Assembly (NCBI GenBank): GCA_019429105.1
Contig: JAHYJE010000008.1
Span: 2,931 to 66,930 of the forward strand
Origin: Syntrophobacterales bacterium
GTDB lineage: Bacteria; Desulfobacterota; Syntrophia; Syntrophales; UBA5619
Length of the DNA stretch: 64,000 nt
Direction of reading: 5' to 3'
Part shown: positions 1-64,000 of the stretch, piece by piece
How the letters are laid out: every line of letters begins with the position of its first letter
Position numbering within the stretch: the stretch's first letter is position 1
Translations under genes and position numbers: made by a program
Notes under the pieces: generated by a model
Told to the model about the DNA's origin: nothing
Seen by the model: the letters and a program-made list of their open reading frames with translations, nothing else
Database searches by the model: none

Positions 1-341
1 CGCTCGAGGATTCCCATGTAGCTGTCGCCCTGGAGCCGCCAGGCAAATTCCTCGGCCCGGTATCCGCCGAAGACGAAATGGGTGTGGGAGTCGACGAAGC
101 CCGGCAACACGGCCTTGCCCGTCGCGTCGATTGTTGCGAAGCGCAAGAGGTCTTTGCCCACCGCCCTCAGCTCCGCCATAATGGCTTCCGTAGGACCGAC
201 CTTTGTTATCCGGCCGTCTTCGATGACGATTGCCCCGGCGGCGATAACGCCGAGCTCGGACATTTCCCGGCCCTTTTTTGCGGCAAACCCGGCGCAGGTG
301 ACAAGTTCGGCAGCATTTTTTATGATGAGATTTCCGCTCAT
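1..341 (-). CDS. hutI: imidazolonepropionase, N-terminal part (gene continues past the left edge)
   Basis: Own reverse translation from the ATG at 339-341 gives [18 protein letters not shown]...[39 protein letters not shown]. It has the DxHxH metal box and the N-terminal layout of HutI. It starts 6 nt after the stop of the upstream gene. It is absent from the ORF track because no stop lies in the window. Confidence 0.8.
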
Positions 342-347
342 TCTTCC

Positions 348-1253
348 TTACTCATAGATTTTTGATTCCAGCACCTGCCCGGGGTTGAAGTCTTCGAGCT
401 GGAGATAGTAAGCCGCCGTGTCGATCAGGGCGGCCATTGGCGTCAGGCCGATGATCTCGCTGCCGATTACCGGCGCCCCCCAGCGCTTGGCCTCGATGCG
501 GATCAGCTCAAATACCCGGTAGAGGGAGGTTCTGGTGTAATCGGTCAGGTTGATCGACACCTGGACGAGGCCGCGTTCTTTGAGTTCAATCCCGATCGCC
601 TTGCAGTAGCGCAGCCCGCCGCTGCTATGTCTGATTTTTCGGGCGATATCATTGGCAATAGCGAGCGAGGAGGTGCCGAGATTGACGTTGAAGGCCACGA
701 GCGGCATCCGGGCGCCGATGGCGGCAACGCCGGCCGAAGGGTGAAGCGCGTCCGGGCCGAAATCGGGTTTCCAGCCGGGCTGTTGGAGCTTCCGGGCCAT
801 CCCCTCGAACTGACCCCTGCGGATGTCGGCAAGGTTGCGGCGATTTTCCGCCGAGGCTGATTCTTCGTAGAGAAAAACAGGCAGGTTGAATTTTTTCGCA
901 ACCTGCTCGGCGACCTGTTTCGATAGCTCGATTGCCTCCGGCATGGTCATGTTTTTCACCGGGATGAACGGAACGACGTCCACGGCGCCCATACGGGGAT
1001 GCTGCCCCTTGTGGGTGCGCATGTCGATGAGCCCGAGCGCGACCTCCATCGCGTCCATGACGGCCGAAGCCAGCGCCGCAGGTTCGCCTGCCACGGTGAC
1101 GACGGTGCGGTTGTGATCGTAATCCGGTTTGTAGTCGAGCAGCCGGACGCCTTCGTGCTCCCGGAAAGGCTGGACGATTTTTTCGATCTTTTCCGGATCG
1201 CGCCCCTCGCTGAAGTTGGGGACGCATTCGACGATTTTTTTCATTGTTGACAT
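348..1253 (-). CDS. ftcD: glutamate formimidoyltransferase (FtcD transferase-domain type)
   Basis: 301-aa ORF. The N-terminus KIVECVPNFSEGRD and ...HPRMGAVDVVPFIP... are typical of formiminotransferases. It sits between hutU and hutI on the same strand. Confidence 0.85.
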   Translation of the reverse strand: MSTMKKIVECVPNFSEGRDPEKIEKIVQPFREHEGVRLLDYKPDYDHNRTVVTVAGEPAALASAVMDAMEVALGLIDMRTHKGQHPRMGAVDVVPFIPVKNMTMPEAIELSKQVAEQVAKKFNLPVFLYEESASAENRRNLADIRRGQFEGMARKLQQPGWKPDFGPDALHPSAGVAAIGARMPLVAFNVNLGTSSLAIANDIARKIRHSSGGLRYCKAIGIELKERGLVQVSINLTDYTRTSLYRVFELIRIEAKRWGAPVIGSEIIGLTPMAALIDTAAYYLQLEDFNPGQVLESKIYE

Positions 1254-1318
1254 GAAGTTCTCCAGTCTATTGGTGCAGGGGCACGGCAGGCCTTGCCCCT
1301 GCCGGCTTTACGTAAAAT

Positions 1319-3367
1319 TCATGATTTGGCTTTTTTCTTGAATTGCCGGGCCACGGCATCCGCCACCAGCCTGTCGTCCGCCAGGTAGGGCAGTGTAATA
1401 TGGTCTAATCCGGCACGCAGTTTGTTGTAAGCGATACATGTTTCGAGGGCGCCCTCGTTGCGGGCCCAGGCACGGCGGGCTACCCCGCCCATCACATCCC
1501 AGGGGATTGCCGTGCGGATTATCGCATCCACCCGCGGGCTTCCGTCCAGCACCAGTCCGAAGCCGCCGTTGATCGCCTTGCCGATTCCCACCCCGCCGCC
1601 GTTGTGCAGCGAAACCAGGCTCATTCCTCGGGCGGCGTTGCCGGCAAAGCAATGGGTGGCCATGTCGGCCATGATGTTGCTGCCGTCGTGGATGTTGGCC
1701 GTTTCCCGAAACGGCGAGTCGGTGCCGCCGGTGTCGTGGTGGTCGCGGCCGAGCATAACCGGCCCGATTTCGCCGGTTCGCACCAGCTCGTTGAATCTGA
1801 GGGCAATTTTCATCCGGCCCTGCGCGTCCTGGTAGAGGATGCGGGCCTTTGTTCCGACGACCAGATGGTTTTTCCGGGCGTCGCGGATCCAGTTGTAGTT
1901 GTCGCGATCCTGGAAGCGGTGCGTGGGGTCGATGCACGCCATTGCGGCCTGGTCGGTTTTTTCCAGGTCATCTTCCTCGCCGCTCAGGCAGACCCAGCGG
2001 AATGGTCCGTAGCCGTAGTCAAAAAGCAGCGGCCCCATGATGTCCTCGACATACGACGGGAAGATGAAACCGTCGAGTGTATTTTCTCCGTTTTTGCAGA
2101 CATCTTTAATGCCGACATCATAAACCGCCTTGAGGAAGCTGTTGCCGTAGTCAAAGAAAAACGCCCCGCGCGCGGAAAGGGTTTTGATGAGTTCATAGTG
2201 ATGGCGAAGCGTGCCATCTACCATTTTCCGGAAGGCGGCGCTGTCGTCGTTAAGGAGTTTCGTGCGCTCCTCAAAGCTTATCCCCTCGGGGCAGTAGCCC
2301 CCGTCGTAAACGGCGTGGCAGGAGGTCTGATCCGTCAAGAGGTCTATCGCGACGTCTTTGCCAACCGCGTATTGGAGCAAGTCAACGATGTTCCCGTGAA
2401 ACGCAATCGCCCGCCCCTGACCCTTTTTTTGCCAGTCGCGCGCGGCGGCGAAGGCCCCGGCGGGGCTGTCCGTCACCTCGTCCACCCACCCCTGGTCGAG
2501 GCGGGTTTTGATGCGGGAGGAGTCCACCTCGGCAATAACCCCGACCCCGCCTGCGATAACGACGGCTTTCCCCTGGGCGCCGCTCATGCCGCCCAGTCCC
2601 GAGCTTACGAAGAGCCGCCCCGCGAGGTTTCGCTCCTCCGGGATGCCGAGCTTGGCGCGTCCGGCGTTCAGGATCGTGCTGTATGTGCCGTGCACGATTC
2701 CCTGGGGTCCGATGTACATCCAGCCGCCGGCGGTCATCTGCCCGTAATTCGCCACCCCCAGCGCCATCGCGCGGCGCCAGTTGGCCTGATCGTCAAAGCA
2801 GCCCACCATCAGGGCGTTGGTGATGATGACGCGCGGGGCTTCCGGGGGGGAAGCGAAAAGACCGACCGGATGGCCGGAGGCCACAACCAGTGTCTGCGTG
2901 CGGGTGAGCGCTTCAAGGTAGCGTTTGACAAGCTGGTACTGCATCCAGTTCTGGCAGACCTGACCGGTTTCGCCATAGGTCACCAGTTCGTAAGGGTAGA
3001 GGGCGACAGCGAAGTCGAGGTTGTTATCGATCATCACCTGCAGGGCCCGGCCTTCGAGGCACTGCCCCTTGTAGTCGCCGACGGGCCGTCCGGTGATTTT
3101 CCCGGCAGGACGGAAGCGATAGCCGTAAATGCGCCCGCGTGTCGTCAGCTCCTCCAGAAACTCCGGGACCAGCGTCCCGTGCCACTTTTCCGGTATATAG
3201 CGCAGGGCGTTTTTCAGGGCGAGTTCGGTGTCTTTCGGGGATAGATCAAAGTGCCGGGTGGGCGCCCGGCGGATTCCCGGCGAGAACTCCGGGGGCGAAG
3301 GAAGCTCGTCAAAGATGGCGTCTATGCGGATCGTCATCGCCTTTACGAGGGAATCGTTTGAGATCAT
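1319..3367 (-). CDS. hutU: urocanate hydratase
   Basis: Long ORF 1319-3418, whose track start is a GTG. I prefer the ATG at 3365-3367, which is preceded by GGGAGG. Urocanase-like blocks are present: GLGGMSGAQGKA, YIGPQGIVHGT, HDTGGTDSPFRETANI. Confidence 0.9.
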   Translation of the reverse strand: MISNDSLVKAMTIRIDAIFDELPSPPEFSPGIRRAPTRHFDLSPKDTELALKNALRYIPEKWHGTLVPEFLEELTTRGRIYGYRFRPAGKITGRPVGDYKGQCLEGRALQVMIDNNLDFAVALYPYELVTYGETGQVCQNWMQYQLVKRYLEALTRTQTLVVASGHPVGLFASPPEAPRVIITNALMVGCFDDQANWRRAMALGVANYGQMTAGGWMYIGPQGIVHGTYSTILNAGRAKLGIPEERNLAGRLFVSSGLGGMSGAQGKAVVIAGGVGVIAEVDSSRIKTRLDQGWVDEVTDSPAGAFAAARDWQKKGQGRAIAFHGNIVDLLQYAVGKDVAIDLLTDQTSCHAVYDGGYCPEGISFEERTKLLNDDSAAFRKMVDGTLRHHYELIKTLSARGAFFFDYGNSFLKAVYDVGIKDVCKNGENTLDGFIFPSYVEDIMGPLLFDYGYGPFRWVCLSGEEDDLEKTDQAAMACIDPTHRFQDRDNYNWIRDARKNHLVVGTKARILYQDAQGRMKIALRFNELVRTGEIGPVMLGRDHHDTGGTDSPFRETANIHDGSNIMADMATHCFAGNAARGMSLVSLHNGGGVGIGKAINGGFGLVLDGSPRVDAIIRTAIPWDVMGGVARRAWARNEGALETCIAYNKLRAGLDHITLPYLADDRLVADAVARQFKKKAKS

Positions 3368-3803
3368 GGCGCCAACCTCCCAATATTTTTGTTCTTGTAG
3401 GCGGCGGCGCGCCGCCACGTCCGTTTGTTGCCATTTCGATCAAAAGCCTGCGGGCTGGAGTATAGGAGGCAGCGCCGAGTGGTGTCAAGATAAAATCCTT
3501 CTGCCGCCGGGATTGAAAGCCTCTTGCCTCATGTTGCCATTAGCGCCTTAAGCCGGAATCCTGTCGAAGAAACAACAAAATTGATCGGTCCGTAAAAAGT
3601 CTGAAATCCCCCTCCCTTAGGCCAGCACCTTGCAAGAAACCACCATTATTTATTGAAGTCGGTAACTGAGGAGGATGAATTTTTGTAGCAGCTTTGTACC
3701 CGTAATGCTTAGCCAAAAAGAGATTGCTTTTTACCTCCTTCACCTACTACTCATCAGTCCCAGACGGCCACACAAGATAAAGATTACAGGTAAAAAATGT
3801 ACA

Positions 3804-3832
3804 CAAAAAAAGGCAGGGCTAAGGACCCTGCC
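3804..3832 (-). terminator. rho-independent terminator downstream of the peptidase gene
   Basis: On the minus strand: GGCAGGG-tccttag-CCCTGCC followed by TTTTTTTG, about 20 nt after the stop at 3853. Confidence 0.75.
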
Positions 3833-3852
3833 TTTGAAAGGATAGGACTACA

Positions 3853-5595
3853 TCAGGGAATACTCGTGTCAACTAAGTTGTTGCTCTCATCCGATTCAGC
3901 AATACTTTTTAGAGAGTCTATAAAGGCAATCAAATGTCTTCCTGCCGGAGATGAAGTTGTCGTGAATCGGATGCTGGTCGCTTTACTGGAATTTGCGCTT
4001 AAGACCTTGTATTTATATGTCTTCACCAATAAATCATTGTCACTCAATGAACCATCATCGGAAAGAAAAAAATCAACCTGGACATTGCTGAAGTTCATTT
4101 GACTTGCGTTGGTGACAGTGAACGTGCCTGAAACGGTGTAAACACCTCTTTTCGGGCCAGTCCACGTAACATTTGACCAACTGCCCAAAAGGTCCACGGC
4201 TGTACCGTCGACGCCCGTTCCTGTCAGAGAAATGTTCAAAGGATTCTCATCGGGATCATTAGATTGGATAGTTATCGTAGCCGATTTTGCACCGGCCGAA
4301 AGCGGGGAAAATTGGGCCTGAAACGTACAACTCGACGAGGGGGCTATGGGCGTGGAGCAAGCTCCAGTGATACTGAATTCTGATGTGTCTGCTATGGCGA
4401 TGGTTCCTATACTGAGGTCAGCCGATCCTGTATTGGAGACCGTAAAGGTTTTCGTGGAAGTGTCGCCGATGTTTATATTCACAAAATTATATGAACCGGG
4501 AGAAACGGAGATATCAGGTGTCCTAATAACATTTCCCGCAAGATTCACGATGCTTACGCTCAAGAGTTTCATCCCCGAATAACTGGTACCCCAAATCATC
4601 GTATGGTCGTTATTGTCCCAAGTGTCATGAATATAAACCGTTTTTGTGGAATCATCATAACCCACGCCAACGATCGAATGCCCCTGGAGATTTAGCAACA
4701 CAGGCCGTCCAGCATCGATTTCCGCCTTGAATTGTGCAAATGAAAAGCCCCCGCGTTTGGCATTGTCCGTCGCCTGGGCATAGCAATCTGTAACCGTATA
4801 TCCCTTCGCTTCATAAAACAGTTTTCTTCCGTAAGTCCCGTCCTCGTCGGCAATGCTAAAACCTTCCATGGCGCTGCAGCTGAGCGGGGTGGCTGAGCTA
4901 CTATAAGAATAGAAACTGGTTGATCCGTCGTCATTGCCGTAAGCAGATTGGCTGGTTTTCATGAAATCGCCGATCGCATCACCCCAGGCATGTTGGGACC
5001 AAGGTTCCGTTATATAAGGATCGTCTTTGCCGCTCAAATAAGAATACCAATAATCATCTATTGAGCCGTAGGTTTTCCTTTCGTCCAATCCGAAATGAGA
5101 GGCGATTAACGGGTTGTCAGGATATGTATCTCCAGCCCTATCTGGCCAGATTCCCCAAGCGGCATCTTCAACTATAGGGATCATACCATCATCCGTAGGC
5201 CCTTTATAAATGTTCGGAAAGTCGGTTCGGTCATAATACCCGGCGATCATTGCGCCTGAAACTGCCGAGCAGCCAAAAACCCATCTGAATGCGGGAACCT
5301 GCGGCAATGAGCCGACCATCGATTCCACACTGATTTTCGGCAATGAAACGTGAGCGCGCTCACGTTCGTACCCTGGAGGTGGCTTCGGCGGGCCGTTAAT
5401 TATACTACGTTCAAGAACAATTCCGTCACTGTAAGTCGTCGTTTGGGTACTGAAATGCTTGTTAATGATATTCAATGGTCCTTTTTCAACTGGAATCTTC
5501 AGGGCAACAGGTTGTCCATAAACCGTCAATGGGGAGGCAAAAATAAAAATTGATAAGACGCTCAATAAGAACAATGGCATCACAGATTTCTTCAT
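3853..5595 (-). CDS. secreted papain-fold (C39-like) cysteine peptidase with choice-of-anchor-D-like and CARDB-like C-terminal domains
   Basis: ATG at 5593-5595 preceded by AGGAGGG. Signal peptide MKKSVMPLFLLSVLSIFIFASPLTVYG. Candidate Cys box FGCSAVSGAMIAGYY and His box GHSIVGVGYDD...HDTWD. Ig-like block FTVSNTGSADLSIG...ITIQSNDPDENP. C-terminal ...ESDESNN, which is CARDB-like. AT-richer than its neighbours. Confidence 0.7.
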   Translation of the reverse strand: MKKSVMPLFLLSVLSIFIFASPLTVYGQPVALKIPVEKGPLNIINKHFSTQTTTYSDGIVLERSIINGPPKPPPGYERERAHVSLPKISVESMVGSLPQVPAFRWVFGCSAVSGAMIAGYYDRTDFPNIYKGPTDDGMIPIVEDAAWGIWPDRAGDTYPDNPLIASHFGLDERKTYGSIDDYWYSYLSGKDDPYITEPWSQHAWGDAIGDFMKTSQSAYGNDDGSTSFYSYSSSATPLSCSAMEGFSIADEDGTYGRKLFYEAKGYTVTDCYAQATDNAKRGGFSFAQFKAEIDAGRPVLLNLQGHSIVGVGYDDSTKTVYIHDTWDNNDHTMIWGTSYSGMKLLSVSIVNLAGNVIRTPDISVSPGSYNFVNINIGDTSTKTFTVSNTGSADLSIGTIAIADTSEFSITGACSTPIAPSSSCTFQAQFSPLSAGAKSATITIQSNDPDENPLNISLTGTGVDGTAVDLLGSWSNVTWTGPKRGVYTVSGTFTVTNASQMNFSNVQVDFFLSDDGSLSDNDLLVKTYKYKVLSANSSKATSIRFTTTSSPAGRHLIAFIDSLKSIAESDESNNLVDTSIP

Positions 5596-6240
5596 GGTAG
5601 TTCCCTCCTTTCTATATTTCTTGAAATAAAATAATAACTCAAGGTACCTAAACAACGCCTCGCCCTCTGCTGGTCAATAACGGGGTGCCAAGAATCGCCT
5701 CATGGCACCACCCTCTCGTCAAGGGTTAACATCCATTGCGAACCTGCTAAAGTACCCGACGATGGTATAAAGATGGTCCTGTTTTCTCTCCAAGTCAAGA
5801 AAAATAATCTTATCGATAGCACTTTAAAGGGTGGATATCTGTCAAAATTACCGGACGCTTGACTACAGGAAGTAGACCTCAAATCGTCATCCCCGCCTTT
5901 TTAAAAGAACAATACGCTCTATTTCCGAACGAAAGCAAGCATTTTCCTCAAGGTTGACTTTTTGAGGACTACAGGAAGGAGGCTTCGATCCCGATCTTCC
6001 TCCCAAAATGCCATCTTTCAACCCGAACTCGGTAATATCCGTTGATTACCCCAATTGCAACTTGTATTTGGAGGGAATTTTCTGAGGATTTTGACTGAAG
6101 AGGGAATTGTATGGTAGTCAACCTTTCCACAAAAAATCTTTCTTGAGGGAAGCACAAGGATTATGTGGATTAAGTGCTGTTCGGCCCCCACCGGATTATT
6201 TGCACGATAGAGAATTTATGATAAATTGCCGCCTGATGGA

Positions 6241-6438
6241 TTATGCGGCGACGAACTCGATTTTTACCCGCATTCCCGTTGATCCAGCGATCTTTTCCAA
6301 TGTCTTGAGAGTGAAGCCCTCATACTCGCCGCTTTCGATCCTTGAAATTGCCTGCTGGCTGGTTCCCATAAGCTTTGCCAACTGCTGTTGCGATAATCCC
6401 TTCTTATCACGCAGCTCTGCAATCTTTATCGCCAGCAT
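6241..6438 (-). CDS. XRE-family helix-turn-helix protein (antitoxin-like, apparently N-terminally shortened)
   Basis: 65 aa. LRDKKGLSQQQLAKLMGTSQQAISRIESG is a classic HTH_3 motif. The in-frame upstream sequence (KKYQYHDVKQKQAL) has no start codon and reaches a stop within 54 nt. Confidence 0.6.
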   Translation of the reverse strand: MLAIKIAELRDKKGLSQQQLAKLMGTSQQAISRIESGEYEGFTLKTLEKIAGSTGMRVKIEFVAA

Positions 6439-6512
6439 GAGAGCTTGTTTCTGCTTAACATCATGATACTGGTATTTTTTACCGCAGTACTATCCCGTTA
6501 CGATTCGGCTCT

Positions 6513-7670
6513 CTATTTCTTGTCAGGGTGGGTGTTTGCATGTTTGAGCAGGCTTCCGTCACTCACCAGTTTGCGCATGGTTTCGATGTGCGGGTAGAGC
6601 GCCTCATCTTTTTCGAGGAACGGGATGTGGCTGCGGATGAGTTCGTAGGCCGGGGCGGTGCCTTTTCCCATTCTGGCTTCCGGACCGAGAATCTTGCGCC
6701 TGAAATCGATGCCTTGCGCGGCGGAAAGCAGCTCTATGGCCAGGATTGTTTCCACGTTCGTCGCAATCTCGCGGGCCTGACGCGCAGCTGCCGGCCCCAT
6801 GCTGACATGGTCTTCGATATTGGCCGAGGTCGGGATGGTGTCCACGCTGGACGGGTGGGACAGCACCTTGTTTTCGGAGGCGAGCGCGGCGGCGGTGTAC
6901 TGAACCAGCATGAACCCCGAGTTAACCCCTCCGTCGTTGATCAAAAATGGGGGAAGGATGTGATTATTGCTGTCCGCGTCCACCAGCCTCGCGATGCGCC
7001 GTTCCGAGATGTTCCCCAGTTCGGCCAGGGCAAAAGCCAGGTAATCCATCGAGATTGCCAGCGGCTCCCCGTGGAAATTTCCGCCCGAAAGCACGGTGGC
7101 GTTTTCGTTTTCATCAAAGAAAATCAAAGGGTTATCTGTTGCGGAATTCAGCTCGATGTTCATCACCCAGCGGGCGTAGGCGATTGCATCCATGATCGCG
7201 CCATGCACCTGGGGAATGCAGCGCAGCGTGTAGGCGTCCTGCACGTTGAGCGGGTCGTCGGGTCTGGTGAAGGTGGATCCCTCGATAAGCTGGCGCATGT
7301 AGGCGGCGCATTCCACCTGACGGGGATGGGGGCGGGCGGCGTGGATGCGCGCATCGAAGGCGCGCGGGGTGCCGTGCAGGGCCTCCAGGCTCATCGCCCC
7401 GGCAAGTCCCGCTATATGGGTCAACTGCTCGGCTCTGCAGGTGACCAGCACCCCTATCGCGTTCATCATGGTCGTTCCGTTGGTGATGCCGTAAACGACT
7501 TCGCCGCGGGCCACGAAATCCTGAACAGTCCGGGCCGCCCGCCTTACGTTATCCCAGGCCGCCGGGGCAATCGATACCTGAATTGCGGGATTATTGGCAA
7601 CGGCAAGCACTCCTTCGATGGTCAGTGATTCGCCGTCCAGGACTAATTGGGACTGGTATGAGGTGGACAT
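6513..7670 (-). CDS. hutH: histidine ammonia-lyase homologue with an in-frame internal deletion (MIO segment missing; possibly non-functional)
   Basis: 385 aa, against more than 500 aa for canonical HALs. The N-terminal box ends ...EVVYGIT and runs straight into NGTTMMNAIG. The rest is clearly HAL-like: QDAYTLRCIPQVHG, NSATDNPLIF, SGGNFHGEP, SANIEDHVSMG. No A-S-G triad occurs anywhere in the product. Confidence 0.8.
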   Translation of the reverse strand: MSTSYQSQLVLDGESLTIEGVLAVANNPAIQVSIAPAAWDNVRRAARTVQDFVARGEVVYGITNGTTMMNAIGVLVTCRAEQLTHIAGLAGAMSLEALHGTPRAFDARIHAARPHPRQVECAAYMRQLIEGSTFTRPDDPLNVQDAYTLRCIPQVHGAIMDAIAYARWVMNIELNSATDNPLIFFDENENATVLSGGNFHGEPLAISMDYLAFALAELGNISERRIARLVDADSNNHILPPFLINDGGVNSGFMLVQYTAAALASENKVLSHPSSVDTIPTSANIEDHVSMGPAAARQAREIATNVETILAIELLSAAQGIDFRRKILGPEARMGKGTAPAYELIRSHIPFLEKDEALYPHIETMRKLVSDGSLLKHANTHPDKK

Positions 7671-7705
7671 AATAATCTCCTGTTGTTTATCTTCCGCAAT
7701 ATTTG

Positions 7706-9064
7706 TTATTCAGGATCAGCGGCATCCTCCGGACGCTGTACGAAGGCGGCCGCCGATTCCCCGGCGAGGTGGCCGGTGGAGAAGGCGGCCTGGAGGTTGT
7801 AGCCGCCGGTATCGGCGTCGATGTCCATCACCTCCCCGCAGAAGAAAAGGCCGCCCACCAGCCGGGAGGCCATTGTCCGCGGATCGATCTCGGCAAGAGA
7901 AACGCCGCCTGCGGTCACAATCGCCGAGTTCAGCGGCAGCGGCCCCTTGATGGTAAAGCAGAGCCCCTTCAGCAAAGCGAGGAGCCGATCACGTTCCGGC
8001 GCCGTGATCTGACTTCCCGTCCGTTCCGCCGGGATGCTGCACATTTGGATAAACGGCTCGATCATCTTATGAGGGAGCAGTCCCGGCAGCAGGTTCCGAA
8101 AACTTCGCTTGCCGCCCGCGTCGAAATCCCGCTGCAGGCGGGCGCGCAGCTCCTCGAAGGAAAGGGCGGGTTTGAGATCGATCGCGACGCTGACCGGACC
8201 CTCCGCGAGGGCGTCCACCACGGCAAGGCTCATCAAGAGCGTGATCGGTCCGCCTATCCCGAAATGGGTAAAGAGCATCTCCCCCATTCGGCTTTCGATC
8301 ACCACCCCTTTTTTCCGTATTCGCTCCAGGCCGCGCCCCACATCTTCCTGCGGGACAAAGGCTGGGGAAAAAAGGTCAATCTTTCCGCGAAAGGCGGTAA
8401 GCCGGACATTCTTTAGGCTCACCCCCTGCATCGCCTTGGCCTTTTCAATTTCAGCGACAATCAGTGGGACGAGGGCCGGCCTGGGCTTTACGATCTTGTG
8501 TCCCACCGCAGCCGCAAGCCGGAAACCGTCGCCGTTCGAACCTGTTTCCTGCCAACTGGCGCCGCCCGCCGCGAGGATTGCCGCCCGGGCCGACAAAAAC
8601 CCCTTCCGCGTTTGCACCCCCGAAAGCTTGCCGTTTCCGATAACGAGCCTGCTTGCCGGGGAATTCAAGAGCAACTCCACCTTGCCCTCTTGCAGATAGC
8701 TCCGGAAGGCCCTTACTACATCCGCCGCCTCGTCGGAAACGGGGAAAATCCGCCCGCCCCGCTCGGTCTTTGTTGCGACCCCGAAACGAGCCAGGAAGGA
8801 AAGCAGGTCATCCCGGAAAAAGCGGTGAAAGGCTCCGTGTAAAAATCGGCCATTGGGGCCGTACATGGGCAGAAATTCAGCGAGGCTGCGGGCGTTGGAC
8901 AGATTGCAGCGGGACTTGCCGCTGATCAGGATTTTCTTGCCCAGCCCCTCCATTTTTTCGAGCAGGACGACCGTTGCCCCCAGCTCTGCGGCCCGGCCGG
9001 CGGCCATCATTCCCCCCGCGCCCCCGCCGATCACGATCACCCGATTGCCCTTTGGCTCAGCCAC
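7706..9064 (-). CDS. HI0933/BaiN-like NAD(P)/FAD-dependent oxidoreductase
   Basis: Rossmann box RVIVIGGGAGGMMAAGRAAELG followed by ...GKKILISGKSRCNLSN. The longest ORF reaches 9193 and overlaps the upstream gene. I prefer the GTG at 9062-9064, 7 codons before the GxGxxG box. The start is uncertain. Confidence 0.7.
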   Translation of the reverse strand: MAEPKGNRVIVIGGGAGGMMAAGRAAELGATVVLLEKMEGLGKKILISGKSRCNLSNARSLAEFLPMYGPNGRFLHGAFHRFFRDDLLSFLARFGVATKTERGGRIFPVSDEAADVVRAFRSYLQEGKVELLLNSPASRLVIGNGKLSGVQTRKGFLSARAAILAAGGASWQETGSNGDGFRLAAAVGHKIVKPRPALVPLIVAEIEKAKAMQGVSLKNVRLTAFRGKIDLFSPAFVPQEDVGRGLERIRKKGVVIESRMGEMLFTHFGIGGPITLLMSLAVVDALAEGPVSVAIDLKPALSFEELRARLQRDFDAGGKRSFRNLLPGLLPHKMIEPFIQMCSIPAERTGSQITAPERDRLLALLKGLCFTIKGPLPLNSAIVTAGGVSLAEIDPRTMASRLVGGLFFCGEVMDIDADTGGYNLQAAFSTGHLAGESAAAFVQRPEDAADPE

Positions 9065-9144
9065 GCCCGGCAAGAAGTTTTTCTGATCCTGTTTGATAAT
9101 TGCCCGCCCGGATACTGGCTGGACGCGGCCTTGCCTTTCTGCCT

Positions 9145-9696
9145 TCAAACCCCGTCCCTCCCGGAGCTGATCATCTTGCGCAGCTCTTCCCAAGCGATAT
9201 CATTGTGAAGACAGTCATAACGCTCCGCCACGATGACCTGGGGGATAAGCCGCCGCCCTTTCAGATGTACGCCTCTGCCGGTTATCCTTGTTGATTTGAT
9301 GCCCCGTTCGATCTCGTAGGCGCAGGCCGCGCCGATCGCCGCCCGGATATCCTTTCTTTCGGTAAGTCGTTTCGTAAAATTGGTGCTGGGGGAGATGTAG
9401 AACTGCCAGCCTTTCTCCTTGCACAAAGCGAGAATCTCGCCGCAGCGGCAATCTCCGCACTTCATGCAGAGAACGCCCTCATTTTTGGAGAAATGGGCGC
9501 GGCATTTATCCCCGGTCAGGCAGTGGGGCAGGATGACCGCTTTTTCAGAGGGAGGAAGCCGGTCGAACTCTTCACGATAGCAGGAATTGACGTTACCGGC
9601 GAGGTCCAGGCCGATCCCCAGCCGGTTCAGAAAAGCCCGAAAAGGATAGAACAGCAGCGTAAAGAGCAGCCTCGACTTTTTTGAAATACTTGTCAT
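9145..9696 (-). CDS. DUF116-family protein
   Basis: 183 aa. N-terminal hydrophobic segment, then LPHCLTGDKCRA...CMKCGDCRCGEI cysteine pattern, as in DUF116 proteins. Confidence 0.6.
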   Translation of the reverse strand: MTSISKKSRLLFTLLFYPFRAFLNRLGIGLDLAGNVNSCYREEFDRLPPSEKAVILPHCLTGDKCRAHFSKNEGVLCMKCGDCRCGEILALCKEKGWQFYISPSTNFTKRLTERKDIRAAIGAACAYEIERGIKSTRITGRGVHLKGRRLIPQVIVAERYDCLHNDIAWEELRKMISSGRDGV

Positions 9697-9920
9697 CGGA
9701 TATTACCCGTCCTCATGGAAAAATTTTTAAACTTGGAGAACCCGCTGAATCATGGACCTGAAAGTTTCACGGGAATAGCATAAAATAAATGGGGAAAGCA
9801 ATTTTTTTAGCTCTTTATGACTACCATCGGGGCAACATCTATGTTATAGGTGCACCCGTTTACGTTTATTTGTGGCCATTAAGGTCACTATCCCCTTTAA
9901 AAGGCCTCGGAGCGCTGAAT

Positions 9921-10859
9921 TTGGACTTGAATTCCAGAAAAATCGTCTTTGTGGTGAATCCCCATTCGGGAAACGGAAAAACGGGCAGGGAGTGGCCGCG
10001 GATCAACCGGCTGGCCGAGGAAATTCTGGGTCCGTTCCAAACCTGCCTTACCAGAGGACCGGGCGACGCCACTTGCTTGACAAGAGCTTGTCTTCTCGAG
10101 GGAGCGAACATTGTCGTCTGCGTCGGCGGGGACGGTACGCTCAACGAGGTTATCAACGGTTTTTTTGATGATGACGCGCCAGTTCGCACGGGGGTTTCCC
10201 TCGGGTTCATTCCCAACGGCACCGGCTGCGATTTTGCCCGCACCTTTCCCGCTGTGTCCGGAATAAGGGCCGCCCTGCAAGCGATAAAAACCGCTTCTAC
10301 CAGAACGATAGACCTCGGACGCATCCGCTTTCGCAATCATCAGGGCGGCACAACCAGCCGGTATTTTCACAATATCGCGAGTTTCGGCATGGGAGGAGAG
10401 GTCGTCGAGCGGGTAAACCGCACGAGCAAGGCCTTTGGCCCTTTTGTCACCTTTATCTGGGGGACACTGCTGACGCTGTTTTCTTACAAAAAAAAGGCGG
10501 TCACGATCGGCGTGGATGACGGCAAAAAGTTAACAAAAGACATCTTTCATATCGCCGTTGCCAACGGCCGTTACCAGGGCGGCGGGATGCTGGTTGCACC
10601 CGATGCAGTCATGGACGATGGCTTTTTTCAGGTAACGATTATAGGCGCCATGAGCCTGCCGCTTGTTCTCCTGCGCTTGCCGAAGCTCTACAACGGAAAG
10701 ATAAAAAGCATCCCCCAGGTCTTCGTTACAACCGGCAAGCGGGTAACCCTGTCCTCCGACGAACAGGTTCTGTTCGATATTGACGGCGAACAGCCCGGAA
10801 TTTTGCCGGCGGTATTGGAAATTGTCCCGGCGGCCATCGCGATGATCGTGAAAAACTGA
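9921..10859 (+). CDS. diacylglycerol-kinase-family lipid kinase (YegS/BmrU-like)
   Basis: KIVFVVNPHSGNGK and VVCVGGDGTLNEVINGF boxes. The longest ORF starts at 9789, but its first 44 codons look non-protein-like. The in-frame TTG at 9921 lies 8 nt after GGAG. The start is uncertain. Confidence 0.75.
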   Translation: MDLNSRKIVFVVNPHSGNGKTGREWPRINRLAEEILGPFQTCLTRGPGDATCLTRACLLEGANIVVCVGGDGTLNEVINGFFDDDAPVRTGVSLGFIPNGTGCDFARTFPAVSGIRAALQAIKTASTRTIDLGRIRFRNHQGGTTSRYFHNIASFGMGGEVVERVNRTSKAFGPFVTFIWGTLLTLFSYKKKAVTIGVDDGKKLTKDIFHIAVANGRYQGGGMLVAPDAVMDDGFFQVTIIGAMSLPLVLLRLPKLYNGKIKSIPQVFVTTGKRVTLSSDEQVLFDIDGEQPGILPAVLEIVPAAIAMIVKN

Positions 10860-10989
10860 CCAATAACTACCCTTCCCGGAAGACCTTTATGGTTGCCGCC
10901 GGCCAGGTTAACTGAGCAGAGCCTCCTGCAAAAACTCACAGGCCACGGCGTCGTCATCGACAACAAGGATGCGGATTGCCTGCGTTTTC

Positions 10990-12586
<1,597 letters not shown>

Positions 12587-12630
12587 GGCTTCACCTCCCT
12601 AAGTTATTCCGCTTGTAGCCCTTTGCTTGC

Positions 12631-12654
12631 AAACGCGGTTTAATGTTCATAAAA
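12631..12654 (+). repeat. solitary copy of the 21-bp module of the MITE-like element
   Basis: AAACGCGGTTTAATGTTCATAAAA compared with AACGAAGTTTAATGTTCATAA inside copies B and C, and with AAGCGAAGCTTAATGTTCATA at 58021. Confidence 0.6.
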
Positions 12655-12717
12655 TGCGTGCATGAATTTTTGACATACAATGATTCTTCGTTGCTACGGC
12701 GTGCCCGAATGAGCGTT

Positions 12718-13701
12718 TTATTTTGGCAAATGTTCAAAAAGACAGAGCCCGCCGGTACTCCTTCTGCCGATCAAGCCCCTTTTTTCCAGCGTGACAAGAT
12801 GAACGTAGCTTTCGTTCAGGGCGAGCAGACGGTCAAAAACGGGCAGATTGTCGCCAAAGATAAACCGGGAAACCTGTCTGGCCGTTTTTGCGCCTTTATC
12901 GAGGGCCTGAAAGGCAAGCAGCGATCTTTCGGCGTGATGTTTGCGGACGTCGGCAATCCTTCCCCGGAGATTGGTAAAGGGGCGCCCGTGCGAGGGCCAG
13001 ATGGTCTCTATCTTCAGTTTCTCCACCTTGGTCATGGAGTCAAGAAAGCTCTCCAGCGGATGAAATTTGGAGTCGATCAGATCAGGGCTCAGATTCGGCG
13101 TGATATGCGGGAGGATGTGGTCCCCGGAGAGCAAGGCGCGTTCCGCGGGCAGGTAAAACGAGAGATGACCGCGGCTGTGGCCCGGGGTTGCGACCACTCT
13201 GAGTTCCCGGTCGCCGGCAACAAGCTGTTCGCCGTCTTCCAGATGGCTGTCGGCGACAAAAGGCAGGGTTGCCTGCTCAAAGGAGGTGAAGGTGCGGGCA
13301 ATTTCCCCAATCGTGGCTTTATCAAGGCCGTGCTCTTTGCAGAAGGCCTCCATCCGCCAAACGCGGCCGTCGTCCAGCGCAAACGTGCGAATCGTCTGCG
13401 CGTCAATTTCCGAGAGGCTGATCTTTGCCCCGGAACGTTCTTTGATGAGGCCCGCCAGACCGCAGTGATCCATGTGAAAATGGGTGATGAAAATCCTGCG
13501 ACATTCCTCAAGCGTCAGCCCCGTCTGGGACAGCGCTTCCTCAAGCGCCGGCAGGACCCCGGGCAGGTTGGGGCCGGTATCAATCAGCGTGAAGCCCTTT
13601 TTTTCCGGGAACAAAAAAACGTTGACATGGGTCAGCCGAAAAGGCATGGGCAGCCTGATCAGAAAAATTTTCTTCGCCACTTCCCGCACCGCTTTATTCA
13701 A
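12718..13701 (-). CDS. MBL-fold metallo-hydrolase
   Basis: ITHFHMDHCGLAG (HxHxDH box), later TPGHSRGH and HILPHI. Confidence 0.8.
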   Translation of the reverse strand: MNKAVREVAKKIFLIRLPMPFRLTHVNVFLFPEKKGFTLIDTGPNLPGVLPALEEALSQTGLTLEECRRIFITHFHMDHCGLAGLIKERSGAKISLSEIDAQTIRTFALDDGRVWRMEAFCKEHGLDKATIGEIARTFTSFEQATLPFVADSHLEDGEQLVAGDRELRVVATPGHSRGHLSFYLPAERALLSGDHILPHITPNLSPDLIDSKFHPLESFLDSMTKVEKLKIETIWPSHGRPFTNLRGRIADVRKHHAERSLLAFQALDKGAKTARQVSRFIFGDNLPVFDRLLALNESYVHLVTLEKRGLIGRRSTGGLCLFEHLPK

Positions 13702-13733
13702 ATGAACCTCCTTGAGGATTGCTCCTGATTTTT

Positions 13734-14492
13734 CTACAAAAGGGCGGCACCGATTGCCCCCGCCAACTGGGCGTAAGAAGAAACTATCAGCGGATAGCCA
13801 AGCGCCTTTTCCAGCGCCTGGACAACCCCCGCATTTTGAGAAACACCGCCGGTCATCATCACCGGCGCCCTGATGCCGATCCGGGTTGCCATTGCCGCCA
13901 CCCGGGAGGCGATGGCCTCATGGATGCCGGCAATAATGTTTTCCCGAGTTTCCCCCTTGGCGATCAGCGAGATTACCTCCGATTCGGCAAAGACGGTGCA
14001 GGTGCTGCTGATCTTCGCCGGTTTTTCGGCGTTCAGGGAGAGCGCGCCGAATTCATCCAGATTGGCCTCGAGGGCGCGCGCCATTACCTCCAGAAAACGG
14101 CCGGTGCCCGCCGCGCACTTGTCGTTCATCGTGAAATTTATCATCCGGCCTTCTTCGTCCATGACGATGGCCTTGCTGTCCTGGCCGCCGATATCGATCA
14201 GCGAGCGCACCGAAGGATCGAGAAAACGCGCCCCGGTTGCATGGCACATCAGTTCCGTTACCATTTTGTCCGCGATTGCCACGCTCTTGCGGCCGTAGCC
14301 GGTCGCAATGATCCGCTCCACATCCGTCTGCGCCAGGGAAAGAGAAGTGAGCAGTTCATCAAGCACCCTGCGTCCCGCCGCCTCGGCGTTATAGCCTGCC
14401 GCAATCACGTTGGTTCCCAAAAGACGTCCGTCTTCCATCACTGCGGCCTTGGCCGTATTGGAACCGATATCGATCCCTGCCTTCAAACCCAT
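13734..14492 (-). CDS. BcrAD/BadFG/HgdC-type acyl-CoA dehydratase activase ATPase
   Basis: GIDIGSNTAKAAV, IDIGGQDSKAI, NDKCAAGTGRFLE and STCTVFAESEVISL (the two cluster cysteines). No dehydratase subunit gene is adjacent. Confidence 0.8.
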   Translation of the reverse strand: MGLKAGIDIGSNTAKAAVMEDGRLLGTNVIAAGYNAEAAGRRVLDELLTSLSLAQTDVERIIATGYGRKSVAIADKMVTELMCHATGARFLDPSVRSLIDIGGQDSKAIVMDEEGRMINFTMNDKCAAGTGRFLEVMARALEANLDEFGALSLNAEKPAKISSTCTVFAESEVISLIAKGETRENIIAGIHEAIASRVAAMATRIGIRAPVMMTGGVSQNAGVVQALEKALGYPLIVSSYAQLAGAIGAALL

Positions 14493-14538
14493 AAAGCCTT
14501 GCGCCCCTTCCAGCTATTTCTCATCGCAAATTCTGTTG

Positions 14539-15294
14539 TCATTGTCCGCTTTTAGTCAAGAAAGACGGCTGGAACCAGCGTTCCTTGCCGCCTTCGTAGA
14601 ACCACTTGTCCGGAAATCCGCGGCGGCTGATGAAGCTGGGGTTGTCGGCCCAATTGAGCAGTTCCTCATAGGCTTTGTATATTTTGCGAAACATCTCCGC
14701 ATCCCCGCCGAGATCCGGGTGATGGATCTTGACCTGCCGCCGGTAGGCATTTCTTACTATCTTGTTCAGCTCTTCGGAACTAAGGCTGGATTTATCAATA
14801 TCCAGATAAACCAGCGCCGTGGGATTGATATCCGGCATTTGCCGGATATGCGGTTTTACATCCAGCATTGTTACACGATTGCGGACGGCGTTATCGAGAA
14901 CGTGGAGCGTTGCGAAGTGCCGTTTTTTTGTGCGTTGTTGCTCTTTCCACCATGTTTCTCCCAGAATATTGGCCATCACGCCGAAATCCTCACCGGGGCT
15001 TTTCCCTGCCGAACGGGGGTATAAAAAACTGTATATATCCCTCTGTCCCCAGGGCAATATATCCATGATTATCAGATGTTCGGAAAAGTAAAAGGTTGCG
15101 TAGCGGGTGTTTAACGCCTGCAAGAGGCCGCAGCGCATATCGAGCCGTTGGTGAAGCTTCTGTCTGCACTCAACGGAGCAGTATCTTTTTCTTCCCATGT
15201 TCTCGGTAGTCCCGCAGGACAGGCATCTCCTCGGTTCTTTGTCCTTGTTTGCCAAAACAGCCAGCGCCTTCATGTTCAGCAGCTTTTCCTCCAA
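14539..15294 (-). CDS. J-domain protein with N-terminal zinc-ribbon-like motif
   Basis: C-terminal YRRQVKIHHPDLGGDAEMFRKIYKAYEELL (HPD J-domain). N-terminal CLSCG...YCSVECRQKL. The track start is a TTG; an ATG lies 7 codons in. The start is uncertain. Confidence 0.6.
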   Translation of the reverse strand: MEEKLLNMKALAVLANKDKEPRRCLSCGTTENMGRKRYCSVECRQKLHQRLDMRCGLLQALNTRYATFYFSEHLIIMDILPWGQRDIYSFLYPRSAGKSPGEDFGVMANILGETWWKEQQRTKKRHFATLHVLDNAVRNRVTMLDVKPHIRQMPDINPTALVYLDIDKSSLSSEELNKIVRNAYRRQVKIHHPDLGGDAEMFRKIYKAYEELLNWADNPSFISRRGFPDKWFYEGGKERWFQPSFLTKSGQ

Positions 15295-15414
15295 CCATGA
15301 ATATTAAAAAGCTTTTTATAAATCCCGATGGCTGCGACGCGGCGCTGCTGTCGGGGGCAATCAGTAATTTGCACCGAGAGGGTCTTTTGGTACCCCCTAA
15401 GCATCCGAGACGGA

Positions 15415-15777
15415 TCATCCCTGCCGGGATTGTCTCCGGATGTCATCGGATAGTCGGTACCATTTCTGGACTCCATTTTCGAGCCGGTAGTAATGAATCA
15501 GATACGCAACCGCCAGGACAATCAGCAGCCCGGCAAGAACGAAACACAAAACGGAAGGGTATAGCAGGGCATATCCGAGAGAAAGCAAGGCAAACAGGCA
15601 AACGAACAGTGTTACCAGTAGATGAACCAGTCTTTCGTGCTGCATCCACTCGATCCTTTTGTCGTGATGCGCAAGCAGTTCCCTTAACGCTTCGGGGGGG
15701 AGATTCCTTGCCAGTGCTTCTTGCACAAAGAGTTCATGACGCTTCATGGAGTCGATCATGCCATTCGCCTTTGTCAA
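15415..15777 (-). CDS. small membrane protein, unknown function
   Basis: 120 aa with two clear hydrophobic helices (LVHLLVTLFVCLFALLSLGYALL, VLCFVLAGLLIVLAVAYLI). No recognisable family. Confidence 0.45.
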   Translation of the reverse strand: MTKANGMIDSMKRHELFVQEALARNLPPEALRELLAHHDKRIEWMQHERLVHLLVTLFVCLFALLSLGYALLYPSVLCFVLAGLLIVLAVAYLIHYYRLENGVQKWYRLSDDIRRQSRQG

Positions 15778-15870
15778 TGCCGGGGTCCATAATTCTCATT
15801 TTCCGGAGCTGATCATAATCCTGATTTGGGATGTTAACGCAACGCGCGATTTTTTGCCAGTCAATCATTG

Positions 15871-16024
15871 GAGGCAATTGCAAAACTCCCCATTCTTGTC
15901 ATTCCCGCAACGATTCTGAGCGGGAATCTGGTTCTAACTGCTTGAAAAAACCATATTCCCGATAGAGACATTATGGACATTAAGCTGCGCTTTCGGGAAT
16001 GACAAATGGTTTTGCAATTGGCTC
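15871..16024 (+). mobile_element. MITE-like element, copy A (154 bp, lacks the left 21-bp module)
   Basis: GAGGCAATTGCAAAAC...GTTTTGCAATTGGCTC terminal inverted repeats, flanked by ATTG/ATTG. Near-identical to copies at 34320, 41074 and 41799. Confidence 0.85.
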
Positions 16025-16270
16025 ATTGTCATGTATTTCCTCCGCGCGGGCAGATTGCGTCCAGAATATTCAGTTTTACAGCTACTTGGGCAATAAGCGC
16101 TCCGTCAACGCAGAGAGTGCCGTTGTAATCAGAGACGAGATGAAGCAATCTCCGTTGGCCGAAACCGGGGATTGTCAATTCTATCACGATTATTTCCTTA
16201 TAGGGCCGCCGTTGTAAAAGAGAGAAGCAATGATGAGGCGGCCCGGAAAAAATGGCGGCAGCCTCATGGC

Positions 16271-17902
16271 TCAGTTGTGCTCGCGGGTTTTATTGAATGT
16301 TATTCCGGGCCAGTCCTCCTTGACAAAACCGAGGCGCCATTCGCTCGTGGTCAGATAGGTGAGGTGGCCGTCGGCGTCGAGGGTGAGGTTGTTCTGGTTC
16401 TTCTTTTCAAAATCCGCAAGCATTTTTTTGTCGTCGCAGGTCACCCAGCGGGCCGTTGTGTAGTCGATCGTTTCGTAGGAGGCGTCAACCCCGTATTCCG
16501 TCTTGAGGCGGGCCATCGTCACGTCGAACTGGAGGACGCCGACTGCCCCGAGGATGTAGTCATTGCCCGCGAGCGGCTTGAAGACCTGCACGGCGCCCTC
16601 CTCGGAAAGCTGGGTCAGCCCCTTCTGGAGCTGCTTGATCTTCAACGAGTTTCTGACGAGCACCCGCCGAAAATGTTCCGGGGCAAAGTTGGGGATGCCG
16701 GTAAACTGCATAACTTCGCCTTCGGTAAAGGTGTCGCCGGTCTGAATCGTGCCGTGGTTATGGATGCCGATGATGTCCCCCGGCCAGGCCTCTTCGACGT
16801 TGGTGCGATCCTGCGCCATGAAGATCGTCGCGTTGGCAAGGACGATTTCGCGGCCGATCCGGTGGTGCATCACCTTCATCCCGCGGGTGAACTTTCCCGA
16901 ACAGATGCGGAAAAAGGCGATCCGGTCGCGGTGGGCGAGATCCATATTCGCCTGAATCTTGAAGACAAAGCCGGAAAAGGTCTCCTCGAGGGGTGAAACA
17001 AGCCGGGTTGTCGTCTGGCGGGGGCCGGGCGCCGGCGCCATTTCGACAAAGGCGTCAAGCAGCTCCCGCACGCCGAAGTTGTTGATCGCGCTGCCGAAAA
17101 ATACCGGGGTCTGGCTCCCCTTGAGGTATTCCTCCATCGAAAACGGGCTGGAAGCCCCGGCGATCAGTTCGATATCCTCCCGGAGCCGCCCGGCTGAGCT
17201 CCCCAGCAGTTCGTCCAGCCGGGGATCGTCCAGATCGGTAATCGTGATTCCCGCCTCCTTGCGGCTGTCCTTCCCCGGGGTAAACAGGTGGAGGGAGCGC
17301 CGGTAGATGTTGTAAACCCCCTTGAAGTCCTTGCCCATCCCGATCGGCCAGGAAAGAGGGACGCACTCGATCTGGAGTTTGTCCTCGATGTCGGAGAGGA
17401 TATCCATTGGCGCCAGTCCATCGCGGTCGAGCTTGTTGATGAAGGTAATGATCGGCGTGTTGCGCATCCGGCAGACCTCCATCAGCTTTTCCGTCTGCGG
17501 CTCGACCCCCTTGCCGCTATCGATGACCATCAGCGCGCTATCCACGGCGGTAAGCACGCGGTAGGTGTCCTCGGAGAAATCCTGATGGCCGGGGGTGTCA
17601 AGGAGATTGATCTCAAAATTCCGGTAGTGAAACTTCATCACGGAGGTTGTAACCGAGATTCCCCGCTCCTTTTCGATCGTCATCCAGTCGCTCGTCGCGT
17701 GACGTCCGGCCTTTCTGGCCTTCACCGCCCCGGCCAACTGGATCGCCCCGCCGAAGAGGAGCAGTTTTTCGGTCAGCGTTGTTTTCCCGGCGTCGGGATG
17801 GCTGATGATCCCGAAGGTGCGGCGCTGCTCGATCTCCTGCCGCCGCCGGCGCTCTTCATTGAATGTCGCAGCAGTCTCGGCGGCGGTTTCTTCAATTCCC
17901 AT
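16271..17902 (-). CDS. prfC: peptide chain release factor 3
   Basis: [51 protein letters not shown] prefer the ATG at 17900-17902 (MGIEE...). The track ORF has a 51-codon extension. Confidence 0.92.
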
Positions 17903-18139
17903 ATGGTGTACCTGTCCCCATAAAAAATCCCCGATCGCCTCCCGGCACAGGGGACTAAAACATCGTAAATCCGCGGTTCTTCTATATGATGAGGGGAATA
18001 TTGTCAAGACTTTTTCCTTGCTGCGGCGCTGCTTTCCCTGATCGTGATTTTTCACGGTTGCACAAAAGGCGGCAATGGTCTATTCAACTAAAAATAGGAC
18101 AGTGAACTGACCCGGGGCGCATTTATTGAGGATGAAGGC

Positions 18140-18517
18140 ATGATTAAAGTCATTAATCTTTTTGACGAAATTCCCTCGGAGCGAACAAAGGAGGCATTTC
18201 AGGACATTCTGCGGGCGGAAAACTTGCGGATCGAGCGGATTATCTCCCATGGCGAAGCATCGCCGGAGGGTTTCTGGTACAATCAGCAGGAAAATGAGTG
18301 GGTTCTGCTGCTTGCGGGAACGGCGGAACTTTCTTTTGCCGACGGCCAAAAGATCGCGCTTGCTCCGGGTGATTGTCTCCTCATCCCCGGGCACGTGCGC
18401 CACCGCGTGGAAAGGACCGATCCCGGGCAGGATACGATCTGGCTGGCTATCCATTTTGGCGGGGAACAGGCGGGGCTTAGTCTATTTGAGGGTGGACAAT
18501 TCAAGACTGGAAAGTGA
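18140..18517 (+). CDS. cupin-domain protein
   Basis: 125 aa. ...WVLLLAGTAELSF...GDCLLIPGHVRHRVE... is a cupin beta-barrel motif pair. Confidence 0.65.
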   Translation: MIKVINLFDEIPSERTKEAFQDILRAENLRIERIISHGEASPEGFWYNQQENEWVLLLAGTAELSFADGQKIALAPGDCLLIPGHVRHRVERTDPGQDTIWLAIHFGGEQAGLSLFEGGQFKTGK

Positions 18518-18520
18518 TAA

Positions 18521-19450
18521 ATGGCACAACTTCCATCCCCAATACTTGTTATCTTTGACTACTCAGGCACTCTGAGCAGCGAAGCGCCCGATTTCGGACG
18601 TCCGGAAAATCTTGCCAGCGCTCTTGCAGCAAGCGGTCTGGCTGCCTTCGGCGTTACGGATGCAAACATTTTCTGGGAGAAGATCATTTTTCCGACCTGG
18701 GCGGAGGGGAGCCGGACAACAATCGGCTATGCGCGGGTTATAGCAGACAGGATCGCTTCGCTCCATCTTTCCCACCGGGCGCCCGGCGCCAAAAACGAAG
18801 TTTCATGTTCTTCAGTTGAAGAGGCGGCGCAGCGTTTTGTAACCATGTATCTCGACCACTCCCGGATGGATCTTCTCTGGCGGCCGCTGCTCGAAAATCT
18901 GTATGCCGATCGTAATACTGCCGTCGTGATCGCGACTGACCATTACGCCGAGGCGACCGGCGCAATTATCCGATATCTGCGAAAGTGGGGCATAACGGCA
19001 ACAAAGGCCGAAAGCAATGCCGCATCACAGCCAGAATCAAAACAGATGGTTACAGCCGCTGCAAGGGGGCGGGAGACGTTCCCGGGCAAATCGGAAAAGG
19101 AGGCGCGGTTCAGTTCCTTTATCGTCGCCAATTCCGCAGATCTGGGTTTCTGGAAGGCGGAGCGCCGTTTTTGGGAGCTGCTGGCGGCGCAGTTGTCGGG
19201 CAGGTTCCGGTCGGTTCTCATTGTTGACGACTTCGGCTTTAACGAGGCCGATGCCAACGGCTACGGAAAGCTGGCGCTGGTCCGGGACCGCCGGTTGAAG
19301 ACAAAGGCCGTGCTGCGGGATGTTTTTCAGACCAGCGCATCAACCATCTCGTTCTTCCTGAAAAATGACGAAGGGAGCCGCAAGGGCGACCGGACCAGGA
19401 AGATTCGGGCAGCCATAAGGCGAATCAAGGCTGCGGTGCTGTCTTCATAA
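18521..19450 (+). CDS. hypothetical protein (possible HAD-like fold)
   Basis: 309 aa. N-terminal LVIFDYSGTLS resembles HAD motif I with the second Asp replaced. Starts 4 nt after the cupin gene. Function not recognised. Confidence 0.4.
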   Translation: MAQLPSPILVIFDYSGTLSSEAPDFGRPENLASALAASGLAAFGVTDANIFWEKIIFPTWAEGSRTTIGYARVIADRIASLHLSHRAPGAKNEVSCSSVEEAAQRFVTMYLDHSRMDLLWRPLLENLYADRNTAVVIATDHYAEATGAIIRYLRKWGITATKAESNAASQPESKQMVTAAARGRETFPGKSEKEARFSSFIVANSADLGFWKAERRFWELLAAQLSGRFRSVLIVDDFGFNEADANGYGKLALVRDRRLKTKAVLRDVFQTSASTISFFLKNDEGSRKGDRTRKIRAAIRRIKAAVLSS

Positions 19451-19581
19451 CCGTTGCAGATGCTCGCAGTATATGTTAGAACCCATCGCAGCAATTGAGA
19501 CATGATACTAAAATGATAAGCGATTTCGCAAATGTTCCGGATTGGCAATAGCTCAATAACAGGCGATGTTTAAAAGGGTGA

Positions 19582-20319
19582 ATGATGGATAAAACGGAAG
19601 AAAAAGATTCATTTTTGTCTGAGAAAGATATCCTGCCGCGGGAGCGGCTGATCTTTGCGATGGATGTTTCCTCGGTTGCCGAGGCCAAGGCGCTGGTCGC
19701 CGAACTGGGCGATTCCGTCGTGTTTTATAAGCTGGGGCTCCAGATGTTCATGGCGGGCGGCTATTTTGAGCTCTCCGACTGGCTTCGCGAGCGGGGGAAA
19801 AAGGTCTTTGTGGATTTGAAGTTTTTTGACGTCCCGCAGACGGTCAAATCGGCGGTAAGCCAGCTTACGGAGCGCGACGTGCAGTTTGTAACGGTTCACG
19901 GCAACGACAAAATTATGGAAGCGGCGGCCGCCGCTAAAAAAAACCTGAAGATTCTGGCGGTGACAGCGCTGACCAGTCTCGATGCAGGCGATCTGAAGGA
20001 CCTGGGGTTTGCGTGCAATGTTGAGGAACTGGTGCTTTCCCGGGCCAGACGCGCCCTGACTGTCGGCTGCGACGGCGTGATCTCCTCCGGTCTTGAGGCG
20101 GCGCAAATCCGGTGGGAACTCGGCGAAAAACTGCTGGTAGTAGCGCCGGGAATCAGACCGGTCGCGAATGTTGATGACCAGAAAAGGACGGTCGGGGTAA
20201 AAGAGGCATTTCTCAATGGCGCCGATTACATTGTGGTCGGGCGGCCGATCCGGGAGGCGCCGGAGCGCCGCGCCGCCGCCGAAAATATCCAGCAGATGAT
20301 TGCCGATATTTTTAAATAA
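19582..20319 (+). CDS. pyrF: orotidine-5'-phosphate decarboxylase
   Basis: LIFAMDV..., [34 protein letters not shown]. Confidence 0.9.
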
Positions 20320-20390
20320 ATCCCTTGCGCGACGTCTTTCCGTTATGTGAGTCTTACCGGGTTTTTACGAAAGTTTATGGAGAACAAGCT

Positions 20391-21269
20391 ATGTCGGGTA
20401 TTCAAAAGGGCATTGTCCTTGCGGGGGGTTCGGGGAGCAGGCTCTACCCGCTGAACATGGTGGCGAGCAAACAATTGCAGCCGGTATATGACAAGCCGAT
20501 GATCTACTATCCACTGGCGACGCTGATGATCGCCGGCATCAGGGATATCCTGATTGTTTCGACGCCGCAGGACACCCCACGCTTCGAGGCCCTCCTCGGC
20601 GATGGCTCGCGCTGGGGGCTCAGGATTGCCTACAAGGTGCAGCCCCGGCCGCAGGGGATTGCCCAGGCCTTTATCGTCGGCGAGGAGTTCATCGCGCGGG
20701 GGCCCGTTTGTCTGATCCTGGGCGACAATATCTTCTACGGGAAGATGGGGCTCGATGCGATCATCGGGGGATTTACTGCTGGCGCCACGGTCTTTGGATA
20801 TTATGTAAACGACCCGGAGCGCTACGGGGTTGTCGAGTTTGACGGAACGGGAAAGGCCGTGAGCATCGAAGAAAAGCCGGTTGCTCCCAAGTCCTCCTAC
20901 GCGGTGCCAGGGCTTTACCTTTACGACGAACAGATAACCGGAATCGCCAAAGCGTTGAACCCCTCGGCGCGCGGGGAGCTGGAGATAACGGATGTCAACA
21001 TGGAGTACCTGCGACGCGGAAAGCTGCAAGTTGTGCCCCTCGGCAGGGGCATCGCCTGGCTCGATACGGGCACCCACGCCAGCCTGCTGGAGGCGAGCCA
21101 TTTCATCGGCACGCTGGAGGCCAGGCAGGGGCTGAAGATCGCCTGCCTCGAAGAGATCGCCTTTCGCAAGGGTTTCGTGGACAGGGCAGAGATGCGTAAA
21201 GTTATCGACGATACCCCGCGCTCAAGTTATCGCGACTATCTGGAAAGGATCTTCGGGGAGAAAGAGTAG
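20391..21269 (+). CDS. rfbA: glucose-1-phosphate thymidylyltransferase
   Basis: [21 protein letters not shown]..., [36 protein letters not shown] at 20391 preceded by GGAGAA. Confidence 0.92.
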
Positions 21270-21385
21270 CGGAACGTTATTCAGACCGGCATCCCGGAGC
21301 TTTTGGCCTCGTGATATCCCCGGCAAAGCGGCAAATGGCCAAGTCCGATTCCGGCATCCCAAGAGAACGGCGGTAGAACACTGCG

Positions 21386-22840
21386 ATGAAAAAAAAGATT
21401 ATTTTGGGTCTTTCCATCCTTGCCCTGATGTTTTTATTCGGCGGGCTCTACATCTTCAGGACCACGGAAGCGATCAGCTACGATCTGCATCGCATTACCC
21501 GGATGTACCAAACGATGGTTCTTAGGAATAACCTCCTTTTGAGCATCAAGAAAAACCAGGAAAAGATCATTCTCCGGGGCAAATGCTTGGTGCCGGAGAA
21601 TTTGTCGGGTGCGGCCGGCATGGTGGAAATTGTCGAGAGGTGCGTCCTCTGTCATGCCTCTACTCACACACCCACCTACGGGAAGATGATCGCTTTGAAA
21701 GAGGAAATTCTAACCTACAATGCCGCGACGCTTAATGTTTTTGCCGCCGATCCCCTCTCGCCGCTCGCAGGACAGCGGGCGGATGCGGCGCTGACCTTGG
21801 GGGATAAACTAATAGGGACAACCGAGAACATGATCAAGGTCACCAGCATCAATCTGGAGAAGCAGGAGCGGAATGTTCTTCGGAGGATAAACCAGCGAAA
21901 GTTCACCCTGTTCGTGCTGCTTACTATAGGCCCGTTTTTTGCCGTGGGGTTGGCCTTTTTCCTGATCCGCGGGCTGACCAGACCCGTCAACAGCCTGCTG
22001 GACGCCACTCGCAGGCTCAAGGGCGGAGATTTGGAACATCGAATTGAAGGACTGAAGGATGAATTTGGGGAAGTGGCCGAATCGTTTAACGAAATGGCGT
22101 CATCCCTGAAAAAGCAGATGCTTGTCATGCAGCGGACGGAGCAATTGCGGGTCTGCGGGGAGATGTCGGCGGGGCTTGCCCATGAAATCCGGAACCCTCT
22201 TGCCGGGATGAAGGTGACGATCGAGGTGTTGTTGTCGGAACTGACGCTGGAGCCGCAGGACCGCGAGGCGCTCGAAAAGGTGGTCGAGCAGATACGACAT
22301 ATCGAGCTGCTGATGAAGAATCTTCTCAATTATGCCCGGCCGGCGGCAGCCCAGCCGACCAGCGTCGCTGTCAATAAACTCCTCGAGCAGCAGGTATATT
22401 TCATTATGAAGCACCCGTCGTTCGTCTCCGGCAATCCGCGCAAGCAGATAATCAAGGAATTTGCTGAGTCCCTGCCGGAAATTATGGGCGATCCCCAGCA
22501 ACTGCAGCAGGTTTTTCTCAATCTTTTGCTGAACGCTGCCGACGCCGTCCCGGAGGGAGGAACCATAAGGATAACAACAGGGCAGGACACGCAGAAAAAG
22601 ACCGTTTCCATCGGGATCAGCAATACGGGAAAAGGCATTCCTGCCGAATTGATGGCGAGGATATTCCTGCCCTTCTTCACAACCAAGGGGAAGGGCTCCG
22701 GGACTGGTCTGGGATTGGCCGTTTCCAAACGGATTGTCGAAGAACATGGCGGCGTAATTGAGGTTCACAATAATGTTCCTGATGGGGTTACGTTCACAGT
22801 TGCCTTGCCCGTCGGAAAGCAAGTAGAGAGATCAGTATGA
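21386..22840 (+). CDS. sensor histidine kinase (2 TM, periplasmic domain with one CXXCH, HAMP, HisKA, HATPase_c)
   Basis: TM segments at about residues 5-24 and 163-185. CVLCH at residues 86-90 (nt 21641-21655). HAMP LTRPVNSLLDATRRL. H-box GLAHEIRNPL. G-boxes GTGLGLAVSKRIVEEHGG. Confidence 0.85.
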   Translation: MKKKIILGLSILALMFLFGGLYIFRTTEAISYDLHRITRMYQTMVLRNNLLLSIKKNQEKIILRGKCLVPENLSGAAGMVEIVERCVLCHASTHTPTYGKMIALKEEILTYNAATLNVFAADPLSPLAGQRADAALTLGDKLIGTTENMIKVTSINLEKQERNVLRRINQRKFTLFVLLTIGPFFAVGLAFFLIRGLTRPVNSLLDATRRLKGGDLEHRIEGLKDEFGEVAESFNEMASSLKKQMLVMQRTEQLRVCGEMSAGLAHEIRNPLAGMKVTIEVLLSELTLEPQDREALEKVVEQIRHIELLMKNLLNYARPAAAQPTSVAVNKLLEQQVYFIMKHPSFVSGNPRKQIIKEFAESLPEIMGDPQQLQQVFLNLLLNAADAVPEGGTIRITTGQDTQKKTVSIGISNTGKGIPAELMARIFLPFFTTKGKGSGTGLGLAVSKRIVEEHGGVIEVHNNVPDGVTFTVALPVGKQVERSV

Positions 22841-24276
22841 AGAACCATGGACGTATTTATCTCGTTGATGATGACGAGCTGATTCTGGCAATGCTTGCCC
22901 GAACCCTGAAACGTGAGGGCTACGAGGTGCGCACCAATGCCGGTGATGCAAAACTCGTCGAAAGCATCGTCGAGTGGTCGCCGGATGTCGTTCTGCTCGA
23001 TGTCAACCTGCCGGGGCAAAACGGCGTGGAGGCGCTTCAGGTTCTGAAAGGTGAAGCGGTTGCGATGGAAGTCATTATGCTGACTGCCGACGATTCGGCG
23101 GAGACCGCGGTGAGGGCCATGAAGATCGGCGCCTGGGATTACCTTACCAAACCGTTCAACGTCGATGAGGTCAAGATCGTCATCCGGAATGCAATGGAAA
23201 ACGTCAAGCTCAAAAAAGAGGTCGAATATCTCAGAAAAATCAGTTCATCATTTTTTGAGAACGATTTTTGGGGTTTTTCCAAGGCAAAAAAAGAGTTGAA
23301 GGCGAAGGTGGAAAGGATAGCCGAGGCGCATGTCTCCAGCATCCTGATAACCGGGGAAAGCGGCGTCGGCAAGGAGGTCATAGCGCGCAATATCCACGGA
23401 ATGATGCACGGACAGGCTATCAGCTCCGCCAGCCCCTTTATTCCAGTCAATTGCAGCGCCCTGCCGGATACCCTCCTGGAGAGCGAGCTTTTCGGCTACG
23501 AGAAGGGCGCCTTTACCGACGCCAAAAAAAGCAAGAAGGGGCTTTTTGAAGAGGCCGACGGGGGCACACTGCTGCTGGATGAACTGGGCGAGATGAAGTT
23601 GAGCCTGCAGAGCAAGCTCCTGCGCGCCCTGGAGGAGAGAGTGGTAAGAAGAATCGGCGGGCGGGAAGAGAGACCCTTCGACGTGACCGTCGTCGCCACG
23701 ACCAACAGGGATTTGTCCGGAGCGGTGGAAAAGGGCGAGTTCCGGATGGATCTCTTCTACCGTCTCAACGCCTTTGCCTTGAACGTGCCTCCCCTGCGGG
23801 ATCCGGACAGACGGGCGGATATCCTTGTTTTGGCCAACAATTTTCTTGCCTCCTTCGCGAAGGAGTACAAAAAGGGCGTTGAGGGGTTTTCTCCCGAGGC
23901 CGAGAAATTGATGCTGGCGTATGGGTGGCCGGGAAATGTCAGGGAACTCAAAAACGTCGTGCGGGGAATAGTGGTGTTTCATAACATGAAGCTCATCATG
24001 CCTGAACACCTGCCCGTGGAAATCATCGGTTGGGCATATCCCGAGACAAGCCAACGGGAAGAGAAATTCCTTTTGCCGGCGGCGGGGATCTCCCTTGATG
24101 AGGTGGAAAAAGACCTGATTGTGCAAGCGCTTGAAATGACGGCGCACAACAAGGCGAAGGCCGCCAGGCTTTTGAATATCAGTTACGATTCGTTTAGATA
24201 TCAACTCAAGAAATTCGGCTTGGACTGGGGCAGTGAAAAAGAGGCGCACCCCCGGTACATCCCCCGCGAGTTATAA
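22837..24276 (+). CDS. sigma-54-dependent response regulator (NtrC family)
   Basis: REC domain (LVDDDE...DVVLLDVNLPG), AAA+ domain (GESGVGKEVIARNIH, ESELFGYEKGAFTDA, GWPGNVRELKN), C-terminal Fis-type HTH (NKAKAARLLNISYDSFRYQLKK). 4-nt overlap with the kinase gene. Confidence 0.92.
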   Translation: MKNHGRIYLVDDDELILAMLARTLKREGYEVRTNAGDAKLVESIVEWSPDVVLLDVNLPGQNGVEALQVLKGEAVAMEVIMLTADDSAETAVRAMKIGAWDYLTKPFNVDEVKIVIRNAMENVKLKKEVEYLRKISSSFFENDFWGFSKAKKELKAKVERIAEAHVSSILITGESGVGKEVIARNIHGMMHGQAISSASPFIPVNCSALPDTLLESELFGYEKGAFTDAKKSKKGLFEEADGGTLLLDELGEMKLSLQSKLLRALEERVVRRIGGREERPFDVTVVATTNRDLSGAVEKGEFRMDLFYRLNAFALNVPPLRDPDRRADILVLANNFLASFAKEYKKGVEGFSPEAEKLMLAYGWPGNVRELKNVVRGIVVFHNMKLIMPEHLPVEIIGWAYPETSQREEKFLLPAAGISLDEVEKDLIVQALEMTAHNKAKAARLLNISYDSFRYQLKKFGLDWGSEKEAHPRYIPREL

Positions 24277-24412
24277 GAAGTTCCCTAATCTCCGTTAATC
24301 ACAAGCTTGGAAAAGGCCCCGGAGGGAAGGGAGGAGGAGACTCCCCAGCCGGGGCCGGCGGGGAGGGCGCCCCACTTTCATCAGCCACGGTTCAACTTTT
24401 TGCCCCTGGTTT

Positions 24413-24853
24413 TTAGCCGATGACTTCTATCTCATCTTCGGGCTTTATCGTCCCTTCCCGAATAACTATGGCGAAGATGCCCTCGCGCGGCATCACGCAG
24501 TCCCCGACAAGCCTGCGGATCTCGCACTCCATGTGGCATTCCTTGCCAATTTGCGTTACCTCAAGCTCCACTTCGCTTCCCACCCGGAGTCTCGTCCCGA
24601 TGGGGAGATTCATAACCGCAATCCCCACGGTTGTGATATTTTCTGCGAAATCGCCTGGTTGGAGCTGCATCTTAGTCAGCTTTGCCTGGAGCTTATCGAT
24701 GCTTTCCCGGGCAAGCAGGCTTACCTGCCGATGCCATTTGCCGGCATGCGCGTCGCCTATGATGCCGTGATCGATAAGCAGTTCACAGGAGGGGACGGGA
24801 TGTTTGCGGACGCCTTTTTCCGAACTGATATTTACCGCCAAGACCTTTGCCAT
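24413..24853 (-). CDS. MOSC-domain protein
   Basis: 146 aa. ...GIIGDAHAGKWHRQVSLL...PGDFAENITT.G... pattern of MOSC/YiiM-like proteins. Confidence 0.7.
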   Translation of the reverse strand: MAKVLAVNISSEKGVRKHPVPSCELLIDHGIIGDAHAGKWHRQVSLLARESIDKLQAKLTKMQLQPGDFAENITTVGIAVMNLPIGTRLRVGSEVELEVTQIGKECHMECEIRRLVGDCVMPREGIFAIVIREGTIKPEDEIEVIG

Positions 24854-24888
24854 AATCTTCTTTCTTAAGTATATAAAATTATTAAGAA

Positions 24889-25269
24889 CTACTGTTCTTC
24901 GATGATTCGTTTCACAAGCATTCTTATCTGCATGAGGTCGAAGGGTTTGGGAACGAACATGTAGGCATTCTTCTCAATGTTTTCCCTCATGTCGTCGCTG
25001 ATGATCCCCGCGCTCATCATGACCACCTTCGTCGTGGGGGAGACAGCCCTGATTTTTTTCAACACTTCCGTGCCGTCAGTGTCCGGCAGGAAAATGTCGA
25101 GGAAACACAGATGGCAGGGCGAAGAGTTAATTTCCGCAAGGGCGCCCTCACCCGTTTCCGCCGTGGCTACCTCGGCGCCCGCCTCCGTCGCATCTTTCTT
25201 GATGACCTTTGCCAATCCCTGGAGGATCAAGGCATCGTCATCGACGATAAGAATTCGTTTCCTGCCCAT
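24889..25269 (-). CDS. single-domain response regulator (REC only)
   Basis: MGRKRILIVDDDALI..., CFLDIFLPDTDG, VVMMSA, PKPFD. The longer track form starts at a TTG (25326). I prefer the ATG at 25267-25269. Confidence 0.8.
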   Translation of the reverse strand: MGRKRILIVDDDALILQGLAKVIKKDATEAGAEVATAETGEGALAEINSSPCHLCFLDIFLPDTDGTEVLKKIRAVSPTTKVVMMSAGIISDDMRENIEKNAYMFVPKPFDLMQIRMLVKRIIEEQ

Positions 25270-25559
25270 AGCTTTTCCCGATTCGCCGTCTAAAAATAGC
25301 ATTTTCACACGAGCTGTCAACGGCAAAATGCAATTAACATACCATCGTTGAAGAAAACGTAAACTCCAGCAATAATGAAGCCCCGGGGGCGCAGAACAAA
25401 AAATTGGCTCTGCGAGGGGAAGAGATAATGGTTATTTCGCCAAGGCCATCTGGTTATTTAGCCATTTTTTAAGACCGCTGTTCCATGAAAAACGGTAATG
25501 AGTCGAATATTGCCAGGATTTGTCCTGCGGGGAGGGCCGTCCCCTCGGGAATGGATAAT

Positions 25560-26015
25560 TTAGCGATTCAAGCCGACGGTTATGCCGTCCGCCTCGGAAC
25601 CCTGTTCAAGGATTACCAAACGCACGCGGCCGGTCGCGATCAGCCGTTCGCGATCATCCGTTACCTGCCCCTCCCAAACCTGTGAGCGTTTTCCCGCAAA
25701 GACGGGCCGGGCAGTGCAGCGAATGGTTCCCGAGCGCACCGCTCGCAGGAAAGAGGTGGAATTATCCAGCCCAACCGCGCTTTTCCCCTCGGAATAAACG
25801 CTCAGCGCCGCTCCCAGGCTGCATAAAGTCTCGATTGTGGCGGAGTACACGCCGCCGTGCACTATCCCGTACGGCTGAAGGTGTCGCTCATCAACATCCA
25901 ATTCGGCAACGTACTCTTCCGGGGTGGCCTTGACGAAACGAAGGCCCATTAACTTCTCAAAGCCGCCGGCAATTTCGTTGATCATCGTCAGGATATTTTC
26001 AGGTAATTCATTCAT
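25560..26015 (-). CDS. PaaI-family hotdog-fold thioesterase
   Basis: 151 aa. ...LQPYGIVHGGVYSATIETLCSLGA... and a ...GRVRLVIL-type C-terminus. Confidence 0.75.
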   Translation of the reverse strand: MNELPENILTMINEIAGGFEKLMGLRFVKATPEEYVAELDVDERHLQPYGIVHGGVYSATIETLCSLGAALSVYSEGKSAVGLDNSTSFLRAVRSGTIRCTARPVFAGKRSQVWEGQVTDDRERLIATGRVRLVILEQGSEADGITVGLNR

Positions 26016-26096
26016 TATTTATCGCTCCTTGCTTGGCATTTTGAAAATTTCCCGTAAGATGAAACGGGGGGAGCTCTCTACTATGGGAAATATTTC

Positions 26097-26125
26097 TTGA
26101 CAAGCAAAAAAAGCGCCCCTATACC
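26097..26125 (+). promoter_or_regulatory. candidate sigma-70 promoter for rfbC
   Basis: TTGACA (26097-26102), 17-nt spacer, TATACC (26120-26125), 34 nt before the ATG. Pattern match only. Confidence 0.3.
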
Positions 26126-26158
26126 TCCAGCGAAAGCAATACTTCAGGGGAGGAAGAG

Positions 26159-26701
26159 ATGGACGTTGTTCAGACCGGCATTCCGGGGCTGCTAATTATC
26201 GAACCGCATGTTTTCGGAGATGAACGGGGATTTTTCTACGAGAGCTTCAACCAGCGCGTCTGGGAGGAAAAGACGGGACTCAAGACGACTTTTGTCCAGG
26301 ACAACCATTCCCGCTCGAACCATAACGTCCTGCGGGGGCTGCACTATCAGGAAAAACAGCCCCAGGGCAAACTGATCCGGGTTATTATCGGCGAGGTTTA
26401 TGACGTCGCCGTTGATATCCGGAAAAATTCGCCGACCTTCGGGAAGTGGGAGGCGGTTATTCTCACCGCCGAAAACAAACGGCTGCTCTGGATTCCGGAG
26501 GGTTTTGCCCACGGATTTTTGGTTTTATCCGATGTTGCCGAATTTCTTTATAAAACAACTGATTACTGGGCGCCCCAGTACGAGCGCGCCATCATCTGGA
26601 ACGACCCCACCCTGGCTATCGCCTGGCCCCTTCAGGGGGAGCCGAAATTGTCCTCAAAAGACGAAGCGGGCAGAAAGTGGGCCGAGGCTCGGTTCTTTTA
26701 G
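26159..26701 (+). CDS. rfbC: dTDP-4-dehydrorhamnose 3,5-epimerase
   Basis: GLLIIEPHVFGDERGFFYESF, RGLHYQ, QGKLIRV..GEVYDVAVDIR, LWIPEGFAHGF. Confidence 0.92.
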   Translation: MDVVQTGIPGLLIIEPHVFGDERGFFYESFNQRVWEEKTGLKTTFVQDNHSRSNHNVLRGLHYQEKQPQGKLIRVIIGEVYDVAVDIRKNSPTFGKWEAVILTAENKRLLWIPEGFAHGFLVLSDVAEFLYKTTDYWAPQYERAIIWNDPTLAIAWPLQGEPKLSSKDEAGRKWAEARFF

Positions 26702-26726
26702 CCGAATGCCGAGCGGGTGGATAGGC

Positions 26727-26759
26727 CGCCGCTTGGCAGAAGGAGCGGCGTCGTTTTTT
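26727..26759 (+). terminator. rho-independent terminator after rfbC
   Basis: CGCCGCT-tggcagaagg-AGCGGCG followed by TCGTTTTTTG. Confidence 0.7.
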
Positions 26760-26817
26760 GCCAGCAGAAAGACAGCATAACAGTACTTTGTCGGTTTCTC
26801 TTGCCGGGATAATTGCT

Positions 26818-27792
26818 CTACAGGTGGGCCAGGGCATTGCTGATCGCCGCCAGAAAATGACGACGATGAAAGAGAAACGCCCCGACATGGCCGGTGCGAA
26901 TCCATTTTATTGTTGCTCCCGGCCAGTGGGAGTGAAGCAGGGCGGCCGACGCTCGCGGCACGTAGGCATCCATTTTGGCTGCAACAAGATATGCGGCTTC
27001 CGGTTTGCGGGGAGCGGGAAACCTTGTAAGATTTGTAAGATCAAGCATTTCCCTCATAAATTCGATAGCCTTTTCACCTTCGCCCAGTTCCCTGTTCAGG
27101 ACGTCCCAGGCAAGATAACGGCTCAACACCCCTTCCGTGAAAACAACGCTGGCCGAATGGGCGGTAAGGCAGCCGATTACGGCGACCGGCGATTCCTCCA
27201 GCACCGCTACCCTGGCGGCGATGCTGCCCCCCATGCTGATACCGCAAACGCCCAGTTTTTTGTATCCCTCTTCCCGCAGCCAACAAAGCAGGGAGCGCCC
27301 CTCCTCGGCGGCGGCCCCGCCCATTGTCACCAGGTCGCTGAAATGATTAAGCATCTTTTTCTGCTGTCCAGCCGGTCGGCGTTTTCCGTAATAGGGATTT
27401 TCCAGGATCAGCGAACCGATCCCGGATTTTAAGAGCGGCAAGGCAAAAAGCGCGCGGCGTCGGGAAAAACCCTCGTCGCCGGTAGCGGCCAAATGAAGGC
27501 AGATCGGTGTTTCCGGGGATGCATCCGAGGGAAGCGCCAGTTCAAAAAAGGCCTTTTTGCTTGCCTCGGGAAGCGGCAGCGCGTTGTATGGGGAGAGAAA
27601 TGCACCCTGCCGCAGGACAGCCTCCTTCGTCTCCAGCGTCTTTTCCCAGACAACATCTATGGGCCGGGGCGCGCCATTGTCATCGCCTTTTTGCATCAGT
27701 TCCCGCAGGCGCGGCAAGTCGCCCCATCCATCCTTGAAAAAAAGGCGCCGATTGGAATGTTTCGCATAGACGCGGTCAAGAATGCTTGTCAT
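26818..27792 (-). CDS. alpha/beta-fold hydrolase (ABHD18/DUF2048-like)
   Basis: 324 aa. Nucleophile-elbow-like GISMGGSIAA. No closer assignment possible by eye. Confidence 0.6.
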   Translation of the reverse strand: MTSILDRVYAKHSNRRLFFKDGWGDLPRLRELMQKGDDNGAPRPIDVVWEKTLETKEAVLRQGAFLSPYNALPLPEASKKAFFELALPSDASPETPICLHLAATGDEGFSRRRALFALPLLKSGIGSLILENPYYGKRRPAGQQKKMLNHFSDLVTMGGAAAEEGRSLLCWLREEGYKKLGVCGISMGGSIAARVAVLEESPVAVIGCLTAHSASVVFTEGVLSRYLAWDVLNRELGEGEKAIEFMREMLDLTNLTRFPAPRKPEAAYLVAAKMDAYVPRASAALLHSHWPGATIKWIRTGHVGAFLFHRRHFLAAISNALAHL

Positions 27793-27853
27793 CTTTCCAA
27801 TTTCTCCGGGAAGTCTTCCGCCTGCAGCCGGTCTTTCCGCACAGTAGCGTTGT

Positions 27854-28681
27854 TTACAGCGCTGCCCCTGTTTGCTTCAGGGAACTGATCACGGAGCGCA
27901 CCAGGTTTTCCATGCTCACATTGCCCAGACACAGCAGTTTTATTCCCCAGGCTTCCTTAAGAGGCAGGGTTTTCATGATCCGGGAGGAGTCCATCCCCTG
28001 CAGCGCCAGCCCGGCTATTCTCCCGTATAAATCCTCAAGGTACTGCAATTTTTTGCCAAGGAAGTCCTTGCCATTTTTCGGTTTGGGGTGATGCGCGCAG
28101 AAAAGCGCGTCGAAATCCAGGGTAAGCGCCTTCCTCAGGGACTCGATCTGCTCCTTGATGCGTTCGTCGGCGCGAAAATATTTTATATGGCTGGAGAGGT
28201 AAAGATCGCCGGAGAAAAGCCAGCCCTCATCGGGCGCCAGATAGGCGATATGGTCCCGGGAATGACCGGGCGTGGGGATGGGCAACAAACGCAGGCCGAA
28301 TTCCTCCCAGACATCCGGCAAGATTTTGAGCTCGACGGGAGGGGCGGCGCCCCACACCAGGTGCTGGTAAGGCAAAATCCGGGAGGGCCGGGAGAGCTTC
28401 TCTGCCGTAAGTTGCGCCCCGTAAATGGGTATGCCGAAGGTGTCTTTGATGGGCCGGGCGTTGCCGCTGTGATCCTCGTGACAGTGGGTCAGAAGAACGG
28501 TTTTGATTCCTTCTTGCTTAACCATCTCCAGCACCGCGGGCCGCATATGGGACAAGGCGGTGTCTATCAGTACCGGTCCGATCCGGTAGCTGCTTACCGT
28601 CATCAGGGGATGGCCCAGGGGCGACCATCCGAACTCCCAGCCCCGCACCTTGCCGAATTCATGCTTCTTTACAAGCTTCAT
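27854..28681 (-). CDS. MBL-fold metallo-hydrolase
   Basis: LTHCHEDHSGNA (HxHxDH), TPGHSRDH. Confidence 0.8.
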   Translation of the reverse strand: MKLVKKHEFGKVRGWEFGWSPLGHPLMTVSSYRIGPVLIDTALSHMRPAVLEMVKQEGIKTVLLTHCHEDHSGNARPIKDTFGIPIYGAQLTAEKLSRPSRILPYQHLVWGAAPPVELKILPDVWEEFGLRLLPIPTPGHSRDHIAYLAPDEGWLFSGDLYLSSHIKYFRADERIKEQIESLRKALTLDFDALFCAHHPKPKNGKDFLGKKLQYLEDLYGRIAGLALQGMDSSRIMKTLPLKEAWGIKLLCLGNVSMENLVRSVISSLKQTGAAL

Positions 28682-28721
28682 AGCGCCTTTCTGACAATTT
28701 TTTCTTCCCGATTTCGGGAAC

Positions 28722-29543
28722 CTACCATCTGACTATTTCCAGCGGCGCCAGCGGCCGTTTCAGGAAGCTTTCACCAGTCTGCTGAAAACGGTACGGGGCG
28801 TCGGTTACGAAAAAACGATGTTCGGGATTTTCCCGAGGGGGTGCTTCCAGCCCCTTTTCCTTAAGAAGACGGGCGGCCACTTCCGCGACCGCGATCGCCG
28901 AATCAACAAGCATGATTTCGGGTCCCGCCGTTTCCTGGAGCAGCGGCTTCAGCAGTGGATAATGGGTGCAGCCGAGGACAAGGGTGTCTATCTGCCGGGC
29001 GAGAACCGAAGCGAGGTATTCCCGGGCGATCAGGATGGTTGCCGGATGGTCGAGCCAACCCTCTTCGACGAGGGGCACAAAGAGCGGACAGGCCTTTGAA
29101 AATACGCTAATTTCATGATCGCGTCTGTGTATTGCCCGGGTGTAGGCATCGCTTCCGATCGTTGCCGGGGTGCCGATTACCCCGACTCTTTTTGTTTTCG
29201 TGGCTGCACAGGCCATCCCCGCGCCGGCCTGGATGACGTCGAGAACGGGAACGGCAGAGAGTTCGCTGATTGCCTCATACGCGACCGCGGACATGGTGTT
29301 GCAGGCGACGATCAGCAGTTTTACGTCCCTGGCAAGCAGGAATCCGGTAATCTGCCGGGCGTAACCGATAATGGTCTCCGCCGATTTGACGCCGTAGGGG
29401 ACACGGGCGGTGTCCCCGAAATAGATGATTTTCTCAAAAGGGAGGCGCTCCAGCAAGGCGCGGACAACCGTCAGTCCCCCGACGCCGGAGTCGAACACCC
29501 CGAGCGGATTGCCGGTCTTGTTAAAGGCCGCAGCAGATTTCAT
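28722..29543 (-). CDS. murI: glutamate racemase
   Basis: LGVFDSGVGGLTV, YFGDTARVPYG, IVACNTMSA, LGCTHYPLL. I prefer the ATG at 29541-29543 (MKSAAAF...) to the longer form. Confidence 0.92.
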   Translation of the reverse strand: MKSAAAFNKTGNPLGVFDSGVGGLTVVRALLERLPFEKIIYFGDTARVPYGVKSAETIIGYARQITGFLLARDVKLLIVACNTMSAVAYEAISELSAVPVLDVIQAGAGMACAATKTKRVGVIGTPATIGSDAYTRAIHRRDHEISVFSKACPLFVPLVEEGWLDHPATILIAREYLASVLARQIDTLVLGCTHYPLLKPLLQETAGPEIMLVDSAIAVAEVAARLLKEKGLEAPPRENPEHRFFVTDAPYRFQQTGESFLKRPLAPLEIVRW

Positions 29544-29886
29544 CAAACAATTCCCCGCAAAGCATTCAAGCATCCCCCTGCCAAAGTTCCTTCACCCTCT
29601 CTTCGCCCCTTCGTTTCTCCTATACGCTTGTACTTTACGGAGCGGCTTTATCACAATCGGAACGGAGGCACAACGGGACCTTTAAAAAAAGTGCCTGCCC
29701 GGGCCATTTCTGCCGCTTCAAGGGTTACACCGGCAATGAATAATTTTCATCGGCTTCCGGATAAACCTGCATAATCCAAAAGGGTATGGATTTCCTCATC
29801 AATGTACGATATAAACCATCAGGCCCGGCGCAAGCAAAGCGGGGAAGGAACCTGAAGTGTATTTTAATGTAAAACAGAGGTGAAAC

Positions 29887-30360
29887 ATGAAAAAAATTAT
29901 TGTCTTGCACGGGGTTAACCTCAATATGTGCGGGATGAGGGAACAAACCCACTACGGGGATTCCACCCTTGCCGACATCAACCGGCGGCTGGAGGAACTC
30001 GGCGCGGAACTGGGGTGCGGCGTTGAGATGTTCCAGACAAATTCGGAGGCTAAGTTCTGCGAAAAAATCCATCAGATCCATCAGGGAAAGTTTGACGCGG
30101 TTCTGATCAACGCCGGCGCCTGGACCCATTACAGCTATGCGCTGAGGGATGCGTTAGCCATTCTGCAAATCCCGATTGTGGAGGTGCATATGTCCAATAT
30201 CCACGCGCGGGAAGAGTTCCGCCATTTTTCCGTGATAGCGCCGCTGGCAAAGGGACAGATTGCCGGCTTCGGCGTCCAGAGCTATCTGCTCGGCCTCCGG
30301 GCGGCATTCGCGCTGGTTGAGGAACCCCTTCCCGAAACAGGCAGGATCAAACAACCATGA
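29887..30360 (+). CDS. aroQ: type II 3-dehydroquinate dehydratase
   Basis: KIIVLHGVNLNMCGMRE...YG, INAGAWTHYSYALRDA, VEVHMSNIHAREEFRH. Confidence 0.92.
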   Translation: MKKIIVLHGVNLNMCGMREQTHYGDSTLADINRRLEELGAELGCGVEMFQTNSEAKFCEKIHQIHQGKFDAVLINAGAWTHYSYALRDALAILQIPIVEVHMSNIHAREEFRHFSVIAPLAKGQIAGFGVQSYLLGLRAAFALVEEPLPETGRIKQP

Positions 30361-31358
30361 AAGCAGCCGTCCTCCTGGAACCAGGCAGAATTGAAATCCT
30401 CGACGTCCCCATTCCCACCCCCCGCGGGGGCGAAGTTCTGGTGCGCATTGTCGGGGCGGGGATCTGCGGGACAGACTATGCAAAATACAAGGGGGACTTG
30501 AAGGGGAATTTCCCCGTCGTGGCGGGGCATGAAGGGGTAGGCCGGATTGTCGCCCTCGGCCCGGGCGCAGAGGGGAGCAGCGTCGGCGACATGGTGGCGA
30601 TTCAGCCCAATTTTGCCTGCGGAAAATGCGAGACATGCCGGCAGGGGCGGGGAAACATCTGCCCGAACCGGATCAGGCTGGGGCTGGATGTGGACGGTGT
30701 TTTTGCCCAATACGCAACTGCCCCGAGCAGATACGTCTGGAAACTGCCGGAAGGCCTCTCCTGGGAAAGGGCGGCCTTGACCGAACCGCTCTCGGTGGCT
30801 CTGCATGGAATCGCGAAAATGACGCCCTCGGCCGCAGAGCGGGTGCTCGTTTACGGGACGGGCGCGATCGGTCTTCTGTACGTTCAGTTGGCTGTTCTGA
30901 AAGGGGCTAAAGTAACGGCGTTCAATCATTCCGAGGGACGTCTCGCCGCGGCCCGGAGGCTGGGCGCCGAAAAGACGATCAGTTCGCTGCCGCTTTTGGA
31001 GGAGGAAGGGGAAAAATTCACCGTAATTTATGAAACGAGCGGTTCCCCCGCCGCCCTCAACCAGGTCATCGGGCTTGCCGCCCCCGGCGCCCGGATTCTG
31101 CTGACGGGTCTGCCGGAAAGGGATTCGCCGGTCTCAACGGCGCTCATTGCCCGCAAAGAGCTGCTGATAGCCGGGGCGATGACCTATATAGACGAATTCG
31201 CCGTCGCAATCGAGATGCTGCAAGACGGTTCGATCGACTCGGAGGCGATTATCACCAACATATATCCGCTGGAAAATATCCCCGAGGCGCTTGCCGATTT
31301 CCGCTCCCCAGCGCGCATCAAGGACTTGGTGCTGATCGATGCCGGCAGTCAGAAATGA
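30357..31358 (+). CDS. zinc-dependent alcohol/polyol dehydrogenase family protein
   Basis: GICGTDYAKYKG, AGHEGVGRIVALG, C..C..C..G..N.C structural-Zn box (CGKCETCRQGRGNIC), GTGAIGLL. ATGA overlap with aroQ. Confidence 0.85.
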   Translation: MKAAVLLEPGRIEILDVPIPTPRGGEVLVRIVGAGICGTDYAKYKGDLKGNFPVVAGHEGVGRIVALGPGAEGSSVGDMVAIQPNFACGKCETCRQGRGNICPNRIRLGLDVDGVFAQYATAPSRYVWKLPEGLSWERAALTEPLSVALHGIAKMTPSAAERVLVYGTGAIGLLYVQLAVLKGAKVTAFNHSEGRLAAARRLGAEKTISSLPLLEEEGEKFTVIYETSGSPAALNQVIGLAAPGARILLTGLPERDSPVSTALIARKELLIAGAMTYIDEFAVAIEMLQDGSIDSEAIITNIYPLENIPEALADFRSPARIKDLVLIDAGSQK

Positions 31359-31404
31359 AATTCGGACATTTCCGCAAAAACGCTAAATTTGGAGACCTGA
31401 CCCC

Positions 31405-32916
31405 CTAACTATAAATTTCCCGAAGGGCTTTTTTCTGGATCTTGCCCATGGCGTTGCGTGGCAGGGCGTCGAGGAAATAGACGCGCTTGGGAACCTTGAA
31501 TCCGGCCAGCTCGCCCTTGAGGGACGCAATAATTCCCGCTTCGGTAAGCGCTAGTCCCGTTTCGTTGTTCTGGCGGATGACTACGGCGACTACGGCCTCC
31601 CCGAAATCGGCATGGGGCACGCCGATTACCGCCGATTCCGTCACCCCGGGGAGCATGTCGATCATCTCCTCGATCTCTTTCGGATAAATGTTGAGACCGC
31701 CGCTGATGACGAGGTCCTTGGCGCGACCGCTGATGGAGATGTAGCCGTCTTTGTCAATTTTCCCCAGATCGCCGGTTTTGAAGAAGCCGTCCGCGGTGAA
31801 TTCCTCTTTGGTCTTTTCCGGCATCTTCCAGTAGCCGAGAAAGATGCTTTTACCCTTCACCTGGATGCTGCCGACCTCGTCCGTTGCCACAGGCCGATTT
31901 TCTTCATCAACGATCCTGAGCGACACCTCCGGAAGCGGAAAGCCGACCGTACCTCCCCGTCGCTCGCCCTGGTAGGGATTGGAGGTAAACATGTTGCCCT
32001 CGGTCATGCCGTAGCGCTCGAGAATCGTCTGGCCGATTCTTTTCTGAAATTCCTGGAATGTTTCCAGTAAAAGCGGCGCCGAGCCGGAGATGAAAAGACG
32101 CATCCCGGAACACAGCTTGCGGGTAAAGCCGGGATCGGCCAGCAGGCGCGTGTAATAGGTCGGCACCCCCATGAATACCGTGGCCTTCGGCAGCAGCGTC
32201 AGGGCGCGCTTGACGTCAAATTTAGGTTCGAAAAAAATGGGGCTGCCGTTCAAAAGCGAGGTGTGGATCGCAACGAAGAGGCCGTGGACGTGGAATATCG
32301 GGAGCATGTGCAAAAGCGCGTCGCCCGGCTGGAAGCCCCAATATTTGTGCAGCACCTGGGCATTGATGGCGAGATTGCGGTGGGAGAGCATTGCTCCCTT
32401 GGAGCGCCCGGTGGTCCCGGAGGTGTAGAGAATGGCGGCCAGGTCGTCGCCGTCGCGGTGAATTGTTGAAAACTGATCGGGCGCGCCCGCCACCCGCATT
32501 GTCAAATCCCCACCGCCCTCGTCGTCGAGTTCAAGGACATGGCTTACCCCTGTCTTTTCGGCAAGTTCATTTGCCAACGCCCGGACCTGCGGCCGGCAGA
32601 CAAAGACGCGCGGCGTCGCATCCGTCAGGAAGTACTCGACTTCATGCCGTTGATAGGCATCGTTCATCGGCAGGTAAACGGCGCCTGCCCGCAGACAGCC
32701 CAGATAGAGGAACAGTGCCTGGGGCGATTTTCGGACCTGCACGGCCACGCGGTCGCCCGGTTTTACCCCCAGTGAAACAAGCAGATTGGCACAGCGGGCC
32801 GATTCCTCGCGGAGCCTTCCATAGCTGATTTCCGAGCCGTCCGGCAGAATCAGACACGGGGCGGCGGGGTTCTTTGGAAAGCGGGCCTGCAGAATTTCGT
32901 ACATGTTTTCATTCAT
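31405..32916 (-). CDS. AMP-forming acyl-CoA ligase, malonyl-CoA synthetase (MatB)-like
   Basis: The N-terminal third reads like rhizobial MatB (GVKPGDRVAVQVRKSPQALFLYLGCLRAGAVYLPMNDAY). AMP box ILYTSGTTGRSKG, also YGMTE, GDLG..D.DGY, ISGG.NIYPKEIE. Confidence 0.8.
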   Translation of the reverse strand: MNENMYEILQARFPKNPAAPCLILPDGSEISYGRLREESARCANLLVSLGVKPGDRVAVQVRKSPQALFLYLGCLRAGAVYLPMNDAYQRHEVEYFLTDATPRVFVCRPQVRALANELAEKTGVSHVLELDDEGGGDLTMRVAGAPDQFSTIHRDGDDLAAILYTSGTTGRSKGAMLSHRNLAINAQVLHKYWGFQPGDALLHMLPIFHVHGLFVAIHTSLLNGSPIFFEPKFDVKRALTLLPKATVFMGVPTYYTRLLADPGFTRKLCSGMRLFISGSAPLLLETFQEFQKRIGQTILERYGMTEGNMFTSNPYQGERRGGTVGFPLPEVSLRIVDEENRPVATDEVGSIQVKGKSIFLGYWKMPEKTKEEFTADGFFKTGDLGKIDKDGYISISGRAKDLVISGGLNIYPKEIEEMIDMLPGVTESAVIGVPHADFGEAVVAVVIRQNNETGLALTEAGIIASLKGELAGFKVPKRVYFLDALPRNAMGKIQKKALREIYS

Positions 32917-32945
32917 AAATCATCTTCTCCCGGTTGTGAAAAAAA

Positions 32946-34268
32946 TTAATTGATCATCATGCCGGGAAGCCAAGTGGCGAGCTGCGGGAAAAAGCAAAGA
33001 ATCAGCATTCCCAGAAAAAGCAGCAGAATAAAGGGTACTGACCCCCACAAAATGGTGTTGAGCGGGATGTTCGGCACAATCCCCTTGACAACGTAAAGAT
33101 TCAGTCCGACCGGCGGCGTAATCAGCCCTGCCTCGAGATTCAACGTCATCAGCACTCCAAACCAGACGGGGTCAAAGCCCAGAGCCTTCACAATGGGGTG
33201 AATGATGGGAGAGACGATGAGGATGATCGCCACCGGCGGAAGAAAACAGCCCAGCACAAGCAGCAGGATGTTGATCATGAACATGGTAATCCAGCGGCTT
33301 ACCTGCATGTCCATAATCATGTGGGTCAATGTCTGGGCGATGAAAAGGTTTGTAAGGACGGCGCCGAAAAGAAAAGAGGTGGCGATGATCATCATGATCA
33401 TTGTACTTTCGCTGGTCGTTTTCAGCAGTATTTCCAGGATGTCCTGCGGACGGTACATTTTGTAGAAGATAATGGCGATGATGAGTATCAAAAAGGCGCC
33501 CACGGCGGCCGCCTCGCTGGGAGTGGCCCAGCCGGTGTAAAGGGAGCCCAGCACCATTAAAACTACCACGATAAAGGGCAGCACTTTTAACGTAGAGGAA
33601 AATTTCTGCGCTAATGTGTAGATTTCCCCTTTTTGCAGGGGAAAAGCGGCTACATCTTTTCTTCTGCCCAGCGTGTATCCAATGGGCACCCAGGCTGCAA
33701 ACAATAAAGCAACAAGGAGGCCGGGAAAAATCCCCGCCATGAACAGTTTGCCGATGGATGTTTCCGTTGCTATTCCATAGATGATCATGGTGACGCTCGG
33801 CGGAATAAGTATGCCCAGTGTTCCTCCGGCGGTAATGATCCCCGTGGCCAGACCGTCCGGGTAGCCGCGTTTGCGCATTTCGGGAATTCCCATAGTGCCG
33901 ATCGCTGCCGCCGTCGCCGGGCTCGAGCCGGTAAGCGCCGCAAAAACGGCGCATCCGGCGATGTTGCCGATTCCCAAACCGCCGGGAATCTTGTACAGCC
34001 AGCGATGAAAGCACTCGTAAAGGTCTCCGCCGGCGCGGGAGATGGCGACAATCATCCCCATGAAAAGAAAGAGCGGGATGGAAAGAAGACTGAAGTCGTT
34101 TACCCCCTCATAGATGGTTTCGGCCATCATCGAGATTTGATAGACATCCATGAAAAGGAAAATGGCGATCAGGGATGTGACTCCCAGCGCAAAAGCAATA
34201 GGCATTCCACTGAAAAGAAATACCAAGGCAGTAAAGGTAACGATACCCCCTGTCCAGAGTGGATTCAT
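32946..34268 (-). CDS. dctM: TRAP transporter large permease subunit
   Basis: Polytopic 440-aa protein typical of DctM (GMPIAFALG..., GIPEMRKRGY, GTLGILIPPS). ATG at 34266-34268 preceded by GGGAGAG. The 42-codon track extension (MNIKLRFPAQNRCGND...) lies in MITE copy B. Confidence 0.9.
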   Translation of the reverse strand: MNPLWTGGIVTFTALVFLFSGMPIAFALGVTSLIAIFLFMDVYQISMMAETIYEGVNDFSLLSIPLFLFMGMIVAISRAGGDLYECFHRWLYKIPGGLGIGNIAGCAVFAALTGSSPATAAAIGTMGIPEMRKRGYPDGLATGIITAGGTLGILIPPSVTMIIYGIATETSIGKLFMAGIFPGLLVALLFAAWVPIGYTLGRRKDVAAFPLQKGEIYTLAQKFSSTLKVLPFIVVVLMVLGSLYTGWATPSEAAAVGAFLILIIAIIFYKMYRPQDILEILLKTTSESTMIMMIIATSFLFGAVLTNLFIAQTLTHMIMDMQVSRWITMFMINILLLVLGCFLPPVAIILIVSPIIHPIVKALGFDPVWFGVLMTLNLEAGLITPPVGLNLYVVKGIVPNIPLNTILWGSVPFILLLFLGMLILCFFPQLATWLPGMMIN

Positions 34269-34319
34269 GATTAACTCTCCCGGTATAATGGCCGCTGCCG
34301 TTCTTTTATGCAAACAAAG

Positions 34320-34494
34320 GAGGCAATTGCAAAACTCCCCATTCTTGTCATTCCCGCAACGATTCTGAGCGGGAAAACGAAGTTTAATGTTCATAATCTG
34401 GTTCTAACTGCTTGAAAAAACGATATTCCCGATAGAGACATTATGGACATTAAGCTGCGCTTTCGGGAATGACAAATGGTTTTGCAATTGGCTC
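34320..34494 (+). mobile_element. MITE-like element, copy B (175 bp)
   Basis: Same terminal inverted repeats as copy A, flanked by AAAG/AAAG. Lies between dctQ (stop 34524) and dctM (start 34268). Confidence 0.85.
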
Positions 34495-34523
34495 AAAGTT
34501 ATAATTTTGCCCCTGCGCCGCTC

Positions 34524-35024
34524 TTACGTGTGCCGCTTTTTTACAAGTTCCATGATTTTTATCACATACTGCAGAGAGGTCAGAATCATACCCACCGGAA
34601 TAATTGCGTAGGGATAAATGAGAGGGGTTGATAAAAGGGAAGAGGAAAGCCAGTTCCCTTCCCAAGCTTCCCACCACATGACGCAGCCTCGCCATGACAG
34701 TACAATGCAAAATAGCATCGCAATAAACGAGGTCGCTATGTCCAGTCTGCGGCGAAGTCGAAAAGGGAGCTTATATACGACCATGTCTATATTTATGTGG
34801 GCATGGTGCTTGAGCCCGTAGGGCGCGCCCAGAAAGGTGGCGGCGATCAGCAGGTAAACGGCGATCTCCACCTGCCAGATGGTTGCCGCATTCCAGACAT
34901 AGCGAACCACTACCTGCTCGACAATAATGAGGGTCGCGGCCAGGATGGCAAAGCCGCTCAGATATCCCGATATCTCCGAGAGGCCGCCAATTATCCGGAG
35001 AGCCCTATTTTTGACTGGAGCCAT
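34524..35024 (-). CDS. dctQ: TRAP transporter small permease subunit
   Basis: 166 aa with four hydrophobic helices, located between the dctP and dctM homologues. Confidence 0.8.
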   Translation of the reverse strand: MAPVKNRALRIIGGLSEISGYLSGFAILAATLIIVEQVVVRYVWNAATIWQVEIAVYLLIAATFLGAPYGLKHHAHINIDMVVYKLPFRLRRRLDIATSFIAMLFCIVLSWRGCVMWWEAWEGNWLSSSLLSTPLIYPYAIIPVGMILTSLQYVIKIMELVKKRHT

Positions 35025-35048
35025 CTTGCACCTCTTCCCTTAGGTTTC

Positions 35049-36053
35049 CTATGGTTTTGTTGCCAAATCCAGGAGCTCTTTGCCGCGCGGCACCTTTTCG
35101 GCAAATTGCTTCCAGGCCGTCTCTTCGGCCACCTTTTTCCAGGCCTGCCATTCATCCTTGGTCATCGCATGGACCTTGACTTTATTGGCAGTGAACACCT
35201 TTCCAACCTCTTTATTGGCGGCTACAGCGTCATCCCGGGCCTTCTTTTCCATTTCCACCCCCACCTTAAGGACGGCCTTTTGTTGAGACGGGGTCAGGGA
35301 TGCCCAGGTTTTGGCGCTTATTACCAGTGGTTCTGCCATGTACCAGATGGCGTAGGTTTCCGGGGTGTTGAAATAGTCCAATTGTTCATAAAGGCGGTAG
35401 GAAATAAACGATTCCGCCGAGGTAAGGCAGGCATCCAGCACCTTTGTCTGAAGGGCCGTGTAAATCTCGGAGGAAGGCATGCTGGTTATCGAGGCCTTCC
35501 GGGTGTTCAGCAGGTGCTCAAAGAACTTGCCGGCGGCCCGGAATTTCAGCCCTTTGGCGTCCTGGGGCAGGATAACCGGTTTGCCGCGGCTGCCGATTCC
35601 CCCGCCATACCACAGCCAGGTAATGATCTTCATCCCCTTGTCTTCGGATATTTTGGCGACCCTTTTCCCGATCTCCCTGTCTTTCCAGGCCATCCCTTCA
35701 TCCACATCCTTGATGATGCACGGCATGAGGGTGATTTCGAGTTCGGGGATTTTCCCCGAGGCGTAGGCCAAGGGAAAAATCGAAAAATCAAGCGCGCCTT
35801 TGGCCATGGCATCGTACTGGGCCGTCGCCTTGAAAAGCGCGGAGGAGGGGAAAATCTTGAAGGTAAGCTCTCCGTTGGTCGCTTTTTCCACCCCCTTGGC
35901 AAACTCGACGGCCAGGGCGTTGCGGGCGTCTGCTTCGGTGAATTGGTGGGAAATTTTCAGTTCTCGGGCCTCAACTGCACTTACAGTAAAGATTGTGCAC
36001 CAGAACAACCCGACCAACAAGGCGCTGAAAACACGTTTTCCGAAATGGTTCAT
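35049..36053 (-). CDS. dctP: TRAP transporter substrate-binding protein
   Basis: Signal peptide MNHFGKRVFSALLVGLFWCTIFTVSAVEA, then a DctP-like body (LKISHQF.E...). ATG at 36051-36053 preceded by AAAGGAGGAG. Confidence 0.88.
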   Translation of the reverse strand: MNHFGKRVFSALLVGLFWCTIFTVSAVEARELKISHQFTEADARNALAVEFAKGVEKATNGELTFKIFPSSALFKATAQYDAMAKGALDFSIFPLAYASGKIPELEITLMPCIIKDVDEGMAWKDREIGKRVAKISEDKGMKIITWLWYGGGIGSRGKPVILPQDAKGLKFRAAGKFFEHLLNTRKASITSMPSSEIYTALQTKVLDACLTSAESFISYRLYEQLDYFNTPETYAIWYMAEPLVISAKTWASLTPSQQKAVLKVGVEMEKKARDDAVAANKEVGKVFTANKVKVHAMTKDEWQAWKKVAEETAWKQFAEKVPRGKELLDLATKP

Positions 36054-36211
36054 ATCGCTCCTCCTTTTATTGTTGGAGATCTTGAAAGTATTGAAACATT
36101 TTCCGCTTTTTCCCGGGCGCCGCCCCCGGAGCAAACAATCAGGCAAAACCAGAGTTATCCGGTCAGATATAAAACGCTCCCTCTCCCCGGATCGAGGAGA
36201 TAGAAAACACT

Positions 36212-36232
36212 CCCTCTCCCCCCGGGAGAGGG
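36212..36232. repeat. REP-like GC-rich palindrome
   Basis: CCCTCTCCC-ccc-GGGAGAGGG followed by TTGGGGTGAGGG. A half copy, CTCCCTCTCCCC, lies at about 36176-36188. Confidence 0.4.
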
Positions 36233-36446
36233 TTGGGGTGAGGGCAAAACGGTCCCTGCAATTCCCTAACCGGACAACACTGATTTTTTATATTAAGGCA
36301 TGATAATCTTCGCTGCCCTTATAAAACGTCAGAGTCCATCCGTCTATCAGGAAAGCTTGATATTTTTGTGCTACATCCTTGAGAAACTCACATTGATGAT
36401 TGTTGCTTGGCGAAGCGGCGGCAGTGTCTTGAAGGGGCTTTCTGCG

Positions 36447-37097
36447 TTAGATGGAGGTCAGCCCATGCTGGATGGCGAATTTGACAAGGCCCGGCAGGTC
36501 TTTTATCCCGAGCTTCTTCATCAGATGACTGCGGTACGTCTCCACGGTTTTCGGGGACAAAAAAAGAATTTCCGCAATCTTGTTGTTAGGGTTTCCTTCC
36601 ACCAGCAGTTGGAGAATCGCCCGTTCGCGGGGGCTCAATCTGTCCAGGGGGCTCTTCGCTTCGGCAATTTCCCGCGACCGGAGGTAATCGGTAATGATCG
36701 TGTCGGACAGAGACGGGCAAAGGTAGGATTTTCCCGAATTAACGGAGATAATCGCCTGGATCACATCGGCGCCCGCCGATTCCTTCAGGAGATAACCCTT
36801 CGCCCCGGCCTTGAAGGCTCGGAAAATATGTTCCGCGGTGGAATACATCGACAACATGATAATGTTGGTTGCAGGACACGCCTCTTTGATCTGGGCCGTT
36901 GCCTCGATGCCGTTGAGAATCGGCATGGCGATGTCCATAAGCACTATGTTCGGACACAGGGACGCAACCTGACGGACGGTCTCCCGTCCGTCGCCCGCTT
37001 CGCCAACGACGCTGATTTTCGGGTTGGTATCCAGCAATAAGCGAAGTCCTTCCCGGAACATGGCGTGATCGTCCGCCAAAAAAACCGTGATGATCAT
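36447..37097 (-). CDS. NarL/FixJ (LuxR)-family response regulator
   Basis: REC domain (VFLADDHAMFREG...VLMDIAMP) plus LuxR HTH (LSPRERAILQLLVEGNPNNKIAEILFLSPKTVETYRSHLMKKLG). Confidence 0.9.
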   Translation of the reverse strand: MIITVFLADDHAMFREGLRLLLDTNPKISVVGEAGDGRETVRQVASLCPNIVLMDIAMPILNGIEATAQIKEACPATNIIMLSMYSTAEHIFRAFKAGAKGYLLKESAGADVIQAIISVNSGKSYLCPSLSDTIITDYLRSREIAEAKSPLDRLSPRERAILQLLVEGNPNNKIAEILFLSPKTVETYRSHLMKKLGIKDLPGLVKFAIQHGLTSI

Positions 37098-39298
37098 AAC
37101 GGCACCTCTACCGATACACGGGTCCCTTTGCCCTGAACCGAAGTTATGTCTCCCGCCCCACCCACCGCGATTGCCCGCTCAACCATCGTGCTGAGCCCCC
37201 ATCCCCAGTGTTCGCTGCGTTTTTCACGCTCCTGTTGTTTGTACCCGACGCCGTTGTCGGCTACGGTAATGTGCAAATGATTTTCCCCGACGGTGATGGT
37301 TATGACCGCTTCCGTTGCCTGCGCATGTTTGATTACGTTGGTCAATGCCTCCTGAACAATGCGGAACATCGCATTTTCAATATGCTGGGAAAGGCGGGGG
37401 ATCGCATCATTGATCTGGACAACCACCCGGATGTCGGCCCGGGAGGCGCATTGCTCGCCGTACAGGCGGATCGCGGCCTCCAGTCCATAATCGTCGAGGA
37501 CGGGCGAGCGCAGCTCCTCCATCAAATTGCGGATGCTGTCCGTGGTCTGTTTGACGATTGTCAGCGAGTCGGTTATTCGCGAATGAAGCTGTTCCGAATA
37601 TTTTTCCGGAAGCAGGGTCTTGAGCATATTGATGTTCATCCCCAGAATCGCCAGGTTCTGCCCTATCCGGTCATGCAGCTCGCGGGAGATGATTTTCCGG
37701 TTATTTTCCTCAAGTTCCGCCATCTCCCAGGTTAGCTCGCGGAGCTGGGCGTTTTTTTGCCGTATCTTCTCTACCGCCCGCTTGCGTTCCGTGACGTCAT
37801 TGAGAACCGTTATCTCGCCTTCCTTGATGAAGATCGTGCGAAATTCGATTTCCCTTGCCTGTCCGTCCTTGCAGGCGACGGTGAATTCCGCATCGCCTCT
37901 GCGTCCAGGGGAGTTCTTTTTTTCTCTCCAGAAAGCCCTTACTTTTTTCAGGTAATCACTGTCCGGAAATGCCTGTTTCTGCCACTCCCGGACGACGGCA
38001 AAATCCTCGGCGGTATAACCGATGATGTCGGTGACCGCCGGATTCAAATACTGGAAGGCGCCCTGCCGGTCGATCAGGACGATGCCGCTGGGGTCGTTTT
38101 CAAGGATCGTGGAGAGGATGTTCCGTTCCTTTTCCAGCTCTCGGTCCGTCCGTTTGTGCTCCAGCAGTTCGTGCTGAAGGCTGGACAATGTTTCGCGCAA
38201 CTGCTTGGCCATACGGGAAAAGCTGTCTGCCAGCGTGCCGATTTCGTCGCCCCGGGTCCTGACTGCTGAGAGTCGCAAGCGTACTGACTCAAGATCGCTG
38301 TCGCTGAAATTGCCGAACGTCAGATCCGTAACGGCCTCGGTGAGGACGTCAATCGGGAGCAGCGCCCACCTTATTGCCCACCAGGAGGCGACAACGAGGA
38401 TGAGAAGCGCCCCGCAGATGATTGTCAACGTCATGTTCCGGAAGAAAATTATGTTGGAGAGCACTTCCGCTTTTTGCTGCTGCACAACTACTCCCCAGCC
38501 ATTGTTAAGCAGATCGATCTGGGCGAACCATTCTTTGCCATCCTCTGCGCGGAAGGTGATCAACCCTTTCTCCCCGCGTCTGAGCGCCGTGATCGGCGAG
38601 GACGAACTCAGATCCCGGAAACTGTCGAAGAAGGCCGGATCGGGATGGGCGATCACCAGATTCCGGTTATCGACCAGATAGGCCGAGCCCGTTTTTCCGA
38701 GGCGGGGGACCTGCACCTGCCGGCTGAGATTGTCCAGATCCATTGCAAACATGCCGACCCCGACGATGCTTGCCGCACCGTTTTTGATCGGCATCGACAC
38801 TACCAGCCCGGGCCGGTTGATGGTTCGGCTGATTACGCTTTCAAAGGTCACCGGTGCCCCCTTCCTGGCCTGCTGGAACCAGGAGCGGTCGCGATAGTCG
38901 ATCGGTCTCTTGTCATCGCTGCGGGCGATATTCATGCCGCGCAGGTCGGTTGTGCTCAAAAGATACATATAAGGATAGGCGGCGGCCATCTTTTTCAGCA
39001 GCAGCTTTTGCCGGGTCGGGTTCATCCCGATCATGTCATTTTGGGAGATGAAGTACTGGAAGGTTTTTATCTGGGTATCCAGCCATAAAGATACCGAGAG
39101 GCCCAACTGGCGATTGGCATTGAGCAATTGCGTCTGGGCGTTTTGCTCCATGATGGACAGGGCGCGGCTGCTGATAAAAATCGCCGAGGTGACGAGAATC
39201 AGGACGGCGATTGCCAGCACCATGATGATCAGGCGGGTTTTGAGCCCCGCCTGACGGGAAATTTTGCCGAATGCCTTACGCCGTAAGCCTGAGATCAT
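37094..39298 (-). CDS. sensor histidine kinase (Cache-like periplasmic domain, HAMP, PAS, HisKA_3, HATPase_c)
   Basis: 734 aa. TM, then a roughly 250-aa extracytoplasmic domain, a second TM, then a PAS-like block (ILENDPSGIVLIDRQG...). H-box ISRELHDRIGQNLAIL. GWGLSTMVERA. 4-nt overlap with the regulator gene. Confidence 0.88.
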   Translation of the reverse strand: MISGLRRKAFGKISRQAGLKTRLIIMVLAIAVLILVTSAIFISSRALSIMEQNAQTQLLNANRQLGLSVSLWLDTQIKTFQYFISQNDMIGMNPTRQKLLLKKMAAAYPYMYLLSTTDLRGMNIARSDDKRPIDYRDRSWFQQARKGAPVTFESVISRTINRPGLVVSMPIKNGAASIVGVGMFAMDLDNLSRQVQVPRLGKTGSAYLVDNRNLVIAHPDPAFFDSFRDLSSSSPITALRRGEKGLITFRAEDGKEWFAQIDLLNNGWGVVVQQQKAEVLSNIIFFRNMTLTIICGALLILVVASWWAIRWALLPIDVLTEAVTDLTFGNFSDSDLESVRLRLSAVRTRGDEIGTLADSFSRMAKQLRETLSSLQHELLEHKRTDRELEKERNILSTILENDPSGIVLIDRQGAFQYLNPAVTDIIGYTAEDFAVVREWQKQAFPDSDYLKKVRAFWREKKNSPGRRGDAEFTVACKDGQAREIEFRTIFIKEGEITVLNDVTERKRAVEKIRQKNAQLRELTWEMAELEENNRKIISRELHDRIGQNLAILGMNINMLKTLLPEKYSEQLHSRITDSLTIVKQTTDSIRNLMEELRSPVLDDYGLEAAIRLYGEQCASRADIRVVVQINDAIPRLSQHIENAMFRIVQEALTNVIKHAQATEAVITITVGENHLHITVADNGVGYKQQEREKRSEHWGWGLSTMVERAIAVGGAGDITSVQGKGTRVSVEVPL

Positions 39299-39362
39299 CC
39301 CTGCCTCCTTGGAAATTGCGAAGAAGGATATTTGTAACTATTCAGCGTACCCATCAAGTGAT

Positions 39363-39457
39363 GTTATTCCCGAATGCTTCTATCGGGGATCCATGGTTTT
39401 TCAAGACATGAAAGCTGGATTCCCGATTACTAATTTCGGGAATGACAGTCTTTTTAA
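39363..39457 (-). repeat. degenerate internal fragment of the MITE-like element (no terminal repeats)
   Basis: TTATTCCCGAATGCTTCTATCGGGGAT..GGTTTTTCAAG...TTCCCGATTACTAATTTCGGGAATGACAG parallels the interior of copy D (41821-41946). Confidence 0.55.
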
Positions 39458-39485
39458 AGCGCTGAATAGTCAAGGTTATTCTTTG

Positions 39486-41039
39486 TTAAACCGGAATGTT
39501 GCCGTGCTTTTTGTATGGTCGCAATTCCTTCTTGGAACTCAGCATATCAAACGCCCGGATAAGCGTCGGGCGAGTTTCGCGGGGGGCGATGATCGCATCG
39601 ACGTAGCCCCGTTCGGCCGCGATATAGGGGTTGGAAAAGAGATCACGGTACTCCTGTATCTTTTCCGCCTTTTTCGCCGCCGGGTCTTCGGCGGAATTGA
39701 TCTCCTTGCGGAAAATGATGTTCGCCGCCCCTTCCGCGCCCATGACTGCGATCTCCGCCGTCGGCCAGGCAATGACGAAGTCGGCGCCGAGGTCCTTGCT
39801 GCACATCGCCAGATACGAGCCGCCGTAATCCTTCCGGGTGATCAGCGTGATCTTCGGCACGGTGGCTTCGGAGTAGCACCACAGAAGCTTCGCGCCGTGG
39901 CGGATGATTCCCTTCCACTCCTGGTCGCTTCCCGGCAGGTAGCCGGGGACGTCGGCGATCGTCAGAAGCGGGATATTGAAGGCGTCGCAAAACCGGATGA
40001 ACCGGGTTGCCTTGTCGGAGGCGTCCACATCGAGACAGCCGGCAAGGTATTTCGGCTGATTGGCAATTATGCCGATCGCCCGCCCGCCCATCCGGGCGAA
40101 GGCGATGATGATGTTGCGGGCGTAGTACTGGTGCGGCTCAATGATTTCGCCGTTATCGACGATCGCGCGGATTACGCCCTTCATATCGTACATCCGGCGC
40201 GGGTTCTCCGGGACGATGCCATCGAGGGCCTCATCCATTCGGTCCGACGGATCCGGCGTTTCGATAAAAGGCGCGGTCTCGGTATTGTTGGAGGGAAGAT
40301 AGCTCAGCAGTTTTCGGATTTCCCGGAGCGCCTCCGCGTCGCTCTCGCAGGCAAAGTGGGCGACCCCGCTTTTGGCGTTATGGGTCATCGCGCCGCCGAG
40401 GCTCTCAAAATCGATCTTTTCCCCGGTTACCTCCTTGATCACCTCGGGGCCGGTGATGAACATATAGGAGGTTTTTTTGGTCATGAATATCCAGTCGGTC
40501 ATAGCCGGCGAATAGACCGCACCGCCGGCCGTCGGCCCCATGATCGCCGAGATCTGCGGGATTACCCCGGAGGCGCTGGAATTGCGAAAAAAGATGTTTC
40601 CGTACCCGGAGAGGGCATCCACTCCCTCCTGAATGCGTGCCCCGCCGGAGTCGTTGATGCCGACCAGGGGCGCTCCGGTTTTCAGCGCCGCGTCCATGAC
40701 CTTGCAGATCTTTTTTGCATGCATTTCGCCCAGACTGCCGGCCCGGGAGGTGAAGTCCTGCGAATAGGCAAAGACGGTGCGGCCTTCGACCTTGCCGAAG
40801 CCGGTGATCACCCCTTCGGCTGGTATTTCGACGTTTGCCATGCCGAAACTGCCGCCGCGATGGCGGACAAACAGATCCAGCTCCTGGAACGTTCCGGGAT
40901 CAAAAAGCAGGTCGAGTCGTTCGCGGGCGGTCAGCTTCCCCGACTCGTGCTGTTTTTTGATCCCATTTTCTCCGCCCATGGCCTCGGCCTTGGCTTTTCT
41001 GGCCTCCAGATCCCTAAGTTTCAACGGCTTTTCGCTCAT
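39486..41039 (-). CDS. acyl-CoA carboxyltransferase (methylmalonyl-CoA carboxyltransferase / propionyl-CoA carboxylase beta family)
   Basis: GKLTARERLDLLFDPGTFQELD, NDSGGARIQEG, GPTAGGAVYSPA, IIANQP..LAGCLD, RFCDAFNIPLLT. ATG at 41037-41039 preceded by AGGAGAG. The track extension lies in MITE copy C. Confidence 0.9.
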   Translation of the reverse strand: MSEKPLKLRDLEARKAKAEAMGGENGIKKQHESGKLTARERLDLLFDPGTFQELDLFVRHRGGSFGMANVEIPAEGVITGFGKVEGRTVFAYSQDFTSRAGSLGEMHAKKICKVMDAALKTGAPLVGINDSGGARIQEGVDALSGYGNIFFRNSSASGVIPQISAIMGPTAGGAVYSPAMTDWIFMTKKTSYMFITGPEVIKEVTGEKIDFESLGGAMTHNAKSGVAHFACESDAEALREIRKLLSYLPSNNTETAPFIETPDPSDRMDEALDGIVPENPRRMYDMKGVIRAIVDNGEIIEPHQYYARNIIIAFARMGGRAIGIIANQPKYLAGCLDVDASDKATRFIRFCDAFNIPLLTIADVPGYLPGSDQEWKGIIRHGAKLLWCYSEATVPKITLITRKDYGGSYLAMCSKDLGADFVIAWPTAEIAVMGAEGAANIIFRKEINSAEDPAAKKAEKIQEYRDLFSNPYIAAERGYVDAIIAPRETRPTLIRAFDMLSSKKELRPYKKHGNIPV

Positions 41040-41073
41040 TTTTTTCTCTCCTGATTTTAATGTGAACTCAATA

Positions 41074-41246
41074 GAGGCAATTGCAAAACTCCCCATTCTG
41101 TCATTCCCGCAACGATTCTGAGCGGGAAAACGAAGTTTAATGTTCATAATCTGGTTCTAACTGCTTGAAAAACCATATTCCCGATAGAGACATTATGGAC
41201 ATTAAGCTGCGCTTTCGGGAATGACAAATGGTTTTGCAATTACCTC
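41074..41246 (+). mobile_element. MITE-like element, copy C (173 bp)
   Basis: Terminal inverted repeats as in A and B (right end GCAATTACCTC), flanked by AATA/AATA. Lies between the epimerase stop (41251) and the carboxyltransferase start (41039). Confidence 0.85.
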
Positions 41247-41250
41247 AATA

Positions 41251-41655
41251 TCACACCTTTTCGCAGAGCTCCACCAGAACCCCGCCGCTGTCCTTCGGGT
41301 GAAGAAACGCGATCTTTTTTCCCCCGGCCCCCATCCGCGGCTTATGGTCGATCAGCCGGAAATTTTTTGCCTCCAGCTCGCGCAGCGCCTCTTCCAGATT
41401 GTCCACCGCGAAGGCGATATGTTGGATTCCTTCACCTTTGGCCTCAATGAATTTGGCAATGGGACCGTCCGGGGCGGTGGACTCCAGCAGTTCGATCTCG
41501 ACAGCGCCAAGGGGAAGAAACGCGGTCTTCACCTTTTGTTCGGCAACCGTTTCTTCGCCTTCCAGCTTGAGCCCGAGCAGCTCTGAATAGAATTTCAAGG
41601 ACGCATCGATGCTTTTTACCGCAATGCCAATGTGGTCTATCTTGACGGCTTTCAT
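41251..41655 (-). CDS. mce: methylmalonyl-CoA epimerase (VOC/glyoxalase fold)
   Basis: 134 aa. IDHIGIAVKSID.SLKFY...LG, VEIELLE, GIQHIAFAVDNLEEAL, GGKKIAFLHPKD.GGVLVEL. Confidence 0.85.
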   Translation of the reverse strand: MKAVKIDHIGIAVKSIDASLKFYSELLGLKLEGEETVAEQKVKTAFLPLGAVEIELLESTAPDGPIAKFIEAKGEGIQHIAFAVDNLEEALRELEAKNFRLIDHKPRMGAGGKKIAFLHPKDSGGVLVELCEKV

Positions 41656-41798
41656 AATTCCCCCCTGTTTTTTTCCGGAAATGCAATTTTTTGATGGCCG
41701 GCGAGGGATACCAGAAGGCGCATTTTATGTCAAGCGGGGATAGTCGGCCTTTTCTTTGTTTAAGGTGCCGAAAACACAAATATTATTTTATAACAAAA

Positions 41799-41972
41799 GA
41801 GCCAATTGCAAAACTATTTGTCATTCCCGAAAGCGGAGCTTAATGTACACAATGCTTCTATCGGGAATACGGTTTTTCAAGCAGTTAGAACCAGATTATG
41901 AACATTAAACTTCGTTTTCCCGCTTAAAATCATTGCGGGAATGACAGAATGTGAGAGTTTTGCAATTGGCTC
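41799..41972 (-). mobile_element. MITE-like element, copy D (174 bp, inverted, more diverged)
   Basis: GAGCCAATTGCAAAAC...GTTTTGCAATTGGCTC, flanked by AAAA/AAAA. Its interior is the reverse complement of copies B and C, with substitutions. Confidence 0.8.
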
Positions 41973-42009
41973 AAAAGGCAGATTTTTGGTTTGTGAAACC
42001 CCGGAACCC

Positions 42010-42037
42010 TTGACAAGTTTTTAGTGATGCTTATATT
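42010..42037 (+). promoter_or_regulatory. candidate sigma-70 promoter for the hsp20 pair
   Basis: TTGACA (42010-42015), 16-nt spacer, TATATT (42032-42037), about 110 nt before the ATG at 42149. Pattern match only. Confidence 0.45.
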
Positions 42038-42148
42038 ACGCCAGAAAGAGCTAACGCAAATAATAACATGATGTTAGCTCAGTGCCATGGTCGTCTGCCC
42101 GGAATTTATTGCCGGGTAGTAATAAAAAACTCTTATGGAGGTGACGAT

Positions 42149-42592
42149 ATGTTTGAAACAGGCTTATGGAGATTTGGAGGTTTTGTGGATCCCTCCCGGG
42201 ACGTGCGGCGTCTGCGGCAGGAGATGGATCGGATTTTTTCTGACTTTGCGCAGCCGGTTTCCCGGGAATTCCCTGCGGTAAACGCCTGGATTGGCGAGGC
42301 GGATGCGGTTGTGACGGCGGAGTTGCCCGGTATCGATCCGAGCGCTGTTGAGGTCTCGGTGGTTGGCGATACGCTGACCATAAGCGGCTCGCGCGAGGCG
42401 ACGCCGCTTATGGAGGGGGAAAGCTACCACCGTCAGGAACGGGGAGTCGGCGGCTTCAGCCGCAGTTTGCAGCTCCCGTTTCATGTCGATGCGGACAAGG
42501 TTGAGGCGAAGTACGAAAAGGGGATAATCGGGATAACCCTGCCCCGTTCCGAGGCGGAAAAGCCGAGAAAAATTTTGGTCAAGAACCAATAG
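42149..42592 (+). CDS. Hsp20/alpha-crystallin small heat-shock protein
   Basis: ATG at 42149 preceded by GGAGGTG. ...AELPGIDPSAVEVSVVGDTLTISG...F.RS..LPF.VD.DKVEAKYEKGI..ITLP. Confidence 0.88.
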   Translation: MFETGLWRFGGFVDPSRDVRRLRQEMDRIFSDFAQPVSREFPAVNAWIGEADAVVTAELPGIDPSAVEVSVVGDTLTISGSREATPLMEGESYHRQERGVGGFSRSLQLPFHVDADKVEAKYEKGIIGITLPRSEAEKPRKILVKNQ

Positions 42593-42603
42593 GGGGTGAA
42601 ATT

Positions 42604-43005
42604 ATGAAGAATATTGTTGAATATGAGAAGAAACCTGTTCAGGAGGCGGCCGGGGTGGAGCGCACCCATAACCGGCGGGTTTATGTCCCGAAGGTTGATA
42701 TAATCGATACGAAAGAGTCCGTTATCCTGTATGCGGATATGCCCGGGGTCGATGAAGGTTCGGTGGACGTGACGATCGACAAGAACGTTCTCAATATTTC
42801 AGGCGTTGTCAACCTTCCTGAATTCAAGGGAATGAGCATTGCCTACGCCGAGTACGAGGTCGGCGATTATGATCGCTCCTTTACAATCTCCGACGATATT
42901 GACCGTGAAAAGGTGGAGGCGCTGGTAAAAAACGGGGTTCTAAAACTCGTTCTGCACAAGGCGCCGGAGGCCGCCGTCAAGAAGATAACCGTCCGGGCTG
43001 AATAG
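42604..43005 (+). CDS. Hsp20/alpha-crystallin small heat-shock protein
   Basis: ...YADMPGVDEGSVDVTIDKNVLNISG...YDRSFTISDDIDREKVEALVKNGVLKLVLHK. Confidence 0.88.
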   Translation: MKNIVEYEKKPVQEAAGVERTHNRRVYVPKVDIIDTKESVILYADMPGVDEGSVDVTIDKNVLNISGVVNLPEFKGMSIAYAEYEVGDYDRSFTISDDIDREKVEALVKNGVLKLVLHKAPEAAVKKITVRAE

Positions 43006-43015
43006 CCGGGCGCGC

Positions 43016-43049
43016 AAAAAAGCCGGAGGGAAAACCACCCGGCTTTTTT
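43016..43049. terminator. bidirectional rho-independent terminator
   Basis: AAAAAAGCCGG-agggaaaaccac-CCGGCTTTTTT, between convergent genes (hsp20 stop 43005, lipoprotein stop 43103). Confidence 0.7.
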
Positions 43050-43102
43050 GTGTACGTTCCAGATGCTGACATTCCCCGCAGGTGCAGCCGGCAAAGAAGA
43101 TA

Positions 43103-43504
43103 TCACTTGCCATTCACCCTGAATTTTGTGACGAAATATACCTTGTCAAAGGTGCGATTCAAGGCTTTGCTCTTGAATTGTTCTACGAACGGCGCCTCGG
43201 AATATTCGATTTCGTCGCCGACATTGATCTTGGCCTGCTTGGCGCCCACCCAGATTTTTTTGCCATTTTCCACCACCTGCATAAAGGTGTAAGCGCCCCC
43301 GTTCAGGGTGGCTACAACCTTGCCTTTATGGTCTGACGCCGCCGGTTGGGACTGAGGCGCAGCGGCAGCGGTATTTTGCGCCGGTGCAGGCGCCGCGGCC
43401 TGCGGGACGGCAGTCGCAGGCGCTTCTTCCTGAGGCTTGTCTTTGCATCCCGCTGCGGCGATTGCCAATACTGCCGCTGCTGTCAACAACTGTCTTTTCA
43501 TCAT
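43103..43504 (-). CDS. small lipoprotein, unknown function (last gene of the cytochrome unit)
   Basis: Lipobox AIAAAGC, Ala/Pro/Gln-rich linker, then a roughly 75-aa globular C-terminus. No family recognised. Confidence 0.55.
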   Translation of the reverse strand: MMKRQLLTAAAVLAIAAAGCKDKPQEEAPATAVPQAAAPAPAQNTAAAAPQSQPAASDHKGKVVATLNGGAYTFMQVVENGKKIWVGAKQAKINVGDEIEYSEAPFVEQFKSKALNRTFDKVYFVTKFRVNGK

Positions 43505-43578
43505 TTCTCCTTTGGTACGCTGTATAATTTATAAACGCTTCATGCTGGCCGTCGGCGATTATACCCTCATAAAATCAA

Positions 43579-44316
43579 TCAGTGGCAGGCGCTGCAACCG
43601 GAACTGCCGGCGATTATCTGTGAGCCATGACACGCTAAGACACTGCAAGATGAAATGCCGTTGGCTGCAACGTATCCTTCATGCAGGCTGGAATTGTCCG
43701 ACCATTCGAGCGGATGTTTGGATGTCGGCCCGCCGAGATGACAGTCGCTGCAGGAACGACCGCTTTGAAAAACCCCGTCCAGATTTGCGCCGTGGCAACT
43801 GGCAGTCGCGCAGCCGGCAGTGCCGTTCGTCTTGGCGTAGTTCCCGTGCGAGGTGCCGGGCAAGGTCGTCCACTCAGGTGGATGGTAGGCATTCGGCCCG
43901 CCGAGATGACAGGCGCTGCAGGAGGGGCCGCTTTGGAAAACCCCTGCCAGGTTTGTGCCGTGGCAACTGGCGGTCGCGCAGCCGGCCGTGCCGTTTGCCT
44001 TGGCGTAGCTGCCGTGGAGGGCATAGGCATAGGCTCCCCACTGGGTGGGATGGTAAGAAGCATGGTTGCCGATGTGGCAGGTGGTGCAGGATGTCTGGGC
44101 AATACCGCCCTGGTAATCCGCGCCATGACACTCGGCGCATGTTTCCATGTTAGCCTTGGCCGCCGTCTTATGGCCGGTGGGCAGCCAGCCGGTAGGATGC
44201 CCCGTAGAAGAATCAAAACTGGACTGGGAACTGGAGCTCCCGCATCCCGCCAGCGCGAAGACGGAAATAAACAGCAGCAAGGCAAAGGTCAAAGAGGTTT
44301 TTGTTATCTGTGACAT
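43579..44316 (-). CDS. multihaem c-type cytochrome lipoprotein with CX4CH...CXXCH repeats
   Basis: ATG at 44314-44316 preceded by GAGAGGTG. Lipobox FALAGC. Five CXXCH (CAECH, CTTCH, CSACH, CSDCH, CSACH) and three CX4CH (CATASCH twice, CSVLACH). Two near-identical modules of about 54 aa. Confidence 0.85.
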   Translation of the reverse strand: MSQITKTSLTFALLLFISVFALAGCGSSSSQSSFDSSTGHPTGWLPTGHKTAAKANMETCAECHGADYQGGIAQTSCTTCHIGNHASYHPTQWGAYAYALHGSYAKANGTAGCATASCHGTNLAGVFQSGPSCSACHLGGPNAYHPPEWTTLPGTSHGNYAKTNGTAGCATASCHGANLDGVFQSGRSCSDCHLGGPTSKHPLEWSDNSSLHEGYVAANGISSCSVLACHGSQIIAGSSGCSACH

Positions 44317-44741
44317 GTCTTGCACCTCTCATTGTTTTGTCTTCCGTGGCATTTCGCGCAGGAAGCCGGGTTGATCCTGCCTTCGATGCGGTGGCGACTC
44401 AGGTAATCGCCGCGGTGGGGCAGGTTACGTTCAGGAGAAGTCTTGTATTTATCGCTTGGTTTGAGCTCCTCCTTGTAGGCATGACAATCTGCACAGAAGG
44501 ATTCACGGTGGCAAGAGGAACATACAGCCCTCTGTCCCCCGGCGTAGTACTTGTGCTTGCGGAAAAAATCATCGGCCTTGTGATTCAAGGCGCCAAACTG
44601 ATTCTCGTGGCACTCGCCGCAGTTGACAAGCCCCTTGACTTCCTGCGGGTGCTTCCTGGCGAGACTGGCGCCGTTGGCACAGGCATAAACAACCAATCCC
44701 ATTATAATTATTCCTGCATACGCAAACAGTTTTTTCTTCAC
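44304..44741 (-). CDS. pentahaem c-type cytochrome (signal peptide / possible lipobox)
   Basis: 145 aa. CGECH, CSSCH, CADCH, CAKCH, CKTCH. Its start overlaps the barrel gene stop (ATGA). Confidence 0.85.
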   Translation of the reverse strand: MKKKLFAYAGIIIMGLVVYACANGASLARKHPQEVKGLVNCGECHENQFGALNHKADDFFRKHKYYAGGQRAVCSSCHRESFCADCHAYKEELKPSDKYKTSPERNLPHRGDYLSRHRIEGRINPASCAKCHGRQNNERCKTCHR

Positions 44742-46039
44742 TTGCCCCCCCCTCCTGCACCGAACGTCTTGTCGAAAGAATAGGTGAGCTTTATCAGCCC
44801 CATTAAATTATGATCGAAATCAATGCTTTTTGAATAGTCAACAGCGACGGCCAATTGCAATTGCTCGGAAATTCCATACCCCACCCCCACCGAGGCACAA
44901 TAGGTGTTTTTAATGCCGCTGATGGCGCTGTCGTACTTAACATCGAAAAAGTCGGCCATTAGAGATGCTTTCCCTAATGTTTTTGAGGCAAACAGGCGAT
45001 ACTCATCATAGGTCAGCCTGGCAGTTTCCCCGGCCATACGATGGAGGGAAAAGCCGACCATAAATGACTCGGAAGCTGTAAAGGTTGCTTTGCCGCCGAA
45101 GTATTTTGCCTCCCCGGCAATTTTATAATCGTAGTTTCTGTAGTCCACAACCAGCGCCAAACCCTCTATGGGGCTCACCTCAATGCCGCCTCCCAGGGAA
45201 AACTGTCGCTCATCGGGGTCAATGATACCTGTTGTCAGGCTGAAGACGCTTGTCGTCATCTGCTGGAAATAGTCCCGGTAATTTATACCTGCCAGGTCGG
45301 CGCTAATTCTCAGATTACCCAAGGGATTGAAGGTAAGCGCATAGGCATGCTCCATCCAGCCGGAGGTAACAGAATTGTAGGAAGAGCGGCCGGCTAAGTC
45401 AAGTTTCGGAAGCGGATGAAGCCAAAGGTCAAGGCCGGCTTCCTCCCTGATCCGGTTGCCGTCGTAATTCGTTTGCAGGATGCTTAATCCGAGCGAATAG
45501 TACTTGGGAACGCTGTGGGAAAAACGACCGCCGTAAGTCACATCGCCGCCCTTGAAATTAGGTTCGGTGACAACAGGCGCCCCTACATAGGCGGCGGCGC
45601 CGAATCCGCCGGCAAAATCACTGTGCAGATAAAGACCGTCGAGTCTTTCAGCAGCCACGCCTTCCGCGACAAACTGCCTGCCGGCGGTAAACTGGAGGTT
45701 GTTATTATTGCCCTGGTAACTTACATTGCCATACTGAAAAGCTCCCTCTGCGCGGCCTCCGGGTCTTCTATCACGGGTGTCCAGACGTCCCCAACCTCCG
45801 AAATCGCCGGACAGGGCGCCTTCTTTCAAATCGTTTTCAATTCCAAGGCTCAAATACTCGTAGATAGGCAAGAGCTTGCGGTCGTCCGCGGCCCGTTCCA
45901 TGCGCAAAATTGTCTGGGATTCCCCGCTTACGGAAACGGCTTGCCCGACATTCGGCAGGAGAAGAAAGAGCAATAAGGAAACGCCGATGCACAAGGCAAA
46001 AATGATTGTACATCTTTTCTTTTCATCAGGGATCATCAA
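44738..46039 (-). CDS. outer-membrane beta-barrel (porin-like) protein
   Basis: 433 aa. Signal peptide, many alternating-hydrophobic strands rich in Y/G/aromatic girdle residues. Penultimate motif LIKLTYSF, followed by a short G-rich tail. AAGGAGG lies upstream. Confidence 0.7.
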   Translation of the reverse strand: MMIPDEKKRCTIIFALCIGVSLLLFLLLPNVGQAVSVSGESQTILRMERAADDRKLLPIYEYLSLGIENDLKEGALSGDFGGWGRLDTRDRRPGGRAEGAFQYGNVSYQGNNNNLQFTAGRQFVAEGVAAERLDGLYLHSDFAGGFGAAAYVGAPVVTEPNFKGGDVTYGGRFSHSVPKYYSLGLSILQTNYDGNRIREEAGLDLWLHPLPKLDLAGRSSYNSVTSGWMEHAYALTFNPLGNLRISADLAGINYRDYFQQMTTSVFSLTTGIIDPDERQFSLGGGIEVSPIEGLALVVDYRNYDYKIAGEAKYFGGKATFTASESFMVGFSLHRMAGETARLTYDEYRLFASKTLGKASLMADFFDVKYDSAISGIKNTYCASVGVGYGISEQLQLAVAVDYSKSIDFDHNLMGLIKLTYSFDKTFGAGGGGK

Positions 46040-46313
46040 GACATAGCCTCCTTGATTAGAATTAGCCGACCGGGACGCCGGCAGTCTGTTTATTTCTCAA
46101 TCCCGCTATACGGTCTAAATGCCCTTGCGCAATTATCTTCTGCTGTAAAAACGCAGACAACGATCGCGAGTTTGCTAAATGCATTAATTACCAAGCAAGC
46201 GATATTCTGTTGTTGCCAGCTTTTGACTATGTTCCTCCGCAGTTCTTTGCGTGGCGTTTGCGGACTATAGATAATGAAAATAAATAAAGCAAGTTCTTTG
46301 AACGCCAAAACAT

Positions 46314-46343
46314 AAAAAAGGCGGGTCGCAACCCACCTTTTTT
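46314..46343 (-). terminator. rho-independent terminator after the decahaem cytochrome gene
   Basis: Minus strand: GGUGGGU-ugcg-ACCCGCC followed by TTTTTTAT, with an A-tract on the other side. Confidence 0.75.
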
Positions 46344-46412
46344 ATTGTATTGCCTTTGTTGAGCCGCCTTCATTGGGAATAGAGGTGGGCCGAAGCCCAC
46401 CTCCTGACCCTG

Positions 46413-48938
46413 CTATTTGAAGGCTGACATAATTTTGGTAATTACCGTGTCAAATACCGTGCTGTCGGTTGCGACCGTACGATAACCATTGTCCTTGGTG
46501 TGCTGGCTGAAAGATACCAGACCGCCTAGGTCATCTCTGTTGATCATATTGGTTCTGTGGCAAGAACCGCAGGCCCGGGCCGCAGGACCGGTTACATAGC
46601 TCGGTACGCCGGTGATGCTTCTGGTTCGGCCTTTAAGGGTGTCTCTTGAGGCCGAAAGTGTGCCGCCCAGTGATTTGGCTTGATCCGGCACATCAAACGT
46701 GCCCGCAGCGTGGCAGGATTTGCAGTTCTTCGTCGTGAACGTGGGATAGGAAAAGAACGTTTTGGCTCCCAGGTCGCCGGTTTCCAGTTTGTATTCCATC
46801 AGTGTGAACGGATCCGCGAAGTCGATATTATGAATATCGAACGGCTGGTTCGAATGGATCGCGTGTACGTAGGAATCGATGGATCTTCCCTGCATTTCCA
46901 AATGGGAACCGCCGGGGCGCGTGGTATGACACAACCGGCAACCCACGACGCCTGCATTCCCGTACTGGGCTGAATGGAAGGTGATTCCCAGCGCTCCGTG
47001 GCAGTTTTCACAGCCTGTTGCCACATTGACGATGGGGCTGGCGGAAGCGATAAACGCATTTGTAGCAATATTGAAGGTCTTCGAGGCGGTTGCCACGGGA
47101 ACGTTATAATCCGCTGTTACCGGTGACGTCGCTTCGAGGTTGGTGCTATCATCAACATTGCCGACAACTTTTGTCAGCTTCGGAAGGACTGCAATTTCCA
47201 TCCGCTTTACTGTGCCGTCGGTGATCAGGCTGGACCAATTAGCCAAACTTGCCTTGACTTCCCATTTGCCGGCAGCCGCGGAGATTGGCGTGAAACGAGC
47301 ATTTGTCGTACCCCAGTCAAATTCCAGATTTCTGGCGGTATCGATGGTTCTGCCGTGGGCATCAACGATGAAATCTTTGGTGTTGTAGCCATACAACCCC
47401 ACGATGACCTTGGGCACAATGTCCGTTACGGCCAGGGTGGTGAGGCTCCCGGGATCACTTTTGGCTGCGCTGAATTTGATCGTCAGATCCGTGCCGCTCA
47501 GCGTGGCGCTGTCGACGGTTACCGTGAAGATGTCCTTCCACTTTTTGGCTACCCCGGCAGTGACACCGGCATAGATCTTCTTGTCGTAGCCGGAGTGAAT
47601 GGAGCTGAATGTCTTAGCAATGCCGGTAGCGCTGTGGCACGTATTGCACACTGCCGTAGTTGAGGTGATATTATGACCTGCCAGTGTTGGCAACGAAAGT
47701 TTGGAATCGCCCTTGAACGGGTGGCAGCTCTTGCATGTTTCAATCTTGAACTGGGCATCCGCCGTAATGGTGGCGGTTTTACCTTCGTGGCAGACGGTGC
47801 AGTTCGACATGGACTGCGGATAGAGGAATTCCATGGCATGAGGCATGTGCACGTCATTCATGAGCGTCGTTTTATAGCCGTACTCGGTTTTCTGGGCGGC
47901 CGTCAAGGCTGTCCCCGCGTTGTATGAAGCGGCCAAGGTAGGATCGTTCACGGCCAGGGGCCATTCGAAATGGCCGCCCGTGCCATCGTCCTTATGGCAG
48001 GGCTTACAGGTATAAAATTCCGTGGCTGAGGTTATCCCGATTGCTTTCGTGGCGCCCTGGATATTGCCATGCTTGCCGTAGGGTATGGTATGGCATTTTT
48101 CACAGCCGGCGACATTGGCGGCAGATGTGTAACCGACAGTGCCTATTTTCAGTACCGCCGCGTAGGGGTATTTCACCTGTTTGACGCGTCCACCCGGAAC
48201 AGTGCCAAGCAACTCGTCGTAGCCATACACAGTGATCGTGCCATTGCTAGCCGCTAAATTGCCCAGGTCGATGGCGTTGTAAGTGCTCGTGCAAGTACCG
48301 GCGCCATCATCGGTGAGCGTACCTTTCATAGTTGTACGTCCTCCTGCTGCCGCCGTAACAGGATTGGCCGGGAAAGTCGCACCGTCATAATCTGACCAGT
48401 AAATATTCAGGTTGTCTGCATCTTTACACGAAAAGTCTGACCCCAATTTGGTCATTTTGAAAGTGACTGTGGTTGTGCCTGCGGCGTAGGCGTAGGTTAT
48501 GTTTGACACCTGGATGCCCGCCGCATCAATCTTGTTTAGCTGATCATAGTACGCCTGATGGTCAGTGCCGGCGGTTTTATGGCAAACAGCGCATGATTCA
48601 GGGCTGACCGAAGCTGCAACGGACACTGCGGCATTGGCGGAAGTCTGCAGTGCCGACCATTGGGCTTCAGTCCCGCTATAACTCAGGGCTGCTGCACTTG
48701 CGTAAGATAACGACAGTAACTGCGCTTGAGTGCCGGTGAAGCCGGCAGCTTGCGCGGTTGCATATTGGCTGGCGGATGCGGCTAACGATGCGGCGTCAAC
48801 TGGAGCCGCAGGGCCAGCGGGACCGGCAGGCCCGGCAGGCCCGGCGGCACCCGCACTGCCATCGCTGCCGCTGCAGCCAGACAGGGCAAAGACGCTTAAA
48901 ACGATAAATAAAACAAATAACGGAAAGCTCTTTTTCAT
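46413..48938 (-). CDS. decahaem c-type cytochrome lipoprotein (OmcA/MtrC-like layout)
   Basis: 841 aa. AAGGAGG RBS. Lipobox ALSGC followed by a (GPA)n linker. Ten CXXCH (CAVCH, CEKCH, CKPCH, CTVCH, CKSCH, CNTCH, CENCH, CRLCH, CKSCH, CGSCH), separated by two long haem-free beta-rich segments. Confidence 0.85.
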   Translation of the reverse strand: MKKSFPLFVLFIVLSVFALSGCSGSDGSAGAAGPAGPAGPAGPAAPVDAASLAASASQYATAQAAGFTGTQAQLLSLSYASAAALSYSGTEAQWSALQTSANAAVSVAASVSPESCAVCHKTAGTDHQAYYDQLNKIDAAGIQVSNITYAYAAGTTTVTFKMTKLGSDFSCKDADNLNIYWSDYDGATFPANPVTAAAGGRTTMKGTLTDDGAGTCTSTYNAIDLGNLAASNGTITVYGYDELLGTVPGGRVKQVKYPYAAVLKIGTVGYTSAANVAGCEKCHTIPYGKHGNIQGATKAIGITSATEFYTCKPCHKDDGTGGHFEWPLAVNDPTLAASYNAGTALTAAQKTEYGYKTTLMNDVHMPHAMEFLYPQSMSNCTVCHEGKTATITADAQFKIETCKSCHPFKGDSKLSLPTLAGHNITSTTAVCNTCHSATGIAKTFSSIHSGYDKKIYAGVTAGVAKKWKDIFTVTVDSATLSGTDLTIKFSAAKSDPGSLTTLAVTDIVPKVIVGLYGYNTKDFIVDAHGRTIDTARNLEFDWGTTNARFTPISAAAGKWEVKASLANWSSLITDGTVKRMEIAVLPKLTKVVGNVDDSTNLEATSPVTADYNVPVATASKTFNIATNAFIASASPIVNVATGCENCHGALGITFHSAQYGNAGVVGCRLCHTTRPGGSHLEMQGRSIDSYVHAIHSNQPFDIHNIDFADPFTLMEYKLETGDLGAKTFFSYPTFTTKNCKSCHAAGTFDVPDQAKSLGGTLSASRDTLKGRTRSITGVPSYVTGPAARACGSCHRTNMINRDDLGGLVSFSQHTKDNGYRTVATDSTVFDTVITKIMSAFK

Positions 48939-49030
48939 AAAAATCCTCCTTTTCGATTTAAATTGTTTAAGAAGAAGCTGATTTATTGCCCTTCATCTTT
49001 GCTCTTCGCCAATTAGAGCTGTATCCTGTA

Positions 49031-49047
49031 AAGCAATGAACATGCCA
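49031..49047 (-). promoter_or_regulatory. sigma-54 (-24/-12) promoter of the decahaem cytochrome gene
   Basis: Minus strand TGGCATGTTCATTGCTT. One mismatch to TGGCAC-N5-TTGCW, with GG and GC 10 nt apart. About 90 nt upstream of the ATG at 48938. Confidence 0.7.
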
Positions 49048-49116
49048 CCTCTGCAATAACAAATTAACTCGTAATATTAGATATATGTTGATTTAATAAA
49101 ATTCCCGTTGTCCGAT

Positions 49117-49158
49117 AGGTGGTGAAATAACCAGATACCCCCGGTGATATTACCACCT
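49117..49158. promoter_or_regulatory. candidate enhancer (UAS): tandem GGT-N6-ACC palindromes
   Basis: GGTGAAATAACC (49121-49132) and GGTGATATTACC (49143-49154), centres 22 bp apart, nested in AGGTGGT...ACCACCT. They lie 74-107 nt upstream of the -24 element. Confidence 0.45.
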
Positions 49159-49355
49159 GTTTATTCTTCTGCTGGCGGTCAGGACGGCATTCTTCCGCCC
49201 CAAAACCATTAAAACCTGAAAATCAAGTCATAATTGGTAAGAATGGCATATTAGGCGCTGTAAATTTGTTGAGGTGTTCTGAAAAGTACCAAACTCAGGG
49301 TTAAAAAATAGAATAAAAGGCTCATTAACGCCGGAAGCAAGCAATTGCTACATTA

Positions 49356-49895
49356 TTAATCATTATCGGGACGGCGCTGGTTCCCAAATCTCCTTAATCC
49401 TCGCAAAGGTATGGGCACAGATTCATTTTCCGAGCTTTGCAGTTTGGGAGTTGATGCCCCGGTGCTGGAAACAGTTGGTGGTTGTCCCGCGGATGATGCT
49501 TGAGCCGGAAGGCGGGCGCCTGATTTCTGGGAGGAGAGGGCTGTGTCAAAAACGGTAACCACCTTCATTTTTTCATCATACATCAGCAACTTATTTTCAA
49601 TGCCGATGCTATTCAAGATGGATCTTAACCCCTCGTCCATCGTAGCCTTGTGCAGGGCTTGCGTGACTGGTTTGTCCAGCCATTTGTCGGGGGCCTTGAT
49701 CTTCCATCTGGTTGTTTTGGCGATTTTCCCCAGTACGCTGCGCAGCGGTTCATTACTGAAGTCCATGGTAATTGTGCCCGGAACCGCGGCTTTCTCCGCT
49801 CCCCAGCCGGGGGCTATTGCAAAAATGGCCGCCAGCAATCCAAAACAAACCAGAGTAAAAAATTTTTTCATTATTGCGATTGACTGGTTGAACAT
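49356..49895 (-). CDS. secreted hypothetical protein (possible STN-like N-domain, Ser/Pro/Gln-rich tail)
   Basis: Signal peptide KKFFTLVCFGLLAAIFAIAPGWGA. ITMDFSNEPLRSVLGKIAKTTRWKI resembles secretin/TonB short N-domains. The start is uncertain (49895 or 49871). Confidence 0.45.
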   Translation of the reverse strand: MFNQSIAIMKKFFTLVCFGLLAAIFAIAPGWGAEKAAVPGTITMDFSNEPLRSVLGKIAKTTRWKIKAPDKWLDKPVTQALHKATMDEGLRSILNSIGIENKLLMYDEKMKVVTVFDTALSSQKSGARLPAQASSAGQPPTVSSTGASTPKLQSSENESVPIPLRGLRRFGNQRRPDND

Positions 49896-49916
49896 AAGTT
49901 TACTTTTCTGCTGAAA

Positions 49917-50621
49917 TTATTGTTTCGTAACGATCTCGACCTTTGCCCTTTTGTTGAGCTCGTCGACCCAGGCTGCCCGGGTCATTCCCTTTTCCTGCGT
50001 TCCCTTGGCGACGAGCTTGGCAAGCAGAATATCCTTTTCCATCCGCTTCTCGAAAGCGGGCGGCGTCATACCGTGACTTTTCAAAAAGGCCTCGAAATCC
50101 TTGTCGGAAAGTTTGAGGTTTTTCTTGACGGCGCTGATTTTGTCGGCGATTTCCTGAGGGGACACGGTGATTTTTTCCTTGGCCGCCTCGGTCACCAGTA
50201 TTTTATCATGGATTATTTTATTCAGAATCTGCCTTCTCAAATCCGCCGCGGCCGCTTTGCCCGCGGGGGTGGAATCAGACTGGCCGTTTATACCGGTCGT
50301 CTTTTTATAGAGGTCTAATTTCTTATCCACCTCCGCGATGGTGATCTTTTCCCCATTGACGATGGCGGCCGTGTTCCAGCCGCCTTTCAGCGGGTTCGGC
50401 AGCAGGCCGGTAAAAATCAGCAGGGCCGCGCCTGACAAAACCACCAGCACTATGGCTATGATCGCATAGAGCTTTTTCCTGCCCGGTTCCTTCTGCTCCC
50501 GGGAGGTCGCCGTTATTGAATCTTTCACTTCGTTTTCGTTCACTTCCTTCCCGCATGCGCCGCAGATCGCCAATCCGTTTGCCAGGGCGCCTCCGCAGTG
50601 GGGACATTGCTGATTTTCCAT
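49917..50621 (-). CDS. membrane-anchored SurA-N-terminal-domain-like chaperone with N-terminal zinc ribbon
   Basis: CPHCGG...CGACG, one TM (LYAIIAIVLVVLSGAALLIF), then VNGEKITIAEVDKKL...ILNKIIHDKILVTEAAKEKITVS..E..., as in SurA/PpiD N-domains. GGGAGG RBS. Confidence 0.6.
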   Translation of the reverse strand: MENQQCPHCGGALANGLAICGACGKEVNENEVKDSITATSREQKEPGRKKLYAIIAIVLVVLSGAALLIFTGLLPNPLKGGWNTAAIVNGEKITIAEVDKKLDLYKKTTGINGQSDSTPAGKAAAADLRRQILNKIIHDKILVTEAAKEKITVSPQEIADKISAVKKNLKLSDKDFEAFLKSHGMTPPAFEKRMEKDILLAKLVAKGTQEKGMTRAAWVDELNKRAKVEIVTKQ

Positions 50622-50706
50622 TTTCTTAACCTCCCGGTATTTTGATCAAAACCTCGGGCGGCCTATGCCATAAGAGACCGACAAAGTAAAGGAAAGAAAA
50701 TCAAAG

Positions 50707-50835
50707 CTACCGGTCGCTGCTTTGGCGGCGTTGGGCAACCCACTCTTTCAGCGTGGCATCAATGCGCGCCTGCCAGCCGGGGCCGGTAGTGCGGAAATAC
50801 TCCAAGACATCACGGCTGTAGCGAACGGTGACGAA
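50707..50835 (-). pseudogene. BrnA/DUF4415-type antitoxin, C-terminal fragment without a start
   Basis: Own translation: FVTVRYSRDVLEYFRTTGPGWQARIDATLKEWVAQRRQSSDR*. Only stops (TAA TAA) and no start codon lie upstream in frame. Confidence 0.55.
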
Positions 50836-50859
50836 GAGAAAAAAGGGACAGGCTCCTTA

Positions 50860-51213
50860 TTATAGTGACAGGCTGTTTTTCAGCGCCATGTCCACCTTTT
50901 CCATGAGCTCGTCGGGGAGAGTCGCGAGCCTGGCTCCGGTCAACCTGCTTTTATCGAGGGTGTGGATCTGCGAGAGATTGACGATGGAATTCTTTTTCAG
51001 GCCGGAATCAGTGCCGATAACTACACAGATGGGGTAAGTGGCTTTTTTTTCGGAATATTCGGTGATGACGGCAACGATGGTCGTGGGTGAGTACTGATTG
51101 CCGACATCGTTCTGAACCATCAACACCGGGCGGGTTTTCCCTGTTTCGCTTCCCACCACTGGATCGAGCGCTGCGTAATAGACATCTCCTCTTTTGACCT
51201 GCACGGAAGTCAT
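50860..51213 (-). CDS. mazF: MazF/PemK-family type II toxin (endoribonuclease)
   Basis: VKRGDVYYAALDPVVGSETGKTRPVLMVQND..., IVAVIT, NSIVNLSQIHTLDKSRL. Confidence 0.88.
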   Translation of the reverse strand: MTSVQVKRGDVYYAALDPVVGSETGKTRPVLMVQNDVGNQYSPTTIVAVITEYSEKKATYPICVVIGTDSGLKKNSIVNLSQIHTLDKSRLTGARLATLPDELMEKVDMALKNSLSL

Positions 51214-51482
51214 GGGGCAGCCTCGGGGAGATTCTCGGCATCAGAGAACTTGAAATCCTCACAGATGCGGATGTTTTCCTCGGCTAGCTCCTGATAGGCG
51301 GTTTTCATTTGCTGATTGAGGTTCTGCCTTTCGATCTGCATTAATTTTTCCTCGATGGACTCCCGCACGAGGGAGGAAACATTTTTCCCCTCACGGGCAG
51401 AGGCTTGGAAAAGCCTGACCTTGATCTCCGTCGGGAGTTGAATATTGATTCGCGTTTTTTCCTGCTGTGCCGTTGATAGCAT
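51210..51482 (-). CDS. ribbon-helix-helix (CopG-type) antitoxin paired with MazF
   Basis: 90 aa. RINIQLPTEIKVRLFQASAREGKNVSSLVRESIEEKL. 4-nt overlap with mazF. Confidence 0.75.
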   Translation of the reverse strand: MLSTAQQEKTRINIQLPTEIKVRLFQASAREGKNVSSLVRESIEEKLMQIERQNLNQQMKTAYQELAEENIRICEDFKFSDAENLPEAAP

Positions 51483-51774
51483 TTTTACGCCTCACTTTTG
51501 TGTATAAAAGATGTGCGAGATCTTGTAGCAAAAACCGATGGAGAAAGTCAATTGATTTTCTCCATCCTCGCCCGCAGGCATAGGCCGCCGGTCAATGTGT
51601 GAGCATTAGTCTCTTCCGGCAAAATTCAGCAATATCAAAGACATCAGCGTCTGCTCATCCGTCCATCCCTGATGATGCAGGCATTCAATGAAATTACTTG
51701 ACTTTAGATCCTCTTGGTCCGATATTATCGCCGTGGAAACACGCTGTCGGGATCAAAGAAAAGAGGAGTATTTT

Positions 51775-51999
51775 ATGAGGACCGCAAATAATTTAGAGAA
51801 GATAGAAAATAAAATTATGGAGTTGTCTGTATCCGAGCAGATTCATTTGCTTGAACGCGTTGCCAGACGGGTCCGCACCGCTCAGATAAAATCAGGAATA
51901 GCCCTGAACTGGAACGATCTGTACGGTACGGGAAAGGGCCTATGGAACGGGAATGATGCCCAGGATTATGTGAATCGGGCGAGAGAAGAACGGATATGA
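51775..51999 (+). CDS. VapB-like antitoxin
   Basis: ATG at 51775 preceded by AAGAGGAG. ...LYGTGKGLWNGNDAQDYVNRAREE tail common in PIN-associated antitoxins. 4-nt overlap with the PIN gene. Confidence 0.6.
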   Translation: MRTANNLEKIENKIMELSVSEQIHLLERVARRVRTAQIKSGIALNWNDLYGTGKGLWNGNDAQDYVNRAREERI

Positions 52000-52289
52000 C
52001 CCTTTCCGAAGTCTTGCCGAAACCGGTGGAGACGGGTAATGACGAACTGGCGGAAAAATTCAAGACGTATCTCAAAAACGGACAGAACCTGATCCTGCTC
52101 CCGATTACGGAAGCCATTGGCGAAACCGCAGGCATTCTTCGGGGCAAATATCCGCAGCTTAAAACCGTTGACGCCGTTCAGATCGCTGCGGCGCTCGACG
52201 CCGGAGTGGACGCCTTTTTAACCAACGACAAGAAGCTTTCAGGAATCAAGGAAATCAAGATTCTTGTTTTGAACGATTATCTCTTCTGA
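51996..52289 (+). CDS. vapC: PIN-domain (VapC) toxin, N-terminally short and probably decayed
   Basis: 97 aa. The C-terminal half is PIN-like (TVDAVQIAAALDAGVDAFLTNDKKL), but the usual N-terminal Asp-containing strand (..DTS/DTN..) is not visible. Confidence 0.55.
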   Translation: MTLSEVLPKPVETGNDELAEKFKTYLKNGQNLILLPITEAIGETAGILRGKYPQLKTVDAVQIAAALDAGVDAFLTNDKKLSGIKEIKILVLNDYLF

Positions 52290-52338
52290 GAAATCCTGGT
52301 ACCCCCCAAACGAAAGGCGGACGCGCAAGGGAGGTAAT

Positions 52339-52465
52339 TTCGTCATAATCTCCACCTTCGCCTTTTTGTTAAGCTCACCGATCCAGACCTCCCATCCCTT
52401 TTTCCTGCGTTCCCTTGGCGGCGCGCTTGGTAGGCAGAATATCCTTTTCCATCCGCTTTTCTCGG
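52339..52465 (-). pseudogene. decayed duplicate of the 3' end of the SurA-like gene
   Basis: About 80% identical by eye to 49924-50052 (e.g. CCTGCGTTCCCTTGGCG...GCAGAATATCCTTTTCCATCCGCTT), with indels that break the frame. Confidence 0.7.
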
Positions 52466-52558
52466 TCTTCTGGACACTCGCAATAAATCTGTCCCCTTAT
52501 GGTAGGGCACGCCGTCAAATATTTATTCAATTTCAATGACGATGGGTTGTTACCGGCA

Positions 52559-53797
52559 TTATCCGGTCAGCATCAAAAACTCTGCGGCGGGAATCAGAAA
52601 ACAGTTGTCAGGGAATGCTTCTGCCCTGTCCAGATCGCGGACGATCTGGTAGCAGGGGAGGTTCAGCAGCCGACCAAAATGCCGGATAGCCGGGGTTATC
52701 TCGCGCCCGCTTTCCTTTGCCTCAAAAAGGGCCAGGGGCCGGTTGTCCTTAACCAGGACGAAATCGACTTCCCGTTTGGCTGTGTCGCGGATGTACATGA
52801 CCTCGAAAATTCCGAGGCCCGTTTCCGTGAAGCGTGCCGCCATTCTCATGAGACTGACCGCCAGGAAGTTCTCAAAACGGGGCCCCTCCTCCGGCAGCAT
52901 TGACCAGTCGTATAAGTAAAGTTTGGGCTCCTTCTTCAGCGAACGCTGGATCTGCCTGTGCCAGGGCCTGATCGTGAATGCCAGATATACTTCCTTTAGA
53001 ATCTCGATCCAGTTGAGAACCGTGCTGTGGTGGCAATTCAAATCCTCCCGCAGGGAATTGACGCTCAGGGGCGCCCCGATCTTTGAGGGGAGGAGCTCGA
53101 CCAGATGTTCGAGCCCCCGGATATCGGCGATGCGGGCCAGGTCGCGGACATCCTCTTTTGTCAGAAGAGTCTTGTAATCGGTCTGCCAGCGGCGGTGAAA
53201 CTTCGGCGACGCCTTCAGGAAAGGTTCCGGAAAACCGCCCAAACGGAGCAATCCGCCCAGGGCCTCCCTGTGCTTGTCTGTATCGACCTTTCTGACCTCC
53301 CGCAGTAGAGAGTCGCCATTTTCAAGGAGCAGATCGTCGGCCAGAACGAAGGAAAAATCTGCCGTTGCCTCGGCCAGCCCCAAAGGGAACATCCGGTACG
53401 AAAAGTATCGGCCTACCAGCGAATCTCCCGACTTTCGATACATTCCCAGACGCGAACTTCCGGTAACCAGAAGCCGGATCTTTTCCCTGTTGGAATCGTA
53501 AAATCCCTTGAGGATATCCCGCCAGTTTTTCTGCTTGTGGATTTCGTCGAACACAATCGGAACGGGTTCGCCTTTGTATCGTTCCTCGACGATGTTTTTG
53601 AAAAAGAGCGGATTTCTACGGTATTGGGCAATGATGGCAGGATCGTCCCAGTTGAAGTACATATCGCTGCATCCGGCGGAGCTGAGCCAGTTTCGGGCAA
53701 AGGTCGTCTTGCCTACCTGCCGGGGGCCGGTCAGGAAGATCATCTTGCCCGCCGTCATTTCGGGATCGAACAGGTATCTCGCCACCAAACGTTCCAT
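52559..53797 (-). CDS. AAA-type ATPase with DUF4143-like C-terminal domain
   Basis: 412 aa. Walker A LTGPRQVGKTT, Walker B IVFDEIH, and a C-terminal region like the AAA_14/DUF4143 family. Confidence 0.75.
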   Translation of the reverse strand: MERLVARYLFDPEMTAGKMIFLTGPRQVGKTTFARNWLSSAGCSDMYFNWDDPAIIAQYRRNPLFFKNIVEERYKGEPVPIVFDEIHKQKNWRDILKGFYDSNREKIRLLVTGSSRLGMYRKSGDSLVGRYFSYRMFPLGLAEATADFSFVLADDLLLENGDSLLREVRKVDTDKHREALGGLLRLGGFPEPFLKASPKFHRRWQTDYKTLLTKEDVRDLARIADIRGLEHLVELLPSKIGAPLSVNSLREDLNCHHSTVLNWIEILKEVYLAFTIRPWHRQIQRSLKKEPKLYLYDWSMLPEEGPRFENFLAVSLMRMAARFTETGLGIFEVMYIRDTAKREVDFVLVKDNRPLALFEAKESGREITPAIRHFGRLLNLPCYQIVRDLDRAEAFPDNCFLIPAAEFLMLTG

Positions 53798-53854
53798 GGC
53801 GATAAAATTTCATACATGCGAAAGAAAATCAAGATATATTTTCGTGGTTGCGGA

Positions 53855-53912
53855 AAAATATCCCGATCTTAAATCAGTGGATGCCGTTCAGATTGCCGCA
53901 GCGCTCGTTTGA
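53855..53912 (+). pseudogene. second vapC 3' remnant
   Basis: AAATATCCCGATCTTAAATCAGTGGATGCCGTTCAGATTGCCGCAGCGCTCG parallels 52146-52197. The text jumps to ..TGAGAAATCCTGG, as at 52287-52299, so about 90 bp are missing relative to the first copy. Confidence 0.65.
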
Positions 53913-53941
53913 GAAATCCTGGCATATATCCTCGCAACACG

Positions 53942-54217
53942 TTACTTAAATAAATCTGAATGTGTCCCGGTTCTTATCAGGAATAAAGTGTTTTCATCAT
54001 ATTTGTAAATTAGCAGCCAATCTGATTCAATATGGCAATCTCTGCAACCATAATAATTTCCTGCCAATTTATGGTCCCGATATATTGAATCCAATTTTTC
54101 TTTGCGCCATAGAGAACGTATTACGGATTTAAGTTTTTCCATGTCCTTGCCTCTTCCAAGCTGGCGTTTGACGTCTTTCTCAAAAGCGGTACTGCCATGA
54201 ATTTGCTTCATCATCAA
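53942..54217 (-). CDS. yafQ: YafQ-family type II toxin (RelE/ParE superfamily)
   Basis: FEKDVKRQLGRGKDMEKL, YRDHKLAGNYYGCRDCHIESDWLLIYKYDENTLFLIRTGTHSDLF. Confidence 0.88.
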   Translation of the reverse strand: MMMKQIHGSTAFEKDVKRQLGRGKDMEKLKSVIRSLWRKEKLDSIYRDHKLAGNYYGCRDCHIESDWLLIYKYDENTLFLIRTGTHSDLFK

Positions 54218-54489
54218 ATACCGAGATGCGTGAATAGTTCTTCTGTGTCTTCGAAATTTTTTCCGCCGCCAGCTTCAACTTCCTTCATGGCTGACATAGT
54301 TTCGGCATTGGGAATGTTTATTTCAAAAGGCAAGCCGCGATGAAGTTCTACTTGCTTGAAGAACAGCGTAATTGCTTGCGTGGTTGACAGGCCTAAAAGT
54401 TCAAAATATTTCTCCGCGCTTGTCTTTAATGCCGGTTCAATACGGGCGCGAACCATGGCGCTTTTTATATTAGCCGTTGTTTTATGCAT
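54214..54489 (-). CDS. dinJ: DinJ/RelB-family antitoxin
   Basis: ATG at 54487-54489. VRARIEPALKTSAEKYFELLGLSTTQAITLFFKQVELHRGLPFE. 4-nt overlap with yafQ. The track extension to 54576 is probably spurious. Confidence 0.85.
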   Translation of the reverse strand: MHKTTANIKSAMVRARIEPALKTSAEKYFELLGLSTTQAITLFFKQVELHRGLPFEINIPNAETMSAMKEVEAGGGKNFEDTEELFTHLGI

Positions 54490-54625
54490 GTTTTTATTTC
54501 CCCCTGCGGCAGAAATGTAGCACATACGGGGTACACCGTCAAATATTTCTTCAACTTCTTCAACTTCAATTGACACAACCGCCTATACTGAATATACTAC
54601 CAACGATTTAAAAGCTGAGGGGAAG

Positions 54626-54940
54626 ATGATGCCGGAAGAGACTTTTGGTCGGCCCGAGGAAGATGTGGAAACCGGGCAGGAGGTGCAGGAACCCAAAATG
54701 TACCGGGTGATCCTCCACAACGATGATTATACGACGATGGATTTTGTGGTGGAGATTCTCATTGCCGTTTTCCATAAGCCGGCGGCCGAGGCGACCCGGA
54801 TCATGCTCGACGTGCATCAGAAAGGGATGGGCGTCTGCGGCGTTTATACCTACGATATAGCCAGAACGCGGGTGGCAATGGTTCATAAGTTGGCCATAAA
54901 GCGGGAGTTTCCGCTGAAGTGTTCCCTTGATGAGGTCTGA
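54626..54940 (+). CDS. clpS: ATP-dependent Clp protease adaptor ClpS
   Basis: MYRVILHNDDYTTMDFVVEIL..VF, IMLDVHQKG.GVCGVYTYDIA. Confidence 0.93.
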   Translation: MMPEETFGRPEEDVETGQEVQEPKMYRVILHNDDYTTMDFVVEILIAVFHKPAAEATRIMLDVHQKGMGVCGVYTYDIARTRVAMVHKLAIKREFPLKCSLDEV

Positions 54941-55059
54941 GCGTTTTCATGGAAATTGGCAAGACGCGCTCTGCCGCGTCCGGGGCGGTTGTCTGAAAGG
55001 GAAACCATCATAAATCAACAAATTATGCATGCATTTTTAGGTGCAAGGAGCATTCTCAG

Positions 55060-57348
55060 ATGAAAATAAGTGAAAGCCTCAACCGGATAATAATGGCCGC
55101 CTATGCCGAGGCGAATGTCAGGAGGCATGATTTCATAACGCCGGAGCACCTTCTCTACGCCTCTCTTTTTTTTGACGAGGGAAAAGAGATCATCGCCGGC
55201 TGCGGCGGGGATCCATCCCGCCTGCGCAAGCTGATCGAAAAGCACCTTGAAGAGACCGCCTCCGTAGCGGGGGCGATGAACCGGGCGGCCCAGTCCGTCG
55301 GGTTTCAGAACGTCCTGGAGCGGGCCGCCTGGCATACCACATCCGCGCAGAAAGAGATGCTGGATCTGGGCGACGTGCTGGTTTCCATCCTTGAGGAAAG
55401 GGAATCCCACGCCTCCTACTTTCTGCAGCGGGAGGGGATAAGCCGTCTATCCATCCTTGAATATATCTCCCACGGCATTGCCTCGCCTGCGGGGGCGGAG
55501 GAAACGCGGAGAGGGGGCGCTGGAGCTCAGCCAGGGGGAAATGCCCAGGAGGACAGGGAAAAGCAGAACAAGTTCCTCCGCTCTTTCACGACGGAACTAG
55601 TGGCCAAGGCAAAGGCCGGCGAGATGGATCCGCTGATCGGCCGGGAAGAGGTTTTGCAGCGGACAATCCAGGTGCTCTGCCGGCGCTTCAAGAACAATCC
55701 GGTGCACGTAGGTGAGCCGGGCGTCGGCAAAACGGCGATCACCGAGGGGCTGGCCCAGCTTGTCGCCAGCGGGATGGTTCCCCAAAAACTTAAAAATGTG
55801 GAAATATATTCGCTTGATATGGGATCGGTCCTGGCGGGCACCCGTTTTCGCGGTGATTTCGAAGAGCGCCTGAAACGCATCCTCGCCGAGCTGCAGAAAA
55901 AGGAGAACGCTGTCCTCTTTATCGATGAAATCCATAATATTATCGGCGCCGGGGCGGTTTCCAGCGGTTCGCTGGATGCCTCCAACATCCTGAAGCCGGC
56001 CCTTGTTTCGGGAAAGCTGCGCTGCATCGGTTCGACCACCTACGACGAATACCGGAAGTATTTCGAAAAGGACGGCGCCCTTTCCCGGCGCTTCCAGAAG
56101 GTTGAGGTTCCGGAACCATCGGTCGAGGAGACGGTGCGGATTCTCGAGGGAATCCGGCAGCGGTATGAGACATACCATCAGGTCGCTTACACGGAGGATG
56201 CCCTCCGGATGGCCGCCGAGCTTTCCGGCCGGTATATCAGCGATCGCCGTCTGCCGGACAAGGCGATCGATGTGATCGACGAGGCAGGCGCCTTGATCTC
56301 GATGAATTTTCAGGAGGCCGAAACGGCGGCTGAAGCCGCGGCAATCGGCGTCGAGGAGATTGAAAAGGTTGTCGCCCGCATCGCCCGAATTCCCGAGCGG
56401 ACGGTGTCTTCTACCGAGGTGGAAAAACTCCGCGATCTCGAAGGCGAGCTGAAGGCCCGGGTTTTCGGACAGGATGAGGCGGTTGCAAGGGTTGTGGATG
56501 CCATCAAGCGGGCGCGGGCGGGTTTTCGCGAACCGGAGAAGCCGGTTGCCTCGCTGCTCTTTGTGGGACCGACGGGGGTAGGCAAGACCGAACTGGCCCG
56601 CCAGCTTGCCGCAATCCTCGGTTTGCCGCTCTTGCGTTTCGACATGGGCGAGTATCAGGAAAAACACGCCGTCGCGAAATTCGTCGGCGCCCCTCCCGGA
56701 TATGTCGGCTATGAAGAGGGCGGTCTCCTTACCGAATCCATTCGCAAGAACCCGCACGCCGTTTTGCTGCTCGACGAGATCGAGAAGGCGCATGAGGACG
56801 TCTTCAACTCGCTGCTTTCGATCATGGATTACGCGACCTTAACCGACAACAACGGGAAAAAGGCCGATTTCCGGAATGTCGTTCTGCTTATGACTTCAAA
56901 CGCCGGCGCGCGGGAGATCGGCCGGCAGACGATCGGGTTCGAGGGACAGCCGATCCAGCGCAATGCCGTTTACAAGGCCCTTGAGCGCACCTTTTCGCCG
57001 GAATTCCGCAACCGCCTGGATGCCGTTGTCAACTTCAATGCCCTGAATGATGAAATTGTCCTGCGAATCGTCAAAAAGGCCATCGCCGAATTTTCGGGGC
57101 AGCTTGTCGCGAAAAAGGTGCTGTTCACGGTTAACGACGAATGCTGCGCCTGGCTTGCCCGTCGGGGTTATTCCGCGGAGTTCGGGGCGAGGGAAATCGC
57201 CCGCCTTGTCCAGGAAAAGATCAAGGGGTTCTTTGTAGAAGAAGTGCTCTTCGGCAGCCTGCGCGAGGGCGGCGAAGCCGTGGCGACGATTGAAAAGGAC
57301 GATGTCGTAATCAGGGTAACCCATGCCGGTATATCTCCTGACCGCTGA
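55060..57348 (+). CDS. clpA: ATP-dependent Clp protease ATP-binding subunit ClpA
   Basis: 762 aa. Clp N-domain, two AAA+ modules ([10 protein letters not shown]; [15 protein letters not shown]), no long ClpB-type middle domain. Follows clpS. Confidence 0.93.
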
Positions 57349-58012
57349 ACCTCTCTTCCCTCCGGTGGAACTCGCTGAACCGGAGGGGCTCCTGGCCGTA
57401 GGCGGCGATCTGTCGCCGGAAAGGCTGCTTGCCGCTTATAGCGCCGGCATTTTCCCCTGGTACAGCGAAGGCGAGCCGCTTCTCTGGTGGTCGCCGGATC
57501 CCCGGTTTGTCCTTTTCCCGGAAGAACTGCGCGTCTCCCGGAGCATGCGGCAGTTTCTCAAAAAGAAAATAGTTGAGACAACCTTCGACAAGGCGTTTCC
57601 TGCGGTGATCTCCGCCTGCGGCAGCCGTCCGCGTCCCGGGCAGGACGGAACCTGGATCACCCCGGAAATGGTCGCCTCCTACAACAATCTTCATAAACTT
57701 GGGTTTGCCCACTCCGTCGAGGCCTGGGACGGCGAAAAACTGGTCGGAGGGCTCTACGGCGTCTCGCTGGGCCGCACGTTTTTCGGCGAATCGATGTTTT
57801 CGGCAATCCCGAATGCCTCCAAGGCAGCCTTGATCGCCCTTGTTTCTTTTCTGCGCGCGCGGGGCTTTGACCTCATCGATTGTCAGGTGGAAACCGGACA
57901 TCTGGGAAGTATGGGGGCCCGTTTTGTTTCCCGTGCAGAATTCTGCCGTCTGCTGCAGGCTTCCCTGCGACATGAGACCTTGCAAAAAAACTGGGGGGAA
58001 AGCGAAGCTTAA
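57323..58012 (+). CDS. aat: leucyl/phenylalanyl-tRNA--protein transferase
   Basis: [48 protein letters not shown]. Overlaps the clpA end by 26 nt. Confidence 0.9.
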
Positions 58013-58066
58013 TGTCCACAAAGCGAAGCTTAATGTTCATAAAGCGCAGCTTAATGTTCATAAAGC
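58000..58066 (+). repeat. three tandem 21-bp units of the MITE module, plus a partial fourth
   Basis: AAGCGAAGCTTAATGTCCACA / AAGCGAAGCTTAATGTTCATA / AAGCGCAGCTTAATGTTCATA / AAGCA.. The aat stop (58010-58012) is the TAA of unit 1. Confidence 0.85.
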
Positions 58067-58323
58067 ACGGCATCCTCTGCAGAAGAGGGCAACGTTGCGG
58101 GCGTTTTTTCCGGAACTTGACTTATTAATGTATATGGCGTAACTGCCTGAGTGAATAGGTTGCAGGTGTTCAGGGTTTAGGCGGGACATACAGTCTAAAC
58201 AAACTTAAAGTAGTTGCCATATTGGTTTTATATCGGCCACAGAACAACAAAGAAACACGTCAGCGTACCTGACGCGTAAGCGGCGTCCGGGGCTGTTGCA
58301 CTTCTTAGGCGGGGAGGGACTAA

Positions 58324-59265
58324 ATGGGCGAGGGAATATGCGATTACACCAGGTTTATTGTCGATTTGCGGCGTCACATGTGGCTGGAAGGAGTGGAAAC
58401 GGAACTGCGCCGGCTTATCTGGCAGATTGCCGTCACCGGAAAGTACATCTCCGCAAAAATCCATGAGTCCAACAGAAAACTGGCCGGATTCCAGAACCTC
58501 TATGGAGAGGAGCAGCTTTCGCTGGACCGGAGCGCGGATGAAATTCTCAAGACCCAGCTCCAGTACTCAGGCTTCGTCAGGGAGTACGCCTCCGAGGAAC
58601 AGGAACGCGTGATTGAAATCGGCGGCAAGGGAACAGAGCAGTATTTTGTTACGGCCGATCCGCTGGACGGTTCTTCCTTGGTCGATACCAACCTCGCGAT
58701 CGGCACCATTATCGGCATTCACAGGGAATCGATGTTCGCCTGCGGCAAGGATACGATGGTGGCGGCGCTGTACATAACCTACGGACCGCTGATTACGATG
58801 GTATATTCAGCCGGCATGGGAACCCACGAGTTTGTCCTCAACCGGGAAGGCGAGTACGTACTTTCCCAGGCAAACATCCGGATGAAGGAAAAGGGCTCCA
58901 TCTACAGCCCCGGCGGGATCAGGCGGGATTGTGAAGAGGGTCATCTCAAATATCTGGAATATCTGGAGGCCGAAGGGTACAAACTGCGCTACAGTGGTGG
59001 ATTTGTCCCTGACATCAATCAGATACTGATAAAAAAGGGAGGGGTGTTCACCTACCCGGCTCTGAAAAAAAGCCCCCGCGGCAAGCTGCGGATGCTCTTT
59101 GAACTCCAGCCGCTGGCCTTCATTGTTGAACAGGCCGGCGGAAGAGCCACCAATGGCCATGAGGATATCCTCTCTTTGAAGATCGATGACCTCGATCAGC
59201 GCTGCCCAGTTTACATCGGCAGCCGCTTTGAGGTTGCCAAGGCGAAGGAATTCCTGACTGCATAA
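58324..59265 (+). CDS. fbp: class 1 fructose-1,6-bisphosphatase
   Basis: VTADPLDGSSLVDTNLAIGTIIGI, YGPLITMVY, YSGGFVPDINQIL.KGG.F.YP, LRMLFELQPLAFIVEQAGG. Confidence 0.9.
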   Translation: MGEGICDYTRFIVDLRRHMWLEGVETELRRLIWQIAVTGKYISAKIHESNRKLAGFQNLYGEEQLSLDRSADEILKTQLQYSGFVREYASEEQERVIEIGGKGTEQYFVTADPLDGSSLVDTNLAIGTIIGIHRESMFACGKDTMVAALYITYGPLITMVYSAGMGTHEFVLNREGEYVLSQANIRMKEKGSIYSPGGIRRDCEEGHLKYLEYLEAEGYKLRYSGGFVPDINQILIKKGGVFTYPALKKSPRGKLRMLFELQPLAFIVEQAGGRATNGHEDILSLKIDDLDQRCPVYIGSRFEVAKAKEFLTA

Positions 59266-59287
59266 TTGAAGGGCGAGAAAACGTTTT

Positions 59288-61234
59288 TTAACGGATTCGG
59301 GCGCCGACTGCCGGATTTTTGTCGAAGCCCACCAGGGTGAGCCCGCCTGCCGCCGCGTCCGTTGCCAGAAGCATCCCGTGCGATTCCACCCCCATCAGTT
59401 TCGCCGGTTTCAGATTGGCGACGACGATGATGGTTTTGCCGACGAGTTCCTCCGGCTGATAATCCTTGCCCATGCCCGCGACGATCTGTCTCTCGCCGTC
59501 GATTTCCACAATCAGCCGTATGAGCTTGTTGGATTTCGGGACAGCCTCGGCCTTCAGCACCTTTGCCACCCGCAGATCGATCTTTTCGAACTCCTCATAG
59601 GTGATTTCCGGTTTGATGGCCGGCGGCGCGGCTTTGGTTTTGACGGGGGCGGCTTCCTGTTTTGCCGCTGTGGTCTTGATTTCCACCCGGGGAAAGAGGG
59701 CGCCTCCCGGTTTAAGCAGGTTGCCGACTTTAAGGCCGCCCCAGCTCCGGATTGTTGCAAAATCTTCGGCGGCAGGCTCGGCAATGCCAAGCTGTTCCAT
59801 GATCCGGATTGCCGAACCGGGCATGAACGGGGAAACAAGGACAGCGACTATTCTCAGCGATTCCAGCAGGTTGTAGATGATGGTCTCCAGCCGTTTTTGC
59901 AGCGCCGGCTCTTTGGCCATCACCCAGGGCTCCTGCTCGACGATGTATTTGTTGGCGACGCCGATGAATTCCCAGATGGCGATCAGCGCCTTGTGGAAGC
60001 CAAGTTCGGAGAAGCAGATATCGATATTTTCGATTGTGTGCCGGGCCGTTTCCCGCAAAAGAATGTCCTGGGGCGCTTCTTTTGTGGCAGGCGGGACTTC
60101 CCCCTTCGTGTATTTTACCGCCATCGTCAGCGTCCGGCTGACGAGGTTTCCCAGGTCGTTGGCCAGATCGGAGTTGATTCGTCCGACTAAGGCCTCTTCG
60201 CTAAAGCTGGAGTCCAACCCGAAGACCATGTCGCGCAGCAGAAAATAGCGGAATTGATCGAGGCCGTACTTGTCCTTCAAATCCAAGGGCTTGACGACGT
60301 TCCCCACGCTTTTGGACATCTTGCCGCTGTCCACGTTCCAGTAGCCGTGCACGTTCAGATGACTGTAAGGCTCGATTCCGGCGGCCTTCAGCATGGTCGG
60401 CCAGTAAATTCCGTGGGGCTTGAGAATGTCTTTCGCGATCAGATGTTCCGCCACCGGCCAGAATTCGCGGAACTTCTCGCCATCCGGGTAGCTAAGCGAC
60501 GTTACGTAGTTGATCAGCGCGTCGTACCAGACGTAGGTGACGTAGTTTTCATCAAAGGGGAGGGTGATCCCCCAGGTTAGGCGGCTTTTCGGTCGGGAGA
60601 TGCAAAGGTCCTCCAACGGGTCGCGCAGAAAGGCAAGGACTTCGTTCTTGTAGCGCTCCGGGCGGATAAAGTCGGGGTGCGTCTCGATGTGACGGATCAG
60701 CCACTCCTGATAATTGCCCATCCGGAAGAAATAGTTGCTTTCCTTGCGCACTTCGGGGGCTGTCTGGTGGTCCGGGCATTTTCCGTTCACCAGTTCCGTT
60801 TCCCGGTAGAAGCGCTCGCAGCCGACGCAGTACAGCCCCTCGTACTCGCCGAAATAGATGTCTCCCGCCGCATGCACCTTCTGCAGAATCTGCTGGACTG
60901 TCCGGATATGGCTGGGGTCGGTCGTTCTGATGAAATAGTCGTTTGTTATGTCCATAAGCGGCCAGAGGGAACTGAACTGGGCGCTGATCTTATCGGCGTA
61001 TTCCTTGGGGGTAATCCCCGCCTCTTTTGCCGCCTCGGCAATCTTGTCGCCATGTTCGTCGGTGCCGGTGGTAAAGAAGGTGCGATCGCCCCGGAGGCGG
61101 TGGTAGCGGGCCATGACATCGGCGACAACGGTGGTGTAGGCGTGCCCGATGTGGGGCGAGGCGTTTACATAGTAGATCGGAGTGGTTATGTAAAAGGCGC
61201 TTTTCATAAATTCCTTTCTGAATTCATCTTTCAT
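59288..61234 (-). CDS. metG: methionine--tRNA ligase (with C-terminal tRNA-binding domain)
   Basis: YITTPIYYVNASPHIGHAYT (HIGH), KMSKSVGN (KMSKS), C-terminal DLRVAKVLKAE...KLIRLIVEIDG. The ATG at 61232-61234 overlaps the upstream stop (ATGA). The ATG at 61207 is an alternative start. Confidence 0.93.
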   Translation of the reverse strand: MKDEFRKEFMKSAFYITTPIYYVNASPHIGHAYTTVVADVMARYHRLRGDRTFFTTGTDEHGDKIAEAAKEAGITPKEYADKISAQFSSLWPLMDITNDYFIRTTDPSHIRTVQQILQKVHAAGDIYFGEYEGLYCVGCERFYRETELVNGKCPDHQTAPEVRKESNYFFRMGNYQEWLIRHIETHPDFIRPERYKNEVLAFLRDPLEDLCISRPKSRLTWGITLPFDENYVTYVWYDALINYVTSLSYPDGEKFREFWPVAEHLIAKDILKPHGIYWPTMLKAAGIEPYSHLNVHGYWNVDSGKMSKSVGNVVKPLDLKDKYGLDQFRYFLLRDMVFGLDSSFSEEALVGRINSDLANDLGNLVSRTLTMAVKYTKGEVPPATKEAPQDILLRETARHTIENIDICFSELGFHKALIAIWEFIGVANKYIVEQEPWVMAKEPALQKRLETIIYNLLESLRIVAVLVSPFMPGSAIRIMEQLGIAEPAAEDFATIRSWGGLKVGNLLKPGGALFPRVEIKTTAAKQEAAPVKTKAAPPAIKPEITYEEFEKIDLRVAKVLKAEAVPKSNKLIRLIVEIDGERQIVAGMGKDYQPEELVGKTIIVVANLKPAKLMGVESHGMLLATDAAAGGLTLVGFDKNPAVGARIR

Positions 61235-62031
61235 GCAATAATCTTGACATCATGGGCCTTGTAAGTCATTTCTTTTCGGTCTTCCAGCATAACGACGACC
61301 TCCGACCGCAGGATATTCTGGCGGATTACCTTGCCCTGGCCATCGGCCGTCTGTACCATCTTTCCGGGTTTCGGCATCTCTTTTTTCAGACCGACGTAAG
61401 CGTCGTATTCGAATGCCAGGCAGCACATCAGCCGTCCGCAGAGGCCGGAGATTTTTTCGGGGTTGAGGGACATGTTCTGCTCTTTTGCCATCTTGACCGA
61501 AACACGGTCCATGTTGTGCAGGAAGCTCCCGCAACATACCTCCCGGCCGCAGATGCCCAGACCTTTTACGACCCTTGTCTCCTGCCTGGCCCCGATCTGT
61601 TTCAGCTCGATGCGGGTCCGGAATTTCTGCAGCAGATCCTTGACCAGATCCCGAAAATCGACCCGGCTTTCCGAGGCGAACGAGAAGACCATTTTGCTTT
61701 TGTCGAAGAGGCATTCCACCGCAACGAGCTTCATGGGGAGCCGCTTCTCGGAGATTCGGCCGGCGCAGTACCGGATGGCCTCTTTTTCCAACTTGCTGTT
61801 TTCCGCTCGTATTTGCAAATCCTCATCGGTTGCCGAACGCAGCACCTTTTTCAGATTATTCAAGCACCGGGAAGCGGAAAGGGTCTTCACGGCGTCAGCC
61901 ACCATGCCAATCGCCGGGCCGTTGTCCGTGTCAACCAGAACGAGGTCGTCCCGCTGCAACTGCAGTTCACCCGAATCGAAGCTGTATATCTTTCCCTCTT
62001 TTTTGAACTTTACGCCGATGATGGTTTTCAA
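61231..62031 (-). CDS. PSP1-domain protein (YaaT/RicT-like)
   Basis: 266 aa. ...GICGREVCCGSFL..., CGRLMCCLAFEY. Conserved position between holB and metG. Confidence 0.8.
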   Translation of the reverse strand: MKTIIGVKFKKEGKIYSFDSGELQLQRDDLVLVDTDNGPAIGMVADAVKTLSASRCLNNLKKVLRSATDEDLQIRAENSKLEKEAIRYCAGRISEKRLPMKLVAVECLFDKSKMVFSFASESRVDFRDLVKDLLQKFRTRIELKQIGARQETRVVKGLGICGREVCCGSFLHNMDRVSVKMAKEQNMSLNPEKISGLCGRLMCCLAFEYDAYVGLKKEMPKPGKMVQTADGQGKVIRQNILRSEVVVMLEDRKEMTYKAHDVKIIA

Positions 62032-62102
62032 TGAGATTCACCTGAGCTCTTAATCATTTTCATCCTTCTTTGGGACGGCAAGCCGCCCTGAGCGCTTAGC
62101 TG

Positions 62103-63068
62103 CTATGCAAGCCTAACCAGCATGGCCTCCAAAGTCAAGGTTTTGTTGGAATTTCTGGAGATGGCGTCCATGGCGCGACCCACAACCGCCATATTCTTGA
62201 GAATCTCCCGTCCCGACAGGCGAGCGGCCAGGGCTGAAATAGCCGCCTCCCAGTCCTTGAACAGGAGCATCTCGCTTTCGCCTGTTTCTTTCAGGATCAG
62301 CGAGTCCCGATAGGCGTTTTGCATTATCTGGAGCCGTTGGGTTATCTCTTCCCGCTCTGTTCCCAAACGGCGGGCGAAAGCGAGCCTTCTTATCAGGTCT
62401 GCCGGGTCATCCTCGGCCAGTCGCTTCAATATTCCGTTGCGGACGGTCATGTAATCTTCCTTCTTCATCTCGAGGGCGTCGCCGATGCTCCCGAGCGACG
62501 CCGCGGCAATTGCCTCCGCCTCGGCCTCGCCGAATCCCTGTTGTTCACGAAGGAAGCTGGCCACCTCTGTCTTCTGCAGCGGGGCAAAGCGCAGGGCTTG
62601 ACAGCGGGAGAGGATCGTCACCGGCAGGGCGTGCGGTCGGGCGGAAGTCAGGATCAGGACGTTATCCGCCGAAGGTTCTTCCAGTGTTTTGAGCAGGGCA
62701 TTTGCCGCCGGGGCGTTCATTTTATCGGCGTCCTGCAGGATGAAAACCCGTTTGCCATCCTCCGGACGAAAGGCCATCGTGGCCATTATTTCTCTTACAG
62801 CAGCAATTTTTATGAACTGGCCTTCAGCGACAATCTCAATAATGTTGGGATGATTTTTATGCTCGGCCTTCAGGCAGGAGGGACAGACGTCGCAGGGAGG
62901 AGCCGCGGCGGGGCAGTTGAGGGCCCGCGCGAACACTGAGGCAACCGTTTTCTTCCCGACCCCTTCTTTTCCGTAAAAAAGATAGGCGTGGGCAACCCTG
63001 TTTGCCGCCATGGCGCTCTTCAGGATTGCGAGCGGTTTTTTATGTCCGTATATCTGCTGGAATCTCAA
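62103..63068 (-). CDS. holB: DNA polymerase III subunit delta'
   Basis: RVAHAYLFYGKEGVGKKT.A..FARALNC, C..C.SC zinc module, FILQDADKMN..AANALLKTLEEP, SRCQ. Confidence 0.9.
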   Translation of the reverse strand: MRFQQIYGHKKPLAILKSAMAANRVAHAYLFYGKEGVGKKTVASVFARALNCPAAAPPCDVCPSCLKAEHKNHPNIIEIVAEGQFIKIAAVREIMATMAFRPEDGKRVFILQDADKMNAPAANALLKTLEEPSADNVLILTSARPHALPVTILSRCQALRFAPLQKTEVASFLREQQGFGEAEAEAIAAASLGSIGDALEMKKEDYMTVRNGILKRLAEDDPADLIRRLAFARRLGTEREEITQRLQIMQNAYRDSLILKETGESEMLLFKDWEAAISALAARLSGREILKNMAVVGRAMDAISRNSNKTLTLEAMLVRLA

Positions 63069-63114
63069 ATATCTTACCCTGTTGACAGATGGAGGGGCGC
63101 GGCATGCCTCGCCC

Positions 63115-63762
63115 CTATTGACTTGTGCCGAGCAGTGCCGTCAGCAGACGGCGAACCTCCCGCTGGATTTCCTCCGGAGTCCCGTACGCATTGACAAGCC
63201 GGAAGCGCTCCGGCGCCATTTCGGCAAGCTGCAGATAACCATCCCTTACCCGCTGGTGGAAGTTCGTTTCTTCCTGCTCGAAACGATCCTCCGCGCTGTC
63301 GGGGGCGCTCCCTGCCGCCCGCATCCGGGCCCGCCGCAGGCCGGCTTCGACCGGCAAATCGAACAGCAGGGTAAGCTCCGGCTCCAGACCGTGCGATGAA
63401 AACTCGTTTAACCACCGGATTAATTCGGCATTTATTCCCCGTCCGAATCCCTGATAGGCCACGGTGGCATCCGTATAGCGATCGCACAGAACCCATTTTC
63501 CGTCGTTCAACGCCGGAATAATCGTCTCTGCCACATGCTGGGCGCGGGCGGCCGCAAACAGCAGCAGTTCCGCCTCGGCGCCGATATTCCAGGAGCGGCG
63601 ATTCAAAAGCAGCTCGCGGATCTTCACACCAAGGGGCGTACCGCCCGGTTCGGCAGTGGCGAGGACGGGCAGGCCCCGAGCGCGCAGCCACGCCTCGGCG
63701 AGTCGCAACTGCGTGGTCTTGCCGCATCCCTCGATGCCGTCGAATGTAATAAATCTATGCAC
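63115..63762 (-). CDS. tmk: dTMP (thymidylate) kinase
   Basis: FITFDGIEGCGKTTQ, TAEPGGTPLG, VLCDRYTDATVAYQG. Confidence 0.92.
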   Translation of the reverse strand: MHRFITFDGIEGCGKTTQLRLAEAWLRARGLPVLATAEPGGTPLGVKIRELLLNRRSWNIGAEAELLLFAAARAQHVAETIIPALNDGKWVLCDRYTDATVAYQGFGRGINAELIRWLNEFSSHGLEPELTLLFDLPVEAGLRRARMRAAGSAPDSAEDRFEQEETNFHQRVRDGYLQLAEMAPERFRLVNAYGTPEEIQREVRRLLTALLGTSQ

Positions 63763-63904
63763 TCTTGCCGCCCGAAATCACGATGCTATTTATCCATGTC
63801 AATTATATGTTAAAAAAAGAGGCGGGGAAAGGCCGCGACAGGCATTGGCAGCGGCGCTTTCCCCTATTTTTTTGTTCAAACCCGTAAAAACTGACTTGCC
63901 GGAA

Positions 63905-64000
63905 CTACTCTGCCGGTTTGATCGCTTCCACAGGGCACTGTTCTGCGCATGTTCCACAGTCCGTGCAGAGCTTGGCGTCGATTACATAACTGTCGTCGCC
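63905..64000 (-). CDS. 4Fe-4S ferredoxin-type protein, C-terminal fragment (gene starts beyond the right edge)
   Basis: Own reverse translation: GDDSYVIDAKLCTDCGTCAEQCPVEAIKPAE*, which carries the CxxCxxCxxxCP cluster motif. Confidence 0.7.
   Translation of the reverse strand, partial: GDDSYVIDAKLCTDCGTCAEQCPVEAIKPAE

Follow-up and report, generated by a model that had tools for sequence, protein, structure and literature searches.

A probable recent in-frame deletion of the MIO-forming segment in the hutH gene of a Syntrophales genome

Histidine ammonia-lyase (HAL or HutH, EC 4.3.1.3) converts histidine to urocanate, and among the known structures PDB 1B8F/1GKM are those of the P. putida enzyme, 7TQR is that of the T. 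acidophilum enzyme and 6S7J is that of ergothionase, a member of the same lyase fold family. Bacterial pseudogenes can form by deletion between short direct repeats, through replication slippage and a deletional bias, and a deletion between such repeats that leaves a single copy behind is the classic footprint of slipped-strand mispairing. In HAL, the MIO, which is formed from an Ala-Ser-Gly triad, is essential for ammonia elimination (bioRxiv 10.1101/2025.08.13.670108). The HAL family also includes trimethylammonia-lyases that lack the MIO, namely ergothionase and the histidine betaine trimethylammonia-lyase Swoo_3913, both of which retain the His that binds the substrate and are of full length (bioRxiv 10.1101/2025.08.13.670108).

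Here, we analysed a hutH gene carried on the minus strand (6513..7670) of the window, that is, the whole 64,000-nt stretch of DNA under study. The gene is an open frame of 385 aa that starts with an ATG preceded by GGAG, and in it HAL residues 1-63 are joined directly to residues 202-514 (in the numbering of the closest relative, the full-length P0002) and followed by a foreign tail of nine codons. An earlier note on this DNA had placed the junction at codons 63/64 (nt 7479-7484), where YGIT passes into NGTT, and the codon read-out agrees with it exactly, codon 63 being ACC (7484-7482) and codon 64 AAC (7481-7479). The HAL-like character of both ends of the product, also claimed there, is borne out by Pfam, NCBIfam and PDB matches that all fall into two stretches. 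The PF00221 (Lyase_aromatic) profile matched with 401 bits over profile positions 1-49 and 184-465 rather than continuously, and the two-stretch matches to TIGR01225 (403.4 bits) and NF006871 (441.9 bits) lay under the curated cut-offs of 539.15 and 524, respectively. The HAL structures 7TQR and 1B8F/1GK3 aligned to query residues 8-66 and 61-~374 and skipped chain residues ~60-190, with E = 5e-81 for the T. acidophilum enzyme (7TQR).

Comparison with HutH revealed an extensive likeness outside the missing segment. Over the retained parts the product is 91% identical to a 521-aa relative; it keeps Tyr60 of the YGI motif as well as the NGT, QDxY(S/T)LRC (here QDAYTLRC) and SANxEDHVSM (here SANIEDHVSM) motifs, which were aligned to the P. 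putida and T. acidophilum HALs and are invariant in an alignment of 46 sequences, and its gene lies in a cluster with hutU, a formiminotransferase gene and hutI. The C-terminal motifs, a clear descent from a hutH gene and the hut neighbourhood expected of HutH are all present. The remnant differs from HutH in lacking 138 residues, and with them the Ala-Ser-Gly triad, the TGFG box and the His of LVSHAVG (H90 in P0002), in scoring under both NCBIfam cut-offs and in its foreign last nine codons. The GASGDL (MIO) motif lies inside the 138-column gap, and the earlier observation that no A-S-G tripeptide occurs in the product can be extended to every other [A/T/C/S/G]-S-G; LSG194 and NSG250 are its sole x-S-G tripeptides, and they occupy conserved non-MIO positions. 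With the MIO-less trimethylammonia-lyases the remnant shares the lyase fold family and the absence of Ala-Ser-Gly. However, those enzymes substitute the triad alone, whereas here the whole segment is deleted, which sets the remnant apart from that group, and its similarity to ergothionase (E = 3e-44, 24% identity in the fold alignment) is much lower than that to HutH.

The closest proteins (the best 120 from a collection of 5.8 billion sequences) reach 91% identity over the kept parts and are nearly all 513-531 aa long. In an alignment of ten sequences, comprising nine close relatives and the window, the gap in the product spans 138 consecutive columns (414 nt), which in the relatives run from YGIT|TGFG through GASGDL to EGLAL|TNGTT, and it opens at the same place in HAL-family profile models. 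Since the alignment is made directly to relatives that are 80-91% identical, a chance match is not an issue for this gap. The proposal that an in-frame deletion had taken out the MIO-forming segment is thus upheld by these relatives. Of the further statement that the two flanking boxes are usually ~120-130 residues apart with GASGDL between them, the content of the stretch stands, whereas its size is corrected to 138 residues (414 nt) relative to the closest relatives; the alignment suggested at the time for sizing the gap has thereby been made, and it shows the MIO triad to be missing from the product.

At the nucleotide level, window positions 7681-7477 match positions 2517-2721 of the related locus L003, and window positions 7484-6543 match its positions 3128-4069, so that the two matches overlap by 8 nt. 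At the deletion junction (7481..7486, minus strand), just one copy of the direct repeat TCACCA survives. In the nearest relatives the two repeat sites read A-TCACCA-C-CGGC and C-TCACCA-A-CGGC, where the window keeps the single TCACCA at 7486-7481, and a spacing of 414 nt and a shared codon phase were found for the two copies in each of the 13 relatives examined (ATCACC^ACCGGC ... CTCACC^AACGG). The microhomology that had been suspected at the two boxes is indeed there, both ends of the deletion lying in the direct repeat TCACCA(C/A)CGG, which is perfect over 6 nt and matches at 10/11 positions with its flanks. Read in the same phase, each of the copies gives (I/L)-T-(T/N)-G, and the hutH frame therefore stayed open. 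Judged by the nucleotide sequence, the deletion bears the signature of a slipped-strand deletion. It resembles pseudogene formation at direct repeats in consisting of one deletion at a 6-nt perfect repeat (10/11 imperfect) with one copy left, and further in being private to one lineage and in lying in a dispensable accessory island that carries an insertion; the peculiarity of the present case is that it is in frame and looks like an intact, annotatable gene.

Around the junction (7380-7560), the similarity of the window hutH to related loci is mosaic. L003 is the nearest match (93%) over the 5' 200 nt, and the ~60 nt just past the junction are near-identical to L005 and unlike L003. Such a pattern points to island variants having recombined or to strains having been mixed in the assembly.

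The TGFG box, the GASGDL (MIO) loop and the His that binds the imidazole all fall within the lost segment, together with about six helices; the segment is near-invariant across 45 relatives. In an AF2 model of the full-length P0002 it is well ordered and comprises six helices and several strands, with block pLDDT values mostly of 87-98 and one at 71. The 385-aa product was modeled with a mean pLDDT of 77.4 (86.6 for P0002) and a pTM of 0.80 (0.89 for P0002), and a fold search with its model returned HALs as the top matches, with query-normalised TM-scores of 0.67-0.78; these AF2 models serve as a rough control and say nothing on the folding of the remnant in vivo. Because the MIO is essential and the substrate-binding His is deleted too, we infer with some force that the 385-aa product, deprived also of about a quarter of the fold, would be unable to deaminate histidine.

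A non-catalytic HAL-fold protein had been offered as an alternative in the earlier note, and our searches gave no family of this kind: no clade of short, non-catalytic hutH homologues was found among the best 120 proteins, among the 80 loci fetched from genome_contigs or in a junction search of genome and metagenome contigs. Apart from the query's own cluster (P0001) and three shorter entries, the best 120 proteins are all full length (513-557 aa). The shorter entries were considered as a short clade and rejected: P0038 (360 aa) and P0097 (382 aa) are each the downstream half of a frameshift-split hutH whose N-terminal piece is called just upstream, and P0068 (467 aa) misses only its N-terminus and contains GASGDL. 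P0122, considered as an intact allele of the same strain, belongs to the 90% cluster of the window protein; it is nevertheless a full-length gene of a different lineage (~89% identity). In the frame carrying the match, the Ala-Ser-Gly triad is kept in 74 of the 80 loci; five of the six loci without it (L053, L067, L087, L091, L092 and L093) rank among the most distant hits, and L066 has the triad in a shortened frame. A degenerate pattern for the YGIT-NGTT junction had no match in genome_contigs or metagenome_contigs. Further negatives came from an exact look-up of the 385-aa protein, which returned no record, from a 25-nt pattern specific to the strain and taken 5' of the junction, which had no match in metagenome_contigs, and from a search with the first 120 residues for short fragment proteins of the same strain, which gave only distant matches of at most 71% identity. 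None of these searches turned up an independent assembly of the strain, with or without the deletion, and together with the junction search they are weak negatives in this respect, because records of the window's own genome may have been kept out of them.

As a side observation, two JGI contigs carry a hutH split into two ORFs (L106 2031-3583 and L107 2113-3649), and next to it L106 also has a split gene for serine dehydratase alpha. These splits are most likely frameshift errors in the assemblies and not biology.

A tree of the retained columns places the window hutH as sister to the full-length P0002 within a full-length clade, on a terminal branch of 0.064 (median 0.076). It carries one private change at otherwise invariant columns (0-7 in the controls), and its dN/dS is 0.15 to L003 and 0.083 to L005, next to 0.05-0.125 among the intact relatives. 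The remaining codons show no decay, which leaves three readings: a recent event, one that is not real, or continued selection on the remnant. The comparison lends no support to the last of these, and our best reading of these rates is that the deletion would be recent.

The remaining genes of the hut cluster follow the order of the related loci L003 and L005, in which hutH, a spacer of ~220 nt, hutU, an FTCD-type formiminotransferase gene and hutI succeed one another. In the window, however, similarity to these loci ends inside hutH at ~6541, after codon 376 (LLK), and resumes at ~3507. Between hutH and hutU lies an AT-rich insert of ~3.0 kb (3508..6541, no strand assigned) with a G+C content of 0.456, compared with 0.60 for the hut genes. 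Because homology to the relatives stops after codon 376, the native last hutH codons and stop have been replaced by the insert, which supplies the last nine codons and the stop in the form of a non-homologous 3' tail (6513..6541, minus strand; HANTHPDKK). Inside the insert, all on the minus strand, are a predicted 65-aa XRE/HTH_3 regulator (6241..6438), a 600-aa ORF (3853..5655) with Peptidase_C39_2-like, Ig-like (HYDIN/VesB) and CARDB domains, and, 3' of this ORF, a strong terminator-like hairpin (3835-3809). A search of the insert edges for terminal repeats and a target duplication found neither. The insert represents a second, independent lesion of hutH and fits a gene that is no longer under selection.

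Outside the insert and upstream of hutU, a promoter-like site (3459..3488, minus strand; TTGACA-18-TATACT, 11/12 matches) is conserved in L005. It is followed on the same strand by an intact hutU (urocanase, 682 aa; 1319..3367, ATG at 3367), an intact glutamate formiminotransferase gene with FTCD_N and FTCD domains (301 aa; 348..1253) and the 5' part of hutI (imidazolonepropionase; 1..341), whose full 423-aa frame (C13:2000-3271) is intact.

At the other edge of the island lies a native Syntrophales gene for an HI0933-like (BaiN/YhiN) flavoprotein (7706..9193, minus strand), which shares 93% protein and 94.3% nucleotide identity with the copy of the same-genus genome G003 and whose named homologues are from Syntrophales or Deltaproteobacteria. 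Similarity to same-genus genomes stops at window position 7738, at the hutH edge, and synteny extends over ~3.1 kb only (7738-10874). Neither hutH nor hutU was found in any of the 30 related genomes searched, which come from the same genus, family and order, and for that reason the hut island can be regarded as dispensable. The named relatives of hutH are Anaerolineales MAGs with 79-85% amino acid identity, and the hut cluster is probably an accessory island acquired by horizontal transfer, with a cross-phylum look. In the metagenome loci L004 and L005 and in the contig of P0004, a hut island adjoins the same flavoprotein gene, and in all three hutH is full length.

Taken together, we interpret the gene as a real, private and recent loss-of-function allele of hutH, i.e. 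a young in-frame pseudogene, at a probability of about 0.68. The idea of a recent inactivating deletion, already put forward in the earlier note, agrees best with a private allele, a normal terminal branch and the lack of codon decay. That the activity might be backed up, with the missing part encoded elsewhere or a second hutH supplying it, has next to no probability and, as far as a draft assembly allows, is refuted: when all six frames of the genome were searched with PF00221 and the full-length P0002, in line with the earlier suggestion to look for a second hutH, this locus alone was recovered as the single PF00221 gene, and P0002 residues 66-199 had no match anywhere in the genome. We consider it unlikely, though worth weighing, that the organism, or most of its population, has an intact hutH of ~523 aa and that the deletion is an assembly, consensus or library artefact, be it through a chimeric molecule, through wrong resolution of a strain bubble or through a deletion variant carried by a minority. 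Such an origin would be in keeping with the source of the allele, which is known from one contig of one metagenome-type assembly (95 contigs, 3.1 Mb, 100% complete by tool estimate), with remaining codons as well kept as those of working genes and with the mosaic similarity to L003 and L005, which could hint at strain mixing. On the other hand, the 6-10 bases of homology are far below assembler word sizes, for which reason junction-bearing reads should exist, making an assembly collapse at the junction unlikely; moreover, the missing 414 nt occur nowhere in the assembly as an orphan contig, and the second, independent lesion at the 3' end fits a gene no longer under selection.

A folded and selected MIO-less HAL-fold protein, acting in ligand binding, in regulation, through tetramer poisoning or in trimethylamine elimination from histidine betaines, appears very improbable to us. 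The open frame, the intact start region with its good ribosome-binding site, the low dN/dS and the pTM of 0.80 with HALs as top fold matches are compatible with it, and active MIO-less HAL-family enzymes exist in ergothionase and the histidine betaine trimethylammonia-lyase (bioRxiv 10.1101/2025.08.13.670108). Yet an open frame, a good ribosome-binding site and the lack of decay would be expected equally of a functional short protein and of an artefact in an intact gene, and the low dN/dS is inherited from a shared history with intact genes, given the short terminal branch. In addition, no second example exists among thousands of homologues, the closest relatives (91% identity) are ordinary Ala-Ser-Gly-bearing HutH proteins, the NCBIfam hutH models score under their cut-offs, and the known MIO-less lyases are full length with the His and the whole fold, whereas the present product has lost 138 residues and that His with them. 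We would place hardly any weight on a deletion that is real and at the same time selected, so that the syntroph, having disabled HutH alone and kept hutU, the formiminotransferase gene and hutI behind their own promoter, would spare its own histidine and use the urocanate of its neighbours, or on a stable MIO-less remnant with a binding or regulatory role.

For the favoured recent pseudogene, we propose that the hut island was acquired, as the grouping of its hutH with Anaerolineales genes would suggest, and that one slipped-strand (microhomology-mediated) deletion between the two TCACCA copies removed codons 64-201 of a ~521-aa HutH. The lost segment would have taken with it the Ala-Ser-Gly triad, TGFG, the His of LVSHAVG and about six helices, or roughly a quarter of the fold. 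A later insert of 3.0 kb would then have damaged the island, replacing the last nine hutH codons and parting hutH from hutU. With hutU, the formiminotransferase gene and hutI intact behind a promoter-like site of their own, only the first step of the pathway would be lost, and the rest may be awaiting decay or may still serve external urocanate.

The case is one of ordinary gene decay, of a kind already known, and not a new kind of protein; it leaves the current view of the enzyme family unchanged. Its value lies in the way a knockout can be hidden, as a textbook example in which a repeat that encodes its peptide in the same phase makes the deletion in frame. Annotation pipelines will label the open 385-aa frame "histidine ammonia-lyase", and metabolic reconstructions would credit this Syntrophales genome with a histidine degradation that it is most likely unable to start. 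The island itself, foreign-looking, hit twice and absent from the relatives searched, would provide a small case of an acquired pathway being lost again.

Further variation was observed at the place occupied by the island. In L004 (1-4580) and L003 (1-2520), which belong to the closest hutH relatives, a block of SLFN/AlbA_2, ResIII helicase and restriction-endonuclease genes lies between the HI0933-like gene and hutH, and from these blocks the junction between the two genes appears to be an insertion hot spot in several lineages. In the same-genus genomes G003 (L104 1-2250) and G002 (L105 5520-8700), the corresponding place downstream of the HI0933-like gene holds unrelated genes: an ORF of 129 aa and a longer one, which has 477 aa in G002 and, in G003, 453 aa up to the end of the contig, where it is still open. 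By eye the two are putatively cupin-like and CoA-binding, ADP-forming acetyl-CoA synthetase-like, respectively. A further ORF of 360 aa, seen in G002, carries cysteine-rich motifs of a ferredoxin-like kind.

Follow-up and report, generated by a model that had tools for sequence, protein, structure and literature searches.

Intergenic repeats of a Syntrophales genome as a probable MITE family with ends of the IS1182 type

Introduction

Four similar repeats lie between the genes of a 64,000-nt stretch of Syntrophales DNA (contig JAHYJE010000008.1; the whole stretch analysed is referred to as the window), which raises the question of what kind of element they represent, which transposase moved them and whether they moved recently. 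An initial annotation, made from the sequence alone, had interpreted them as a MITE family. This interpretation is supported by the ends, the 4-bp duplications, empty sites in related genomes and insertion sequences with matching ends, and the copies very probably constitute a MITE family whose terminal inverted repeats are those of an insertion-sequence clade of the IS1182 family.

Results

Anatomy of the copies

Four full copies were confirmed at the positions first proposed, each with 16-bp ends and with the flanking pair listed for it (ATTG, AAAG, AATA or AAAA) present as an exact repeat abutting both ends (Table 1). Each copy has terminal inverted repeats that agree at 15–16 of 16 positions. 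With 0–1 mismatch, the end motif GAGSCAATTGCAAAAC was matched eight times in the window, exactly at the eight predicted ends, against 1.8 matches in dinucleotide shuffles even with three mismatches allowed. The inner inverted boxes, TGTCATTCCCG, were likewise found where they had been described, with 11 matches in the window against 1.4 expected. A search of the window with an nhmmer profile built from the four copies returned no further full copy. Pairwise identity was 98.3–99.4% within the three plus-strand copies and 89–90% between these and the inverted copy, which is older than the others. The copies were overlapped only by chance reading frames of at most 57 aa, and MITE elements measured 100–175 bp. 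Their DNA is almost fully self-complementary: folded as RNA, as the initial annotation had suggested, the whole element formed a single long hairpin (free energies of −56 and −61 kcal/mol, with z-scores of −5.6 and −6.2 against shuffles).

The supposed degenerate fragment at 39363–39457 proved to be part of a 134-bp palindromic element with perfect inverted ends of its own (Table 1). It matched the MITE profile internally only (39348–39466; nhmmer E = 4.8e-6), and neither GAGSCAATTGCAAAAC ends nor an evident duplication were found at it. The element was present in locus L124 and absent from locus L125.

Table 1. Positions of the elements, their flanking duplications, unoccupied sites and insertion sequences with similar ends. 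Positions are those of the window unless a locus is named.
Feature	Position	Strand	Length	Remarks
MITE copy, short variant	15871..16024	+	154 bp	downstream of prfC; one 21-bp internal unit absent
ATTG duplication of 15871 copy	15867-15870 and 16025-16028			exact direct repeat
MITE copy	34320..34494	+	175 bp	dctQ-dctM spacer
AAAG duplication of 34320 copy	34316-34319 and 34495-34498			exact direct repeat
MITE copy	41074..41246	+	173 bp	spacer between methylmalonyl-CoA epimerase stop codon and carboxyltransferase start
AATA duplication of 41074 copy	41070-41073 and 41247-41250			exact direct repeat
MITE copy	41799..41972	- (inverted)	174 bp	~90% identity to other copies
AAAA duplication of 41799 copy	41795-41798 and 41973-41976			exact direct repeat
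Palindromic element	39337..39470	-	134 bp	perfect 11-bp inverted ends ACTATTCAGCG; two ATTCCCG...CGGGAAT hairpin boxes
Empty target site	24301..24304			ACAA within ATC/ACAA/GCT; filled in L247
Unoccupied site	49915..49920			filled in metagenome contig L178 (flanks ~92% identical)
Insertion sequence	L043:636-2054		1419 bp	AATA duplication; transposase
Insertion sequence	L253		1463 bp	GGAT duplication
Insertion sequence	L254		1448 bp	GAAT duplication
Insertion sequences	L255 and L257			AGCA duplication

Gene context

All window copies were intergenic, and the operon positions given at the outset, the dctQ/dctM and epimerase/carboxyltransferase spacers, hold. The 34320 copy starts 25 nt past the dctQ stop and ends 51 nt ahead of the dctM start (dctM, 32946–34268), and the 41799 copy is located between the divergent promoter-like sites of hsp20 and the epimerase, which are conserved. 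The copies thus settle in short intergenic spacers, including those inside the dctPQM and epimerase–carboxyltransferase operons, and leave reading frames unbroken. In both operons, a 175-nt hairpin would now be part of the polycistronic transcript, and the copies may affect operon expression; no terminator-like site was called within them.

It was considered, and rejected, that the 15871 copy had disrupted a small gene that has a strong ribosome-binding site and would start at 16032, as the reconstructed reading frame spans only 46 aa; in the related locus L247 a stop follows after 6 codons and the ribosome-binding site is not conserved. Separately, TTGCAA from a terminus of the 41799 copy and the flanking TAAAAT form a candidate hybrid outward promoter, which matches the consensus at only 9 of 12 positions and lies upstream of the conserved native promoter-like site.

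Filled and empty sites in relatives

Loci of relatives were reached via homologues of window genes, and exact-sequence look-ups with the window epimerase and DctQ gave nothing on record. At 87–95% nucleotide identity, these relatives were empty at sites occupied in the window, precisely so in one case, the site of the 15871 copy, where L247 carries a single ATTG (L247:14331–14334) in place of the ATTG–MITE–ATTG of the window. Conversely, L247 holds a 174-bp copy (L247:3024–3197) flanked by ATAA on both sides, at which point the window is precisely empty, with a single ACAA (Table 1). The initial annotation would have been contradicted by flanking 4-mers incompatible with duplication in relatives that lack a copy; in both of these cases the target was single, and all the refuting checks that it had set out spoke for a MITE. 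The 34320 copy was without counterpart in the syntenic L125 (BLAST breakpoint, window 34318/34501 to L125:15752), the spacer of the 41074 copy lacked it in L124, L125 and L126, and other sequence occupied the position of the 41799 copy in L125 and L126. At a site unoccupied in the window, L178 contains a MITE shortened by deletion to 100 bp and flanked by an AAAC duplication, a pair rendered imprecise by an extra 17-bp indel; extra indels were found in some filled/empty pairs. Occupancy differs between genomes that are 94–95% identical in DNA.

These data bear on the idea that the repeats are a structured non-coding RNA gene or a cis-regulatory RNA duplicated to several loci, with coincidental A/T-rich flanks mistaken for duplications. 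While the folding is strong relative to shuffles, and the three copies in co-directional contexts share one orientation with respect to transcription (n = 3, not significant), folding is as strong on one strand as on the other, as a DNA palindrome would predict, and there was no Rfam match at the gathering score or at E ≤ 1. Moreover, occupancy varies among such close genomes with exact 4-bp boundaries, and in many phyla these ends enclose interiors that are unrelated; they also enclose transposase genes. We regard an RNA of this kind as scarcely credible.

Duplications and target preference in metagenomes

A metagenome scan for the MITE subfamily yielded at least 120 stretches and at least 80 complete elements; many copies were found at contig ends. 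An exact 4-bp duplication was present at 36 of 63 unique insertion sites, compared with 0.96 under shuffled pairing, so that the consistency of ends and duplications on which the MITE interpretation depended also held outside the window. No duplication was seen at 17 of the 63 sites. Flanking positions were biased towards C at −1 (60%) and G at +1 (60%), and the preferred target was A-C/NNNN/G-T. A 5-bp duplication had been considered, as C precedes the 4-mer in all four window copies, but duplications of 5 or 6 bp occurred at none of the 63 sites, and the C is therefore attributed to target preference. Paired ends in L026 (1590 bp) and L054 (1259 bp) were rejected as insertion sequences and represent two separate MITEs each, since ordinary host genes lie inside.

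Insertion sequences with the same ends

The initial annotation had recommended a search for insertion sequences with the same ends, and such elements exist. Insertion sequences of 1.42–1.46 kb in other bacteria are flanked by MITE-type ends and by 4-bp duplications, and encode a 375–390 aa transposase with DUF772 and DDE_Tnp_1 domains (Table 1). The ends of L043 and L253–L257 agreed with those of the MITE at 14–16 of 16 positions, and the sites of L043, L254 and L255 showed the same C/NNNN/G tendency. Hosts included alphaproteobacterial MAGs (L043 and L030), and L253–L258 are metagenome contigs.

IS5- and IS701-type elements had been given as examples of those that make 4-bp duplications; for the partner, the nearest named relatives of the transposase and homologous ends indicate IS1182. 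The L043 transposase was 47–52% identical, over 97–99% of its length, to plasmid genes named "IS1182 family" or "IS1182-like element ISUnCu17" by PGAP, and these plasmid insertion sequences have ends, GAGCYTCTTGCAAAA and GAGGCTCTTGC, that are homologous to the MITE-type ends, with ATGA and TGGT duplications. The best match of the transposase was the NCBIfam model transpos_IS1182, at 88 bits against a cut-off of 270, so the curated family model was not passed; IS5 models matched weakly (31–47 bits), and Pfam assigned DUF772 plus DDE_Tnp_1. Placement in the family therefore rests on the PGAP-named relatives, and judged by these comparisons the transposase belongs to a divergent IS1182/IS5-type clade. 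The MITE interior, with its ATTCCCG boxes and 21-bp unit, was unlike the subterminal sequence of these insertion sequences, and their simple internal deletion is a candidate origin only.

The shared ends also weigh on a second alternative, namely that the repeats are REP/BIME-type palindromes spread by RAYT (IS200/IS605-like Y1), or generic intergenic hairpins that stabilise mRNA or terminate transcription, and are not derived from DDE transposons. The element is indeed a long hairpin, every copy is intergenic, and ATTCCCG...CGGGAAT palindromes are repeated, also in the 39337–39470 element, which lacks MITE ends. REP elements, however, have neither target duplications nor ends of the insertion-sequence type, and the copies do not conform to such 20–40 nt palindromes: duplications have a fixed length of 4 bp at 36 of 63 sites, empty sites show precise single-copy targets, and the 16-bp ends are those of transposase-bearing insertion sequences. 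A generic terminator hairpin is further disfavoured by the lack of a called terminator-like site within the copies. The duplications and common ends largely refute this alternative, which we consider very unlikely.

Discussion

Mobility and history

In the mechanism that we propose for the MITE, a DUF772+DDE_Tnp_1 transposase supplied in trans would bind both ends, excise or copy the element and insert it at a 4-bp staggered cut, preferably at A/T-rich A-C/NNNN/G-T, where repair would yield the 4-bp duplication. Gain or loss of the 21-bp internal unit and deletion between internal ATTCCCG boxes produce the size variants. By tblastn, neither the window nor the loci from Syntrophus, Syntrophales and Smithellaceae nor 120 MITE-bearing metagenome loci gave a gene for an IS1182-type transposase; the earlier statement that the window holds no transposase thus stands for the IS1182-type protein, the sole type examined. 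Since the host lineage yielded no partner, current mobility there is suggested by the near-identity of copies and by insertion polymorphism.

Alternatively, the copies could be dead relics, immobile in the lineage since loss of the autonomous partner, with the polymorphism produced by old insertions and later deletions. Such a history would fit the absence of the partner transposase from all inspected loci of this lineage, as well as the extra indels in some presence/absence pairs, which suggest deletion. Against it, the three plus-strand copies are only 1–3 substitutions apart, clean gain-type junctions occur in both directions between hosts that differ by 5–6% in DNA, and the inspected loci are scattered and total ~1.6 Mb, far short of a whole genome. 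We judge this history unlikely and favour recent activity of the family in this Syntrophales lineage, because three copies are 98–99% identical and occupancy differs between genomes 94–95% identical. Of the earlier description as "mobile or recently mobile", recent insertion is borne out by the polymorphism and near-identical copies, whereas the partner was not found in the lineage loci inspected.

Wider reading and significance

The 16–18 bp end GAGSCAATTGCAAAAC(T) is nearly invariant in at least eight distant lineages (Syntrophales, Desulfobacterales, Nitrospirota, Chlamydiae, Lentisphaerae/Kiritimatiellia, Zetaproteobacteria, Treponema and Alphaproteobacteria), each with an unrelated interior. 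In Syntrophales the interior is modular, comprising ATTCCCG-N-CGGGAAT hairpin boxes and the 21-bp unit, each of which was also found separately outside the MITE. Since the end is kept while interiors are unrelated, one IS1182 clade might have seeded many independent MITE families, the members of which swap modules with other repeats or carry host-factor or RNA-level sites inside operons. This is a tentative suggestion, which we hold to be possible rather than probable; if it is true, the modular interior would reflect exchange with other genomic repeats or functional sites within operons.

For annotation, the family provides a defined repeat for Syntrophales and Syntrophus genomes and MAGs (consensus ends, 4-bp duplication and A-C/NNNN/G-T target). 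Such repeats break assemblies, and the copies are usable as strain-level markers because occupancy differs between genomes 94–95% identical. Knowledge of how MITEs work is unchanged by this real but ordinary mobile element.

Comparison with known systems

A literature search with the MITE end sequence returned only unrelated primer matches, and searches for "ISUnCu17" and for Syntrophus with MITE returned nothing. In Neisseria, dRS3/NIME repeats and Correia elements are intergenic, abundant, built with inverted repeats and transcribed together with operons; a TA duplication and terminal inverted repeats of 26 bp characterise the Correia elements. The internal ATTCCCG...CGGGAAT boxes of the MITE are reminiscent of dRS3 (ATTCCC-N8-GGGAAT), but are spaced by 11–32 nt rather than 8 nt. 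The ISUnCu17-like and "IS1182 family" insertion sequences of Aeromonas, Comamonas and Acinetobacter plasmids, together with L043, L030 and L253–L257, share ends of the form GAGC/G-N3-4-TTGCAAAA(C) and 4-bp duplications with the MITE, but are autonomous and have subterminal sequence unrelated to its interior.

Compared by description only, there is a close likeness to MITEPye1 of Paracoccus yeei, a non-coding, intergenic element of 159 bp with an 18-bp TIR, a 4-bp DR and a long stem-loop, whose partner is ISPye18 of the IS1182 family and whose mobilisation in trans is presumed (PMC11578231). The present MITE resembles it in size (~160 bp), non-coding nature, intergenic location, IS1182-like ends, 4-bp repeats and long stem-loop, and may likewise be mobilised in trans. 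The hosts differ in phylum, however (Alphaproteobacteria for MITEPye1, as against Syntrophales), and MITEPye1 has 1–3 copies per genome, whereas the present MITE has four within 64 kb and metagenomes contain more than 120 stretches of it. Plasmid matches to the partner transposase did not include that of ISPye18, which is therefore probably of a different IS1182 clade. ISMac2-derived MITEs of Methanosarcina acetivorans (160–169 bp; PMC3852290) are similar in size, in having inverted repeats and an assigned IS1182-family partner and, in one group, in a 4-bp direct repeat; they differ in their archaeal host, in inverted repeats of 25–26 bp and in having the partner in the same genome. [quoted passage not shown] 2008, as described in PMC3184786 and PMC10969869) is comparable as a recently active MITE of a related anaerobic group with size variants, a stable fold and an insertion inside an operon, but its 21-bp terminal inverted repeats and 9-bp direct repeats, as opposed to 16 bp and 4 bp here, point to a different transposase family. 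IS1182-derived MITEs with 4-bp duplications have thus already been published as MITEPye1 and the ISMac2 MITEs, and the present family adds another member.

Structure and gene context of the window copies

The four MITE copies proposed in the initial annotation were confirmed by reading their intervals directly (see table). Each copy starts with GAGGCAATTGCAAAAC (or GAGCC...) and finishes with the reverse complement of that start, the inner boxes already described, TGTCATTCCCG / CGGGAATGACA, lie immediately inward of the ends, and an identical 4-mer abuts each copy on both sides, as had been claimed. At 0–1 mismatch, the end motif GAGSCAATTGCAAAAC has eight matches in the window, which are exactly the eight MITE ends, while shuffled sequence gave 1.8 matches even with three mismatches permitted. 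The box motif has 11 window matches versus 1.4 expected, and the ATTCCCG...CGGGAAT palindromes inside the MITE have six versus 0.04. The three + strand copies are 98.3–99.4% identical to one another and 89–90% identical to the inverted copy at 41799; the 154-bp copy is missing one 21-bp unit relative to the others, the unit within the MITE interior being AAAGCGMAGCTTAATGTYCAT. Either strand folds to one long hairpin (RNA free energies of −56 and −61 kcal/mol; z-scores of −5.6 and −6.2 versus shuffles), so inverted symmetry spans nearly the whole MITE, beyond the 16-bp ends. A nhmmer profile found no further full copy in the 64 kb, and no Rfam family matched the MITE at gathering score or E ≤ 1.

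The gene context was corroborated by Pfam: dctP, dctQ and dctM are all on the − strand, as are the glyoxalase-fold epimerase and the carboxyltransferase, with a MITE copy in the dctQ–dctM spacer and another between the latter two genes. No terminator-like site was called inside the copies. The sole outward hybrid promoter-like match reported, a weak one (9/12), belongs to the 41799 copy, which is flanked by conserved native promoter-like sites.

Coordinates and comparisons of MITE copies, related elements and other repeats
Feature	Location	Length	Strand	Context or comparison	Duplication
MITE copy	15871-16024	154 bp	+	downstream of prfC; L247 (94-95% identical DNA): tcaatc-ATTG-tcatgt, window: tcaatc-ATTG-[MITE]-ATTG-tcatgt	ATTG
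MITE copy	34320-34494	175 bp	+	dctQ-dctM spacer; absent from L125 (~87% identical, fully syntenic), both flanks joining at a single L125 coordinate	AAAG
MITE copy	41074-41246	173 bp	+	epimerase-carboxyltransferase spacer; absent from L124, L125 and L126 (3/3)	AATA
MITE copy	41799-41972	174 bp	inverted	between epimerase and divergent hsp20; absent from both L125 and L126	AAAA
MITE in L247	window 24301-24304	174 bp		L247: aatc-ATAA-[174-bp MITE]-ATAA-gctt, window: aatc-ACAA-gctt	ATAA
Derivative in L178 (metagenome contig)	window near 49917	100 bp		none in window; additional 17-bp indel	
MITE in L247, L248	window near 18125	132 bp		inside 350-bp segment that window lacks	
Palindromic element	39337-39470	134 bp		takes in 39363-39457	
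21-bp array	57999-58066			3.2 copies	
150-bp tandem repeat	43699-44016			two copies	
69-bp direct repeat	49983-50051, 52393-52461			2.4 kb apart	
Micro elements	L018:4372-4413, L109:5072-5121, L084:5762-5811, L046:2893-2929	37-50 bp			TTAC (L018)
Insertion sequence	L043:636-2054	1419 bp		perfect 16-bp ends	AATA
Insertion sequences	L253, L254, L255, L257	1448-1463 bp			GGAT, GAAT, AGCA, AGCA

The interval 39363-39457, which had been taken for a degenerate fragment without ends, proved to be part of a 134-bp element with its own perfect 11-bp inverted ends, ACTATTCAGCG. This element contains two ATTCCCG...CGGGAAT hairpins, lacks GAGSCAATTGCAAAAC ends, is found in L124 (93.5% identical DNA) and missing from L125, and has no second copy in the sequence examined. 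It could be a randomly decayed MITE copy or a distinct palindromic element sharing MITE modules; as both its ends are still complementary, its sequence makes the distinct element the more likely reading.

Further repeats were observed in the window. The unit of the 21-bp tandem array, AAAGCGAAGCTTAATGTTCAT, is the MITE internal module that separates the 174-bp from the 153-bp variant. Alignment to the annotated gene of L125 puts the array at the 3' end of the Leu/Phe-tRNA protein transferase gene or immediately beyond it, with a weakly end-like GAGACCTTGCAAAA just upstream, at about 57976; the corresponding array has at least six copies in L125 and none in L126. The 150-bp repeat (83% identical; spacing of 168 bp) has no relation to the MITE, and the 69-bp repeat (90% identical) probably lies within paralogous genes.

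Filled and empty sites in relatives

Relatives were found via homologues of the carboxyltransferase and PrfC, the closest PrfC matches carrying the name "MAG: Syntrophales bacterium". Duplication consistency and empty sites, which the initial annotation had named beforehand as possible grounds for refutation, were checked, and the outcomes support insertion with 4-bp duplication.

Within window 15871-16205, the MITE is directly adjoined by 181 bp; in their place L247 (11698-14330) has 2.6 kb, with a gene of dCache/PAS/GGDEF type and an ORF of 72 aa, whereas a further gene set follows prfC in L250. The stretch following prfC is a strain-variable hotspot, where a deletion or insertion next to the MITE may have occurred. 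In the hsp20–epimerase spacer of L125 (8560-8760), about 150 bp of different sequence occupies the place of the 41799 MITE and includes a G/C-rich palindrome, CCCCACCCTGACCCTCCCCTTGAAGGGGAGGG, which may represent another repeat family.

Target preference and distribution of the ends

A metagenome scan using the end plus the GTCATTCCCG box as query returned at least 120 stretches, and the matches listed included 80 complete elements, mostly of 131–132 bp, with others of 100, 122, 153 and 174 bp. Flanks were usable at 63 unique insertion sites (window copies included; metagenome part from the matches listed); at 36 of these, an exact 4-bp direct repeat abuts both ends, versus 0.96 under shuffled pairing, and none has a 5- or 6-bp duplication. 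These sites are A/T-rich, with C in 60% directly before the duplicated 4-mer and G in 60% directly after; the target consensus is A-C|NNNN|G-T, a tendency also present in several autonomous insertion sequences.

A 16-mer scan of one genome per species likewise returned at least 120 stretches. Many single matches must be due to chance; about 45 stretches among the matches listed have a second, inverted motif copy within 4 kb, and most of these pairs, flanked by 4-bp repeats, enclose unrelated sequence of 40–300 bp. Sources of paired ends among these matches are Syntrophus and Smithellaceae MAGs, Desulfobacterales, Nitrospirota, Chlamydiae, Lentisphaerae/Victivallales/Kiritimatiellia, Zetaproteobacteria and Treponema. 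A Syntrophus MAG (L066) carries a 153-bp copy that matches the short window variant across the 70 nt compared at the left end. The most notable additional result is that the same 16-bp end is widely common to otherwise unrelated MITEs across phyla. "Micro" elements with little beyond two inverted ends were also seen in Chlamydiae, Lentisphaera, Victivallales and Treponema MAGs, at least one of them with a 4-bp duplication.

Autonomous elements and mobility

Full insertion sequences with MITE-type ends were found, among the matches listed, in two alphaproteobacterial loci, L043 and L030. The L043 element has an ORF of 384 aa in which Pfam identifies DUF772 and DDE_Tnp_1, and L030 carries a 76% identical relative. 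The family to which the transposase belongs is a very large one, with >8000 database clusters at E ≤ 1e-10; contigs of two additional members gave L253–L257, of which L253, L254, L255 and L257 hold elements with ends GAG(G/C)(C/T)AATTGCAAAA(C/T), while in L256 the end pair spans 1607 bp and lacks a duplication. The nearest relatives on annotated plasmids, 47–52% identical to the L043 transposase over nearly full length, are labelled by PGAP "IS1182 family transposase" and "IS1182-like element ISUnCu17 family transposase"; their elements have the ends GAGCYTCTTGCAAAA and GAGGCTCTTGC... and the duplications ATGA and TGGT. In NCBIfam, the transposase is closest to IS1182, with 88 bits versus a cut-off of 270, and IS5 matches are weaker; the partner is thus assigned to a divergent IS1182-type clade, IS5-related but neither IS5 proper nor IS701, the two families originally given as examples. 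The initial description was correct except for the partner family and its reading of the "fragment".

The window, the Syntrophus, Syntrophales and Smithellaceae loci and the MITE-bearing metagenome loci (~1.6 Mb of scattered sequence inspected) yielded no IS1182-type transposase, and the MITE interior did not match the subterminal sequence of any insertion sequence recovered. We infer current mobility in the Syntrophales lineage from the near-identity of copies (1–3 substitutions) and from gain-type polymorphism, seen in both directions between genomes differing by 5–6%. The MITE family, of IS1182 type, is real and recently active.

Comparison with known MITEs

No published account of a MITE from Syntrophus or Syntrophales was found. 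The classic intra-operon MITE, Chunjie of Geobacter, differs from the window MITE (16-bp ends, 4-bp repeats) in its 21-bp ends and its repeats of 9 bp (PMC3184786). IS1182-derived MITEs with 4-bp direct repeats have been described previously (PMC11578231, PMC3852290), namely MITEPye1 of Paracoccus yeei (159 bp, 18-bp ends, 4-bp repeats and a long stem-loop), whose partner is ISPye18 (PMC11578231), and the ISMac2 MITEs of Methanosarcina acetivorans (PMC3852290). The window MITE is a further member of this already-described type.

Follow-up and report, generated by a model that had tools for sequence, protein, structure and literature searches.

A five-gene cluster (A to E) in the window, the whole 64-kb stretch of DNA that was analysed, probably encodes a trans-outer-membrane conduit of the Pcc/Ext type, of the subtype represented by ExtEFG and by GM18_3461-3463 of Geobacter sp. 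M18, in an uncultured Syntrophales bacterium. This reading draws on gene content, haem motifs, conservation, a 22-strand model of the barrel B, and co-variation of B with the pentahaem cytochrome C. The initial annotation had read the genes as a porin and multihaem-cytochrome cluster organised like an outer-membrane conduit, a reading that motifs, gene order and conservation support, and had called the cluster's composition unfamiliar. The same make-up occurs in the pcc clusters of M18 (2014), in ExtEFG and ExtBCD (2018) and in 56 triads assembled here; what is new is mainly the host.

Gene content of the cluster

All five minus-strand open reading frames (ORFs) reported earlier were found (Table 1). 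A, C and D were the sole ORFs with at least two CXXCH motifs in a scan of the window, and because they are adjacent, this clustering is not due to chance; B and E contained no CXXCH. A PROSITE-type lipobox pattern fitted A (LSGC, Cys22), C (VYAC, Cys21), D (LAGC) and E (AAGC) and had no fit in B. No soluble periplasmic multihaem cytochrome was encoded in the cluster or elsewhere in the 64 kb, so the cluster departs from the letter of the canonical scheme, in which a periplasmic cytochrome, a barrel and a surface lipoprotein are combined. C starts with GTG and overlaps the stop codon of B as GTGA (not ATGA, as first read), and C and D overlap by 13 nt, as had been stated, when D starts at the ATG at 44316; the mechanical ORF of D reaches the GTG at 44325 (248 aa). 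These two overlaps indicate that B, C and D are translationally coupled.

TABLE 1 Features of the locus and its flanks
Feature	Position	Strand	Description
Two upstream genes	49356-50621	minus	Accompany the cluster in close relatives
SurA_N protein	49917-50621	minus	234-aa zinc-ribbon plus SurA_N chaperone-like protein (SurA_N_3, E 1.4e-23)
Secreted protein	49356-49895	minus	179 aa, no known function; also in L001
Sigma-54-like element	49032-49047	minus	-24/-12 element, TGGCAT-N5-TTGCT; candidate promoter of A
Gene A	46413-48938	minus	841-aa OmcA/MtrC-like decahaem lipoprotein
Two hairpins 3' of A	46314-46404 (46382-46404; 46314-46343)	minus	Intrinsic-terminator-like
Gene B	44738-46039	minus	433-aa outer-membrane beta-barrel; signal peptide, no lipobox
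Gene C	44304-44741	minus	145-aa pentahaem cytochrome, probable lipoprotein
Gene D	43579-44316	minus	245-aa lipoprotein cytochrome, 8 haem sites
Tandem duplication in D	43699-44016	minus	Two 150-nt copies, 83% identical
Gene E	43103-43504	minus	133-aa lipoprotein
Hairpin 3' of E	43016-43049		A and T runs at flanks; read from sequence

The ten CXXCH motifs of A (residues 116; 279, 311, 380, 402 and 431; 643, 667, 739 and 790) agreed with the 1+5+4 arrangement proposed for it, and A also has a GPA-repeat linker. Its description as OmcA/MtrC-like held for PF22113, which covers MtrC/MtrF domains II/IV (E 2e-22; 79.9 bits, cutoff 30), and was backed by the OmcA/MtrC model TIGR03507 (E 3.5e-37, residues 154-826), though at a score below cutoff (128 bits versus 209). 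D, correctly described as a CX4CH-repeat lipoprotein in the coupled unit, combines five CXXCH and three CX4CH sites in four dihaem modules of ~56 aa; the spacing of its duplicated copies, 168 nt, equals one such module. E consists of an Ala/Pro-rich linker and a C-terminal domain of ~75 aa of no known function, and had no family or PDB match. Relatives of E were found only in the Syntrophus locus L001 and in L003, where a distant copy runs on the other strand. Judged from these relatives E is lineage-specific, and its earlier placement as a member of the unit was not borne out by conservation. It is probably cotranscribed with D; the 74-nt gap between them contained no hairpin.

Conservation of the B-C-D module

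Our set of 71 genome loci covers five lineages or more and contains 56 complete B-C-D triads, found in Geomonas, Geobacter, Desulfuromonadaceae, Nitrospirota, Deferribacterales and Syntrophus. The order and adjacency of B, C and D were kept in essentially every complete locus, so that for these three genes the gene-order check proposed with the initial annotation was answered in its favour. C carried five CXXCH in 56/56 triads, and D homologues carried 4 to 15 haem motifs. Mean pairwise identity was 64% for C, 51% for B and 42% for D, and identity matrices correlated most strongly for B and C (r = 0.84; B-D, 0.57; C-D, 0.47). This pattern is like that reported for Pcc systems, in which porin and partner cytochrome are conserved and co-evolve and the surface cytochrome is variable (PMC4245776, PMC11389400). 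A decahaem profile made from A plus six PF22113-matching relatives detected a decahaem gene within ~6 kb of the module in 21 of 35 fully flanked loci; most of the others had a different cytochrome, of 8 to 10 haems and 700 to 960 aa.

The pentahaem cytochrome and the barrel

Across 50 sequences of the C family, the five CXXCH motifs and ten histidines were invariant, which fits five bis-His haems. The lipobox cysteine (L-[YVF]-A-C) was kept in nearly all homologues, so that C is a probable lipoprotein rather than a soluble protein of the periplasm. Only ~10 residues separate its lipid-anchor Cys from the first conserved motif. Modelled alone in AF2, C gave a poor model (pLDDT 60).

The AF2 model of B, from a 60-sequence alignment (pLDDT 84.8, pTM 0.74), showed 22 strands joined by short loops and lacked a plug domain. 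With that number of modelled strands B is not small, contrary to the initial annotation. The motif LIKLTYSF, noted near its end, lies 11 residues ahead of the C terminus. B had no match in Pfam, NCBIfam or PDB sequences. Foldseek returned generic barrels only (top query TM-scores of 0.55-0.57, for the TonB-dependent receptor PfeA); none of the solved cytochrome porins emerged as a specific structural relative. The B family extends to 699 representative clusters.

On one alternative reading, an unlinked periplasmic multihaem protein (ExtA-like or OmaB-like) might fill the barrel, with C and D docked outside as in ExtBCD; the pentahaem lipoproteins ExtC and ExtF have been placed on the outer face, and some extBCD loci have extA elsewhere in the genome (PMC6148476). 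Every cytochrome here has a lipobox and the window encodes no periplasmic one, as such an arrangement would have it. We nevertheless consider it unlikely, since C is the most conserved protein and tracks the barrel, as expected of a buried and not an exposed partner; no non-lipoprotein multihaem gene was consistently linked to the 56 triads; and the anchor-to-motif gap of C is short compared with the long linkers of A and D.

That the proteins form no wire at all, with B a solute channel and the cytochromes periplasm-facing reductases of a soluble substrate (compare ExtHIJKL with selenite and tellurite), we regard as very improbable. Lipoproteins can face the periplasm, and Pcc/Ext clusters without a role in metal respiration exist (for example, ExtI), but for a solute channel 22 strands with very short loops and no plug would give a pore that is open and unusually wide, the coupling of B to C is tight, and a cytochrome of the MtrC/OmcA type is consistently linked. 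To our knowledge, the only role known for the MtrC/OmcA family is that of terminal reductase at the cell surface.

For the preferred reading, a conduit through B itself, we infer complex formation, topology, direction of electron flow and acceptor as follows. The outer membrane would hold B as an empty 22-strand barrel, made in a fixed ratio with C through translational coupling. C, a lipid-anchored pentahaem protein of ~125 mature residues with five bis-His haems, would be its obligate partner and would most likely sit in or at the lumen and carry electrons across the membrane; five haems may span ~40 Å, about the height of the barrel. D, with its eight haems in four modules, and A, an MtrC/OmcA-like decahaem protein on a long flexible linker, would be the variable, exposed lipoproteins that hand electrons to the acceptor, for which Fe(III)/Mn(IV) minerals, humics, electrodes or a partner cell are candidates. 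Periplasmic electron donors would be encoded outside the cluster.

In principle a porin-cytochrome conduit can work either way, and its direction cannot be read from sequence alone, so that electrons might also run inward, taken up from Fe(II), a cathode or a partner cell as in MtoAB/PioAB; the family is also present in Nitrospirota. Syntrophales are, however, syntrophic oxidisers that must dispose of electrons, most family members occur in metal-reducing Geobacterales and Desulfuromonadales, and the related extEFG contributes to metal-oxide reduction, its deletion in G. sulfurreducens lacking omcBC worsening that phenotype. Uptake is thus quite unlikely.

Relationship to described systems

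The closest published description is that of the pcc clusters GM18_3461-3463 and GM18_3467-3469 of Geobacter sp. M18, which consist of a porin, a 5-haem protein and a CX3-4CH-rich outer-membrane cytochrome; the 10-haem protein GM18_3465 is associated with them (Shi, Fredrickson & Zachara 2014; PMC4245776). As far as that description goes, B-C-D matches these clusters part for part and in gene order, and two Geomonas loci found through the barrel of this window, L030 and L050, match the duplicated M18 layout. The two systems differ in that the M18 counterpart of D has six sites (1+5) against eight, the adjoining 10-haem protein has a 5+5 layout against 1+5+4 in A, and A, which has a terminator of its own, is encoded upstream of the barrel. 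M18 has an fn3/Ig-repeat lipoprotein between its D counterpart and the decahaem protein, which this cluster lacks, and the additional small lipoprotein E and the Syntrophales host are found here and not in M18. The M18 5-haem protein was termed periplasmic and the 10-haem protein "porin-like" (PMC4245776), whereas here the lipobox of C is conserved and the 10-haem proteins show hits to MtrC/MtrF domains.

In ExtEFG and ExtBCD the barrel is likewise followed by a pentahaem lipoprotein (ExtF or ExtC), and in variants of the extE cluster a further decahaem lipoprotein is encoded ahead of the barrel (Jimenez Otero et al. 2018; PMC6148476). ExtEFG (GSU2726-2724) shares with B-C-D the order barrel, pentahaem lipoprotein and multihaem cytochrome with atypical motifs (GSU2724). 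It differs in that ExtG has 12 haems and is described as periplasmic, D being an 8-haem lipoprotein, and in that extEFG belongs to a hydrogenase-linked transcription unit. The literature is divided on the inner partner, given as the periplasmic 5-haem protein (PMC4245776) or as ExtG, with ExtF an outer-membrane lipoprotein (PMC6148476).

Published ExtF homologues include Gbem_3373 and GM18_3462/3468 and are listed for the Geomonas/Citrifermentans clade, where the C family also occurs (PMC6148476). Protein P0176 was 68% identical to C, and its 90% cluster holds a C. bemidjiense Bem protein of 144 aa, annotated "lipoprotein cytochrome c", which probably corresponds to one of the listed homologues of ExtF/ExtC. 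The link to ExtEFG and M18 is therefore a probable one, drawn from the published homologue lists and this one cluster member. B is at best a distant relative of ExtE, since Geomonas/Citrifermentans genomes are absent from the list of ExtE homologues (at least 40% identity; PMC6148476) and a search with three near-invariant B-family motifs gave neither G. sulfurreducens nor G. uraniireducens among its matches.

OmbB-OmaB-OmcB of G. sulfurreducens, compared by description, has the same order of barrel, partner cytochrome and lipoprotein cytochrome and falls in the same "Pcc" class, defined by porins of 18 to 22 strands and partner cytochromes of 5 to 14 haems; Geobacter Pcc proteins split phylogenetically into groups I and V, and OmbB belongs to group I (PMC4245776). 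A barrel of ~20 strands is a further likeness; OmaB (8 haems, soluble in the periplasm) and OmcB (12 haems) are unlike C and D. The overall logic also resembles that of Shewanella MtrCAB, and A is a homologue of MtrC/OmcA with a 1+5+4 haem layout in place of 5+5. Family searches of the cluster found neither an MtrB/PioB barrel (26 strands, against 22 in B) nor an MtrA/DmsE-type periplasmic decahaem protein.

Transcription signals and flanking genes

A sigma-54-like element (TGGCATGTTCATTGCT at 49047-49032) lies ~93 nt 5' of the start codon of A and was the single match in the window at one mismatch or fewer; the Syntrophus relative L001 keeps it as TGGCATATTCGTTGCA, with two spacer changes. 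At up to two mismatches, matches in the window were not enriched over shuffled sequence. For this reason, and because L001 is closely related, the sigma-54 promoter that had been assigned to A is present as an element and conserved in L001 but statistically not compelling by itself, and is kept as a candidate.

The terminator postulated after A was supported by the fold of its two stable hairpins (minimum free energy [MFE], -58.2 kcal/mol; z, -5.5), the second of which is flanked by A and U runs, with the U-run behind the stem; a simple terminator scan did not pick them up. The hairpin 3' of E is likely the end of the B-C-D-E transcript. It is common to E and a convergent Hsp20 gene. Upstream of A, the SurA_N protein was kept in L001 and L072 and the 179-aa secreted protein in L001, and both are possible accessory genes of the cluster.

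Gene content and signals of the cluster

The five minus-strand open reading frames that the initial annotation had put forward as a porin and multihaem-cytochrome cluster (A to E) were all in place, and their haem-binding motifs were as counted: ten CXXCH in A, arranged 1+5+4, five CXXCH in C, and five CXXCH plus three CX4CH in D. B and E contain neither motif. A, C and D are the only reading frames with at least two CXXCH in the 64-kb window, which holds no other multihaem frame, and in the family of C the five CXXCH and ten histidines are all invariant. Chance clustering of CXXCH was ruled out on these grounds, since motifs and distal histidines are conserved family-wide.

Coordinates of the genes and features discussed (L numbers are loci of relatives retrieved with barrel B)
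Feature	Location	Remarks
A, decahaem lipoprotein	window 46413-48938, minus	841 aa
B, barrel	window 44738-46039, minus	433 aa
C, pentahaem cytochrome	window 44304-44741, minus	145 aa
D, CXXCH/CX4CH lipoprotein	window 43579-44316, minus	245 aa
E, lipoprotein	window 43103-43504, minus	133 aa
Tandem 150-nt copies in D	window 43699-43848 and 43867-44016	83% identical; each is one CX4CH...CXXCH dihaem module
HAMP histidine kinase and NtrC-type sigma-54 activator pair	window 21386-24276	Sigma54_activat E 2e-61
Two Hsp20 genes	window 42068-43005	converge on E
Secreted 179-aa protein	window 49356-49895	5' of A; kept in L001
Zinc-ribbon and SurA_N protein	window 49917-50621	5' of A; kept in L001
MazF/PemK toxin gene and overlapping small upstream gene	window 50860-51482	just outside the cluster
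fn3/Ig-repeat lipoprotein	L005:2722-4872; L030:11413-12924	similar in L015, L016, L021, L027, L033, L060
PpiC-type rotamase	L072:7130-7984	also in L002, L003, L028, L029, L039, L051, L057, L061, L064
Relative of A	L038:26-2206	
689-aa cytochrome	L073:13099-15168	opposite strand, 3.4 kb from the barrel-pentahaem pair

A PROSITE-type lipobox pattern fits A (LSGC), D (LAGC), E and also C, so that every cytochrome of the cluster (A, C and D) carries a lipobox; B has a plain signal peptide without one. The lipobox of C had gone unmentioned in the initial annotation; its motif, L-[YVF]-A-C-A-N-T, is kept in nearly all homologues. The overlap of B and C is GTGA, not ATGA as first read, and D most likely starts at the ATG at 44316, preceded by a GAGAGG Shine-Dalgarno sequence. 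The strong terminator described after A consists of two strong hairpins, the second with a U-run, and a terminator-like hairpin also lies 3' of E. About 93 nt 5' of A is a sigma-54-like element, a candidate promoter, which is the sole match in the window with at most one mismatch and is kept in the closest relative. The histidine kinase and NtrC-type activator pair is encoded 25 kb from this sigma-54-like motif. An Rfam search of the window gave no match.

B is predicted to be a wide 22-strand barrel

With a 60-sequence alignment, AF2 gave a confident model of B (pLDDT 84.8), in which 22 strands are joined by very short loops and a plug is absent. By standard barrel geometry, 22 strands correspond to a C-alpha diameter of about 40 Å (an estimate, not read off the model of B), so B, initially described as small, is predicted to be short in sequence yet wide. 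An ordinary small porin, OmpA or FadL fold was rejected on the strand count. B had no match in Pfam or NCBIfam (E ≤ 1) and nothing significant in a PDB sequence search. Foldseek returned generic barrels only (ushers, OccK/OprD porins, AlgE and TonB receptors), with the best query TM-scores for the TonB-dependent receptor PfeA; no cytochrome porin stood out among the matches, and an MtrB chain was absent from the top 50 listed. A relationship to MtrB was rejected, there being no family match and the strand count being wrong.

Many polar or charged residues are invariant in the barrel family, among them a GWMEH motif (W228, H231) and R334-M335 (alignment A1); these may face the lumen and be in contact with the cytochrome. 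The barrel superfamily comprises 699 representative clusters at E ≤ 1e-3 and the pentahaem family 610, which makes the pair widespread, without biochemical or structural characterisation. Naming distant barrel relatives through NCBI-sourced matches and ten motif-less representatives yielded MAG 'hypothetical proteins' only, ExtE, ExtB and OmbB not being among them, and G. sulfurreducens was not retrieved by a motif scan for the family of B.

Cytochromes A, C and D

A matched PF22113 (MtrC/MtrF domain II/IV) over two stretches with 79.9 bits, above the gathering threshold of 30, and TIGR03507 (OmcA/MtrC) over nearly its full length (residues 154 to 826; E 3.5e-37) with 128 bits, under the curated cutoff of 209. 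The OmcA/MtrC-like assignment of A was upheld to this extent. The match to TIGR03508 (MtrA/DmsE type) was weak and partial (E 0.0076). Members of the OmcA/MtrC family are lipoproteins with two pentahaem domains, II and IV, and beta-rich domains between them. A differs from the family in its layout: in A and its relative in L038 the CXXCH sites are arranged 1+5+4 instead of 5+5, the total still being ten. Both have lost the CXXCH of the tenth haem, which in A has decayed to SFSQH, and both have gained a CXXCH close to the N-terminus, at residue 116 in A; the Geobacteraceae relatives keep the MtrC-type 5+5.

D is composed of four dihaem modules of about 56 aa. It had no match to PF09698 (GSu_C4xC__C2xCH) at E ≤ 1, despite the same CX4CH...CXXCH pattern. 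Two of the modules arose by a recent tandem duplication, of which the DNA still bears the trace, and with homologues ranging from 4 to 15 motifs, gain and loss of haem modules seems to be ongoing in D. C modelled alone in AF2 gave a poor model (pLDDT 60, pTM 0.40). PDB sequence searches with A, C and D returned nothing significant.

Conservation of the barrel-pentahaem pair across loci

From the barrel alignment, 71 genome loci were obtained, mostly from Geomonas, Geobacter and Desulfuromonadaceae, and also from Nitrospirota, Deferribacterales and Syntrophus. B, C and D are adjacent and in the same order in essentially all complete loci. E, initially listed as a member of the unit, has a counterpart among the retrieved loci in the closest relative (L001) only and was rejected as a core subunit; it belongs to no recognisable Pfam or NCBIfam family, and its PDB sequence search was empty.

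C has five haems in all 56 complete triads, and D has 4 to 15 motifs. In these triads C was the most conserved protein, with a mean pairwise identity of 64%, ahead of B (51%) and D (42%), and the identity matrices correlated most strongly between B and C (r = 0.84; B-D, 0.57; C-D, 0.47). In the best-supported reading, B and C form a conserved, co-evolving and translationally coupled core, in which C would lie in or at the lumen of the barrel, and D and A would be the variable, exposed cytochromes.

A large cytochrome of 8 to 10 haems lies near the module in nearly all loci. In 21 of the 35 fully flanked loci, a nearby cytochrome matches a profile of A and six PF22113-matching relatives. The large cytochrome is found either directly 5' of the barrel or 3' of D beyond an fn3/Ig-repeat lipoprotein. 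A 2024 survey of Desulfuromonadia cytochromes described the MtrC-like cytochromes there as unassociated with porin complexes (PMC11492766); the synteny seen here contradicts this, with MtrC-like decahaems consistently linked to the barrel module. No linked periplasmic multihaem cytochrome was found across the loci compared or in the 64-kb window.

The lipoprotein between D and the decahaem, present in many Geobacteraceae loci, is a protein of 500 to 750 aa with beta-sheet repeats of fn3, Ig or RGI-lyase type; its gene is absent from the window. In ten loci, a PpiC-type rotamase gene lies directly 5' of the barrel; in its stead the window has the genes for the SurA_N protein and the unknown 179-aa protein, 5' of A. 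These proteins may be dedicated folding helpers. One metagenomic locus (L073; 54% barrel identity) has the barrel-pentahaem pair without an adjoining D gene. Its neighbouring 689-aa cytochrome has MtrC/MtrF and GSu_C4xC__C2xCH domains (the PF09698 match is weak), as if D and A had been fused, with the features of both in a single protein.

Relation to Pcc, Ext and Mtr systems

Pcc systems were defined by a porin of 18 to 22 strands, a partner cytochrome with 5 to 14 haems and a lipoprotein cytochrome of the outer membrane that is variable and in many cases has atypical CX3-15CH motifs (Shi 2014, PMC4245776). B, with 22 strands in the AF2 model, a signal peptide and no lipobox, adjoins the cytochromes as such a porin does; C is the co-evolving partner beside it, with its five CXXCH, GTGA overlap and high correlation with B; and D, with its LAGC lipobox, mixed motifs and variable homologues, corresponds to the lipoprotein cytochrome. 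The initial annotation regarded this composition as unfamiliar. The same composition has been published as Pcc for Geobacter sp. M18, where the porin is accompanied by a 5-haem cytochrome, by a second cytochrome that has one CX2CH motif and five of the CX3-4CH type, and by an associated 10-haem protein (PMC4245776). The duplicated arrangement of M18 is that of the Geomonas loci L030 and L050.

In ExtE-ExtF-ExtG and ExtB-ExtC of G. sulfurreducens, too, a pentahaem lipoprotein comes after a barrel; ExtC and ExtF share 49% identity, and extE variants have an extra decahaem lipoprotein upstream (Jimenez Otero 2018, PMC6148476). The relatives of ExtF tabulated there are Gbem_3373, GM21_0873 and GM18_3462/3468, with Gbem_3373 and GM18_3462/3468 43 to 46% identical (PMC6148476). 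A homologue of C with 68% identity (P0176) shares its 90% cluster with ACH40368.1 of C. bemidjiense Bem, which is 144 aa long and annotated as 'lipoprotein cytochrome c'; by accession arithmetic, ACH40368.1 may be Gbem_3373. Deletion of extEFG in a strain without omcBC worsened metal-oxide reduction. The locus is therefore probably a member of the described and genetically implicated, biochemically uncharacterised, ExtEFG / M18 Pcc subtype.

Judged from sequence and the barrel model, the cluster is not MtrCAB as in Shewanella, since it lacks both the barrel and the periplasmic partner of that system: B has no match to MtrB/PioB (TIGR03509, Pfam MtrB_PioB) and has 22 strands rather than 26, and the window contains no gene for an MtrA/DmsE-type periplasmic decahaem.

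In the 2014 paper, GM18_3465 was described as a 'porin-like 10-haem cytochrome with 21 transmembrane motifs' (PMC4245776). Its Geomonas equivalents (in L030, L050, L010 and others) match PF22113 with E values of 1e-42 to 1e-46, and GM18_3465 probably belongs to the MtrC/OmcA type of cytochrome, its beta-rich domains having been counted as strands in the membrane.

Proposed function and significance

The best-supported reading of the cluster is a trans-outer-membrane electron conduit. The analysis shows which genes are present, how they are conserved and co-vary, and how the barrel is modelled; complex formation, topology, direction and acceptor are inferred. The candidate conduit of the initial annotation is retained, but its composition is not unfamiliar, the barrel is not small, the pentahaem is probably not soluble and E is not a core part. 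The protein crossing the barrel is the main uncertainty: all cytochromes are lipoproteins, a linked periplasmic multihaem is lacking, and Shi 2014 and Jimenez Otero 2018 disagree on the partner inside the barrel (PMC4245776, PMC6148476).

Syntrophales are regarded as syntrophs that donate hydrogen or formate, and Walker et al. 2020 reportedly found that direct interspecies electron transfer (DIET) of Syntrophus aciditrophicus rests on conductive pili. A speculative and rather unlikely extension of the conduit reading is an all-lipoprotein conduit, in which a lipid-anchored pentahaem of about 125 residues would be both plug and wire of the 22-strand barrel. It would be the smallest trans-outer-membrane haem wire known and would offer obligate Syntrophales syntrophs a cytochrome-based route for DIET or Fe(III) reduction, with the decahaem, its tenth site moved to the N-terminus, making the partner contact.

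If the locus does encode a vertically inherited conduit of Pcc/Ext type that ends in an MtrC-like cytochrome, members of the Syntrophales would have a cytochrome-based electron hand-off to minerals, electrodes or methanogens, with a bearing on carbon flow in methanogenic and iron-rich sediments. No report of such clusters in Syntrophales was found in the literature searched; what is new here is the host order, the kind of system being already known. Taken alone, the locus adds one more host lineage and some corrections, not a new kind of system, the points of note being the relocated haem site in A, the link of decahaem and barrel, and the likely misreading of GM18_3465.

Host lineage and flanking genes

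A protein of a 'Syntrophobacterales bacterium' MAG, MBW6485345.1, matches B with 100% identity, and three more Syntrophales MAG proteins fall into the 90% cluster of B. For A, for P0001 and for the Oryzomonas barrel, the contig index contained no exact sequence match. The best genome locus, L001 from an uncultured Syntrophus, has identities of 85% for B, 94% for C, 80% for D, 77% for A and 72% for E. A metagenomic locus with 59% barrel identity (L072) has a carboxyltransferase, an epimerase, the SurA_N protein and ClpS/ClpA as neighbours in common with the window, the cluster being inverted relative to it, which suggests vertical inheritance within the lineage.

On the 3' side of the cluster, the two Hsp20 genes and E have the terminator hairpin in common. 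The small gene overlapping the MazF/PemK toxin gene has no Pfam match and probably encodes the antitoxin.
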